The notes: generated by a model not told the origin, from the letters alone. A DNA stretch of 60,798 bases, filler included, from Dirinaria sp. TL-2023a (GCA_051941275.1; 13 parts of 13 records of this genome joined end to end with filler, not necessarily neighbours in it); one strand, 5' to 3'. Positions 1 through 60,798 are shown, counted from the first letter of the whole stretch. Made by a program: numbers and translations.

Positions 1-2340
1 CCTTTTATTCTTTTCTTTTTCTGTTTTTGTTTGTTTGGGAGGAGGGGAGGGTGTAGGGGATGAGTTGGGGAGCACATTCCGAAATTATTAGGTAGGTAGT
101 AAGGTAGGTTTGGGGATGAATCCTACGCGCTGATGCGAGCAGCGAACGACGAATATGCGTTTAATCAATGTTTTTCTTCTAGCTGGCTAACTTCTCTTTC
201 TTTTCTTCGCTATGTTCTACCTCTTAAATCCCTATCAGAGGACTAGTACTCATTGACCGCGTCTTCAGTCGATGTCGTATTTGTTTATTTCACTTCTTAG
301 CTTCAACCGCCTCTCAGAATTGGCTATGTCTGTATTCCAACCCTTCGGCATTATGTGCCCTTGAGCGATGCTCTACACACAAATCCTGAGCCACAACTCA
401 AACGCTTTTCGGAATACCGGGAACCTATAACCTTTGCAGCCGCGTCTTTTTTTTTTGTTCTCGTTATCGGTAAGGTCGGTATGGTGAAGATAGGAATTTG
501 TGGAAGCCGACTTTTGCATTTCCCGGACTGTGCGGTCGCTTGTTAAGCTAATTGTTGCTATAGACAGATTTTCAATTAGTACTCGGCTTTTTTTTTTTTT
601 TTGGAAAATAGATATTGGACAACCTACTTAGCTTGATGGTGCGCTAGAACAATTGGGTTGTTGTCGTCAAAGATATTGTTCTTGCGTATATGGATGCGCG
701 GGTAGTGTCCTGCATCTGCAACTTCCCAATTTCTTCCATCGATTTCATTCTCGACTGGAACTCCCTACTCATATCATTAACCTCTTCCAAATCGTGCTGA
801 ATAAAAGAGCATTAACAAGTATCATGCCTAAACAAACTCTCCTACCAGTTTCGCCAGCTCCTCGTGGCCGTTCGGCTTGAGCCAGAAATAACAAAACCAC
901 GTCTCGCGATATAGCTTTTGTCTCCCTTGCCGACGTATTCTGCCAGAAGAAGCACCTTTACAGATTCGAAGATCTGCTCCCTATCCCGTTTCCCAGCGTT
1001 GTCGGCAGCTTTTCTGCGGCTTTTTGTATTCGTTCCGAGCTTTGTTCTTGGGTTGGCTATAAGTAAGCCGGCTTTATTTCTCGATGTAAGACAAATGTGA
1101 GCATGTTGGGCGTTTTCGTTCTTCGGTGTTGATTGTTGGCTACGGCGTTGCTCAGAAGTGACTTTTTTTTCTGCCTCGAATCGGAAAGGGAGAGGTGAGG
1201 GAATGGAGTGATAAGCTCGGGTGAACTTGATATGTATTCTGTTTGAGTGGCTTTTGTCGCGCCGCGATGGTTGAATCATGTTGCTAAGCGCAGACAGGAA
1301 TCTTGAAGAGAGAGAAAAGCTTTGGTTTCTCAACCAATTTCCGAGATCATCAACATGACGCCAACAAGCGCTATGGCGGAAGGAATCTGGAAGGAAGGAA
1401 GGAACCATCCATAACAAACCCAGTAGGGTGTGTCAGAACTTAATCCATAAATCAGACCGGTCTTGACAAGTCATACTACAATAAATGATTAGAATATGGG
1501 AATGTGGACTCGAAGTTTCACACATTGTAAGTTGAATCTAATTTAGAACAAAAGAAAGAAGATTCACAAAAGAGCAAACGAAATAAAAGATGAATTTTGC
1601 AAAAAAGAAGGTTTACAGATAGCAAAACATTCATATATACACAGTATGTCTTCTTTCTCTTCCGTACACTCGAATTATCTAAGAGCAGGACTACGGATAT
1701 ATGATCTGAAGCGAGAGAGCCAACAATCTGATCTCGTATCGTAAGCTCCGTCTCATGCTGCTGGCACTATGTTACACCAGAAGATTTAATGCCTCTCTTT
1801 AGTATGTCATCTCATTCATTATTCTTTTCTTGGTCCCAGGGTCTTTGAATCGCGCTAATTTGGGTCGAACATTAATGTAAGATTGTCGGAAGTGATAGTA
1901 CGGGTGCTGGAATTATCTAGCTCCTTGTGTGGTACTTGTCCTAATAACGATTTTAATAATTTGATTGTTGAAAGACATCGACGCCATTATTCGAAAATTC
2001 CAGATTTCGCCCCTGTCCGGGAAAATGGGTTCGGCTTAGAGTTCGTTACGTGCGCATTAGCGTAGCAAGGGTCTTTGAGTAACTGGTCCTGTTTCTTCAG
2101 AGGGTAAGGCACTGGATATGGTAGTGACCACTTGATGCAGTATTGTCTGCTTCAATGTCGCAATCAATGTCGCGTTGCGAAAGAACTCCTTTGCCCATCT
2201 ACCCCTTCCAGGTATTAATCGCATCGGGTATAGGAAGTTGCTGGAGCTAAGGCGTAGTGTATCGATGCAATTTCTGCTTGCTATGTGGCCGCTTCTGGCG
2301 CCGGGGAGGCTCAAACCAATATATAACTTTTGATGCAATT

Positions 2341-3540
2341 CTAGTCGGAGTCCAACGAGGTATCGGAATTATCAGAAGAGTCATAACTTAGAGGACAATC
2401 AGCACATTGGCTGTCCCCTCCAACTTCTACCCATTTCCATGGCTTCAAAAGAGACTGTAGGTCATTCCCGAGCAAGCCCCATCCAATGAATCGCGTTGTG
2501 TCCCACATACAGTAGCCCCAAGCATGCAAACGCATTACGGGCTCGCGGGAAATAGTATCATGTCTATGGAGACACAACGATCCTCTCGGTCCGCTGTTTT
2601 TGACGTACAGATCCCAACCTGCATTGGAAATATTCGCCAACGGTGCATCCGACCAATCTGTTCGCAATCCTGGCTGTTCTCGCGTGCGCCGAGCCCACAG
2701 AAAGGCGTCCGTGATGCGCCTTGGTCTCTGATGCTCGATATCTACTAACTCAAAAAAGCCGGCGTCTAGGGCCCATGGTGCTCTATCGTCTCTGTTGTAA
2801 CCTAAATTGCTGAGCAGTCGTTGGACAATCGGAAACTGCATGCAAAATGGTGCATTCGGGACACCTTGTCTCAGTGCGCTATACTGCTGTCTTACATGGT
2901 AGTAAGTGCTTTCTACCTCCTCAAGTTCCCAGTCAGTCAAATGCGTGTCGACATAGTGGTTAATAAAGGCCTTTCTGGAATCGGTAACTCTTTCATGCCT
3001 CAGTCTGTATTTGAAAAGGTCGCAAAGAAGCTGAAGCCGCCAAAATGCGCGATCAATGCGATGGGTTTCTGTTTCAGATGGACTGAGCTCGTGATGATCG
3101 ACGCAAGGACGCGTTCCAGGCTCTCGAAGGCGACACAGTATAAAAGTTCCTTGAAAACGATCAATGTCCTTGATTATCAAGACAATATCTCGAAGAGCAA
3201 ATATAGGGTCAACTATATGATCGATCAGTAGCGGGCTATCTTCGTCTTCTAAATGTGCGTCAAGATACTGATCGAAGTCTTCTATCTCCTGTAGGTTAGG
3301 ATGATTGCTGCGAACGCTGATGACAGTAGCAATCAGCTTCTGTATTTGCAATGACTTGCATTGGCGCAAAGTTCCCGTGATGATATTCTTGTAAGCGGCT
3401 CGATATAGGTTTCGTGCTGGAGGGAATGCATTGATGAAGCGGAGCAATGTGGTCAGGTCAGGCAGGTTCGACATTAAATGTAGGAGAAGTTCATGGGGAA
3501 GACGGTCCATTGGCGCAGCATTGTTCAAAGAAGGATGCAT
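2341..3540 (-). CDS. Single-exon hypothetical protein (399 aa) with N-terminal F-box-like motif
   Basis: Long ATG-initiated ORF. N-terminus MDRLPHELLLHLMSNLPDLTTLLRFINAFP fits the LPxE(I/L)LxxI..L F-box pattern. Central 'SETETHRIDRAFWRLQLLCDLF' and C-terminal 'WGYCMWD' resemble a common uncharacterised Pezizomycotina family. Confidence 0.7.
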   Translation of the reverse strand: MHPSLNNAAPMDRLPHELLLHLMSNLPDLTTLLRFINAFPPARNLYRAAYKNIITGTLRQCKSLQIQKLIATVISVRSNHPNLQEIEDFDQYLDAHLEDEDSPLLIDHIVDPIFALRDIVLIIKDIDRFQGTFILCRLREPGTRPCVDHHELSPSETETHRIDRAFWRLQLLCDLFKYRLRHERVTDSRKAFINHYVDTHLTDWELEEVESTYYHVRQQYSALRQGVPNAPFCMQFPIVQRLLSNLGYNRDDRAPWALDAGFFELVDIEHQRPRRITDAFLWARRTREQPGLRTDWSDAPLANISNAGWDLYVKNSGPRGSLCLHRHDTISREPVMRLHAWGYCMWDTTRFIGWGLLGNDLQSLLKPWKWVEVGGDSQCADCPLSYDSSDNSDTSLDSD

Positions 3541-4618
3541 ATTGGGAAAGACGTTGGATTGTTGTAAAGTGAGATATTATGTATGGATTTAGAATTATAT
3601 ATGGAATTAGAATGATGTCCGTGTGCAAGTGATGGATGATGCAGTGCTTGAATGTTTTTATACAGTGTGTGCAGATATGAGATTATCGATAAAAAATCCC
3701 CGAAGGGACTAGTTGCTCTTCTATAGCACTTTTATAGCGCTAGATGGTGGCGTGACTGAGTCACCGAAAATCCCGCACGTGATCAGGGCTAACGAACAAT
3801 AGTTGGCTGGTTTGGAACCGAGGGACTCGCTACTATCAGCCACCGGCAAGAACAGACAATAGCAAGACTAAAGCTACCTGCCATATCGACGCTTGCCAGC
3901 TCCAGGTCCCCGTACTCAAGGCTGCAACGGTGCTTAAAAAAGAGAACTTTATTCTTAAAAAGAAGACAGGAAAGAGATTGCATTCAAATCCAAGCTCCAA
4001 GCCAAAAGGGAAGAAAGATCCAATTATTTTACCTTTGATCGAGCAAGCAGGTACTTGGCTTCTCTTTTTCCTTTTTCTTTTTCTTTTTCTTTTTTTTTAA
4101 ATATACTAAGTATGCATAAATAACTCCACCTTTTCGACGCCCCTCGTCCCAGACCTATCAAGGTAGCTCCTTTAGGCAGGTATTCATATAAGAAGATCAA
4201 AATCACATGCCGCAAAAGGAAGGATAACATGTCGCAAACATCCGTTCAATCCCAGAAGACCCAGCATCGTTCTTGCCGCCACGGTTGAGAAAAAAAAAAA
4301 AAAAAAAAAACCATCACGGGATCTAAAAAATTTTCGGCGATAAATGCAGCGCTAAGCACCCAAGCTTACACCCAACAGAACCGTATTCCAGAAGCTTCCA
4401 AGATTTGAGATGAGTAAAAGAGTCAGAAGCAGCTGGCTGTTGGCGGGCATACTGTACGAGTATATACAGTAATCTAACAATCATCCGATGGTGGTGGATA
4501 TTAATAACAAAAGAAAGGGGGAAAGGGAGATAGTTTTCAGAAAATTAGGAGAGCGCCATAGGGGTAGGTAGTCTCTTCATTACGCTATGCTTGCAGAGAA
4601 AGAAAGAGAGAAAAAAAT

Positions 4619-4718
4619 NNNNNNNNNNNNNNNNNNNNNNNNNNNNNNNNNNNNNNNNNNNNTTAATTAATTAANNNNNNNNNNNNNNNNNNNNNNNNNN
4701 NNNNNNNNNNNNNNNNNN
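4619..4718. other. Artificial contig linker N44-TTAATTAATTAA-N44 (first of 12)
   Basis: Identical 100-bp spacer with stops in all six frames at 4619, 9328, 14035, 18739, 23442, 28145, 32845, 37535, 42199, 46860, 51514 and 56160. Confidence 0.99.
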
Positions 4719-4980
4719 GGCTAAGATTTGTGGGTGAGTGGATGAAGGTTCATAGCTATACAGCGGAGTTTAAGTCACGAACGGCTGAGTAGGGAGATAG
4801 GGTGCTTTAGGTAGGTAGATATTGACATCTCGTCATTTGTATTACTGATTACTATACCCTAAATACACCATACCATAGATACAAATCACTGGACCAATGG
4901 ATATATACTCACCACATCTAGCGTGCGTACGCTATAGACCAAAAAAACTAGAAGACCATTTACATCCCCAAAAGAAAGAT

Positions 4981-7900
4981 TTACATCAAAACACATTTGC
5001 CACCCTTCGGCTCTCGTCGTTCCTCCTGAACCCGTTGCCAGGCATCATCGCGGTACTCCAGATCGCCGCTCTGGATCTTCTTCGCGTGCCGGCGCCCGCC
5101 AAAGAAGCTCTTCCTTCGCGCGACTCCCGCATCTCCCGGGCGGGACGGGGTGCGTGTGTTGCTACGGTTGTTCTGCGGTGCCATCGCCTCTTCGCCAGCC
5201 GACGCGGGTTCACGGGAGCGTGAGCGCGTCCTCGAGTGGCTCAGGAACGAAGACACGCTGTGTATCGTATCGAGTCGGCGCGCTGACGGACGTAGAAGAG
5301 CAGGCGAAGAGGCAGCGAAGGAATCCCGTTGGTGGATCGACCGTCTGCGGCTTGGAGGTCTTGCACTTGGATTTCCAGCTGCTCCAAGCGCTCCTCGTGG
5401 AGGCGAAGGTCTTGTATGGCTAGGTTGGGGGACAGTCCCGGACGATGGAGGACGGATGCCCGGCATTGGCGGAGGACTGTGCACACGGCGGTTCAAATTA
5501 GCCAATTGCTGTGCGCTTGGCATAGTAGCTGCGATCATTTCTAGGTGCCGTTCCGAATCGGTCATTGTTTGCGACATATTTCCCGCATGTGAAGTACTAG
5601 GGCGGATGGGTGACTGGTTGCCTTCGGGTCGTGGTGGTAGCGGGTACTCCAGACGATGCTGAAGGTTGGCACCAGACAAGGTGAGATTCCGAAAGCCACT
5701 AACATTGGGGCTGTTGGGCAGCGAGATGGATTCGCCTGGCCTATTCGTGGGCACTGGTGGGTCTGCTATTGGCGATATGGGCGAAGACAAACGAGCGATG
5801 TTGAGCGGTTCGAGAGAGCTACTCGGCCGTCCCACGAAAGCTGACACTGGCCGACGCGTCGTGCTACTAGCTGATCCACGTCGACTTGTTCCACTGCTTT
5901 CACTGGGCGCTCGGTGATGGGATATCCCCATAGAGCTCACTGGACTAGCTGGCCTTGAAACTTCCAGCTCGGGATTGGATGGTCGCCTCTCACTGGAAGA
6001 GTCCCGGCGAGAGGAAACAGTAGACAACGGTCTCTGCCGAAAGGTAGTATTCTGCTGAATTCCAGGGCTTGATACGAATCTTCGCGTAGGAGCCTCAGTT
6101 GGCAAAAATGGCAATGGAGGTGAATTCAGCGTAGTAGCTCGGCGCGGTCGCTCAAACGCTGTATTAGCCCGCCTGATAGGTTCAGTACGTCGGGGCATGA
6201 GACTCAATCGCAAATGTTCGGGTAGAGGTGCATCGGCTTCCTTAGTATAAGGGGGTGGTGGAGGTACCCAATTATCTGCATCACTTTCATGAGGGAGCTC
6301 CCCGCGACCGTCCGCCCTTCTGTATACCACGCGGCCAGAATCTAGTATTCGAGAAGGGTTGCGTTGTCGGGTGGCTGCAACTGCTGTAGATGAGCGGTAT
6401 AATGAGGTGCGCGATCTAGGTGCCGTATGAGAGTACGGTCCATCAAATGCTGCTGATGCTTCTTCAAGCGTCAGTCCGTCAGGTGGCGAGTTGGTATCAT
6501 CGGAGGTTTGGTCAGGGCCCTCGGACGTAGGAGCCGCGCTGGAAGGCGCAGTTTGAGGGACAGCTGGTCCTCTGACATGCTGCGTAGGCAGCTCCGGGGC
6601 AGCTGCAAGTATGTCCGCAATATTTGACCCACGGGGAGATTCGCGCTGCTTTCGAACAGTCCTCTGTCGAACAATGTCAACTTCAGTATCCATGTCCACG
6701 TCACCTTCATCGAGAATCTCGGGTTTAACATTGCCCAGCTCAAAATTCAGTTGCTCGAGTGTTCCATCACATGAAGTACGGTCAAAATCGAGGATGACCA
6801 ATCTACCACCATCGACGGGCGAAAACTCATCTTGCTCAAGCTCGGACGGCCCTGATACCCCACCCGGTGCAGCGACGATGAGACGTTCTGAGAGGGATTT
6901 CTCCCCCAACCGTTCATGGCGGCGACTTACCCATCTTACACTTGTAACACCAGGGACTTCTGCAACCCGCCTTCCCTTCGCAAAGACGTTTCGATATTTA
7001 TCTACAAGGACTTGCCACTGCGGTAAATTGCTGAGCTCTTCACTCTCGCCGCTTGTCAAGGATGTTGCGGGATGCCGCGGGTTCGAACTTGAACCTGCAG
7101 ACGAATTTGAGCGGGATAGTACGATACCAGGTGAAGCCACGTTATCGACTTGAGGTACTGTGGAAATATCTAGGCTCTCCGGCACGCCATAGAGCCATAT
7201 GTCTTTACCGACAAAGCCAGATGCAACCAGTTCACCACGATCAGTCGCAGCAGGAAGAGTGCAAGGTACGAAGTTGTTCTTCGACCTTCTGGCTCCAGCA
7301 GGTTTGTGTGGCCTTGGTCCAGTAAAGTACGTAGTCCCATTCCGCATGTCGTCCGTTCGGACTGCGCGAAAGCTCTCAAATACTCTATCATAGGCAAAGG
7401 CCCAGTTCGAGTCCCCGTCCGTGGGATGCGGTAGTAGTGCTGCATGACTGCAGTCACGGCTACTGTTTGGAAAGATAATCTGTGAAGTCCACATATGGCC
7501 AAGTACCTCATTGTCTGGCAACTCAGAACTTCCCTCGGTAAAGTAAGGCGCCGTGAGTATGACCGTATTCGGATTCTTAGAGTTTTGCGTCGTCCCAAGC
7601 AACATCGTGCCATCGCTTGAAAACCCGAGAGAATCTATCAGATCGCATTTCACAGATCTCCTTTCGGTTGATAGCGCAGTTGCACCTATTGAATGTACCT
7701 CGACACCTCCATCATAAGCTGCAGCGAGAACTTCTCCCTTAGGCGATAACGCTAGTGTGTGTGGCCTGTTGTCAAGCGAGACGGCACGCAGATGTTTCAG
7801 TTCCAGGTTAGAAAGATCATAGACGTTCACTTGGTGATGGCTGGAAAGGACCGCCAATATGGATCCGTCATCGAGGATAGTTGCAGATAACGGCCTCCGC

Positions 7901-8616
7901 CTAACCTTCAATTCCCTTTGCACAGAGATTTTGGGTGACAGAGTATCAATGACATATATCCTGGAAGATGATAACGCCAATGTCCAATGACCGTTTGACG
8001 AGAATGCAAAGTCAAAAGCTTCGCCACAGGGAAAGGAAGCAGAGGAGCTGGTGGTGGCAGACACCAGATTCACTGCAGTCCGCTTCGGACGCAGGTAGGT
8101 TTCAAATAGATTTCGCTTGATCTCCTGATTGAACAGTCTCTTCAGTCGGGGTAAGCTATTGTCTGTGAAGGGTCCCACGACCACATTGTTGTTGATGGAG
8201 AACGAAGGGCAGCGTGACAAATGGTGTGCGTAGAGATGGGGCGTCTGAGATGCTTTACGCCAACACGAGCTCACCAGAACCAGCGATGCGAATGATGCTG
8301 GGTCTGTGAGATAGAGGATCCTGTTGCAGGCACCGTATTAGCAATCGGAGGTGCCCATGATGCTCAACGTGGTAGTCGGCCACGCAATCAGCGAGAAGAA
8401 CTCGGGGAGCACTTACTGTTCAAGGATTTCTGGCGGTAGCATCGCGGCCTTGTTCAGTGGATTCTTTGAGCTCTGTGACACCTCTGCTTTACCGCTGTCG
8501 TCTCGCGTTTGGCCCTCCGGTACTTGGGGAAGTTCGGCTTCATCTGTGCTGGATCCACCGGCGATATTCGGATCTGGCCAACTACCAGGCGGACTTGTCG
8601 GCATGTCGTCGTCCAT
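4981..8616 (-). CDS. F-box + WD40/beta-propeller-like protein with low-complexity tail and C-terminal CaaX (about 1179 aa; exons 8616-8417, 8320-4981)
   Basis: GTAAGT donor at 8416, GCTAAT branch point and CAG acceptor at 8321 join 'AAMLPPEILEQ' to 'ILYLTDPASFASLVLVSSCWRK', giving an F-box. Propeller-like repeats (FAFSSNGHWTLA, LALSPKGEVLAA, LGFSSDGTMLLG). Ends KGGKCVLM. Confidence 0.85.
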
Positions 8617-9499
8617 CTCTTCTAGAAATGGCGGCGATCAAGCCATGGAGCTGTAAGCAATTGATGACCCAGGCAAATTGCCGGTCCGAACTGGGGGCGA
8701 GACAAGTCTGAATCTGAAGCTCATCTGATGCACGCCAAGACTAAGACGGGGCTGTGGCCACTAATTCGCCTCATACGGTCTCATACCTGCAAGCCAAAGG
8801 TACCTTGAGGTAGTATTATTGTAGTGCCCTGGAGGGAAGTCAATCCTTCGTCTCATGCGACCAGAACATTGCAGCTCTTTCGACTGCGACCATCCAATGG
8901 CGCGAAGATTTTGAGACAAGAATCGAACAGACTAACATCCTACGATGTCGTCAGATCACCCAGACATGGCTCGGTTTATCATTGCCCCGCCCCGGACACA
9001 CCATTACACCAAGTACAATAGGAGGGTAGGTATGTACAGATTCCATGTACGAGTACCCTACTTAACACCACACTCCTTTCTCGGCGTAGCATTATTGAAG
9101 GCGTCCTGAGGACTAAGGTCACTTGACTGCTGCTCAAAATTGATATACCCGGGCTTGATGCCTCCAACTGTTAAAAACAATTATTCCCACTAATGCCCCA
9201 AGCTCCTGACAAATGCGCTGTGAGTGGAAGCTGTAGGTACCTTTTCCCCATCCAGACAGATGCATTTGCAGCCCAATGCCACAGACATACCTTACCCTAC
9301 TATGCTGCCACCGAACCTTTCCTAGGANNNNNNNNNNNNNNNNNNNNNNNNNNNNNNNNNNNNNNNNNNNNTTAATTAATTAANNNNNNNNNNNNNNNNN
9401 NNNNNNNNNNNNNNNNNNNNNNNNNNNGGTGTGGCAGCAAAGTAGGGTGGTGTGGCGGTAGTGGTTACCTATATCAAACCTCTATCTTGAATCAAAAGC

Positions 9500-11023
9500 A
9501 GAAACTATCCCGATAAAGGGCTATCAAGAGGTGAACTCCATCTGTACGTAGATTGTCCAGGCGACTGACGGAAGAACAGTTCAAAAAAAAATAGGATATT
9601 CTTTTTCAGGAGACTCGACACTAACATGCTAATATTACCACCAAAATATGTAAACCACATGCGAATGCTGCCATCGAATGCTGCAAGCGCGACTGTCGCT
9701 CATGCCCAGAATCTCATGGGCACTCACACGAACATGAATATCATCCTTCGGAAAAATTTCCATTTTCGAACCCTTTAGATCAATTTGATACCACATTTGA
9801 GTAGTTTGGCAAATTCGATGAAGGATGAGCTGAATTATGCTATTCTGAAAGAGCCTCCCACAAGTAAAGGCTAGCATTTTTTGTTTCAGCTATCTACATA
9901 GTCACTGACCTGTTGACCAACATTCGAAGTCGATTGGGTCATCATCAAGCCTTATCATTCTATACTCAGACTTGTTGCAAGGATCAGTGCCAAAGTCTTC
10001 CTTAGCCTTCCCCTCCGCCGTAATGAGCAGTGGCTCGAAATCTCTACGGAGTTTGGTGAAATGGTGAATCCAATTCCCCCCATATGCAAGTGTAATACTA
10101 AGAATATCTTGATCTAGTCTTCGTCTGGTTAGTGATACTGGAACTATTTCCTGCATGTACCCACCACGCCCTCAGCTGGCTACTTCCCACAACATGGAAA
10201 GGAGATCTTCATATCAGGAAAGCCAAGAAGCTGCTGGTACCCGAGATCATTCGTCGACGTAAAGTCACTCTGGCTTAGTCTCCCTGTGACAACAAGAACC
10301 TCCTGTCTTGGATGATGGAGATCGCAAACGACGAGATGGGCGACCCTGAAGCAATCGCTCATCCGAAAGTAATCATGTCTCTGACTTCAATACATACGTC
10401 ATGGATGAACGCAGTCCACTGTCTATACGATCTGGTTACCCGCCCAGAGTATATCGATCCTATTAGAGACGAAATCGCTAGAGTAATTCGGGGAGGTGAG
10501 GGATGGGAGCAATGGCAGAAATCTTCCTTCACCAAATAACGGATCCTGGACTCTTTGATGAGAAAGTCTCAAAGGTGGAATTCGCCTACTCTGTCTTCAA
10601 TGGACAGAGTAATCATACAAAAGCAGCAGCTGCCCGATGGGATGGTGCTACGCCGGGGAGATCACATCTGTATAGCTGTCAATGCTATTCAGAATGATGC
10701 CGATGTGACTCCTCAGCCAGAAGTCGTCGACAGACTCCGGTACTATAAACTTCGCCAGAAAGAGAAAGAGAGCCACTTGCATCAATTCTCGACCACACAG
10801 AAAAACGATTTCAACTTGGGACCCGGTGCAAATGCCTGCCCTGGTCAATTCTTTGCAAGCTTGCAAACCAAGATAATACTGGTGAGATTGATGATGGATT
10901 ATGATTCGAAGTTCACTGATGACCGTGATAGATCTGCGAACATTTATTGTCACGAGTTTGTCATTTTCAGACCCGGACGCAGAAATTCTTGTCCGCAAGC
11001 GTCAGAGTTCGATTATAAAGTAG
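9500..11023 (+). pseudogene. Cytochrome P450 pseudogene, ent-kaurene-oxidase-like
   Basis: Manual translation gives P450 segments ILPPKYVNHMR, DELNYAILKE, LRLVARISAKVFL..RNEQWLEIS, NLLSWMME, SIHTS and CPGQFFA. In-frame stops: TAG 9776, TAG 10276, TAA 10537. ExxR decayed to KSQR. Frameshift near 10965 before DPDAEILVRKR. 5' boundary approximate. Confidence 0.9.
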
Positions 11024-11483
11024 CCCCGGAGTCCGTGATTACTTAGAACACTAGAAGGGAGCGTGTGGTTTGAGGCGGCGTATTGAAATATACTTGAACG
11101 CCGTGCGTTAGCCACAGAACCAGTATTCTTGTTGATCAATCAACATAATTGATGGAAAGGTGGCAGAACTACCGAAGATTTGAACACGTTAATCGAGTTC
11201 ACAACAATGCAACGCCACTTTCAGCTGCCTTTCAAGCAATGGCACTTCGCATTTTCAGGCCTGATTGTGTAATGCTTGTGCGAAGCAGATAAAAACCTAT
11301 GCTTTGGTCAACTAAGGTACCTTAGGGACAAATATGTCTCGACGCTGGACCTTTCAAAGATCTTAAGACACGTCATTGAAGGCTCGACATCTTCTATTAA
11401 GATCTCAATACGCTACAATCTACATTTTACATCGAAAAACAGAAATAGTTTAGTCATCGATTGCAATTCTAAAGCTTTAAGAG

Positions 11484-13051
11484 ATGGTGGAAAACATGAG
11501 TATTACAGGATTTCTCGCTACTCTAGCCCTGCTCTGGCTTGTTGTGAGTTCCAAGGCGATCCTGAATGCTCATAGTTGCCGATGATGGAGTATAGTACAC
11601 CGTCAGCCGTGCTGTCTACAATCTCCTCCTTCACCCTTTGGCGAGATATAAAGGCCCATCTCTATGGAGTGCTTTCAGATTCCCCTTTGTACGATCACTA
11701 GTTGAGGGTAGCTTGCCTCATCGCGTGAAAAGTATGCATGAACAATACGGTGATATTGTACGCGTCGCCCCGAACGAGCTGTCTTTCACCGATCCAGCTG
11801 CCTGGAAGGATAGATATCTTTGCGAACAACTTCGTGAGGCCATATGAGTACAAGGACAAACCACCAGGAAAGGACGCCGAGAATTTGATCTCTGCTGATG
11901 AGTTGACCCATCAACGGTTTCGGAAGGTGCTCGCCCCCGCGTTCGCAGGAAGACCTGAGCATGAAGCAGTCATCAAAGGCTACGTCGATCTCCTCATCCG
12001 TAAGCTGGATTCGACGATCGAGCATAGTGGGCCAGAGGCAACTTCTTTGGTTGATGTGCTAAAATGGTTTAATTACACGACTTTCGACATCATTGGTGAT
12101 ATCTTGTGGGGATCTTCGTTCGGGTGTCTGGATGAGGTCCGCTACCATCCTTGGATCCAAGTCATTGCGCAATTCAAAACCGCCTTGATCGTAGGGGCTA
12201 CTAAGTTTTATCATCCTTTGGACACGATACTCATGCTGGCGACGCCGAAATCAGCAATGGCTGATTTGATGCAGATATGGACGACGACAGAAAGGAAGAT
12301 TACGCAACGCCTGAAATCAGGCAGTGAGCGGCAAGACATGATCTCCTATATGGCCGAATCTCACGGTTCGTCGCCAATGTTACACGGTTCAAACGACAAG
12401 ATGTCACTGCCAGAAGTTGAGATTAACGCGATGCTCATTGTTGTTGCTGGGAGCGAATCTGTAACCACAGTGCTAACCGGCGTCACCAACTACCTATTAC
12501 AGGACCAGATCCGGCTTGATTCCCTTGTCCGGGAAATAAGGTCAACTTTCCGCAACGAGGAAGATATCAACCGCGCGGCCGTCGGCCGACTTCCGTATCT
12601 GAACGCTGCACTCTCCGAGGGTCTACGCTTGTGTCCTACCATCCCAGACGGAATGAGGAGGCAGGTACCGAAGGGCGGCGCAGTGGTAGCAGGTCACTTT
12701 CTTCCCGAAGATACCGTGGTGTCCATACCTCGGTGGTCAACATATCAATCGGCTGGGAATTTCGCTCGCCCCCAAACTTTCGCGCCCGAGCGTTGGCTTG
12801 AAAACGATGTCGATGCTGTGTATCGCAACGACAGGAAAGAGGCGCTCCAGCCCTTCTCGCTCGGGGCCCATAACTGCCCAGGGAGAGGGATTGCCTACCT
12901 GGAGATGCGACTAATACTGGCGAGGCTGCTGTGGAACTTCGATCTGGAGCGTGTCCCAGGAATGGATCCACCTCGATGGGGGAAGCAGAACATCTACTGG
13001 TTCTGGGAGAAGCGGGCAACATATGCCAGGATCAGGCGGGCACAGCGGTGA
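11484..13051 (+). pseudogene. Cytochrome P450 (CYP65/Tri11-like) with one 4-bp frameshift; exons 11484-11543, 11596-13051
   Basis: TM anchor, GTGAGT..TAG intron, then HPLARYKGP..GDIVRVAPNELSFTDPAAWKD, which shifts frame at GATAGATA (11809-11816). Downstream AGSES, EGLR, PERW and FSLGAHNCPG are intact. Confidence 0.8.
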
Positions 13052-15109
13052 GGAGTCAGTTTAATCGCGATGGCTTTACTTTGCAGCCACAATGATGGGC
13101 GTATGAGGCATGCTCACCAATCGCAGGAGGACGGGCGATCTTACAACGCCATGGCGAGGCTACCACTGCTGAAGGGGTCCTCTCGGGCGTGGAAGGATCC
13201 GAGCCAACCCTTGGGTTGTCGTGATCAGCGCCACCAGTGCGGAGGGGGATCACATGCAGAGTCAAGTAAGGTCGTTGCAAATCCACTTGACACTCGATAA
13301 CACCCTCTCACGCTGTAGGCGCCTGATCAACTCTGTCCAAGACACGCGGTTCTGGACCGTGTATGTACTACCACACTTTTTGAGCAGCGTGCATGCCCTC
13401 AAATGCAAACTCGAACGTCATGCAATGGTAGCCTGTCCAAGCCGCAATCAATTTTGTGACACCTCGAGACGCATGCGATCTACCCAAAATGTAAAGAAAA
13501 CATTTGGTGAGTTGGAATGCCCATGTAAGGTAGTATTACGAGGGTGGTTTGAATAAGGTAAGGATTGGTTGGGCATTGACGGCAGCAAGCGGCAGATTAG
13601 CGGCGGCGAGCGGCAAACCCTTCCCGCTCGCCTCGAAGTAAGGTACGAGTACATGTAAGATACAGGGTCGTTTTTGGGTACCTTACCTTATATACAGTAC
13701 TTACCTTACCTTACATTTACTGCAAGGAACATTTGTGCCCCAGATAGCTGACTTGCTCAGCCGCACGGAGCGGCAAAAAAGCTCTCTTCCCAAAGCGATA
13801 TGCGCCATCTTCCTAGCTTGCTCCATGAATGATCAGTCACGTGAATAGATATGATGGGTCACCTGTGCATTGGTCTCGGTATATGGAGGCAACCGTCTCT
13901 CCGCATACTAATCGGATGCTGTGTGACGAGTTCTTCTCGCCGGGCACACACCAAATTCCCTCGCTGCTGTCACCACAGATTGAAGCTGTGTTGAAAACCC
14001 GCCTTATGATAGGGCTGAGCCAAGATTCTGGAGTNNNNNNNNNNNNNNNNNNNNNNNNNNNNNNNNNNNNNNNNNNNNTTAATTAATTAANNNNNNNNNN
14101 NNNNNNNNNNNNNNNNNNNNNNNNNNNNNNNNNNTTAATGTGGTAGAATATAGCTTCTTCTCGGTGGATGATATAGGAATCATAAGTAACCCTTTCACGA
14201 AATCAGCTTTTTGCTCTACAAATTGATCATTGTATGAAGAGAACGAGCACAGATCGAATGCCGCGGTTTCAAACCTTCCAAACGCTAGAACCACAATCCT
14301 TTCAATCGTCTGCTTCTCCGGAGGATGGTCTTACATCCCAGATCTGAGCCCCTTGACCTCAAAAACATCGCGCTGGAAGACCAGATTTTCTAAATAGTCC
14401 GTGTCTGGAGGAGATAGAACGAATGCCATTCTGCAACATGGTGTAGTGATAGACGGGGTATAGACGGCTGGAAAGATAAGAGCATAAGATAAAGTACTCA
14501 TGGGCAGCAATGCGATGGTGTTAGGGAAAAAGAGATTGTGGGAATTATGATTGATGAATTCTGAGTCTCTAGCCATGCTCCCTTCGGCAGCGAGCGCAGA
14601 TGATAATGCCGCCTTCTGGTGTAGATCTACCACCTGATAAAGAAGAGCGAGTGCCAGACTTCGGGAGGCGGTTCTAAAACGGCGGAAGAGCATGCAATGG
14701 CGAATCCAGCTTTAACGAGCTGTGGAATCAAAGAATAAATTCCCTCAACCAGGAAACGCTAGTACAAATCTTCTGAGTCGTACGGTGTCCAGATGGAATG
14801 ATTTTACATACCTGGAACATGAGAGCTTTGATATAATCTAGAAGAGATACTACTTCATTGCTAAGCTGATAGATACATCCCAACACCACAATTCAGGTTT
14901 TGAAAACAATCACCTTGGTCCGAGATGAAAAAGAATCTGTGTTGCACTCTAGCACTATGAAGTACTGCGGTAAGAAGAGAGGCAGGGAATTCAGTCGTGA
15001 GCCTGAAGGAGATATGTATGACTTTCGCTTCTCATCTTATTATGAGAGCAGAAGCGAAGGTGCGCTTTACTGGCTCCTCCTGGTTTGGTTCAGAACCCAC
15101 GCATATTAG

Positions 15110-16430
15110 GATCGAAATGAAAATTAGATTCGTTTTCGTTTCGTGTAGTTTGATAGTCTTTGATCGGCTTTTGATTGTGTCTGCTTAATCAATCGTGAGT
15201 TTTTTTTTTTTCTAACATTTGGTTCTTCTAAACACTATTACGTGTTCGCGTTCGATTGGGGTTAGCTCCTTGCTCGATCTTTCTCCGATCGTGTTCTGTT
15301 TCTCGTTGTCCCCCCGACTCTTTTTTGCAGCGTGTGATATTTTTTCGCCTCTTGATAACTACACTCGTCTCTTCTGAGAGAAATCAGAGAAATTAGATGA
15401 CACTCGAAGTACTGAAATTATACGAGCCCAATCAATATATCAAAGAAGGCCGAATCAAACAGCCATCACGTCGAATGCGTCAATCGTGACAAAAAGCATT
15501 CCGGAGATTAATTCGTCTCGAGACAAGACATTCTGCCAATCGCATATAATCGAGTGTCTCGTATGCAAAGTTGTTGTACCAAGAATCAAGATTGAAAGGC
15601 ATCACGAAAAATGACGCTATTAATTCGCAGCAGGTCTTTCACAGAGAGAGCTCTGATTGCATGCAAAAAATCCTTGGAAGTCTTGGACAATGCTTGATCG
15701 AAAGTTGAACAGGGATTATTAAATAATCTGAAAAAAATATTTAGAAAACAATTATTATCGTCGAAAAGTCGCGAGTAACAGCAAGAAAATTATCTCGAAA
15801 AGAAAATAACGGAAGCGACGAATATTTGCATTCATAACATGCGTTCTCAGACGTCTCTTCTCATTTCATATTCTCTCGGGATCTCTTCTCATAGGAATCA
15901 CACTTCGATCATGTCGACCAAGATTGATAAAAGCCGGAGTCGACAGAGCTTCGATCCAAGAAAAGTAGTAGTCTAACTAACAAGGGCTCAAAAGATGTAG
16001 AGCAATGTTGTGAGTAAAGATTAGAATGAAGATGGATCTCTTAATCAAAAAGGTGCCGAAAACGACGAGAAAAGACGTAAAAGTTGGCGTTCTTTAGAAA
16101 ACCTGTCATTAATGCCCGAAGCCCGTCAAACTTCCGAGAATGGTTGAGACAGACAAAGCGTATCGACATCGATAGATGCAGCAGGAAGCGGACAGAGAGA
16201 TCGCTCAGCTTGAACGCATTGCGAACAAACGAAAAAGAGAGCGAGACAGCGAAGTCCGACAGTATGCCAGCGAATCCGTTGCCGCCACTTCTGTCCTCGT
16301 TTCTGTCATCAGCGACACCACTTCTTGATCGATGAATCGAATTTCCACTTCACGCGACAGATGATGAGACACAGTTGCTCAATCTCTTGGTCGTGCTGGA
16401 GATAGTTTTTCTACAACTTTTTCGAGATTC
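15110..16430 (-). pseudogene. Degenerate, C-to-T-mutated gene or repeat relic of unknown identity
   Basis: CC/GG-poor island relative to its flanks. Minus-strand frames read protein-like but are broken by TGA/TAA. Boundaries approximate. Confidence 0.4.
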
Positions 16431-18971
16431 ATTTTAAGGTAACTTATTCCGAGTCCATTGCACCCTATTTTCTCGGAAATTGCTCAGTACGCTCGGGGAC
16501 GAGAGAGTAGTGGGTACATTTTTCTGGCCGCTTTGCTTCCTTGAGCCTCTTTCGCGACTGTTAGGGCTGCAAGTGACCCTGAGACTCATACTTCTTCGGC
16601 GAAAGACAACAAAAAGCACAAGACGACTGCTCAACTGTGTAAATTCCAGCCGCTCCAGTATGAGATTATGTCAGAACGTGAGTTGCAGCATGCTTACCCT
16701 TGTCATTCAATTGCTTGGTGGTGCTCGGCCATTCATAACTTAATCAGTCTCTGGTCATCTGGTCGATCACTGATAAGCTCAAGTCTTTCTACGACCATCG
16801 GAGTTTTGGCACATGCAAGATCCCGCAGCCTGGTTGCAGGCTCAAGGATGAAACGCTGGCGTCAGCAGCGCCTCTTCCTGAGAACCGAGCATGGAGGCGA
16901 GAATACCCGGTTAGGCAAGCCAAGCAAGTCAAACATTGGCCATTCGTCGCCGGTAATGGTCTCTTCGACAAATCCGTGTTAGGTGTCTAGACCATGAGTA
17001 ACTAAGCTAGCTTGCAGAAAATGGAAAGTCTTGTATTTTCATCGCTTTACATCTGAGTCCTAATCAGCCGTCAACATTATTATGTCAACCCACAAACAAT
17101 TAAAATACCGCCGAGGCCACAATAGTGATTGACATATCATTGGCTCTCTAGTAGACCATGTGCACCTACGCCGCATCCGCACCCGTTTTGTCTGTTGCTC
17201 TTGTTAGATATCTGCTTCCCCGTCTTTTGTTACGTGGTTGCTAGGGATCACAGATTCCATCCACCAGAGCCATCTAATGCTGGGAACAACGCAGAATTAG
17301 TCACCCCAGGATATGCATTTCTCAATGATACAATTCCCCGTAGTAATCGCTTTTATGTGTGACCACGTGGCATAGTGAAATGAAAGCAGTCCCACGCTCA
17401 CCCAATCTCTAGAAAACCTACACTCAGGATGAATATCTTTTTCCTCATAAGATACCATATAATGGATTGCAAAACACCGACACGTAGCGTATCTCTTACT
17501 CGCGATAAGAATATCAAAGAGGGGGTTGGTATCTTTTGATGCTTCAGATATAACGGAGCTGAAACCATCTGCAGCAGGATTATTAGGTGTGGTAGTACTA
17601 TCATAACTGCTGCGGCTTAGCTCATCGAAGGTTGCGACACAACATCACAGACTGATGGACACGTAGCATTCATCAGTGCCGTGATGCCGTATGATAGAAG
17701 TAGCATTGCTTAGAAGTAATTCAGATCGCGACGGTGCCTTTTGAAGAACATGCGGCTTCATGGCACTTGAACTTGCAATACGTAGTTTTTGTCTCCGCTG
17801 ATCCATCGATACATTCTAAGTTCCCTGAAACAGTATTCTGTAACTGCAGTATCAGTGTTTGTAGGCCTGGTTGGAATTTGTTGGTGTTATAAGAGTTGTT
17901 GTCTGACTTGTGAAATGAGGCTCAACTACTGCGACGGTCATTGGCTGCGGGCCGAGCTTGCCACGCTATCAAATCCTACCATGTGTTGGCAAGGGCTGGT
18001 GTTTCTTGTCATGTCTTTCATACAAGTACTGCGTCCGATCCCTTTGCTCCGGTGCTCCTCTAGTTGGGTCTTCGAGATCGAAAGGTAGAGCTGCGATCTG
18101 AGAAAAATTGTGAACCCGGTTCCAGAGTGACGTAAGTTCGGGATGTAGTCATCAAGCCATCCACTCCATACTCCACTTTGAAGCTAATTCATAAAAGACA
18201 CATCTCTGCCAGCTCGGCGACACTGCTATTACTGACGGTTCCAAGGAAATAATTCTGGCCTTCTGGGGACCAGTGGGGGGCCCTTTGGATGCGAAGAACG
18301 AGGCTGAAAGAGGGGCAAGAAACCGGGACAGCAAGGCAAACACTTTGCTTCTGCCGCTGTCTGCAGGCGGCTACCGAGGTTGAGTGCGGCGTCCACATGA
18401 GGACTATCGAACTCGACGGGAAATGCTCCGCTCGGTGTCGCCACCTGAATCGTTTGTCAATAGGTAGTGTGGTCGCATTCGCATTTCATCGTGGTATATT
18501 GACATGGTAATCTTGATTGCCCATCCAGTCTCAAAGCCAACAGAGGTTACTTGTTATCAAGCATCATGTGTCGCAACGTTGGCCTACTTACTACAGTACA
18601 GGCTTGAGGTAGGGTGGCCTTAACGACTCGACGGACCATCGAGTGGAGGCTCGGGTCAGACTCGGTTGATGAGTAACATTGACGTTAACCTATCAGAGGC
18701 GATGGAATAGCCGCATATGACCTGCATAAATAGCACTCNNNNNNNNNNNNNNNNNNNNNNNNNNNNNNNNNNNNNNNNNNNNTTAATTAATTAANNNNNN
18801 NNNNNNNNNNNNNNNNNNNNNNNNNNNNNNNNNNNNNNGGTATGTATAGCACCCTGTTCCATATAATATATATGTATAACCCACTAGAACAGCGCCAAAA
18901 AAAATTCGCCTTCGCTCGCTAACTAAATCAATTCCATTGCAATTCTGCCCCGTCAACACGACCAAATCAAA

Positions 18972-21464
18972 TCAATCACCTATATCCCTTCCTTCTTCTT
19001 CTTTCTCCTTAACCCTCCTCGCCCCCTCAACCACCATCCCCACTCCCTTAACCGGATGCAGCAGCATGCCAGGAACACACATGCGGCCTTCGCCCGCCAA
19101 CTCCGCCTGCTCACCCCCATCATTATCGACCTTATACCCCAACCAGCGTTTCCACAGGTTCGGGCTGAACCCCGCATCGTAGAACCACGTCGTCCCCCTG
19201 AAATTATGTTCTCGGCTACCGAAGACGCTGGTGCGGGCACCGCCCGTGGCGCCGTTGCGGCCGCCGTTCATGACGGCGTTGAGATAGGCCGTCGGCCAGC
19301 GGCGGTCGATGTAGACCGGGTGCGGCGCGTAGACGGCTTTGTAGCCGTGGTGCAGCGCGATGGACGCGGGCCACATCTCGGAGAACATGAGGTGGCGCGA
19401 GAGCATGGTTTCGCGGTGCATCGTCTGGAGGAGTTTTTTGGAGAGGCGGCAGGTGGTGGTGATGGCTGCGCGGCGGGGTGGGAGGCCGTCCGTCGTGTTA
19501 TAGCCTGTGACGTCGCCCGTGAAGAACCAGGTCGTGCCGTCCGGGTCGAAGATCGGGTTGAAGACGATCAGATCGGCTTCTTCGTCAACGCCCCAGACAT
19601 ACTTGTCTTTCTCGTAGGAGACGGGGGGCGCAGTATCATTCTGGTTGGTGAGCATGTCTGCAGGGCTCAGTGGGCCCCAGACTGGAGTATCCGCTTTGGG
19701 CTGAGGTGTTCCTGCACCGCCTTCTGCGGTAACTTTTAAGCTGGACCATACGTTGTTCGGGTTATCTGTACCCATCTCGGTCTGGAAACGGACCATTTGT
19801 TTGAAGTCTTCCCAGCTCCCGTGCACGGAAGGGATATAGAATCGTCCACTCCGCTCCCAGAGACCCTTGCGAGGTTGAGCTTTTGCGAATGATTGAACCT
19901 TGTCCAGCAAATGGTACCATTGGCCGGTATAGCGGACGTCCATCTCCCAGTTCCAGAAGAAATCGAAGTCCGGGTTCCGAGACGCGAAATATTGAACAGG
20001 TAGAAAGGTGCCACGATAGACACCATGTACAGGCAAATCACGGAAGAAGCTCTCCTGAAGCCCACCGTAAATGAGGCTCATTTGCCTCTCGCTCCATAGA
20101 GTTCCCATACCGCGGAATTCTTTAGGAAGGGAGTTCTCCAGAACGCGATCGTAGACTCTCTGTTCCGCCCAGATTGGAATGTTGTCGTCTTTGACGTGGA
20201 TCAGAAAATGTACTACATATTCCCCACCCGTCATCAGAGAAAGTTCGGTGACTAAAGACCTGAGGTAGATGATATCCTCGGGAGTGTACTCATAGTTCCA
20301 CCACGTTCGTATCAAGATAGCTGTCCGTGGAATATGCATTAAATTGGTCTTCTTGGCAGATGCATTGGCATCCGTGCCATTGGACTTTGCTGAGCCTGGG
20401 CCCAGCTTGGTCGTATCGGATGCTGCATCGTCCCCGGATTCTGCATCGTCCGCAGAGTCTGCATGCTTCTGCGAAGTACCCATCTCTTGAAATAGATTAC
20501 TTTTCCAACCACTTGTTATAGCGAACCTTTTCCCATTCTTGGCTGCGCACGTCTTCTGAAGTTTCGCCCATTGAATGTTAGAATAATTAACCTCGGTCAC
20601 GTTTTCATTATCCAACCACATATCATCTGCTCCGTCTCGATCACCATGCAGCCCAGCCCCTACTCCCCCTCGTCGGACGCTGTAGCCATAGCCATAAGCG
20701 CCGAGTCTCCCAAATCGTTCGAAGCAAATGTCGTTCCGAAGACCAAGTACGTCGTGCGAGCCCATGACCGGATCTGGGAAGCCACGAGTATTCCCTTCGT
20801 AATAATGTACTTTGGGTATCCTGACTAGGCCATTCAAGTCGAGAAAACATTCATGTTTTCTATGATACTTTGATATGTATGATTCGGAATCGTAGTCAGG
20901 GTAAGGATCGAAAGGGATGCTCTTCGGCAAACTGCTGGCCGTTCGAGCTTGAACGGTATTATTATTTTCTGCACGAGGCGCTTGCTCGGTCTCGCTTGGG
21001 TACTCCGGCACATTCTCATTTTTCGGTATCAATGTCCTTATTCCCCCATGGTATCGCTTCAAGAATTCGAACCCCTCCCAAGGTGGAGGTTTGGGCGGCG
21101 ACGGTTTTTCAATCGGGCCCAGCTCCAATCGTTTCGCTTCCACCCAGCTCGCTCTTATCAAATGAAGTATGAAGAGCACTATGATTGATAATAATGCTAG
21201 GCAGAGATATCGAGCTCTACGATTCCACGTATGCCGTGAAATGCTATCCTTTCGCTTGTGCGGTGACTGTCTGAGCATTGGTTGATAAGAACCAGATGAC
21301 TCCCTTGATGAGCTCGAATAAAGAGGTTCCTCGTCTCGCTCCAGGCCAGGCGAAGGGGTCTGTCGGTAGTACTCATGTTTCTCAATCTCCGGTCCATTAC
21401 CTATGTCGTAAAGGTCATCGTCGTCATCGAAATACGTGGGTGGACGGCGATACTGCTTTCCCAT
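18972..21464 (-). CDS. DUF3405-family type II membrane protein (830 aa)
   Basis: Single-exon ORF with one TM (YLCLALLSIIVLFILHLI). Family motifs RTAILIRTW, LRSLVTELSL..GGEY, FFWNWEMDVRYTG, SEMWPASIALHHGYKAVYAPHP and MLLHPVK. Confidence 0.88.
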   Translation of the reverse strand: MGKQYRRPPTYFDDDDDLYDIGNGPEIEKHEYYRQTPSPGLERDEEPLYSSSSRESSGSYQPMLRQSPHKRKDSISRHTWNRRARYLCLALLSIIVLFILHLIRASWVEAKRLELGPIEKPSPPKPPPWEGFEFLKRYHGGIRTLIPKNENVPEYPSETEQAPRAENNNTVQARTASSLPKSIPFDPYPDYDSESYISKYHRKHECFLDLNGLVRIPKVHYYEGNTRGFPDPVMGSHDVLGLRNDICFERFGRLGAYGYGYSVRRGGVGAGLHGDRDGADDMWLDNENVTEVNYSNIQWAKLQKTCAAKNGKRFAITSGWKSNLFQEMGTSQKHADSADDAESGDDAASDTTKLGPGSAKSNGTDANASAKKTNLMHIPRTAILIRTWWNYEYTPEDIIYLRSLVTELSLMTGGEYVVHFLIHVKDDNIPIWAEQRVYDRVLENSLPKEFRGMGTLWSERQMSLIYGGLQESFFRDLPVHGVYRGTFLPVQYFASRNPDFDFFWNWEMDVRYTGQWYHLLDKVQSFAKAQPRKGLWERSGRFYIPSVHGSWEDFKQMVRFQTEMGTDNPNNVWSSLKVTAEGGAGTPQPKADTPVWGPLSPADMLTNQNDTAPPVSYEKDKYVWGVDEEADLIVFNPIFDPDGTTWFFTGDVTGYNTTDGLPPRRAAITTTCRLSKKLLQTMHRETMLSRHLMFSEMWPASIALHHGYKAVYAPHPVYIDRRWPTAYLNAVMNGGRNGATGGARTSVFGSREHNFRGTTWFYDAGFSPNLWKRWLGYKVDNDGGEQAELAGEGRMCVPGMLLHPVKGVGMVVEGARRVKEKEEEGRDIGD

Positions 21465-22694
21465 AGTTACGCAGTGGTGGCAGTAGTAGACTATGATGCA
21501 CCTGGGGAAAAGAGAGTTGCGCCACGCTCAATTGTCCTCAAGGGTGCTTGAAGCGATTGATCGTAAGGTGGCATTAGTGCTTGAATCAACGGTCACGCAA
21601 AACATATGCGACAACAACGGTAGTTTCGCTCTTGAGAGTCCTTGGCGGGGTCAGGCTGCCAAGCAAACAAAGTTGGCCGGGACACAACCCTAGCCAGAGC
21701 CTAAAATACCTTACCCTAGATACCCCTGGGCTACTTAAAAAAAAAGAGCACCCCTGGATCATAAAGTAAGTAAATGATAATCAGCTGTTGAGAAATGCGC
21801 GGTGAATCGTCATTCTGTGCGAGCGTCGCCCAGTTCGGCGGCGGCAGGTTTTGTGTATCTTTCCCAACTTTCCTCAATTTCCTATGTTCAAGCCAAATTG
21901 CATCTACACTGTTGAGAGATCGACCTGTTATCACTCTTTGCGCCGCCCAAACATGCCTCTCACTTGGTCACTCAGATGCCAGAATGTGAGCGCATTCGTG
22001 AAGGATCTTTGCACATAGTCTTTGCAAAGCACGGATTGCGAATGATCAATACCTGGAGGCAATGATATATAGCATCAGAGAAGTCTACCGGTGTCCACGA
22101 TCAGCTACATCGGAATTAACCTACAGCGTCCTCTTTAATAATGATTCCACGTGCCGAAAGCTTCAGAAGATATCTGACAACGGTATCAGAAGAAGCTCCT
22201 CGGTCACTGCCAGCTTCATATCGAGAGATCTGAACTCTGAAGCAGACCCGAGCGTGTTCCAAAGCCTTCTTGATTTGAACGTTTCCCAGCACAAGGAGGT
22301 TGCATGCGATGACATCTCTTTCCCTCTCCGTCGGTGGTGTTGGTAACTTTGACCATGGGCCATCCAGTCTGCTGCTCGCCATCATCTCTCTGCCATGTCA
22401 CAGTTTCCTTTCCAGCCGCTTCTCCGTTCTGGTCGATAAGATCTCGTGTTTGTTGATCGGTGTATCGTCTTCGTTGTCGCTACTATACCTACAGAATCAC
22501 AGATATGGTTTCTATCTCCGAGTTTGCTGGCTATTTTGCCAATTTACATGGCCAGCACAGAGTAGTCGATCAAGACTCACGGTCGACCTTAGCACAAACA
22601 ACTGCTTCAACCATATAACAGCCCTCTGAAGCCAGATACCCATGGAATCAGTAATTCAGCCTCGTCTAAGACCCGGAACAGCTAGAATCACACC

Positions 22695-23270
22695 ATGGTG
22701 ACCTTCCTTGAGCAACCTCACGATGCCTTCGCACCTTTGCTCGCTACCCTAAACTCTCCAGCTTTTCGTCACATCCTAGCAACCGCCATCACCATTGGAG
22801 CCCTAGCACTAGCCTACCGCTTCATCTACAACGACTACCACGCCTTCCTCGCACTAGGACCCGGCGGAACGCCCAGCACATTCAGGGGATACCTGCGCAT
22901 AACATACCTCCGCCTGTACGCGCACCGAGACTGTCTGACCCCACCACCTCTGACTCCCGACCTCCTGCCATCATCAGGCTACCTCCTGCGCCTCCCGCGC
23001 CGCGCGAGCCCGAGACCGAAAGTCGCGGGCATCGCTCCGCAGCGCCAGCTCGACCAGCGACCGCTTCGGCGTATCCACGATGCCCTGGAACGGGCGCTGC
23101 GGGACCTGGCTGATGCTCATCCGTGCCTGCTCCGCATCGGCACGTCCGCGGCCGAGAAATACGGCTTCGCGCTGTTTTTGAATGCCACGGCCGCAGTGCG
23201 GCGGAAAGGCGCCGCGCACTTGAACGAGACGTGCCGCGACACGGGCGAGATTTGCCATTTGCATGACATG
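22695..23270 (+). CDS. Fungal luciferase-like (Luz/DUF5519 family) protein, first exon only
   Basis: TM helix followed by NDYHAFLALGPGGTPSTFRGY, LPRRASPRPKVAGIAPQRQLDQ, GTSAAEKYGFALF and GEICHLHD. GTGAGT donor at 23271, CTAAC branch near 23410. Contig ends at 23441. Confidence 0.8.
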
Positions 23271-23669
23271 GTGAGTCGTTCTCTCTAGAGAGCTGCAAGG
23301 ATAAACACATGAAACAAAAAAGGGAACCACCGAAAAAAAAAACCTCATGGAATTTCCCTCATCCTCAACCTCTTCATACGTCCCAGGAAAAAAAAAAAAA
23401 AAAAAACCACTAACCTCCCCACCCCCTCCCCCCAATTATATNNNNNNNNNNNNNNNNNNNNNNNNNNNNNNNNNNNNNNNNNNNNTTAATTAATTAANNN
23501 NNNNNNNNNNNNNNNNNNNNNNNNNNNNNNNNNNNNNNNNNGATTCTGATCGTGTCTTGAGTGTTGATATTCTTGCTGGACTGACTTGCCTGAATTGTCT
23601 TCATCCTCTCCTCTGCTTGAGAGGCGTGAGAGGCGTAGAGGCGCTGAATGATGTCCTACACGCTCTTTC

Positions 23670-26600
23670 ATGTCAAGTTTGCCAGAAGTCATGGAAACCG
23701 ACCCAGACATCAAATTACAGAAGGTCTCCAGGGACCTGATCAAGGACTTCGAAACCTCCTTGGGCTTCTATTTGAATAACAAGAAGTTTGTAAGGCATAG
23801 CAAAACGGAGTTTCTGATCAAGCTCCTCGAACCTTTTCAGGAATGGCCACAGCTACTGGATCCACACCTCAGCCGGCTTGTAACACCGATCATATCAGCA
23901 TATCTTGATTACTTAACTACGAGGATCGATTTATATACCCAAACTGTGAGACAAACGTCTACTGATACAATCCCGCTGCCTCGCGGTATTTGTAAGCTGC
24001 TCTACACTTTCTGCAAAATAAGAGGCTACAAAGTTATTAGCAATTATCTCAGCAATGAACCGAAGTATGTCGAGCCCATACTGTCCGCGTATCATACATG
24101 GAGTCAGCTCCATGTGCCCAACAGCGAAGATCAACCATCAGTGCAAGTTATGGGTTGGGAAGAAAAATATATCATACTGCTGTGGATTTCCCACCTCATG
24201 CTTACACCCTTTGATCTGGTACTAATCTCGGACGACCACTTTAAGGGACACTTGGCTAAACCCAGCATTCTACCAGCAAAATTGCCTTCAGGCGCTGGAT
24301 ATGTTACGCAAATTGCTATGGCTAGCCTCGGTTCACCGAGCAAAGAGAGAGATGCAGCAAAAATCCTCCTTGTAAGAATGGTTCTGCGGCCGGATATGCA
24401 TTCATTTGGGCTCTTGAAAGTTGTCTTGGACTGGGCATTGACGTCTGTATCCGAGGAAGCATCCAATGAGGCTGCGAGGTCAATTTATGGTCACGTTGGC
24501 GTGCTTTCTTTCCTTGCTGGAGTGGTGTCTTCGTCGGATTCAAATGTTATCGAGCCCCATCTTCCACCCATTCTCAAAACCCTGCAGTCGATAGTCAAAG
24601 AAGGGACATCGCAGAACAGAGAAATTCATTCTTCAGCTCTCTCCCGTAAATTGGTCGTAAAGACAATGCGGGCCATAGCGCTTCAAAACTTGCATCTGCA
24701 ATCGGAGAAATCCTTGCAGATGTCACAGTTCGGTGAGGACTGGCTTGAAGAAATTATTGACTATCTGCTCACCAGTCTGGCCGACAAAGACACACCGGTT
24801 CGATTTGCAGCAAGCAAGGCGCTAAGCATCATCGCAGCTAACCTCAATCCTGTGCTAGCCGCTAATATTGTTGAAGCGGTTGTGGAAAGTTTGGAAGAGG
24901 ACGTATTGTGGGAGGATGTAGCAACTGGGTTGACAATTACCAACCAGGAACTTCGGAATTCTAAGCCGAAGTCTGTCAGACGCAACCTGACTGCGGTCAA
25001 TTCACTACGCTGGCATGGACTGGTCCTCACATTGTCCCAGTTGCTATTCCGCCGTTCGCCTCCCGTAGATCAATTGCCGAATATTTTGAATGCCCTGATA
25101 CTTGCGCTTGGATTTGAACAGCGATCTGCTGTTGGTACCTCTGTCGGAACAAGCGTTCGTGATGCAGCTTGTTTTGGTATATGGTCACTGGCTAGAAGAT
25201 ATACTACGAACGAACTGCTCGAGGTGGACACTTCATTAATACGAGCTGCCAGTCATCAGCAGCAGTCACTCTCCATCCTCCAAATCCTCGCCAACGAAAT
25301 TATTGTTGCAGCCTGCTTGGACCCAGCAGGGAACATCCGCCGAGGATCTTCTGCCGCCTTGCAGGAGCTGATCGGTCGACATCCTGATACAATAGAAGAA
25401 GGCATCTCTGTGGTTCAGATTGTAGACTACCACGCTGTAGCTTTGCGTTCACGTGCCATGATAGAGGTATGCCTGGGTGCTTCGCGCCTCAGCTCGCTGT
25501 ACTGGCAAGTCTTACTAGACGGCCTTCTTGGTTGGAGTGGCATTGGTTCTCCAGATGCGCAGTCTCGACGAGATGCTGCTACAGCAATTGGAGAGCTGTC
25601 TCGCAAGTCGATCGAAGAATGCGCGTCTTCGGTTCAGCAGGTATTGGGTCAAACGGCAAGTCGAGAAGTTGAGAAACGGCATGGTGTTACCTTATCACTG
25701 GCTGCGATTCTGCGCATGATTCGTGCATTAGACGAAGCCGGTTCACTGGGAGATACCTTACCCACTGTAGCTGTGAGCCCTTCATGGTTTGATAATTTTG
25801 TTGTTTCAGAAAAAGAGTTCATGACAGCTCTTTCTCGTCCGCAGTTGATTGCTGAAGCATCCTGTGCACTGATCTCGGCATATGGTTCGCTTCGCCACTG
25901 TTCTCCCGCCATCGCTGGCCCCGTGTCTCGCAATTTTAGAGTTCACATGGGGAAGATTGTCCGGCTACTACACCTGTCACAACGGCGTACGGAGGAAGTA
26001 GTGATCGATGCCGTCGCTGCAGCTGCAAAGGAAGTGATTCATGCCTGCGATGTCAATTTTCGAAGTGATCTGATTCAAAGTTGGTTGTCGGACATTAACA
26101 ATAGGAAAGCGAGACAAAAACCTTACGCTACAATTGCTGCACTCGGTGCTGCATATGAGATGCTGACTTCTGACGACCTCATGCCAGCTTGTATAATTAC
26201 AAGATTGTTAAGCCTGTTGGGACCAGAGATTGAGATTGAAACTCGGATCTGGACTGTCAGAAGCTTGAAGACTTGTATGATATCGGACAGAGTGAAGACG
26301 CAGAAGGAAAGAGGCCATATATATGACGAAGCCGAAGGTTTTACACTTGTCTCAGACAAGATTTTTCCAGGAATTTGCCAGTGCATGGACGATTATACTA
26401 CTGACCAGCGAGGTGACATCGGCTCTCTTCTCCGCATTGAAGCTATCTGTTCAGCGAACGAACTCTTGCAGCATCTTTATGATCAACAGCTACAGCCAGC
26501 TGTCAGGATTGGCCTTCTTCACAGACTGCTCCGTCTTGCTGCAGAGAAGCTTGACAAAGTGCGCAACCACGCATGGCAATGTCTTGTCGAGAACCAAAAT

Positions 26601-27575
26601 ATTTTCTTTCCTGGACAGTAAGTTCCTATTGCCGCTTCACGCAGCTTCGATTGACTCAAATACTTTAGTCTCAGCATGCAGGGCTTCCCCTCCACCTCAT
26701 CGCATGAATATTTCACATTTCTTCTCAATCTCAACACTACAGACCCTTCGGTTTTGGAACCTATCCTAACCGGCATGATCACATCCGCAAGCGCTGGCAC
26801 GGAATCGCTTCTCTCCGCCTCTCGCTCCGCATTAGCATTCTATATCGGCAACGTCTCCCCAAGCCAGCTCTGCAATCTCCTCTCCATCCTTATAGAGCTT
26901 GTCACATCGAACCGGAATCACGACCGACTTCTCCTTCCCGCTTTGGAGACCTTAGCCTATTTAGGCGAAATCAATGCTTTTGAGCATGTCGACACCACTC
27001 AATCCTCATCGTGGGTGCCAAAATTTCTTCCACTTTCCATATCTAAGAATCCAGAAACTAATACTTTTTAAACAGCAGCTCCACTTGGAGTTCCCTCCTG
27101 GACGTTCTCGAAAAATCTCATCCTCGGTCCAAATCCTCCACCAACATCCGCAAAACCCTCGCTTGCGTCTCTTGCTACAGTTCACTCGCCCACGTTCAAA
27201 ATCCCCAGACCCGCCGCACGGCCTTTTCCCGCCTTACTACTTTTCTGCTTCATCCTTTCCCAAAAGTGCGTAGATTTACAAGCCCCCCGCCCTCTTCGTT
27301 CTTCTAAAAGCTATTTGCCCCACTATTCAGAGCCATGAACAAGGAAGGACTCGGCTTACCCCTCCCGCACGAAATCTCCAATGTAGTAACCATACTCCTC
27401 AAAGGCTAACCTTCTCCGGCTTATTTTTCATATCCAGATCAGCACCGCAGCATCCGACGCACTATTCCTGCACTTCCACGTCCACTGTCCTGAAGGACCC
27501 GATCTCGATCCAACCGCAGGGTTGCCCGCCAAGTACGGTATCAAGGTAAGGGAAATACATAGGCAAGCAATATAG
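23670..27575 (+). CDS. TBCD: Tubulin-folding cofactor D (HEAT-repeat, Cin1/Alp1 family), 4 exons
   Basis: LEPFQEWPQLLDPHL, KLLYTFCKIRGYK, DKDTPVRFAASK, SVRDAACFGIWSLARRY, NIRRGSSAALQELIGRH, DYTTDQRGDIGS, RLAAEKLDKVR and LLHPFPK. Donors at 26618, about 27011 and about 27267. Last exon 27438-27575. Start could instead be ATG 23691. Confidence 0.95.
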
Positions 27576-30500
27576 CCAAGCTGCATCTTAATGACCCTTG
27601 GTTCTTGTTCCGCTCTGCATCTCGCGGCGCTCGGCTTGTCCAACTTTTCTTGAGTCATCATATGCGATCTTTCAGTTTTGCATTTCTCGGGACCTTTAGA
27701 CTCATGCTTTGGCTTCTGATCCTTATGCTCCAAGTTCGCAATGCTGGACCTATCTTCTTCTCTGCCTTAGCTTCTTATACCCCTCTTTCTTTCTTCACCT
27801 TCTCACAACAGCCTCAGCAACATTTATTGGAATCTATTTCCTTGAGAGAATGAACTCAAAAGACATGCCAGAACAAGTGCCAGTTTCTGGCTGGATGATA
27901 CTTCTCAATTACACCTTGTCCCGTTTCTTTTTTTTTTTTTTTTTTTTTTTTTGGAAATCTAAGAACGTTGAATTAAGGTCTTGTGGGTCAGTTCCCCAAG
28001 AGTGAGAAGGAAATACGAAATTAGAAGCTAATAAATGAAACAGCGGTTTCCTTTTACTTGATCATGTATCATAGTACAGAACTCCATTCGAAAAACGATG
28101 TAACCCCACCAAGGAATAATATCCATCACTCAGTAATCTACATCNNNNNNNNNNNNNNNNNNNNNNNNNNNNNNNNNNNNNNNNNNNNTTAATTAATTAA
28201 NNNNNNNNNNNNNNNNNNNNNNNNNNNNNNNNNNNNNNNNNNNNGCTTTGAGTACTCGTTTTGAATCATGTACTGAGATAAGCGGACTGCATATTTTTTT
28301 CTTTTTTTCTTTTTCGGATCTCTGCGTATAATCGAGGATTATTCTTGTATCGCGGGATCTGATCGAAAACTTCTTTTTTTCCTTCCCTCTTCTCATCAGT
28401 TATCAGAATTTCGCTAATTTTGTTATACGGGAGCAATTTCACTGAAGAAAAGACAGGAAACTAGCTGTAAGGATGGTTCGTTGGAAAAAGTAAAACGGCG
28501 TCTAAACGTCTCAGCACGAGCAGGGGATATCGCGCACTTAGCTAGGTTTTGACACTGTTTTTGATACTGCGGAAAAATCGATTAGCAGAAACTCCTCTCG
28601 AAGCTTGGAGCTTGGTATTCTGCTTTTTGTTTCCCGTCACTATGTGTGTATGTGTGGAGATTGCTCGGAAATGAAGGTTGGCTGGATAACAGGGACGATT
28701 ACTAGAAAGGGTGGGTATTTTGCTAGAGGGAGAGGCCCGTATGCAAGCAAAACACAGCACAATTGTTGAAGCGTGTGCGGTGCAATATCTGGCATTAATT
28801 GACTGAGCAGGTGAAGTTCTAAGTCCACAGCAAGGTGCCGATTTTAATGGTAAACCGGTGCTTGCGGCATCCTATGCCTAATTATTCCTGGCATCCATAA
28901 AGCGACCCATAAAGCATTTCTCCAACAAGTTGCAGCATACCGCTTACCTTTCAACAAATCCAGCAATTGATTTAAACAGTAGGGTTTACCAAAGGTGCAA
29001 ACGGTGACACATTCTGGGACTAGAATTAAAGTTCTGTCCATTGTCAGCGCATTGATCAACTCGGTGGCTTCTCGAGACCATCTAATTAGATAAGCAAATG
29101 GGGTTGCAGTGAAGAGTGAAATTGGTTGTATGCAGATGTGAACGAGATCGGAACCTCAATTCTCAGACGAATTAGCTATGTGCCAGGTTTGTCCTTCTCG
29201 ACACACACACAGAGCATATTCTGGCGCAGTTTTTGGATCCATCGAGAAGCTTTTTCCTACGGTTTCAGCATTTTGTGACCAATTCCCACGACTTGAGAAG
29301 GGTTTGATCATAGACCTTGTTCCTTTGCAACATCAATTCAACCTACAACTTCTTCCACGAGTTTAGCTACGATTCGCCATCGCCGTGATACACATAGACG
29401 CGAGAAGAAGAGTTTGAGAGGCTCCCTTTGATCCCAGTAGAAAGCTTGCAAAGTCGTGAGCAGACGAGATCTTGACCCCAATTTTTGTTTCTTCTAAAGT
29501 TCCAGCTGAAGGCACATACTTACCACCAAGATCAGGATCTTCGATGAAAGATGGGAGTTATTGATGCGCTTTCGGCTTGAGACCTTTCAACGGATGGGGA
29601 CAGCAGACTCAGGCAAAACGATGCGCTGCGCGAATGTGCCGCGTTATCATTTTTGATTACTCCTCTTCACGATCCATCAAACGAAACATGCTCGGGATTT
29701 GAGGACCAAAATTCTTCGTTCAAAGCCATTCAGCCAAGCTCCTTGATTCGCAGATCGTCGATTCCATTCAAGTCAAAGGCTGCAAGAGACGTGGGATCCA
29801 GTACCGATTGAGGTTGTGATCGGAAGAGAAAGGTGCATGCCACGGCTCCCTAGAATTGGCATTCTGTTACGCAATATTAATATTGAGCTATCCTAGGACA
29901 CGTCAGCTCTGCACCAGCCCAGCTCTTGTCGGAAATGGCTTTGTCGATGGAGCTAAGAGCGATGAGATGCCATTATTCTCGTAAGGTATTTGGACGCTGC
30001 GCGCTCTCTCAAACCCGAGCACCTCGTGTAATCTATGTGAGCACATACGGGGGTGGGTGGAAGCACATTACCGTTCTTTCTCCCATCCAGCACACTCATT
30101 GGTTGAACCTCATCACCCATACCTTTTGACCAGGTCTAGCGCACCCGACTCTCGGGACATCAACAGGCACACAATCTGTTGATGGGTTAGCATCCCGTAC
30201 AGAGGTGGTTCACGGACGAGTGAAGCTCGGGCATATCCGCGACCCATTCACAATTCTTAGGTTCTCGCCATAGTACCGCAAGCGCTACTGCTCTAGATGT
30301 GGGGTCCCCACGCGCTATGGCCTTTTTAGCGTTCCGGTTCTCCTGACTTCTGCATGGAGGGTGAGGGAGGCTCGCGGTTTGTAGAAGAATCCGGAGAATT
30401 TAGGCGAATGCCAGGTTGCTTAGTCATCATGGACTAACTAGATTGGCCTTCGTTGCTCGTACCTCGCAACCCATTACCTTACTGTCTACATCCTTCCGCT

Positions 30501-31811
30501 CTCAGAAGCATCGGCAGTCACGTCTGTGATATGTTTTGACTCGCGCGACAGCTTGTTTGCACATTTCTTTGATCACAAGAACAACTCGGGCTATTTCGAG
30601 TATGGAGATGACGACATCGCTATTTTGCTATCATACGGGCTATGGCAGTGCACATGGTATGGTGGGTAATGATATGGATACAAGCTATGAAAGGGAAAAA
30701 GAAGAGGTACATGTACCTATGGTGGGAGGGACGGGGCTTAACCCGCCAAAACAGTGCCTCTGCAGCAGCAAACCCAATTCAAATGTCTATCCTCTGGATC
30801 CATGTTCATTCCACCACTTTGTTCGCTAAAATATGCAAACATCTCAAGCCTCTTCTTCAGTGGTTTGAGAAATGTCACATCTCGAATTTCACATCTCGAT
30901 GACGCGCTGCAGGTCCATCTGCGTCTAAAATGGTGCCCCAAGTATGTTCAAAAACATGCAATCGGTGATCAACAGTCGGTGAACTCCAGGATGAATTGCA
31001 GACGACTGAATCATTGCAAACGGCCGTATCCACTCGGCCCCACGCTAAATATCTCAATGCTTCTCATGTACCGCATCCGCTTCGATCGACAACATCGCAT
31101 CGAACATGGTCTGTGTCAATTTGACCCGCTCCTACCGTAAACAAAGTCGCAGTCTTGGATCACCATGCTGTCCAAGAAGGGCCGAATACTGTACCCTGGA
31201 TGCTGGCTGGACAGGATTGCTGCCATGCTCCTCGGCTTATCCTGAAGAAAGAAAAGGTGCTTTCGATGCCATCCGGGAATAGGTTAACACCCATTACTGA
31301 GTTGGGTCTCGCCGGCGCCAGAGGCCACTTATAGGAGGAATTCGCATCAAATGAGCTGCCTCTAGCTCCAACTGCTCCATCGACCTGTGTGGTGGCCGAC
31401 ACATGGAATAGACGCGTGGGCAAAAGAACGCTGCCGAAATGTACAATTGATGTCTTGATAAAGCAATTGAGGGAGCCTGAGAAGACACTAGGAAGCTCTA
31501 CATGTCTCTAAAACTGCCCACCAACGACACTGCCATACGTATTGAGAAAGGCAATGCGCGCTCAACGCTCTCTCGCCATTATGTAATGTTTCAAGGTAGC
31601 ATCGCCCCCAAGCCATCTGGCATGCACAGAAGCGACCTGACATATCTGTATATCAAGCGGGGTAGTAATAGCCACACGGAGTGGCCGATACCAAGGCCAT
31701 GGCATGCTGTGACTGCATTACAGTCCCGACATCTAGACATTTTCGCCTGGCCAAATTAAACCATGCCTAGATCGCCGCCGGTAATTTCGCTCTCTGTTGG
31801 TCTTCTTTGTC

Positions 31812-31818
31812 TATAAAA
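31812..31818 (+). promoter_or_regulatory. Putative TATA box of the Cys-rich secreted protein gene
   Basis: TATAAAA about 140 bp upstream of ATG 31955, followed by a pyrimidine-rich tract. Confidence 0.5.
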
Positions 31819-31954
31819 AGAGGATGACCCTCCCCCTTCTTCAGTCCAGCAAGCCTCTCAGCACAATCCGAAACAAGCAAAAGATCTTCGCCCCTCTCAA
31901 ACTTTCCAGATCATAACAATTTCACGTTGGGCCAGCACAGCCACATCGAACAAG

Positions 31955-32440
31955 ATGAAGATCAACAGTATCATTGCTATGCTTCCAGCTCTCGTATTCA
32001 CGAAGCCTCTCACGATCTTGATCGAAAATCCTGAATCACTCCCTATTCATCAATCCGCCGGACTACTCCCTGACGGGAAGTGCCATTATGAAGGTCGGGA
32101 CTATTGTGGCAGCTGGGCCCACAGAATCGATCGTGAGTCTAAATTGCAGAGACTCGTGCACGTGTTCATCGTAAAGAGCTGACTTCTCAAAAAAGATTAT
32201 TCCTACGATTATCTCTCGAAGATTTGTAAAGAGGATGACCCGCCGGATCATTGCGACACAGAGGACGATTTCGATCACCTCAATAATACTCTGTACAGGT
32301 GCGAGTTTGGGAACAAACTGGAGAAGATCGAATGGTGCGCGCGCGGTTGCCGTGAATCCGGGGCTGGGGATCTCGATGATCGATGCACAGAACAATTCGC
32401 CCAAGGCACCTCCGGGGGTGTGGTGCGCATTCAGGTGTAG
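31955..32440 (+). CDS. Small secreted cysteine-rich protein (140 aa, 8 Cys); exons 31955-32132, 32196-32440
   Basis: Signal-peptide-like MKINSIIAMLPALVFT. GTGAGT/CTGAC/AAG intron. Spliced product includes KCHYEGRDYCGS..ICK..HCD..LYRCE..WCARGCRESGAGDLDDRC. Confidence 0.8.
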
Positions 32441-33076
32441 GGCACCCAAACGCCATGCAAACTTCGAGCTAGTAGGAGTGGAGCTACAAGCTCCTTGAGA
32501 GGGAAAGTGCTGCGGTTTTCGACCACTTGCGCCTGAGGAAGATGCAATCACATACATGTTTTTTCTGCAACATTGTACCCTTACTCCACACTCCTTTTGA
32601 ACCTAGGTAGGCTAGTTTAAACCAACAACCGCTGCTCAGCATACACCTTTATCCCCCCTTTTTTACCTGCAATTACATATTGGAAAATGTTCTAAACTTG
32701 ATGATGACGCCTAAGGAATGATAAATCCTATCTATGGGATATAACCCAATACAGATACGGTGGGCACCTGGTGTTTGCCCATCATGAAAGAAAATTCAAA
32801 GAGATTTATGAAAATAAACCATACTGGGAAGGATTGGCCACAATNNNNNNNNNNNNNNNNNNNNNNNNNNNNNNNNNNNNNNNNNNNNTTAATTAATTAA
32901 NNNNNNNNNNNNNNNNNNNNNNNNNNNNNNNNNNNNNNNNNNNNCTCCCTGCCAGCCTCCCCCTACCCTTCTCTAAAAGGAAAAAAATACGACAATAAAT
33001 AAATCTTTCTTCGAAGAAGAACTCTTCTATCTATATAGATTGAGGTAAAATAAAAGAAAGAAAAAATAAAAAGGAA

Positions 33077-33162
33077 AGGTCGTACTGAGACTCGAACTCA
33101 GGTTGCTCGGAAAAGGTTTTTTGTATCAGAACCGAGAGTGCTAACCTCTACACCATACAACC
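33077..33162 (-). tRNA. tRNA-Gln(CTG) with 14-nt intron
   Basis: Acceptor stem GGTTGTA/TACGACC. Anticodon stem CTCGG/CCGAG around TT-CTG-A plus intron. T-arm CTGAG-TTCGAGT-CTCAG. Downstream oligo-T Pol III terminator. Confidence 0.93.
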
Positions 33163-34053
33163 GGTTTTTAATTTTAAGAAGGATTTTAAAAATATATAGG
33201 AAAAAAAAAGAGGGAGGACAGAGGGCTTTTGGACGCAGGCAGGAAAGTATGCAGAAAGGCTTTTCGCATCAGATAGTACCATCACTAGCAGTAGTACAGA
33301 TATTCGACAAACTAAAAAAAAAAAAAAAATTCTCAATTAGGTATAGTTTGCCCTCACATCTCGGTTCGAGATGGCGAGCCTTCTAGTTCCTGATACAGTG
33401 ACTCTCCATGTTGGGTTCGCGACAAAGAGGATAAGAAGGTCGGTTTTCGATGGGTGCTCTATTGGGATTTTAATTTTCCGGCAGGTGTCTCGAGATTTAG
33501 TTGCTATACATACATACGGTTGCCTAGTGGAGTGGAGGTATCTGCGCAGAGTCTTTTCGCGGATTTTGAACACCTGACGCGAAGGCGTGGTCGGAGCTTC
33601 TGTGCCTACTATACTTACTTGTTGGATACGCGAAAAATTTTCATTTCCGATTTCGGTCCTACGATGGATACTGTAAGTATTGAGTGAAGCTATGAAGCAC
33701 CAAGGAGCATGGTCATGGCGGTCATGGAAGGAGCAGGACATCCTATCAATCTGAAACCTTCAGCAATTCTCTTGCTCGAACGCTCCTGAAAACACCAAGG
33801 CATTAGGCTTTCGTCTGTGCAAGTGTCCAAGCGATGATGCACCAATTAAAAACGCTTCATGGTCCAGACGCGACGTCCTTACTGGCCTTCGACAGGCGCT
33901 GCCCCGCATACAATATCCGACTTGACAGCCGTTGCGCCATTGAATCAAGACTAGTGAGATGTGCTGCGCAATCTCTGAATTTCTTCTTGATCCTATCAGC
34001 TGTCTAGATCTACAACTTCGACGATAGAGGAAAGGTCCTGCTGCTCGCTCGAT

Positions 34054-35422
34054 ATGACTCCGATATCATATGCCCAGGCAGGTTTCCTGTGGCTTCTCTC
34101 CACCGCACCATTGTTCCTCCGGGCCTTGCCTTCTCCAAATATCTCCGACGCAGCAATTTCGTTGATAGAACTTCCTTTTGCGCATTACAATTTCTCAGGT
34201 CCCTCCTTCAACGCCTCTGCCAGAAGAAGGACTCCTGTCTGCGACGGAGCGAGAACTGGTCGAGGATTAAGGAGATCTAGCTGCGAGGAAGCGTTTGGTC
34301 TTATACCTTCACATAGCCGCATGTTTCGATTTTCACGCAGAGACTCCGTTTTGCCAAGTGATATTCAGGTGCCGAGGAGGTATAGTAGCGGTAAGTGATG
34401 ATGCGCTTCAAGTAGAACCTGAAGTCATTATTTTACACAAGACCTTTGAGAGGCCAAGGTATTGACAATGATCGATCAGCTGACGGCACTTGCGTGATTG
34501 ATGTTTTCATACCTTCAGACGCTCCTGTTCTGGCCGAATACGCTAGATGGGATCAAGTATCGTGGGCTGCAAAAAAAGTCATAACGGGATGTATAGTTAG
34601 TCCAATGAACGACGGTGGCTACATTACACGATTAGGTATGTACAGTGCAGCTCCCATCAATGATGACAACTATCTATGCCTTCCGGCAATGCCCAGCGGA
34701 GCAAGTTTTCGATTGACGCATTGAACTGTTGTCAGAATGATTAGGATACTATAAGATGATTTTTTGACATTTACCTACCGTCTATCTCACTACAGTCGAG
34801 ATTTTAGATTTCAAGCAGTCAAGATACCCTTCGAGCTTGAACAGCTCAGATACCAATGCATGGCGTACGAAATCCATTTGCTGACTCTCAGTAGGCATGA
34901 CCGAACAAATGATAGTGAGCGTCAGCCGGTACCAACCAAATGTTCTATGTTACGGGGGTATACCTCGCCAACCCAGTTTCCATGTTGGACAGGACCTACT
35001 AGACCAGATACCAACAACCGCGGAGACGTTAATCTTCGGCTTTAACGGGCTGCCCAATGTACAAGTAGTTGTGCCAAGGTATTTTAGGGCCGAACAAAGT
35101 ATGTAAACCGGGCCTGTGCTTAAACATCTCATACCCCAGCAGAGATCGGCGTAACCATCGTCGCTTCATGATTTAAGGAGAAGAGACTGAAGTAGCGTCG
35201 ATAGGATATGCTAGCTTTGAGGCCGTTGTCGACACTATACGCCTCAGCGCACGAGGGACCTGGGTAGAACTATGGGCAGGAGCTGTAGCAATCAATGCGA
35301 TGTGTGTCGGGATGATGGGACATGCAGGTGTCGCAGTCATGCCAGAGGGACTGAAAATTACCCTGCAGCCCAGGCAGGCGGTCGCAGAGAACGGAGACGC
35401 CAATCTAAGCGCCACATCTTAG
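34054..35422 (+). CDS. Secreted two-repeat protein (about 313 aa); exons 34054-34390, 34480-34635, 34895-35098, 35178-35422
   Basis: Signal peptide. Three GT..AG introns splice in frame. Two related halves: PVC..SCEEA..IP..F..VPRRY..C..W..AA..CI..GG and NVLC..IP..FG..VPRYF..W.ELW.GAVAINAMCV..G. Confidence 0.75.
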
Positions 35423-35937
35423 AAAGCGTACGTCGTTGGAAGCTTCAGCCGATGCGGTGTGTGGATGAGTACGGCACAAGATCCTAGCGGAAGCATTAGT
35501 GATCGAACGGAAGGCCCTATCAGATTCAAATAGAGTGAGGCCCCCGAGATGCCCCTTTGCAGCCGTACAAAAGGCTTGTAATGACGATTAATTCTGATTT
35601 CAACAACTCTATAATCCGGGATAGATCCAACCAAGACTCTTATCAGCTAATAATGGGTCTAATCACAGGTAAGCGGAGTTTTTTGTCTCCTGTTCGCCAT
35701 GCGTTTCTTTGTAGTATGATCACACCGCTTCAGCTCGCTCGATTCTAGGTTTTTTAGTCTCACCATCTATCTAACACTCAAATATCTAGACATCTTGTAT
35801 GTTGAGTAGCAAAATTTGTCTCCTCGCCTACTAGGATGTTGGAGTGACTGCTGTCAAAGCAACGCCAGCAGGATGCAGGTAATCCCACCACACGCAAAAA
35901 CGCCAAAACGCCGATACAGCTTGATATGTCTCTGTTT

Positions 35938-36498
35938 TCAGTCTAGGCAAATTACTTTCATTAAAATCTTCGCCGAAAGACACTTAAGTTCCAACGCTCT
36001 TATCGGCGCATCGAGCAGAACTCTCAGCGCAATCCAGACAGTCTCCCCCGTTCCCTCATCCCAAACGAACGCATCGAACTCCGTCTCCGTGAAAGACCCT
36101 TCACGCACCATGCGCGCCAAAAGCCGCGAAAACCAGATCAATCTGTCCCACGAAATAGGCATGTTATTCAGCGTTGACCGCACGGATAATTGCAAGGAGC
36201 CCAGCGTGAGCAGGAATTCTCTTGCCGGCTGTTGAGTCTGGGAGCGCGCGAGGAACGCTCGTTCCAGTTCATGGAAGAAGTAGCCGAGACCCCAGAACGC
36301 GATGTTGTCGGCGCTGAAGGCGGTCATCAGGTCGAGGACTCGGAAATGCCACCCCAGTCCGTTGCTGAATGCCATGTTGACGCGGGGTTGGAGCGAAGGG
36401 TGTGGGAGAGCAAGCGAGGTAGGTTGGCGAGGGTGCGAGATGGTGGGGGTGATACATGATAAGAGCGCAAGGTTTTAAAGCAGACTCCGAAGGTGCAT
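35938..36498 (-). pseudogene. Secreted-protein gene with nonsense codon at position 8
   Basis: ATG 36498 is in frame with ORF 35938-36375 and reads MHLRSLL*NLALLSCITPTISHP..LQPR-VNMAFSNG. TAA at 36477-36475 interrupts the signal peptide. Confidence 0.6.
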
Positions 36499-38555
36499 TG
36501 CAATATTTATCGATACTAAGTATGGCTGGTTTGGGCAATCGATGAGTTTCTCGACGCCTTGGAGGATTATATATCAAAGGGCTGGAAATGCGTAAATACA
36601 GCTCCACTAGATTCTGGATCGCGAGTCTAGAATCCCGACGCGTTATGGCAATATCTAAAATTTCCATCTTCGTGCGAAGAAATGGGCGTCAATATTAATA
36701 ACAGTTGCGTTCGCGTGGGCATGGACCGCGTGGCGATCGCTTAACCTCGAATTGCGAAGCGCCGTCAATGGCGAAAAGACGAGATGGCACTGACTTGTCA
36801 CCTAGTGGGCCCAATGCAGTCGCTTACGAGAAGCACCTATTGGTTCTTAGGAGGTACAAGGTTAGACTTTTTTCTTACAGAGTGAAAAGTGCTTTGCACA
36901 AACATTCCTGTTATCAAATGTACATACGTTTCGAACCCTGTCCGCATCTCCAAACTCCAGATCAACGCTACAGAGATCTCGAAACTACCTTCACCATCAA
37001 CAATCTCCCTCTTTCCCTAAACAATCATCGACTAGCATTGTTCAATGAAAGATGTGCAATCTAAAATGCCGAATCCACTGTAGCCCCACTAGGGGTAACT
37101 ACAAAAATCCCGCGAGAAGAAACATCTCGTTTCTCCCTCCGAATAATAGCAAAAGCCCCACACCTTACTTTCACAAAAAAAAAAAAAAAAAAAAAAAAAA
37201 CAAAAAAATGTAATTCATACATCGCGGATATCCAAGTCCTCAAAAAGCACGGACAACAAAAAATTTCCATGCGGATAGCAAAAGTCACTTGAAAATTTGA
37301 ATTTTGCTCCGACCGGAAATATTCCAACCGTTGCGGTTGCGATTGCATATGCTTATGTACCTTCGCTAATGTACCCCGCGTAGTAAGGTAGCAATAATAT
37401 AATACCTTAGGTGCCTATATTATTGTTATCCCACTAGAAGCATTATTGATCGTGTCGACGGGTCGCATGGGAGAGGGAAGGGGGGCGCATGTAAGTAGGT
37501 ATGCGCTCCCTCTTTACAGTGCTGTGTTATACTGNNNNNNNNNNNNNNNNNNNNNNNNNNNNNNNNNNNNNNNNNNNNTTAATTAATTAANNNNNNNNNN
37601 NNNNNNNNNNNNNNNNNNNNNNNNNNNNNNNNNNGGGGTTTGAGTTGTGGTTTGCAATTGTGATAGTCTGGCAAATTGCACTTCTTTGCGCACTTGTATA
37701 AATGTGCTAGATGAATAATGTGGCGAACTGAACTGCTTCTGCTCTTGCTCGTCGAAAATCAGAATTCCCATTCCACTCGTGGGAGAGATTCGCAACCGAT
37801 TTTCCTCCACTTTTTGCATCGCAGATTGTGGTCCCCCGGCTTGATTGTCATATATGAGATATGTTGGGTAGTACTTTTTATGCCTTAGGTAAGGCAAGGT
37901 AAATTATGGGAATTCACTGTCGTTGAGAGCTTGAGGTATTCACGCTCTGGATACATAATAAACATGGTCGCAATTGATTTTCTGATTCTAGGACTTCATA
38001 TGAGGGAATCTTACAAAATTGCGTCAGCGTTGCAGCTTTGAAATTGCATGAACGAGGTCTTCATAATAGATGTCGTGAATGATAATAATGAGAGCAGGAG
38101 GATTCAACCGCGTCAAACTGTTGCAACAGTTCACGCACCCAACAGATCGATAAGGTATTACGAAACGGGTTAGCCAGCTCGCTTAGCTCACAATGACGAC
38201 GGGACTCGCGAACTTCCCTTTTGGATGTTTTCTCAATCAACACTCCAGCCCCAACATTCAAGCTTTAGATCCCGCAGTGTCTGATATTTAAGGAAGATCT
38301 TGCACGAAGTGTCAATCTGCCTGCAGTACACGCTTCAATCGCCAGCTTGAACGGTCGTGAGCGTCCGCTGTTTAAATTACCCCTACTTCAATACATGGCT
38401 CAGGTAACAACAAAATTGTACTGGTTTATTTACAACCGATAATAGCCATCTAAGCAAAAGGTGAGAGGCAGGACTCTGTTTTGCCTACCTAATAACCTGC
38501 TACCTCGCGCCCACCTCCAGCTTTGAGCTGATCAACACCTTCCCAAAACGTTAAG

Positions 38556-41441
38556 ATGTCCTACCAATGGGGAGACTCGTATCGGCCTGGCGGCGACCGG
38601 AACACGAATGGTTACTCTAATCAACGTGATTCGTATCGCCCCAGTGAATACCGTGGCCCGTCGTCATCAATCTACGACCGCCCTCCGCCTCCGCCCTCAT
38701 CTGATTTACCTCCTTTGCCCCGCGGCCCTCCACCTCAGCGTGTCTTTGGCGCGCCTGCTGGCGATTCATGGAGGCCTAGCGATCCCACACAGGGATATGC
38801 GCAGGCGAATGAGTTCTCTTATCGCAACAATGGGGATGCCCCGAAATTTCCTGCCGATGGAGATTCATATCGTCCTGGTGGTGGTTACGGAGACGGTAAC
38901 CGTAGGCCTGTACGCAATGGAAGAGGGGGTCGCGGCTTCCACAAACAGGCTCGAGGTGGCTTCCGTGTCGCTACAGCCGAACGGCCTTTGCTCAGGGTTC
39001 AAGGTACGGAAACCGTAGAGCAAATGCTAGGTATCGACCAGGGCGGTGCTCGCTTTCTGAATGCCAACGACCTCTCGGATACGGAAGAGGAGATGGTTGA
39101 ATCTGACCCGGAAAGCGAATATGAGCCGGCCAACCAGTTGAATGGTGGTCCCGGTTCGGCCAAAGAGTCGCGGGACAATAAAATGGACGATCCTAAAGAG
39201 CCGCCTTCAAAGCGGCGCGCTCTTCAAGCCGACTCTAAGGAAGGGTCTAGCGTGCCTAAATGGTCAAACCCAGATCCTTACACTGTCTTGCCGCCAGTTG
39301 ATGATGCCCAGCGGAAGAGGAAGGATGTTGTGAAGCTGATTCGCAAAGCCCGTGTAGCACCAGAGAAGGAGAATACAGAAAATGAGGTTTCAGCCAACAA
39401 TGACTTCATCTCTTTTGGATTAGAAGACGATGATGCGAGTGAACCTAAAGATGCTTCACCACCGCCTGGGGCACCTACTGGCCCTCGTCATCCTAATCAA
39501 CGTTCTTACAACCCTACTGCGAATGGTCCACCGGGCACTTCGTCTGCACAGATCACAAGCGACACCATGGGTCCACCACCAGGTTTGCCATCGAGTTTGC
39601 CGCCAAAGCCCGAGAGCACTTCAAACGGAGGCGGCAAAGCGGCTGGAAATGACTCACTGGGCAGCCGCAAGAGAACGTACGACGACGAGATCAAAGCGAA
39701 TCCGCCTGCTCCACGCTTTCCTTTTAAGAAGGGTAAAGGAGATAAATCCAATGGCTCTGTAAGCCGCGAATGGATTCCAAGTGCGAATCAAAATCCTACA
39801 CCATGGCTTATACACTCAGCCGCGCGAACAGAGAACCCCGGTTTCCGGTAGGTCCTTTTAACAAGTACTTTAGTGAAGTCTTCTGACCAGTGTGATAGTC
39901 TTCATAAGGAGATTTGTGACTTTTACGACTTTGTCAAGCCCCAAAGATTTGAGCAGCTTGTGCGGGAAGACTTGTTGCAGCGTGTGGACGAGGTTGTCAG
40001 ATCTGAACTACCCAGTTGCAGAGTCCATTGCTTCGGCTCTTTCGCTGCCGGGCTCTACCTTCCTAATTCTGACATGGATCTTGTTATCATTTCGAACGAA
40101 TTCCGTGACCATGGGCGAAAGGTTACTTGTCAAACCAACAGCAGCATGCACCGTTTTGCCAATTTCCTTCGCAGCACGATTGCGGAACAGGGATCCATTG
40201 AAACCATTACTGGTGCTAAGGTTCCTATTATCAAATTTGTCGACAGGATTACGGCGATCAGAGTCGATATCTCATTCGAGAACAATACCGGTATTATTGC
40301 TAATGATACCTTTTCCCTATGGAAGGGGCAATTCCCGGCGATGCCGATCTTAGTCACTATTATCAAGCAGTTCTTGATGATGAGAGGGCTTAACGAAGTT
40401 TCAACAGGAGGCCTCGGCGGGTTCTCAGTGACTTGCCTGGTCACGAGTTTGCTCCAAAACATGCCTCGAGTGCAGATTGGAGAATTGATCCCAGAACATC
40501 ATCTAGGGGAGATGCTAATCGAGTTTCTGGATTTCTATGGAAATCAATTAGACATCTCTCGTACAGGCATTTCCATGAATCCACCGGGGTACTTTGATAA
40601 GGTAAGTGTGGAGTACCATGCCTCTTCGACGACACTGACAAGAGCGAAGACCCATTTCGATCGGCAGCGAAATAAAAACGTCTATCGGGCCGACAGGAGT
40701 AATCGCCTGGCTATCATCGATCCCAATCGAGCTGACAACGATATCTCCGGTGGCTCAAAGAATGTGGCGCTCATTTTCGAGCGCTTATCCGCGGCTCATA
40801 GGGAGATTAAGGAAGCTTTCAAGAACCCGAAGTGCTCCAGTCTATTGGACTGGATGTTGGGTGGCGATTATGATAATTTTATCTGGCACCGTAATCGCCT
40901 TCGCTTTGTTTACGAGAATTCCCGCCGCATCATGGATGGAAAGGGCGGAGATACTACGTATGTATTGCCTTGCGGCTTCTGATCACTTATCTAAGATGTC
41001 CGAGTCAGGGTCAATCCAGGTGGTAATCCAGGTGATGACGTGCATGTCCTCGCTCAACCTTCTTTTGCTCATGTTCCTGCTGCACCTTCGCTCGGGAATT
41101 CAAATTTATATGGTATTCAAGTACCCAAAAGCCAGAAGCCAAAGACACAGGATGCTTCTTCTGCTGTACCGAACGAGCACGGGAATAAAACAGCGTTTAA
41201 GCAGAAACCGAGAGTAGAGAAAAAACAACGAGAGCTTGCGAAGAAATTAAAAAGAGACTATCCAAGTATTGCGAAAAAGATTCCAACCACCATCATCCCT
41301 AGGCAGAAAAAGCAACTTTTAGATCGAAATTTCAAGCACATGGATGCAAAGGACCAGAAGAAACATAACAAAAGAAAAGATAAAAAAAACCCGCGAAATG
41401 TCGCGGCTAAGGGCGCAGATGTACAAGGAAACCCGACTTAA
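38556..41441 (+). CDS. TRF4: Non-canonical poly(A) polymerase Trf4/Trf5/Cid14 (TRAMP complex)
   Basis: FGSFAAGLYLPNSDMDLV (GS/DxD), AKVPIIKFVD, VDISFEN, KQFLMMRGLNEVSTGGLGGFS and LAIIDPN..NDISGGS. Introns 39848-39898, from 40602 (in-frame), and 40958-41008. Confidence 0.92.
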
Positions 41442-42298
41442 TATGGTGCGGATGGCAATTTCGAAATTGGTGATGGATCCCGGCCGGCAATGCCGGCCAT
41501 CGAGTCCGCCAGGCCCTAAGAGGCTCATTCGCTGGCGTCTACCGATTCAAATGCACGAGATAATATTGTGCGATAGCGAGTTTGCTTTCCCTTCTGTTTC
41601 TCTCTTCTTGTGATTAAGCTTACTCGGGCTTGCAGGCATGGCGCTTCGGAGGTAGATACCCCATGCTTATGACCTGCGTTAGATGTAGCATTACTATGAT
41701 CTGCTGGGACCTCCACGACGATTCCTCGAATCTCGCGCGTCTTCGGATCGAATAGAATCACTGTACTTGTTTGACATAGGTCTCTCCAGTTGCTCGGGAA
41801 AGCTTGAATACATATGGGCGCTCTCATGAAATTTCACTGGCTGTTACATCTATACTACTGACCTTCACTTCTTCATAGGTGCTTCAAGCGGGCTTTCAGA
41901 GGGATAATATACCGAACGGTGGGGGGGGGGACTTATTCCCCCCAAAGCCTTCGGAAAAGGGAACATTATTGAGGGATAAACCAATACAACGATCTCTATT
42001 GATCGAAAACACAGCGATTTGCTTGCTCTTCACGAGCAAACCGCATTTTGTCATTCTTGCCAATCAATAATGCCAGCTTGCTAGGAAAGGAAAGGATTCT
42101 TGTCCTCCTCCTCCTACGAAAGCGCATTAAAGGGGCTTTTTGACGAAAACTGTCACTTTCCCATCACTGCTTTCTGGTCTTTCTGGGCCGGGCTTTGGNN
42201 NNNNNNNNNNNNNNNNNNNNNNNNNNNNNNNNNNNNNNNNNNTTAATTAATTAANNNNNNNNNNNNNNNNNNNNNNNNNNNNNNNNNNNNNNNNNNNN

Positions 42299-42622
42299 CT
42301 GCCATTGCCGGTTGTAAAGGTCTTGCTTATCGACGCCAGCAACGTCAGGTATACGGGTCTTCTCAAAGACTGGATAGTTTTTATCAAGAAAATCCTTCCG
42401 GAGGTATTGCTCGATGGCACCTCCTCGGCCGAGCAAAACAAGATTCGCAAAAAGCTTCGGAGCTTCGGCCACGATCTTTTGCAGGTCTGCGACGCAAAGT
42501 TCAGGAGAATGGCTGTCCAAAATAGCTCTTACGGACTCCTTCGTGACCAAGCGGTGCAGTGTCGATAGTGGTATAAATTTGCATGATTTCAATTCTTGCT
42601 GAAGCTGATGCTTGAGGTCCAT
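42299..42622 (-). CDS. 5' fragment of a gene, N-terminal region of the type found ahead of fungal accessory protein-kinase-like domains
   Basis: KFIPLSTLHRLVTKESVRAIL..APKLFANLVLLG...D..YP...QW pattern. ORF runs open into the contig end, so the kinase domain itself is not visible. Confidence 0.55.
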
Positions 42623-44293
42623 CTTTCAGACTGAGGCAAGCGATGTAAGGTAAAGTTGTAACGTCGATGTGGATACATTCTTATTCAATCTACTTTATCC
42701 ATCACATTTAAGCTGGCTCAAGACGAGGCTGAAAGTCGCCACAAAACAAGGCTTCGCTGAGGCTTCGCTGAGGCTTTCAGTACTCTCTGTACAGTACATT
42801 AGTCATTGGGGCGTCAAAGTGGGGCATCGGGTGAGAATTGTCTCGGCTTGCAGATCCCTGGTTTGCTTTCTAAGGTATGTTTCGCAGCTACGCTACCTTA
42901 CCTTCGGAAGTTTGGTGCCTTGGAGTATGCCTTCGATATTGACCAGGATTGACAGACAGAAAGTGTAGCAGTCCGGATTTCTGATATCGATCCTACTGTG
43001 GCGCGTTAGCAGGGCTACTTTGCTCGGGCGATCTGCCAACAGTACTCCATACCTCCATATGCACGGAAATGTTTCAGTCGAGATGCATTGGCCGTGCAAC
43101 CCTATCATGCACAATGCTTTGCAGGGAAACAGCTACGGAGTAATAGCAAACACTTGACTTGGTTATGGTCACATTAGCGAAAATTTCGCATTCACCGCCA
43201 TTGATGCAATCATAGGGTGCTTAAGGACGGTGTTTGATGGTCGCAGATCACAAATATTAACTGCCTGCTGATCATGGTCTTGAACAAACAGTAGCCTAGA
43301 CTACTGTAGACAAGAAAAGATAGAGCGAATGCGCATCAGTGTTTTTGTAAGTAGTGCATTGCGATACAATATACGCCGATAATCCCACAATGAACCTGAA
43401 GCCCTGAAGGACAGGGTCTTTGGGTCCGGTGTCAACCCTTCTTCCGGATATCGTCACTGGAAACTAGATACTGTTTGCTGTTGGCACTGTCTTTGACCTA
43501 AAGCGGTGCGCATAAGCAGCTGAATGAACGATTTGGGAGATGAGAGCTTGCATTATATATGGGGCTGTTTGCAGAACTACCCCCCGGTCCCTTTATCACG
43601 CCTGATCTCCATGATTCTGTTCTGATTAGACCCGTCTTGACATGGAGGCCGTTTGCGCTTACCATTTCGGCAGTAGTACACCTGATCTCCTTCATTGTAA
43701 GACGTAAGCTCGATGGAACCCGAGGGAGGCTGTGGTCGGGACGGCATTGCCAGTATGATGGATGGAGAGAGCAGGCTGAGAAGGAGGCGAGGGAAGGGAG
43801 GCTTTCACTTGGTCAATATGGCGAGGGGGAACCATTTACTTTATGCGGCGGATGAGATCAGCCTAAGTGGCGGCCTAGCGGGCTTAACCGTAGGTCCCCT
43901 AACCGTAGGTCCCCTACTAGATGAACCGGATGCCATCTACCGGAGCAGGCAGTCTTGGCGAGTCGGCAGTACCCTTAGTGTGGGCAGTGTGGGCAGTGCG
44001 GGCACTTCCCGGCCCGAGGCCCATCATTATTGCGTGGCCACTGGCCAAACAGCAAACAGTCTCACACTCTCCAACCAATTGAAGGGTTCGAGTGTCCCTC
44101 GGTCAGACTTCTCGCCTCACTCTTTACCCAAAGGACGTCGAAATGCTTGCAGACAACACACCAAAATCTATTTTCTTATTTCCATCCCTTTGCTTTTCGT
44201 CTCGCACGTGTTTCATGCTATGCATTGGGTTCTAAGCTCTAGGTTCGATGGTCGACGCGGTACTCCATTCCTGAGAGTTAATCAAGAAGGCCT

Positions 44294-46542
44294 ATGGAAC
44301 CAGTCTCTTCAACGGCAAGTATCATCGCAATTACAGGTCTTGCATGTAAATCCTGTCAAACTCTGATCTCCTTTTTTCGTGGCATTTCCGAGGTGCGGGC
44401 GGATATCTTGCACTTCTGTTGTACACTGCAATCTCTGGACTCGACTCTACAAGATATCAAACTGTTATGTACCGACCCCCAAATCAACCAATACATCACC
44501 CCGAATCTCACCAATTGTCTCGAAAGTTGTTTATCTGAAGTACAAGATGTCGATACAAAATGCCAAAAGGCTCAGAAGCTCATTCAAAGGGGAACACTGC
44601 ATAGTGGCTGGGCCCGCCTGAGATGGTATTTATCTGCCGAGCACTGGCTGAAAAAGTTCCTCGCCCATATTCAGACATACCATATAGTCCTCTCCTTGGA
44701 ATGGAGTACGCTTCAGACGTAAGCTCTCCACAGCTTCTCATGGAACATGGAGTTTTCAAAGACTGACATGCGACAGAAAAATACTGGTATGGAGTCAGCC
44801 AGGTAACGTCCACGTCGAAGCAGTCGGTTATAGCCAAAAGAGCCAGTGCTGGACAAAACCGTTAGGGGACTCTGGCCTCCTTGACGGGGGTGGGAGCCCA
44901 CCGTACCAGGATACAACACGCTGCGGAAGTCTCTCAGCATCCAAGGCAACAAATAGATCCATTCCAACTGCTTTGGCGCGTCATGCAGCTTCGACAGAGA
45001 TAATTGTAAATGAAGAGCATGTGTCTGGAGACAGCCGGCTGGCCCAATTTTTACATTCTTACTCGGAGCCATTCGCTATCCGGAGTGAAAAAATGAGGAA
45101 CTACAACGCAAGTCTTGGATCATTGTGTTTTTGGATTGGTCCAACAGTATTCAAAAAATGGACAGAAAAAGGTCAGGAGCTCTTTGGCGTGAGGCCTGAA
45201 CGGAGTGCCTTTGGCCTCAGAATCACGGTCCGTTCGTCTGTTCTGTATCTACGGACATTGAGTCTGGAAGTATCCGTGCAGAAGGAGATCCATAGACTTG
45301 AAAAATGGTCAATACGGTGGTCTGTCAGCTTTCCGAATATCGTTTCAAAAGATTCTTGTGTTATCAGACTGGCTACCGTAGGTGACGTCAAGGGCGTTAT
45401 GGACCTGTTTGGAGCCGGAAAAGCAGGGTGTACAGATACCACACTGAACGGCACGAGCCTACTGCACGTTCGTTGGGCATCAGTGTGATTGTGCAAAATT
45501 TCTTACTGATGTGTTACAGATTGCAGCAAGAGAAAGCCATATGGAGCTCGTAAAATTTCTCCTCGAATGCGGTGCAGACCCCAACGCAATTGATGACGAT
45601 GGAGAGTAAGTGTTTTGACTTATTTTTGATACTATAAAAATAACGATTCCAAGGACTCCACTTCACTTTGCTGTTGCAAGATCGCATGATCACAACGTCT
45701 CCAGAAAGCTTATACAAAGTGGCGCAGATGTCTGTACTCGTAGTGCCGAGGGTAAAACACCTTTTCATACTTTTTTCAGAGAGAGCAACAGAGCGCTCTT
45801 GGCTTCCTCGTACGCCGCTGTTGAGGCCGAATTGGTGGACAACCGGGGCATGCACCTGCTGCACTATCTTGCTTGGTCCTGCAAATCTACAGTGGCAGAC
45901 ATTGGACCTCTCTTGGCATGCGATGCCTCATCCGTCTTTGCCAAAGATCACGAGGGGAGAACCGTACTTTTCTTTGCCGCCGAAAGGGGGAACTTTGCGA
46001 TTTTGGAATACCTTCTGAAATCCCCAAGTCAGCCAAAATTGTCCGACACGGACGTCAACGGGTTATCATTGATGCACTACGCAGTAAGAAGCAGACGCAC
46101 TGAGACAATCAAGATCTTACATCACCACGGTTGCAGTATCCGGGCATTGGATAACAAAAACCAGACTCCCCTACACCACGCTGCGAAGAGGAGTAACCTC
46201 GTAGCAGTACAGCAGCTTTTGCTTCTAGACGGCAGCGATTTGTTGGGAAGAGTGGACAAGTGTGGCCGGACTCCGCTCGACCTTGCCAGAAATGCCGGGA
46301 AGATCGATGTGATGGCACATTTTCAATCGATCTCACCTTCCGTTAGCCACTCAAAGGAGGATACAGACAGCTTGCCTTGCCACTCCCAATTGCACGATGC
46401 CCCGAAACAGCGCCAATTTTTCGTACATTGGATCAATCGACGCATTTCAAGTCTCAAATTTTGGCAGATCCTGACCCTCCTTGCAATACTCGTTCTTGGA
46501 ACTTGGATATCCGAATACAGCAACCTTAGGTACGCTTTCTAA
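44294..46542 (+). CDS. HeLo-like (fungal STAND N-terminal type) domain + ankyrin repeats + C-terminal TM (about 696 aa); exons 44294-44718, 44777-45467, 45520-45605, 45654-46542
   Basis: MEPVSSTASIIAITGLA..L..LQSL..L..CLESC..WARLRW N-terminus. Ankyrins GTSLLHIAA, GETPLHFAV, GKTPFH, GMHLLHYLA, GRTVLFFAA, GLSLMHYAV, NQTPLHHAA and GRTPLDLA. Hydrophobic tail FWQILTLLAILVLGTWI. Exon lengths sum to 2091 nt, in frame. Confidence 0.82.
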
Positions 46543-48291
46543 AGTTCCCTAATAACGATTATAACGACTTGCCTTTCTATACTAGATTTACTAGGTACCC
46601 AAAAGATGACCTCGGCGTAGACAATATATGTATAAAAGTCTTCGACTTAAGTAAAAGGAAAATTAACGACTTTTTTTTGTTCAATACAGCGATACTTTAT
46701 GCAAACTAGACATCTTCAGCACTGAGCCATCACAAAAAAAAAGGTTCTCAACCTCTTCGCCTTTTCAATTCCCTTCCTCCTCGTCCCCCTCCCATCAATT
46801 CACTTATCCTTATCCAAAACCCAAAACCCAATTTCTTCCAAACCCCCACACCCCATAGANNNNNNNNNNNNNNNNNNNNNNNNNNNNNNNNNNNNNNNNN
46901 NNNTTAATTAATTAANNNNNNNNNNNNNNNNNNNNNNNNNNNNNNNNNNNNNNNNNNNNCAAAATAAGTCACATTCCCCTTTCCCCCCCTCCTCCTCCTC
47001 CTTCCTCTTCCTTCTTCTTTCTTACCTCTCTCCTTTCCGAAGAGAAATCGAATAACAAGAATGATTTACTTGAATTGAAATTGAAATTGAACCGCCCCAA
47101 CCCGGATAAGGGGAGAAGAAAAAAAAAGTGTTTCCCTTACTCTTCTTAGCTGTAGGCTGTAACATTGAAACATATCCCAAGACAGACGATTTTCAATTAC
47201 ATGTACTTGAATCTTAGCTTCATCTTCCAGGGTATTGAGATTATTTCATTTAGTAGGATGATTCTCTTTTTAGCCATATTTCACGAATCAAGATCACAAA
47301 GCACAAGGAAATGATGAACTGTGGTGCATGGATTGACAGAGCGATGGGAAGGAAAACTTGCTTTTTTTTTCTGTTTCTGATCTGTCTGTGTAAGTGTGTG
47401 TTCTAGCCTAGCTAATCTGCCTACTGAGTAAAAGCTTCATTGCTACAGCCATGGCCCACGCACATCCGCCCAAAAGCGGCCATTTCTTCTAAAAAAATCA
47501 TGCATACCGAAAAGCTGTGGAGGGGTGTTGGGGCTAAAGGAAAACAACAGCAGGCATTCGCAGTGTGTGTACCTCCCCAGGCGCGACCCTAGCCATTTGA
47601 TCCGTACCACAGGTAAACCATTCCTTATTTGACCAATGTATTCAGCCGAGCCTGGTGCGTGATATGGGTTGTCGAGGAAGTCCATGATCCATAAAAATGT
47701 TGTCGCACCGTAGAGGCAATGATCTTGATCTCGTCCCCGACCACTGCGTTTCCCATCGTCTGGCCTTGCTATGCCTGCTGTAAAAGAGAATTCGTGTGGG
47801 AGCAAATAGAATCGTGCATGCTGGAAAAATTGTAAAAAATGAGGGTTATTAATGCTGGGTGGGGGCAAAGGCCGTAAAAGGTGTCGCTGCAGACAACGAT
47901 CTCGTCGAGTATCCGATGTGGTCGAGGTTGAATGCAAAGGTTCTGACTGCATGCTCGATTTGGTTGAACTGGAGTGCGAGCCCGTGCTAGCCAGCGGCGT
48001 GCCATTCATGTGCTGAAAGATGCTGCCTTTCACTCCGACCAGTGCTCGGTCAGGCCTAAAAGCCAGAGCACATCGGTAGTGGAGACATATCTAAAGCACA
48101 CGAGCCAATCTATGGGGAGGTGGGGAAGCCGATGCAAACATAACATGGGAAAGTCGATAAAAAGATAATCGTTGGTGCAAGATCGACACCATCAGTGTTT
48201 GATGTAAGGGTCCGCAGTAGGCGAAGGATGTTCGAGGCAGCTTTGAATCAACGGCAGAGCCATCCCTTCCAAGCTACAAGCAAAAGCCCGT

Positions 48292-50056
48292 TCAGTACCA
48301 ATGGTCCCCGGTCCCGCGTTCATGCCGAGTCTTGATCCGATAGGCAGGAGTAGAGGCATCAGGAACAACCTTCGAGGCGGATCGAAGCCTAGCGCCGGAG
48401 ACTGTAATTAGTCAGAATTCGTTTCTCACAATCCTCCAACGCCCAGCGTGATCTCATGCAAGCAAGCACACCATACGCGAAGGAGGAGAGTTCCTTACAA
48501 GGAACCATGGTTGTTGGCAATAGAACTCACATCCGATCACTTCCTCCCACTGCACGGTTCGTATCCGGAGTGTCGACACCGGCACCGCTCGCGCCACGGT
48601 CAATGACCTTACGACGCTGAGTAGAGATGCCACCTGCTTGAGTAGCTAAGGATGTGTTCTGAGTATTGGGGAGGCCGGCAGTAGCGGCATTCGTACCTGC
48701 AGCGTGACGACGAGCTGGCTTTTCCTCCTCTTCTTGGTTAGATTTCTGACCGTTACCAGCTGCTGCAAGCGCTTGAGCATTCTTCTGATACTTGTAGACC
48801 GTCCAATCGAAGACATAGTCGTATTGGAAAGACTCCCGGACAAAGAGATCACGGAAGATCTTGCGCAGGTAAGAGTAGTCAGGCTTGTCATCGAAGCGAA
48901 GGGAACGAGTGTAGTTGAGGTATATGGCGAATTCGTTGGGAAAGCCGCGGCAGAGAACCTCGGTAGGAGTGGTCATCTTCTTCTCCATGATGCGGTCGTA
49001 CTTTTGCTTCTTAGTGGCAGCTTTCAGGCCCTGCCAGGGAAGGGAGCCACGGCAGAAGTAGAGCATCACATAGCCGAGAGACTCCATGTCGTCACGACGA
49101 GATTGTTCTGCAAATATTGTTAGCTGCCGTATCGGTACCATTTTAATAGGGGCAAGCCTACCAACACCCAAGTGCGTATTGATGCTAGCATAACGAGCAG
49201 TGCCCGTCAAGTTCTTATTCTCACGGTATGGAATGTGGAAGTGCGTCTTTGGGTCACGGTACTTCTTGGCCAAGCCGAAGTCAATGACATTGACTTGGTT
49301 ACCACGCTTGCCGATACCCATCAAGAAGTTGTCCGGCTTGATGTCACGGTGGATGAAGGATTTGGCATGGATATACTCAATACGCGAGATGAGCTGATCC
49401 GCCAAGAGGAGCACAGTCTTCAAGGAGAATTTCCGATTGCAGAAGTTGAAGAGGTCCTCCAAGCTGGGACCAAGAAGGTCGAGGACCATGGCATTATAGT
49501 CACATTCGGTGCCGAACCAACGAACAAAAGGAATCCCAACACCGCCGGCAAGAGACTTGTAGACACGAGCTTCATACTCGAGCTGAGGGTGCTTGGCCTT
49601 GACGCTCTCGAGCTTGATGGCGATTTCTTCCCCGGATATGATATTGGTCCCTGATATCTGTTAGAGTGCTGATACTTAAGCTAGACTGAAACTTGCTGAC
49701 CTAGGTAGATATCTCCGAAGCTTCCGCTGCCGATCTTACGGCCAATACGGTACTTGTTGCCCACACGAAGATCCTATGCAGACAGGAGAAGTTAGCATGT
49801 AATTGTAGTAGGACAGCAATAGTCCACCAATGTGTGGAAGATATAGGCTTAAATTTCGGAGGCTTGCACAATCTACAAGTGCAGAGACAGGCTGTGTGCA
49901 TGTTCAACTACTTCATGTCGAAGCATAGTAGCATAAAAGAGCTAGGATCACTTTGTTGCCCGAAGTAGCATTGCTCCAGTGATGCCTTGATGTATCAAAC
50001 CCAGCCTAGCATGCTTCAAGTGTCCACAAAGGAAATGTACGCACCATGGTAGTCAT
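48292..50056 (-). CDS. hhp1: Casein kinase I delta/epsilon-type; exons 50056-50045, 49773-49701, 49650-49162, 49107-48531, 48388-48292
   Basis: [73 protein letters not shown] and LPWQGLKA. All introns are GT..AG. Last exon is one of two possible acceptors. Confidence 0.97.
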
Positions 50057-51685
50057 TTTGACTGTGGTCGGATGGCCAAATCGATCGACAGAGTTGGTAT
50101 GGTTATCTCGTAATTATGCTTGAATATCGAGGCTCGCAGAGGCTCGCGTTGTGAGGGTAACGAGGTTGGCTTTGTTGATGTGGAAGGTCGAAAGTGGCAT
50201 GAAGCGAGGGTTGTCTAAATAAGCCGAGATGGTGTTAGCATGGGGTGAAGAAGATTCCGAAGAGATGTGACAAGGCGGTGAGATCGCCTAGTTCGACGCG
50301 GGCATTGTTGTTCCGGGATGCAGCGGGGTGTTGTCCAAGGTGTCAAAGAGGTGGTGTTACAGGCAAACAAAGTGGCATGGAGCGGGAGGCAGGTGGAGGA
50401 TCTAGATCACGCACCTCTATCCGGTTGTTCTTGCTGAACCGGTAGGTCCAGTGATCAAAGGACGTCAGGTAGAAGCCTTGTTTTGAGTTGCCGACCGAAT
50501 GGAGGGAGGAGCAACACAATGGTTGATGATGATAAGGCCTTGTTCAAAGAAGACTTGAGTTGAGGAGGAAGAGACAATGGAGATGAAGTGGTGCGGGTTG
50601 GGTGTTTGAGTTGCACCAGAGTGGGGGAGAGAGAGGGAGAGATGGTGTTGAGTGAGAGAGTGTGTGTTTCTTAGGTAAGGTAAGGTAATGTAGGTACAGT
50701 ATGTAAGGTAAAGCAGGTGTGAAGTGATTGCTGATGAGTTATTATTACAACCACTCACTTACTTCCCGACTTTTGCCTGCTGTCCCTCCCGTCGTGTGGA
50801 TGGTCCAAAGAAGGTAAATGGAAGCAGAACAAGCGCCATTACTTCAGCCAGCCTGGGTTGCGCTAGTGCGTTTCCAGGCAAGAGTGCCAAGCCCACACTC
50901 TCGCCTAAGCCAAGCCCCGCAGTTCCTTGGTATCCAGTCGATGCTGTGACAGCGAGACTGGGAAACAGGGAAACAATAATGGGGGAATTCTTCATCATCC
51001 AGCTCAAGGTAGGTACAGCACACCGCCTTACTACTACCATCAGTGCACAAGAATATCATGTGAACCAGAGTAGAGCATCCAGGCATAATACGGTACAGTA
51101 GTACCTTACAGTTAATGAGGTAAGGTATGTACTCGGCCCTCGGGCACCAACTACGGAGTAGGACATGCCACCTTCAAGCCACCTTCAAATCCACCTGCAC
51201 CTCAGAGAGCCTCCGAAAACCGGCTCCCACCTAGGTAAGTAAGGTCCCTACCTGACCTAGGGTACGTTAGGTACAGTACCTTAGTCTGGTAGCCTTGTGC
51301 CCAGCGGCGACCCCAATCCATCCATCTAGACCCAGCAAAGCATTCATACATACCTTACTGCACATACATACAGTACTTACCTTATTCCCACTCTCACACT
51401 CAAAAAAGGCCTCCGAGACTCCCGCCTCACGTCAGATCTCAGACCAAAAAAAGAGAACGAAATCAATTATTCCCGTCCATAAAGGAGTACAGTACATGAC
51501 TTATATGCCTGTCNNNNNNNNNNNNNNNNNNNNNNNNNNNNNNNNNNNNNNNNNNNNTTAATTAATTAANNNNNNNNNNNNNNNNNNNNNNNNNNNNNNN
51601 NNNNNNNNNNNNNCCCATAATGAGCTCGACGCACCCATAAGCTGACTGCTTGTCCTCGACCTTCACTCACACTGCAGTATGCGCC

Positions 51686-54600
51686 ATGCCTGAGTTCTGC
51701 GGCTGGACTAAGCGGCTCTTTCGCGAACATCGAGAGCAGCGCGAGGGTCTGAAAAACCCAGACCACGATCCCTCCTTCGCAACCTCCGAAACATCAGAGG
51801 TGCTCCTCAATTCCGATCTGGGGGAAGCCATGAGACAACCGATATACCCACATGACTTCCATCATCCCCGTATGGCCCCCACCTCTGGCAGTGGCGGGGA
51901 TGAAAACTGCAACTGGCCGCCGCCATCCTACTTCTGCTCGCAGCAGAATTCAGATCCAGACGACACTGTTTTCAACAGATACATCGACTTTGGCGACGAC
52001 CAGCCTGCGGAAAGCGCACCGCCAATAGCACAGCCAATGGTGGCTGGCCCCTCTCAGTCATCCCAGAGCTCGCACTCCTCCTCATCGTCGTCGAAGCGTC
52101 GCAAAAGCAATGGGGGCTCCGCCCGGTCATCGTTCTCGCTCGCCGACGGCGCTGGCATGCCAGCTACACACTACAGCGTCCCAGGTGTCAGTCTGCCGAC
52201 TGGCGCATATCGCCAATTCGAGGTTGGGAGTCCAAACAACAACAACAATATGGATGCGATAAACCAAATGGCTTCCCTCGCTGTGACTAGCACTAACAAC
52301 AGTTCTCCGGATTCGAAGGACTCCAATCAAGCCACTGGCCAAACCATTCCGGGCATGGCCATACCGTACGCGACGTCGCCCGATATGAAAGCTGAGCCTT
52401 CGGCGACTGCTGAGTCAGCATATTTTGAACCGGTCTGGGTACGTTTCTCATACAATCCAGCTTTCAGCTCACACCTTCTAAGGGAAACCCTTGCTACAGC
52501 TACTGACATGGATATGATAGGGTTCTGCCGAATTTGCTGCAGCCAACCTGAATTGGCACCAGCCCACTGTCCCCGGACAGTTCTTGGCAAACAATAATAA
52601 TGATAATGATAATAACAATAATGTGACAATGAGTAACGATCGCGGCTTAATGATGTCGCCACCCCAGCCGTATGTGCCTACGCGCCAAAGCGACATCAGT
52701 CGGTGGTATAATCCATCAGATCAGTGTAGGCTAAACCCACCCCCGCCCTTGACCAATCAAAGGCAAAACTACCAGAAACTGTTCGTCCTATCTGAAGATT
52801 CGAATCTATCGAATTCGCCCTTTGTTGTTATGTCGAGCCGGACTGGAACCCGTGTGGAGACGGCTTTGGACATCCGCCTCATCATAAAGGATCCTCCTGG
52901 TGGTGCCAAAAAGATCCGACTTGGCGACGAACACCTGACGAAGTTGAAGTATCTCAAAGACCGAGATGTCCCGCTATCGCCTGATGTCCTGGAGCTTTGT
53001 GCAACTGTCTTCTGCGCAAGCGCAATGACATCACCTCACGGTGTAAAGACTGCCATGGAGCGTGCAGCTAGCCGAGGACGTCCAACCTGTAGCCGGGGGA
53101 CCAATGGCAAAGCATCTTTACCAAACGGCAACAGTGAGTATAGGCCGTTGGAAGGTACCCCGGTCCGGATCTGCGAAGGCTGTGTATCTCGAGAAGTGAA
53201 GCGGCTCCGTCGAAGCAAACCCAAGACCGAGGAGACCGAAGAATGGCTACACGACGCGTCACATCGAACGTTGGTCTTTAACAACCCGCAATACGTGGAA
53301 TGGAAATCTCCCAGCTCGAGCAGTGCCGCGGAGCAATTGCTGTCGCAGCCTACGCCTCGGATTACCGACGACGATAAGGAAGAAGATGGCAGGAAGAAGA
53401 CGTCCAGGAAGCTCCCGCTGCCACCCATCGAACCAGGGACGATTGCGGTTGACTTGGCGATGCGTATCTGCTGCTATTGCCGTCATCAGCACGAATCGAC
53501 TGGGTTCAGGTAAGGACGGATGCAGATGTCGTCGCCACAATTTACGTCTACTAACACAATTTGAAGGGTTGTTTTCACATTGACCAACCACCGTGGCCAA
53601 ATCTTTGGACAACAAGTCACTAACCCTATCATGATCACTGACGACCACAAGGACAAGGATAAGAAAGATTCCGCTCCTTCTTCGCCTCGCCAGGGCACCG
53701 GGAGCACACAGCTGAACGGTAACTTCACGTTCCAAAATGGACCTGCTGCTGCCCATTTCTCCCCAGGCATTCAGCAGTCTTACTCGGTGCCCAATCTAGC
53801 GGCTATGGCCGGTGGACATGCCCTTCTTATGCCTGAGAATCTGCCACCCCGTCGTGGTGTCATGGCCTTTCCACAACCCGGTATTCCCAACAATACCGAC
53901 ATGCCGCATGGCACCTCTGGGGCACTGACCCCACAACCGACCCGTTCCCGGCAAGCCTCTCCAACGGGCGCATCCGGTCCACAGGCGAAGAAGAGGAAAG
54001 CCAGTGGTTCCGGAAGGATGCTTGAGCAGCTTCGCATGACACCCATTGACCAGGCACAATCTTTCAACTCCGGTCCACACGGGGTTGCCGCAGCCCGTCG
54101 AGCCCAAGCGCCGTCCCAGCGTCCAAACCGCTTGTCTCACCCAAATGGGGTGGCGGGGTACCGCACTAACCCGCCATCGCCTTTGAGCGGCGACTTCAGG
54201 ATGCTGACAGACGCGAATCGTTCTCAGAGCATGGAGAACTTCGTATCTGCCACATTCTCTATCGCCACATCTACGCGCCCAAGCCGGCAGCCTAGTCCCC
54301 CCTCGTTCACTCAAGGGGGTTCAATGAGTCATCAGGCTGACCTCGTGCAACCTGTTGATTACCAGATGCAAGACATTCCGGCCACAGATGCATTCGGTCA
54401 ACCACGTCCCACGTCACAGCCAGCACCTCAGGACGCGCTTCCACAGCAGCAATTGCCTGGTCAAGGCGTATCGACTTTCTACCCTTCTCCCTCGCTGTTG
54501 CCCACAGTTAACACTTTCCTGCCGTCCAGTGGTCCGCTTGGAGGTGGAGAGGCTTGTGTCTTCATTGGACACCATTTTCACTCGCAACTCCAAGTGTTTT

Positions 54601-55582
54601 TTGATAGCTGCCCGGCGACCATCGTGGAGATAAGGAAAGAATTAATCCACTGCATCGTCCCACCAGGCAAACGACCAGGAAAGGTGACCGTCCGAGTGAT
54701 GCACACGAATCCACCAGGCTCGATGGTCCCAAACGAGCTGACATTCACATATGAATACAAGGTTGAGAACTCTCGTAATCAAGGTCAGAGCCAGCTTGTG
54801 CCAATCCAGGATGGGACCACAATGCCTAACCAGCCGGGCAACTACCCGAACGGAATGCAGCAGTGGCCGACCGGGAATGGTATGGGACACTACCAGCAGC
54901 AGTACCCGCAGCAGCAGTACCCGCAGCAACAGTATAGCTTCTCGCACCAGAGGTATGCGTCTGAATCCGACTTAGGCTATCACCATGGCAAGGGAAAGGG
55001 CTTCACCGAGACCCCACCGTCATATAGTGACGTACTCGCCGAAGATGACCAACGCAACTTGGACATGAAAACAAAGTCTATGTTACTGAAAGTGGAAGAT
55101 GCGCTCATGGGCCAAAAAGCCAAGGAAACTTTTGATGTCCCCGCCACCACCGTTAAGACCACGGATGTCCAAAAGCCCAGCCGCAAAACATCTCACAGGA
55201 TGGAGCCCATCACCATTGGACGACGGCCATTGGGTGAGGAGCAGACGGCGAAGCTCCGTGAGGAGCGAAGGAGCAAGGTCAAAGGCCTGAAGAGTGATCG
55301 GAGATTGTGGGCCGTTTGGGTGAGCTACTTTAGCGCTGAACTACGCTCGTATTGGCCAAGGAGAAAGCTAACAGGTCTTGCACCTGATCACAGCTCCCGC
55401 TTCTGATTTTGGTTATGATTGCAATGACGTATGACTGGTTGCCCACGATACGGCGCATCGTCGGGGCCCTGGTAAGGTATGTGAAAGATGAGCTATTGCC
55501 ATTGATGAAACGTGCGGCGCGACGTCCGGTGGAGTATGTCCACCATCGATTTGCCGACATGAGGGTCATCGAAATCTTCTAG
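51686..55582 (+). CDS. Spt23/Mga2-like membrane-tethered transcription factor (IPT/TIG domain); exons to 52438, 52521-53509, 53567-55319, 55394-55582
   Basis: TRVET, VRICEGCVSRE.KR, MRICCYCRHQHE..GFRVVFT and IMITDDHK DNA-binding motifs. IPT domain (PSSGPLGGG..CIVPPGKRPGKVTV..FTY). PPSY motif. SDRRLWAVWLPLLILVMIAM TM. Start uncertain: a possible acceptor at about 51677 suggests an upstream exon off-contig. Confidence 0.88.
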
Positions 55583-58500
55583 CGCTTGCGTCACGATCCG
55601 ATACCCATGGCCGACAGGAATAAGGCCTCTTTATGACGACGAAAATACGTACAATACATCGAACGACAACGAACATGTTTTGGGAAAACCCCGGCGACGA
55701 ATCCAGGGGATTACTTTTGCGAGCGATGGCGTTCCACGGCGTTTTCCACGTTGCCCGGCGCTCTGCTTACCTGTTCGCAACAACAGGATGATGGGGCAAC
55801 GTGGTCGATCCTCGATCGAATGGAGATCACGAGGTGCTTTCCTTTTTTTTTGCTTTTTTTTTTTTTTTTTTTTTTTTGTGGCGATACTAGGAGTCTGTAC
55901 ACTTTTGCTTCGCGCGTTCTTCGACCCGCCTTCTGCGCTTCCTGCGTGGTTTCTTTGCCTTCACTTACATACTTATTCTTCTTCTTCGACGGAACCCCAA
56001 CCGACATAACCAGTATCTTTATTTTGGGCGTTAATCCTTAATCCTAATCAGTCTGCGAGAAATGTTCGATGGAGGTGGTGGTGGTGGGAGGTTCGAAGTT
56101 TTCGAAGATCGGAATTGGGGGCACACGAGAAAGAAAGAAATGCGAGGATTAGGCTAGGTNNNNNNNNNNNNNNNNNNNNNNNNNNNNNNNNNNNNNNNNN
56201 NNNTTAATTAATTAANNNNNNNNNNNNNNNNNNNNNNNNNNNNNNNNNNNNNNNNNNNNCCTAACATCCATGTAAAGAAAAGGAAGTAAACTTAAGTATT
56301 TGGTGAATACATTTCGAAAAGAAGGCGATGACGGGAAGAAGGACCAGTGTGTATGAGACAGCGTCAGCGTAAAGATGCTGAAAAGCGCGGCCCCCAATCT
56401 ACTCAGGTCAGACCTATCAGTTAGGTATGCCAGAAAATATTTTATTGGATGTTGCACGATTTCAAGGTGGCAACATTCTATTTTTTTTTTTTTTTTTTTT
56501 TTTCTTTCGGGCATTAATTTTGTTTGGTGTGCTAAGTAATCAATAATCCACACACGTACTTCTACCAAACATACTCCTAAAGAAAATTCCTTTCATGGGT
56601 CTAAGTCCTAAGGTATGTCAACTCACTGGATCTCCCTTTTTGCCGTTCTTTGCATTATAGCGCACCGCATCTCTCATGCCACGCGTGTACGGAAGGTAGT
56701 CGTCGACTAACTTAGGTTGACGTATTGAATTATAACCCGATCCGAGAGCTGATTGTTCTTAAAGACCCAAGACAATTCAGTGAGCCCAGATAACGGCGTC
56801 TGGTGTGGTGTTTCAATTTTTTCGCTTGGAGAGATTCCAGCTTTGAATTTGTCAGGTTCGTATGGCGAGCAGTGTGCGTTTAGCCGGATCTAGAAAGCAG
56901 GACACGAGCACCTTTCTTGCACTTATCGTCTCATCATCGACGGTAATCAAGTAGGCGGACCTGCTTTTCGAATTATCATCCAGACACTGGAGTAGGGCAC
57001 GAGAACATGGAAAATTGTTGAAGAAGTGATTTTGAACGCTGGAAGGTTTCTTGGGCGGTTTTTGTCGGCTCTTAACCCATTATTAGGCTTGTTTCCTAAT
57101 GGCGCTGGGTACAATGGTGTAGGTGTATTCTGACATCTGGTAGTCATACTTCTTCAGCCATCCTGGCCGCCGAAACGGTGCCATTGCTCGCAAAGGGATT
57201 ATATCACGCAAATGTAGATCCGGTGAAGTTGTATGCAGCCATGGCTGATGTGATAGGGGTAGGTGAATGAGGTGAAACAATAGTCGAGGTGACCGAGGTA
57301 GGTGAAAGCACGGGTGGATTACTCAATAGTTCCAGGTAACATGATCGTTTGTAGGGTGCTTCACTCGATGAAGATACGGGACTCGATGGACTCCCGGGAC
57401 TGTCCAAAGATGGTGTGTGAAATCTGGTTTTTGAAATCGGCCTGCGAGCTCTGTAGGCAAGGCTCTAGGGGTGTGAGGTGAGGACGACGAGAGATCCAGT
57501 GTGAGTGGCGTAGCAATTATGGTACGCAGAGAGGAGTTACGGATGTCTCCGGATGAGCAAGAGCATGGCAGGTCTCTCAACGGTGGCTTGTAGCGTTGAG
57601 GACGACAGATTAAACCAATTGAAAGGATAAGGAGAAGTAAAAGATAAGACCAGTAACGAGTTGGGCCAACGATCAGTACTAGCGTCCATGGGTCTCCCGT
57701 ACCTTGACCCCTATGACGGGTCGCCAATCTGATCACATACTCTAACTGATGCTATCTTTGGAATATGGCTGGAATGTCACTCAACGGGATCATCGGATTG
57801 AATTTAACTATGTTGAATCGTCTAGTGAGATTGTTGCATCGGTTAACTACGTTAAGGCAGAAGCTGAGGTACCTAGGGCAGGCAGAAAAGAATTTGGCGA
57901 ATTTACATAAAATTTTATCCCACTGCGGCCACACCACCATACTCTATTGCCACACACCCTTCACTCTGCTGGCACATCGCTCTCCCCAATCATTATTATT
58001 GTATTCGTCTATCAATATTAATACCTCGCTCAAAAAAGTTTATCCTAAAATTTTTAACCTACTTTAACGGTTTCCGTATTTGACGATGGCACGTTCGTGG
58101 TGAATCATCTCATCGTCATCTCGTGAAATCGTCGTTGCTTGAAACTCGCACTCTGTAAAGGCAAAGAAATGAATATACTTCATTCCAAGGCATAAAGAAA
58201 TTGGATACATTAGCACGTGAAAATGAGTATTTAGCGGGAACAGTGATGTGCCAGTACAGTAGGGTAATGTGGCGGCAAAATTTTAGGATCGGTTTTTAAA
58301 AAAAAATCTATTCCTAATCGAGCTTAGATCCTTGAATATTTATCACATGCTGGGGGGATGCCTACCCAATCACATGCAGCAGCGCACCGCACTGACTACT
58401 CAACAAGCCAATAAGCAAAACCGTGAGGTCCACATAGGGACAGTCTGAATTACTTAATGATATTGTGGCTTCGAAAGCCTCGGGGAAAGACTTAGAAGCA

Positions 58501-58710
58501 TGACTCACATGGTGCATCATTCCTGCTCTTAAGCCTTCGCTTCGTCCAACAATCACTATACAAGCCTCAGCTTCATCCATTAAATACATTACTCAGCTTC
58601 ATTAAACAACTGCCGTACACTCCTTGTCACAACTTTCACATTTCCGACATCCATCATTCGTGCCCGTCCAAACCTCTATACGTGGAACCGCCGTCCTCAC
58701 TGAATTCAAG

Positions 58711-59205
58711 ATGGAGCCAAGAATTATACTCGCCAACGATTTCCCGCACTTTAGAGACTACTTGGAGATAACCATGAACCAGCCGGTGTTGTGGAAACTC
58801 CAAGAGCCATTGGATACTCGCGAGATTGTCGCTCACGCCGCAAAGATCCCAGTCAACGATCTGGAGGTCATCACGCTGGGCTTCAGAGCATGCAAACTAC
58901 GCTCGAATGACGTCGAAACCGTCTGCGATGAAAGGATCAAAGTGATACCTTCAGAGGTCTATGAGCGCAAGATCACTTATTTCGAATGCGCAGTTGTGCC
59001 CAGATCTGCGGTGGGGGCGGTCCAAGATTGGTATCTTCGACAGGGACTCTGGCCTTTTACCGGCAAGCGAGTCATGTGGGGAGACATAGACTCTCTGCTG
59101 CTTATGGGTTATCCACAACACGCCAAGGACAATCCTGCTGCTCAAGTCAACATCGACAGGGCCTTGACTGCGTTTCGCGTCGAATCCGGATTAGACAAGC
59201 AATGA
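58711..59205 (+). CDS. Hypothetical protein (164 aa), no family recognised
   Basis: CAAG-ATG-G start context, uninterrupted ORF and globular composition. Confidence 0.5.
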   Translation: MEPRIILANDFPHFRDYLEITMNQPVLWKLQEPLDTREIVAHAAKIPVNDLEVITLGFRACKLRSNDVETVCDERIKVIPSEVYERKITYFECAVVPRSAVGAVQDWYLRQGLWPFTGKRVMWGDIDSLLLMGYPQHAKDNPAAQVNIDRALTAFRVESGLDKQ

Positions 59206-60065
59206 TCTTTGCTTATTCCATTGAAGGTGCCCATCCTGTTAACAGCTTCAACGCGTTCGAAAGGGCCAACAAATTCAATGCGCAATCAGCGAAAGCAACA
59301 AGAAGCCAAGTTTTTTCGTCAGCAAATCTTGGTGCGTCAGCACCGAGCGACCCCCGGACGATGCACCATTTTCGACATATAAGATATCGCAGAATTTGAG
59401 GTTCTCCAGGAGGGAAAGATAGGCTAGGGTAAATACGGCCATCGCGGGCTAATGTTAGGCATGAAACTTGGGGCCCGCAGACAAGAATGGAGTATTACTG
59501 GGATCGGTCAAGTGTTTAATGTGCTGTAATTTCGTGGAGCAGTGGAAGATGAACGGAAAACCTTTCCGATCGAATGCCCCGTACATTTAAATTCTAGCCA
59601 TAGATTCTCCTCTTGCTTTAAAACCTATCAGCTAGAGGACTACAAAGAGCACAATCCCTCGCGAATTTCCACATAAAATCTTCCTCAAAACCTCAATGCG
59701 ACCCGTAAAGCGTACCTCTATCTATTAAATTCCTAATTCAAAATCACAGCTGGAATATCAATACTTCCCGGTTGGGGCAGCGGGATCTATTGATCACTTG
59801 CCTGGCCTACGATCTGGACATTGTACAAAGTGAAAGCCTTAATCTGGATTTCCACAGCCTTGAGATTTAACCTAAGTCAGGGCCAATTTCAGTTATGTGG
59901 CTTTGCGAAGCTAGCGCTGAATGGACAGCGAGCATGTAAAGTACGGTACTTATCGTTGGTTGCAAAATTCTTGTCCGTTTCGGCAAAACGTCACTTTTTT
60001 AGTGCGCACCCCACCAAAAAGTTGACCCGGATCAGAAAAATCGTAGAACTCATAAATCATCGTGT

Positions 60066-60460
60066 TGTTACGAGTCAGACTGGCGTGATCTTATATACGC
60101 ACTCAGTCGAACCAGGAAGTATGTCAAGTCGGTGCTCATGACGTCAAGGCTATTGAGCAGTGGCTCATGAAGCTCGACATGGTGAGCAGGGTGAGCAGTA
60201 ACTCATGAAGCTCGGCATAATGAGCAGGATGAGCAGAGATGCTCAAGATGCTCAGGCAATTGAGCTTCATAGTGCTCAGGGTGCTCAGGTGATTGAGCAT
60301 CGTGAGCATGAGGGATCTCATTGTATATATAGATCTTCAACACGACGTTTTTTTAGCATCGTGTTCAACATCTTTGCAATAACTATCTACTGCTCAGAGT
60401 AACTTGTATTTTGTTGTGATATCGTCATATCATCTCGAAGACACTCGTTGTTTCTTGACA
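60066..60460 (+). mobile_element. Probable 5' LTR of a Ty3/gypsy retrotransposon
   Basis: Begins TGTTACG and ends CTTGACA (TG..CA with imperfect terminal inverted repeat). Internal TATATATA. Lies about 100 bp upstream of a gag relic. Confidence 0.65.
60154..60236. repeat. 38-bp tandem duplication inside the LTR
   Basis: TGAGCAGTGGCTCATGAAGCTCGACATGGTGAGCAGGG followed by TGAGCAGTAACTCATGAAGCTCGGCATAATGAGCAGGA, then a further TGAGCAG. Confidence 0.85.
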
Positions 60461-60557
60461 GATCTCTTCAACAGATCAAACTTTAGCACCTTTTCTGTTT
60501 AGAATCTAACTCTAGATATTAGATCGATAGAACGCAACAACATTGAACACTCTTAGA

Positions 60558-60798
60558 ATGTCTGTCTCAGAACAACGTAATTCTGTTTCAAACATCACTG
60601 ACTCAGCAATCTCTCGCGAATCAATCAACAATGAACGTAACGATGATGACAAGATTAAAATCAACAAATCTGATGTTTATAAAAACGAAAAAGAAGAACT
60701 CGACGACTGACTCTTACAGATGAAATTATATTTTGTGTTTAATTCAGTATTTAGCGATCAGAGAACGATCTTCGTTTCAACGTTTCTTCGAGAAAAAG
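60558..60798 (+). mobile_element. Mutated Ty3/gypsy gag, N-terminal part
   Basis: Reads ..KIKINKSDVYKNEKEELDD*LLQMKLYFVFNSVFSDQRTIFVSTFLREK, matching the fungal gag pattern K..KPD.Y.G....LDDWL.Q..LYF.FN....K..FASTFLRG. TGA at 60708 replaces the conserved Trp. Confidence 0.85.

Follow-up and report, generated by a model that had tools for sequence, protein, structure and literature searches.

RIP is usually detected by its CpA-to-TpA footprint, and a form of it that acted on CpC would escape the standard indices. The RIPCAL paper, in its accessible text, defines a CpC-to-TpC class with an index and reports dominance of CpA. In the accessible portions of the Sclerotinia, rDNA-pseudogene and sooty-blotch papers, CpC appears as a minor class only. 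CpA, CpT and CpG signatures were described in ten fungi and linked to Dnmt1-type subfamilies (Amselem et al. 2015, available sections), with the CpT signature in Botrytis, Sclerotinia and Magnaporthe and the CpG signature in Tuber and Microbotryum. A TpCpG bias in Pucciniomycotina and CpG biases in basidiomycetes are cited in the available text of a Rhizoctonia paper. Among lichen-forming fungi, Xanthoria has large low-GC regions affected by RIP, with LTR/Ty3 elements among the targets (10.1101/2025.11.25.690456, accessible part), and the available portion of the van Wyk survey does not mention Lecanoromycetes. Here we describe a retrotransposon relic in which CC and GG are nearly absent and CpA, TpG and CpG persist.

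The window analyzed (the whole stretch of 60,798 bases) consists of 13 contigs set end to end, with 12 joins of the form N44-TTAATTAATTAA-N44 that lie about 4.7 kb apart and span positions 4619-56259. The pieces shrink from about 4.7 kb to 4.54 kb from left to right, and because the joined contigs are ordered by falling length, neighboring pieces have no genomic linkage. Proteins encoded by two of the pieces have database entries on contigs of 4,603 and 4,539 bp. The relic occupies the last 677 bp (60122-60798), at the right-hand end of the 4,539-bp contig (56260-60798). This single 677-bp relic is all that was seen of the element itself, and the substitution spectrum given below comes from relatives in other assemblies.

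Several pieces of the window carry fungal genes, encoding DUF3405, DUF7165, SPT23/MGA2, tubulin cofactor D and P450 proteins. The DUF3405 protein, which lies on another contig than the relic, has an atlas placement in Ascomycota. All named matches among the 120 listed for it are lichen-forming Lecanoromycetes, at 60-66% identity, and the other matches reach at most 88%. On the relic's own contig, the sole sizeable ORF has 3 relatives. By association with the DUF3405 gene on a different contig of the window, the host of the relic, a fungus, is probably a lichen-forming ascomycete. A scan of 11 large ORFs in the window revealed no DNA methyltransferase gene.

Homology identifies positions 60122-60798 as the 5' LTR, the leader and the first 80 gag codons of a dead LTR retrotransposon, probably of the Ty3/gypsy type (Table 1). 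The start of the LTR, at about 60122, was placed by comparison with two relatives on metagenome contigs, L001 and L003, whose mutual match begins with TGTTACG (at 209 and 302, respectively), where the window has TGTCAAG. Beyond this motif follow a stretch rich in GAGCAG/GCTCAG, a TATATAG box, a conserved GTGTTCAAC block and a conserved approach to the gag ATG; positions 60314-60557 align blockwise with the sequences upstream of the gag ATG in L001 and L003. The gag frame opens with an ATG at 60558; its 80 codons extend up to the contig end and are interrupted by a single TGA (60708-60710). These 80 codons alone gave no Pfam family match; homology links them to the gag N-termini of L003, P0006 and P0018, in which Retrotrans_gag and zf-CCHC are present. 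The assignment to the Ty3/gypsy type rests on the order of domains in L003 (Retrotrans_gag and zf-CCHC, then aspartyl protease, RVT_1 and RNase H), and the relic itself shows only the start of gag. Neither an integrase nor a second LTR was seen for the element, of which the window holds the first 80 gag codons only. When 66 gag/pol queries were searched against the window with tblastn, 44 matched, all at 60516-60798, and no other fragment of the element was found elsewhere in the window. A search of viral contigs gave 248 pattern matches, none of which was confirmed.

Table 1 Features of the relic and its contig, in window coordinates
Feature	Position	Strand	Remarks
Spacer before the last contig	56160-56259	n/a	Sets the left limit of the relic's contig
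Unique flank, unmutated control	56260-60121	.	CC 178 (189.7 expected), GG 224 (209.3 expected)
5' LTR part, GAGCAG/GCTCAG-rich, lightly mutated	60122-60313	+	0 CC, 13 GG; start placed by homology
Two tandem 38-bp copies, partial third to 60236	60154-60229	+	6 differences, all G/A
Remaining LTR and untranslated leader	60314-60557	+	1 CC (60489), 0 GG; 10.2 and 4.7 expected
First 80 gag codons, cut by the contig end	60558-60798	+	0 CC, 0 GG; 8.0 and 6.0 expected
In-frame TGA at a conserved W codon	60708-60710	+	W in 30/35 aligned sequences

We counted dinucleotides along the relic. The 479 bp from 60320 to 60798 contain no GG (10.5 expected) and one CC, at 60489 (17.7 expected), and CA (36), TG (25) and CG (21) are at or above expectation. 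An earlier note, written from the sequence alone, had claimed that GG is missing and CC occurs once from about 60320 onward, with CA/TG and CG still common; the counts agree, and the tract begins slightly earlier, at 60314. Over the full 485 bp (60314-60798), CC and GG together occur once, against 28.5 +/- 4.5. In 20,000 mononucleotide shuffles the count never fell below 12, and the poorest of 2,106 other 485-bp stretches of the window had 17. Both CC and GG are depleted, that is, both strands are affected. The observed/expected ratios (O/E) are 1.18 for CpA, 1.07 for TpG and 1.5 for CpG; TpA is not enriched (0.59), TCT is the most enriched trinucleotide (2.17), and the G+C content is 0.342. 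Homopolymer compression was considered as a cause of the CC/GG loss and rejected, as AA and TT are at normal levels.

Canonical RIP is usually called with thresholds of about 0.89 for TpA/ApT and about 1.03 for (CpA+TpG)/(ApC+GpT). The relic has a TpA/ApT of 0.67 (background 0.70-0.75) and a (CpA+TpG)/(ApC+GpT) of 1.03 (background 1.21-1.27), and by these two indices it lacks the CpA-to-TpA preference of canonical RIP. The claim that standard RIP indices would miss this relic is borne out by its TpA/ApT of 0.67. The ratio (CpC+GpG)/(TpC+GpA) is 0.011 in the relic, against 0.78-0.81 in the background and 0.78 in the flank (56260-60121). The second most CC/GG-poor stretch of the window lies at 15326-16400 (O/E about 0.5), with TC/GA and CG also raised. 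It gave no match to the gag/pol queries of the element (tblastn, 66 queries), and it may represent an ancient remnant, already decayed in part, of this CC-targeting process.

A HMMER search of 1.84 billion proteins with the gag relic revealed 36 relatives (E <= 1e-3), the long ones carrying Retrotrans_gag and a CCHC zinc knuckle; of 10 clusters among them, none has a name or an accession. We compared the conserved columns of the alignment. In the NKPD column, the 37 sequences divide into P 12, S 13, L 6 and F 6, with S in the window, and all replacements of P are C-to-T derivatives of CCN. The YHGD column (37 sequences) has G in 14, E/D in 13, N/K in 8 and R in 2, with N in the window. The corresponding counts for the LRGR column (33 sequences) are G 8, E/D 13, K/N 8 and R 4, with E in the window. 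W is conserved in 30 of 35 sequences at the position where the window has TGA, and the short ORFs P0025 and P0030 stop exactly at this column. P0015, P0020 and P0033 have Q there and P0024 has R; the Q may represent a TAG/TAA stop taken as glutamine by the gene caller. The earlier description of the relic as having S, E/N or a stop where the family has P, G or W is supported by these column counts.

The codon changes carry information on direction. A CpC-to-TpC change on the complementary strand would turn TGG into TGA, and canonical CpA RIP would yield TAG. The five informative codons are consistent with the CpC-to-TpC rule: four (GGT to GAA, GGA to GAA twice and TGG to TGA) changed through the second G, and GGT to AAC alone needed both. 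Replacements of P by S and of W or G by a stop or E occur within one frame of the relic.

A scan of metagenome contigs revealed seven loci that encode gag relatives (L001-L007). Six of them (L002-L007) have a whole-locus CC+GG O/E of 0.84-0.99 and a G+C content of 47-50%, so the intact relatives have a normal composition; intact copies as poor in CC/GG as the relic, which the earlier note had named as evidence against its reading, were not found among them. Together with the column counts, these relatives indicate that the ancestor of the relic had CC and GG. The stretch that adjoins the intact relative in L002 (L002:1001-2500) has a canonical RIP footprint, with a TpA O/E of 1.45-1.83 and a CpA+TpG O/E of 0.18-0.40, so that both kinds of footprint, canonical CpA RIP and the CpC-directed one, are represented around the family, on different contigs. 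The sequence upstream of the LTR in L001 (L001:1-208) looks CC/GG-poor and TC/GA-rich, and the CC+GG O/E of L001:1-500 is 0.60. An insertion of L001 into an older mutated repeat would fit the CC/GG-poor L001:1-208.

We obtained a direct spectrum from L001 and L003, using the intact-looking L003 as the reference and L001 as the mutated copy (2,065 bp aligned, 92% identical). Both come from metagenome assemblies other than that of the window and are distant from the window's element, with 49% identity over 462 aligned positions. From L003 to L001, the local alignment has 166 substitutions (168 in the first alignment), with 159 transitions and 7 transversions; C-to-T or G-to-A changes number 142, and 17 go in the reverse direction. 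The C-to-T rate depends on the 3' neighbor: 33% at CpC (81/246), 10% at CpA (28/279), 6% at CpG (14/222) and 6% at CpT (19/318). CpC is preferred 3-5 fold (odds ratio against the other contexts 6.1, p = 2e-21) and accounts for 81 of the 142 C-to-T changes. The 5' neighbor has little effect (7-18%; 15% after a C and 18% after a T), and GpC is the least mutated 5' context in L001. Changes on the two strands (55 C-to-T and 88 G-to-A) are interleaved along the whole element. L001 shows the spectrum of the relic in an unsaturated state. In the three control pairs formed by L004, L005 and L006, copies with ordinary divergence, Ti/Tv is about 1.6-1.9, changes are symmetric and there is no CpC bias.

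The 246 CC dinucleotides of L003 became TC in 74 cases, CT in 29, TT in 7 and something else in 2, and 134 remained CC in L001. A preference for CC had been proposed in the earlier note. CpC dominance stands: a spectrum led by CpA or CpG, which the same note had named as grounds against its reading, was not observed (10% and 6%, versus 33% at CpC). The two cytosines are unequally affected, mainly the 5' one being changed (CpC to TpC and GpG to GpA). The +2 base matters as well: CCT was mutated in 44 of 77 cases, CCC in 17 of 54, CCG in 7 of 35 and CCA in 13 of 79, and CCT as the best target fits TCT being the most enriched trinucleotide of the relic. TCA (13/64) and TCG (11/84) were secondary targets, and none of 87 CpG sites in CCG and GCG context was mutated.

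In the gag frame of L001, 12 of 30 P codons changed to S and 1 to L, and among 34 G codons 14 changed to D/E, 5 to S/R and 1 to K. None of the 8 TGG codons became TGA and one became TAG, a poor fit to the CpC rule. A direct count of the window against L003, which is noisy at 49% identity, gave T at 33 of 56 CpC sites versus 61 of 164 other C sites (p = 0.005), with C-to-T in excess in the other contexts too.

We compared mutation rules by applying each to saturation on 543 window segments, as stand-ins for the ancestor, and comparing the resulting dinucleotide profile with that of the relic (RMS z). The rule that a C followed by C becomes T on both strands gave 0.95, against 2.1 for the opposite rule (C preceded by C), 2.5 for no change and 8.4 for canonical CpA RIP. 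The first rule predicts O/E values of 1.67 for GA, 1.70 for TC, 1.54 for CG, 1.10 for AG, 1.08 for CT and 0.47 for TA and a G+C content of 0.375; the relic has 1.66, 1.58, 1.50, 1.04, 1.15, 0.59 and 0.342, respectively. With the homologous part of the intact L003 as the ancestor, the RMS difference was 0.186 for this rule, 0.401 for the opposite rule and 0.453 for the untransformed sequence. Saturating conversion to T of every C that precedes another C, on either strand, is the one rule that fits the profile of the relic. The model misses the GC dinucleotide, which has an O/E of 0.57 in the relic versus 1.06 +/- 0.22 predicted; this misfit may be partly ancestral, since L003 is itself low in GC dinucleotides (0.72).

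Two candidate rules were rejected in the same comparison. Canonical CpA RIP was the worst-fitting model (RMS z 8.4). The APOBEC3G-like rule, in which the 3' C of CC is changed, predicts a GC of 1.80, a CG of 0.92 and high CT/AG, against a GC of 0.57 and a CG of 1.50 in the relic, and it also disagrees with the fates of CC from L003 to L001 (TC 74 versus CT 29).

The hypermutated tract begins inside the element and not at its edge (60314 versus 60122). The first 192 bp of the LTR (60122-60313), which contain the 38-bp repeats, are lightly mutated and keep 13 GG with no CC. The two full repeats (60154-60191 and 60192-60229) are 84% identical, and their 6 differences, all G/A, affect 6 of 9 G sites that lie in GG and none of 14 other G/C sites (Fisher p = 8e-4). 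TGA, CATG and GAGCAG motifs are unchanged between the two copies. It had been pointed out before that the six differences all fall inside GG and leave TGA sites untouched, which this test confirms; two of the six are at a G preceded by T, which is CpA on the other strand and not CpC.

The homologous 169 bp of the relatives (L001:209-377) contain 4 CC and 12 GG in both L003 and L001. With the 13 GG kept by the window, this shows that the 5' LTR part is naturally CC-poor and was spared in both mutated copies. Ordinary changes between L001 and L003 peak in the 5' LTR (8/20 differences in the first 200 bp), and we infer that the copies were too unlike there to be recognized as repeats. Such an escape of the 5' LTR would point to a homology-dependent process. 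Variability of the 5' half of the LTR is also described for the Podospora element crapaud (PMC10787394, accessible text).

We interpret the relic as the product of a RIP-type, repeat-triggered defense with a preference for CpC (CCT in particular) that turns CpC into TpC, a reading to which we give a probability of about 0.68 from the sequence comparisons and the analogy with RIP. From 60314 on, a C-to-T process has struck both strands to saturation, its preferred target being a C with a 3' C and its best target CCT. Runs of C end up as T...TC and runs of G as GA...A. The process strips every P, G and W codon and lowers the G+C content from about 47-50% to 34%, sparing CpA, TpG and CpG, and it stops at the element, with the unique DNA on the same contig left normal. 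The responsible step may be a homology-triggered deamination of duplex DNA by an enzyme of the DNA-methyltransferase family, RID/Masc1-like or DIM-2-like, whose +1-base preference would be C instead of A. The variable 5' 190 bp of the LTR may have escaped for lack of pairing between copies. DNA-methyltransferase-family enzymes recognize the base on the 3' side of their target C, and AID/APOBEC deaminases the one on the 5' side; the dependence on the 3' base therefore points to an enzyme of the RID/Masc1 or DIM-2 type more than to one of the APOBEC type. We put at roughly even odds the more specific proposal of a lineage of probably lichen-forming ascomycetes with a RIP-type defense whose deaminating enzyme reads a +1 C, with CCT preferred and thus with an order of preference unlike that of Neurospora.

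Two features by which RIP is recognized bear on this reading. Transitions dominate from L003 to L001, and for the relic the composition and the codon fates suggest the same. As for a restriction to repeated DNA, the contig's own flank has a normal composition and the mutated sequence belongs to a transposon, whose LTR shows little change over its first 192 bp.

A different origin of the same end products, C-to-T on both strands and confined to the element, would be CpC-biased 5-methylcytosine on transposon heterochromatin followed by slow spontaneous deamination, with no homology search and no dedicated deamination step. One study connects the rate at which repeats mutate in a different fungus with the Dim2 methyltransferase (PMC8016269, accessible text), and for non-CpA signatures mechanisms of a methylation type are raised in Amselem et al. 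2015 (available sections). We regard this explanation, the main rival of the RIP-type reading, as unlikely. At 8% divergence, C-to-T changes in L001 outnumber all other substitutions by about 6:1 (142 versus 24), and in the relic 28 of about 29 expected CC/GG are gone, with the flank a few hundred bases away untouched. This saturation with little other decay suggests bursts over slow decay. The sharp limits of the tract speak against decay as well, and the escape of the variable 5' LTR better matches a requirement for homology. We know of no CpC-specific methyltransferase, which further counts against it.

APOBEC3G acts on a single strand, where it deaminates the second C of CC. An AID/APOBEC-like single-strand DNA deaminase that edits retrotransposon cDNA during reverse transcription would explain why a retroelement is the target and why CC is the hot dinucleotide, as it is for APOBEC3G. 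Such an enzyme is a highly improbable source of the changes seen here, as both strands are struck (55 C-to-T and 88 G-to-A, interleaved), P-to-S occurs together with W/G-to-stop/E in one frame of the relic, the 3' neighbor decides (33% at CpC, versus 15% and 18% where the base before the target is C or T) and TC outcomes exceed CT outcomes (74 versus 29). The least probable explanation is that no mutator acted, and that the element was always CC/GG-poor or the pattern arose by chance, through errors of assembly or base calling, or through sunlight damage to CC dipyrimidines. The relic does lie at the extreme end of a short contig in a fragmented assembly, and the intact relative has few CC by nature in its 5' LTR part (4 in 169 bp), but none of the 20,000 shuffles was as low as the relic, P, G and W codons and normal CC/GG are found in relatives, AA and TT are normal, an independent contig pair has the same spectrum, and damage or base-calling errors would cross the element boundary.

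If the RIP-type reading is true, RIP is under-called in such fungi, and surveys that find RIP rare or absent in certain groups of fungi may be wrong. CpC would then be a fourth 3'-neighbor preference beside CpA, CpT and CpG. The RID or DIM-2 homolog involved would be a natural variant in specificity, one that could reveal how target choice works in this enzyme family, and it would offer a way to ask which region of RID, Masc1 or DIM-2 determines the context. Tracts free of CC/GG, combined with the ratio (CpC+GpG)/(TpC+GpA) (0.011 versus 0.78-0.81 in the background), provide a simple screen for other assemblies. In the literature searched, as far as its accessible text goes and with subscription papers (e.g., Clutterbuck's 2011 ascomycete survey) and supplementary tables set aside, we found no case of CpC-dominant RIP. 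This suggests that, within that literature, the CpC-to-TpC target preference is new among RIP-like processes.

The process seen in the relic and L001 shares a CC hot spot on a retroelement with APOBEC3G, and differs from it in acting on both strands and in changing the 5' C. With RIP in Xanthoria it shares the broad host group and LTR/Ty3 targets; the accessible part of that report mentions no CpC context. RIP as known from Neurospora crassa and most Pezizomycotina, a premeiotic and homology-triggered process that depends on RID and/or DIM-2, likewise produces a great excess of C:G to T:A changes on both strands within transposons and can saturate and create stop codons; it prefers CpA to TpA, whereas the process described here prefers CpC, and CpA/TpG survive. 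From the non-canonical fungal C-to-T signatures it differs in its context, since CpC is absent from the CpA/CpT/CpG lists in their accessible descriptions and CpG is spared here (14/222). What it has in common with those signatures is the dependence on a species-specific base 3' of the mutated C.
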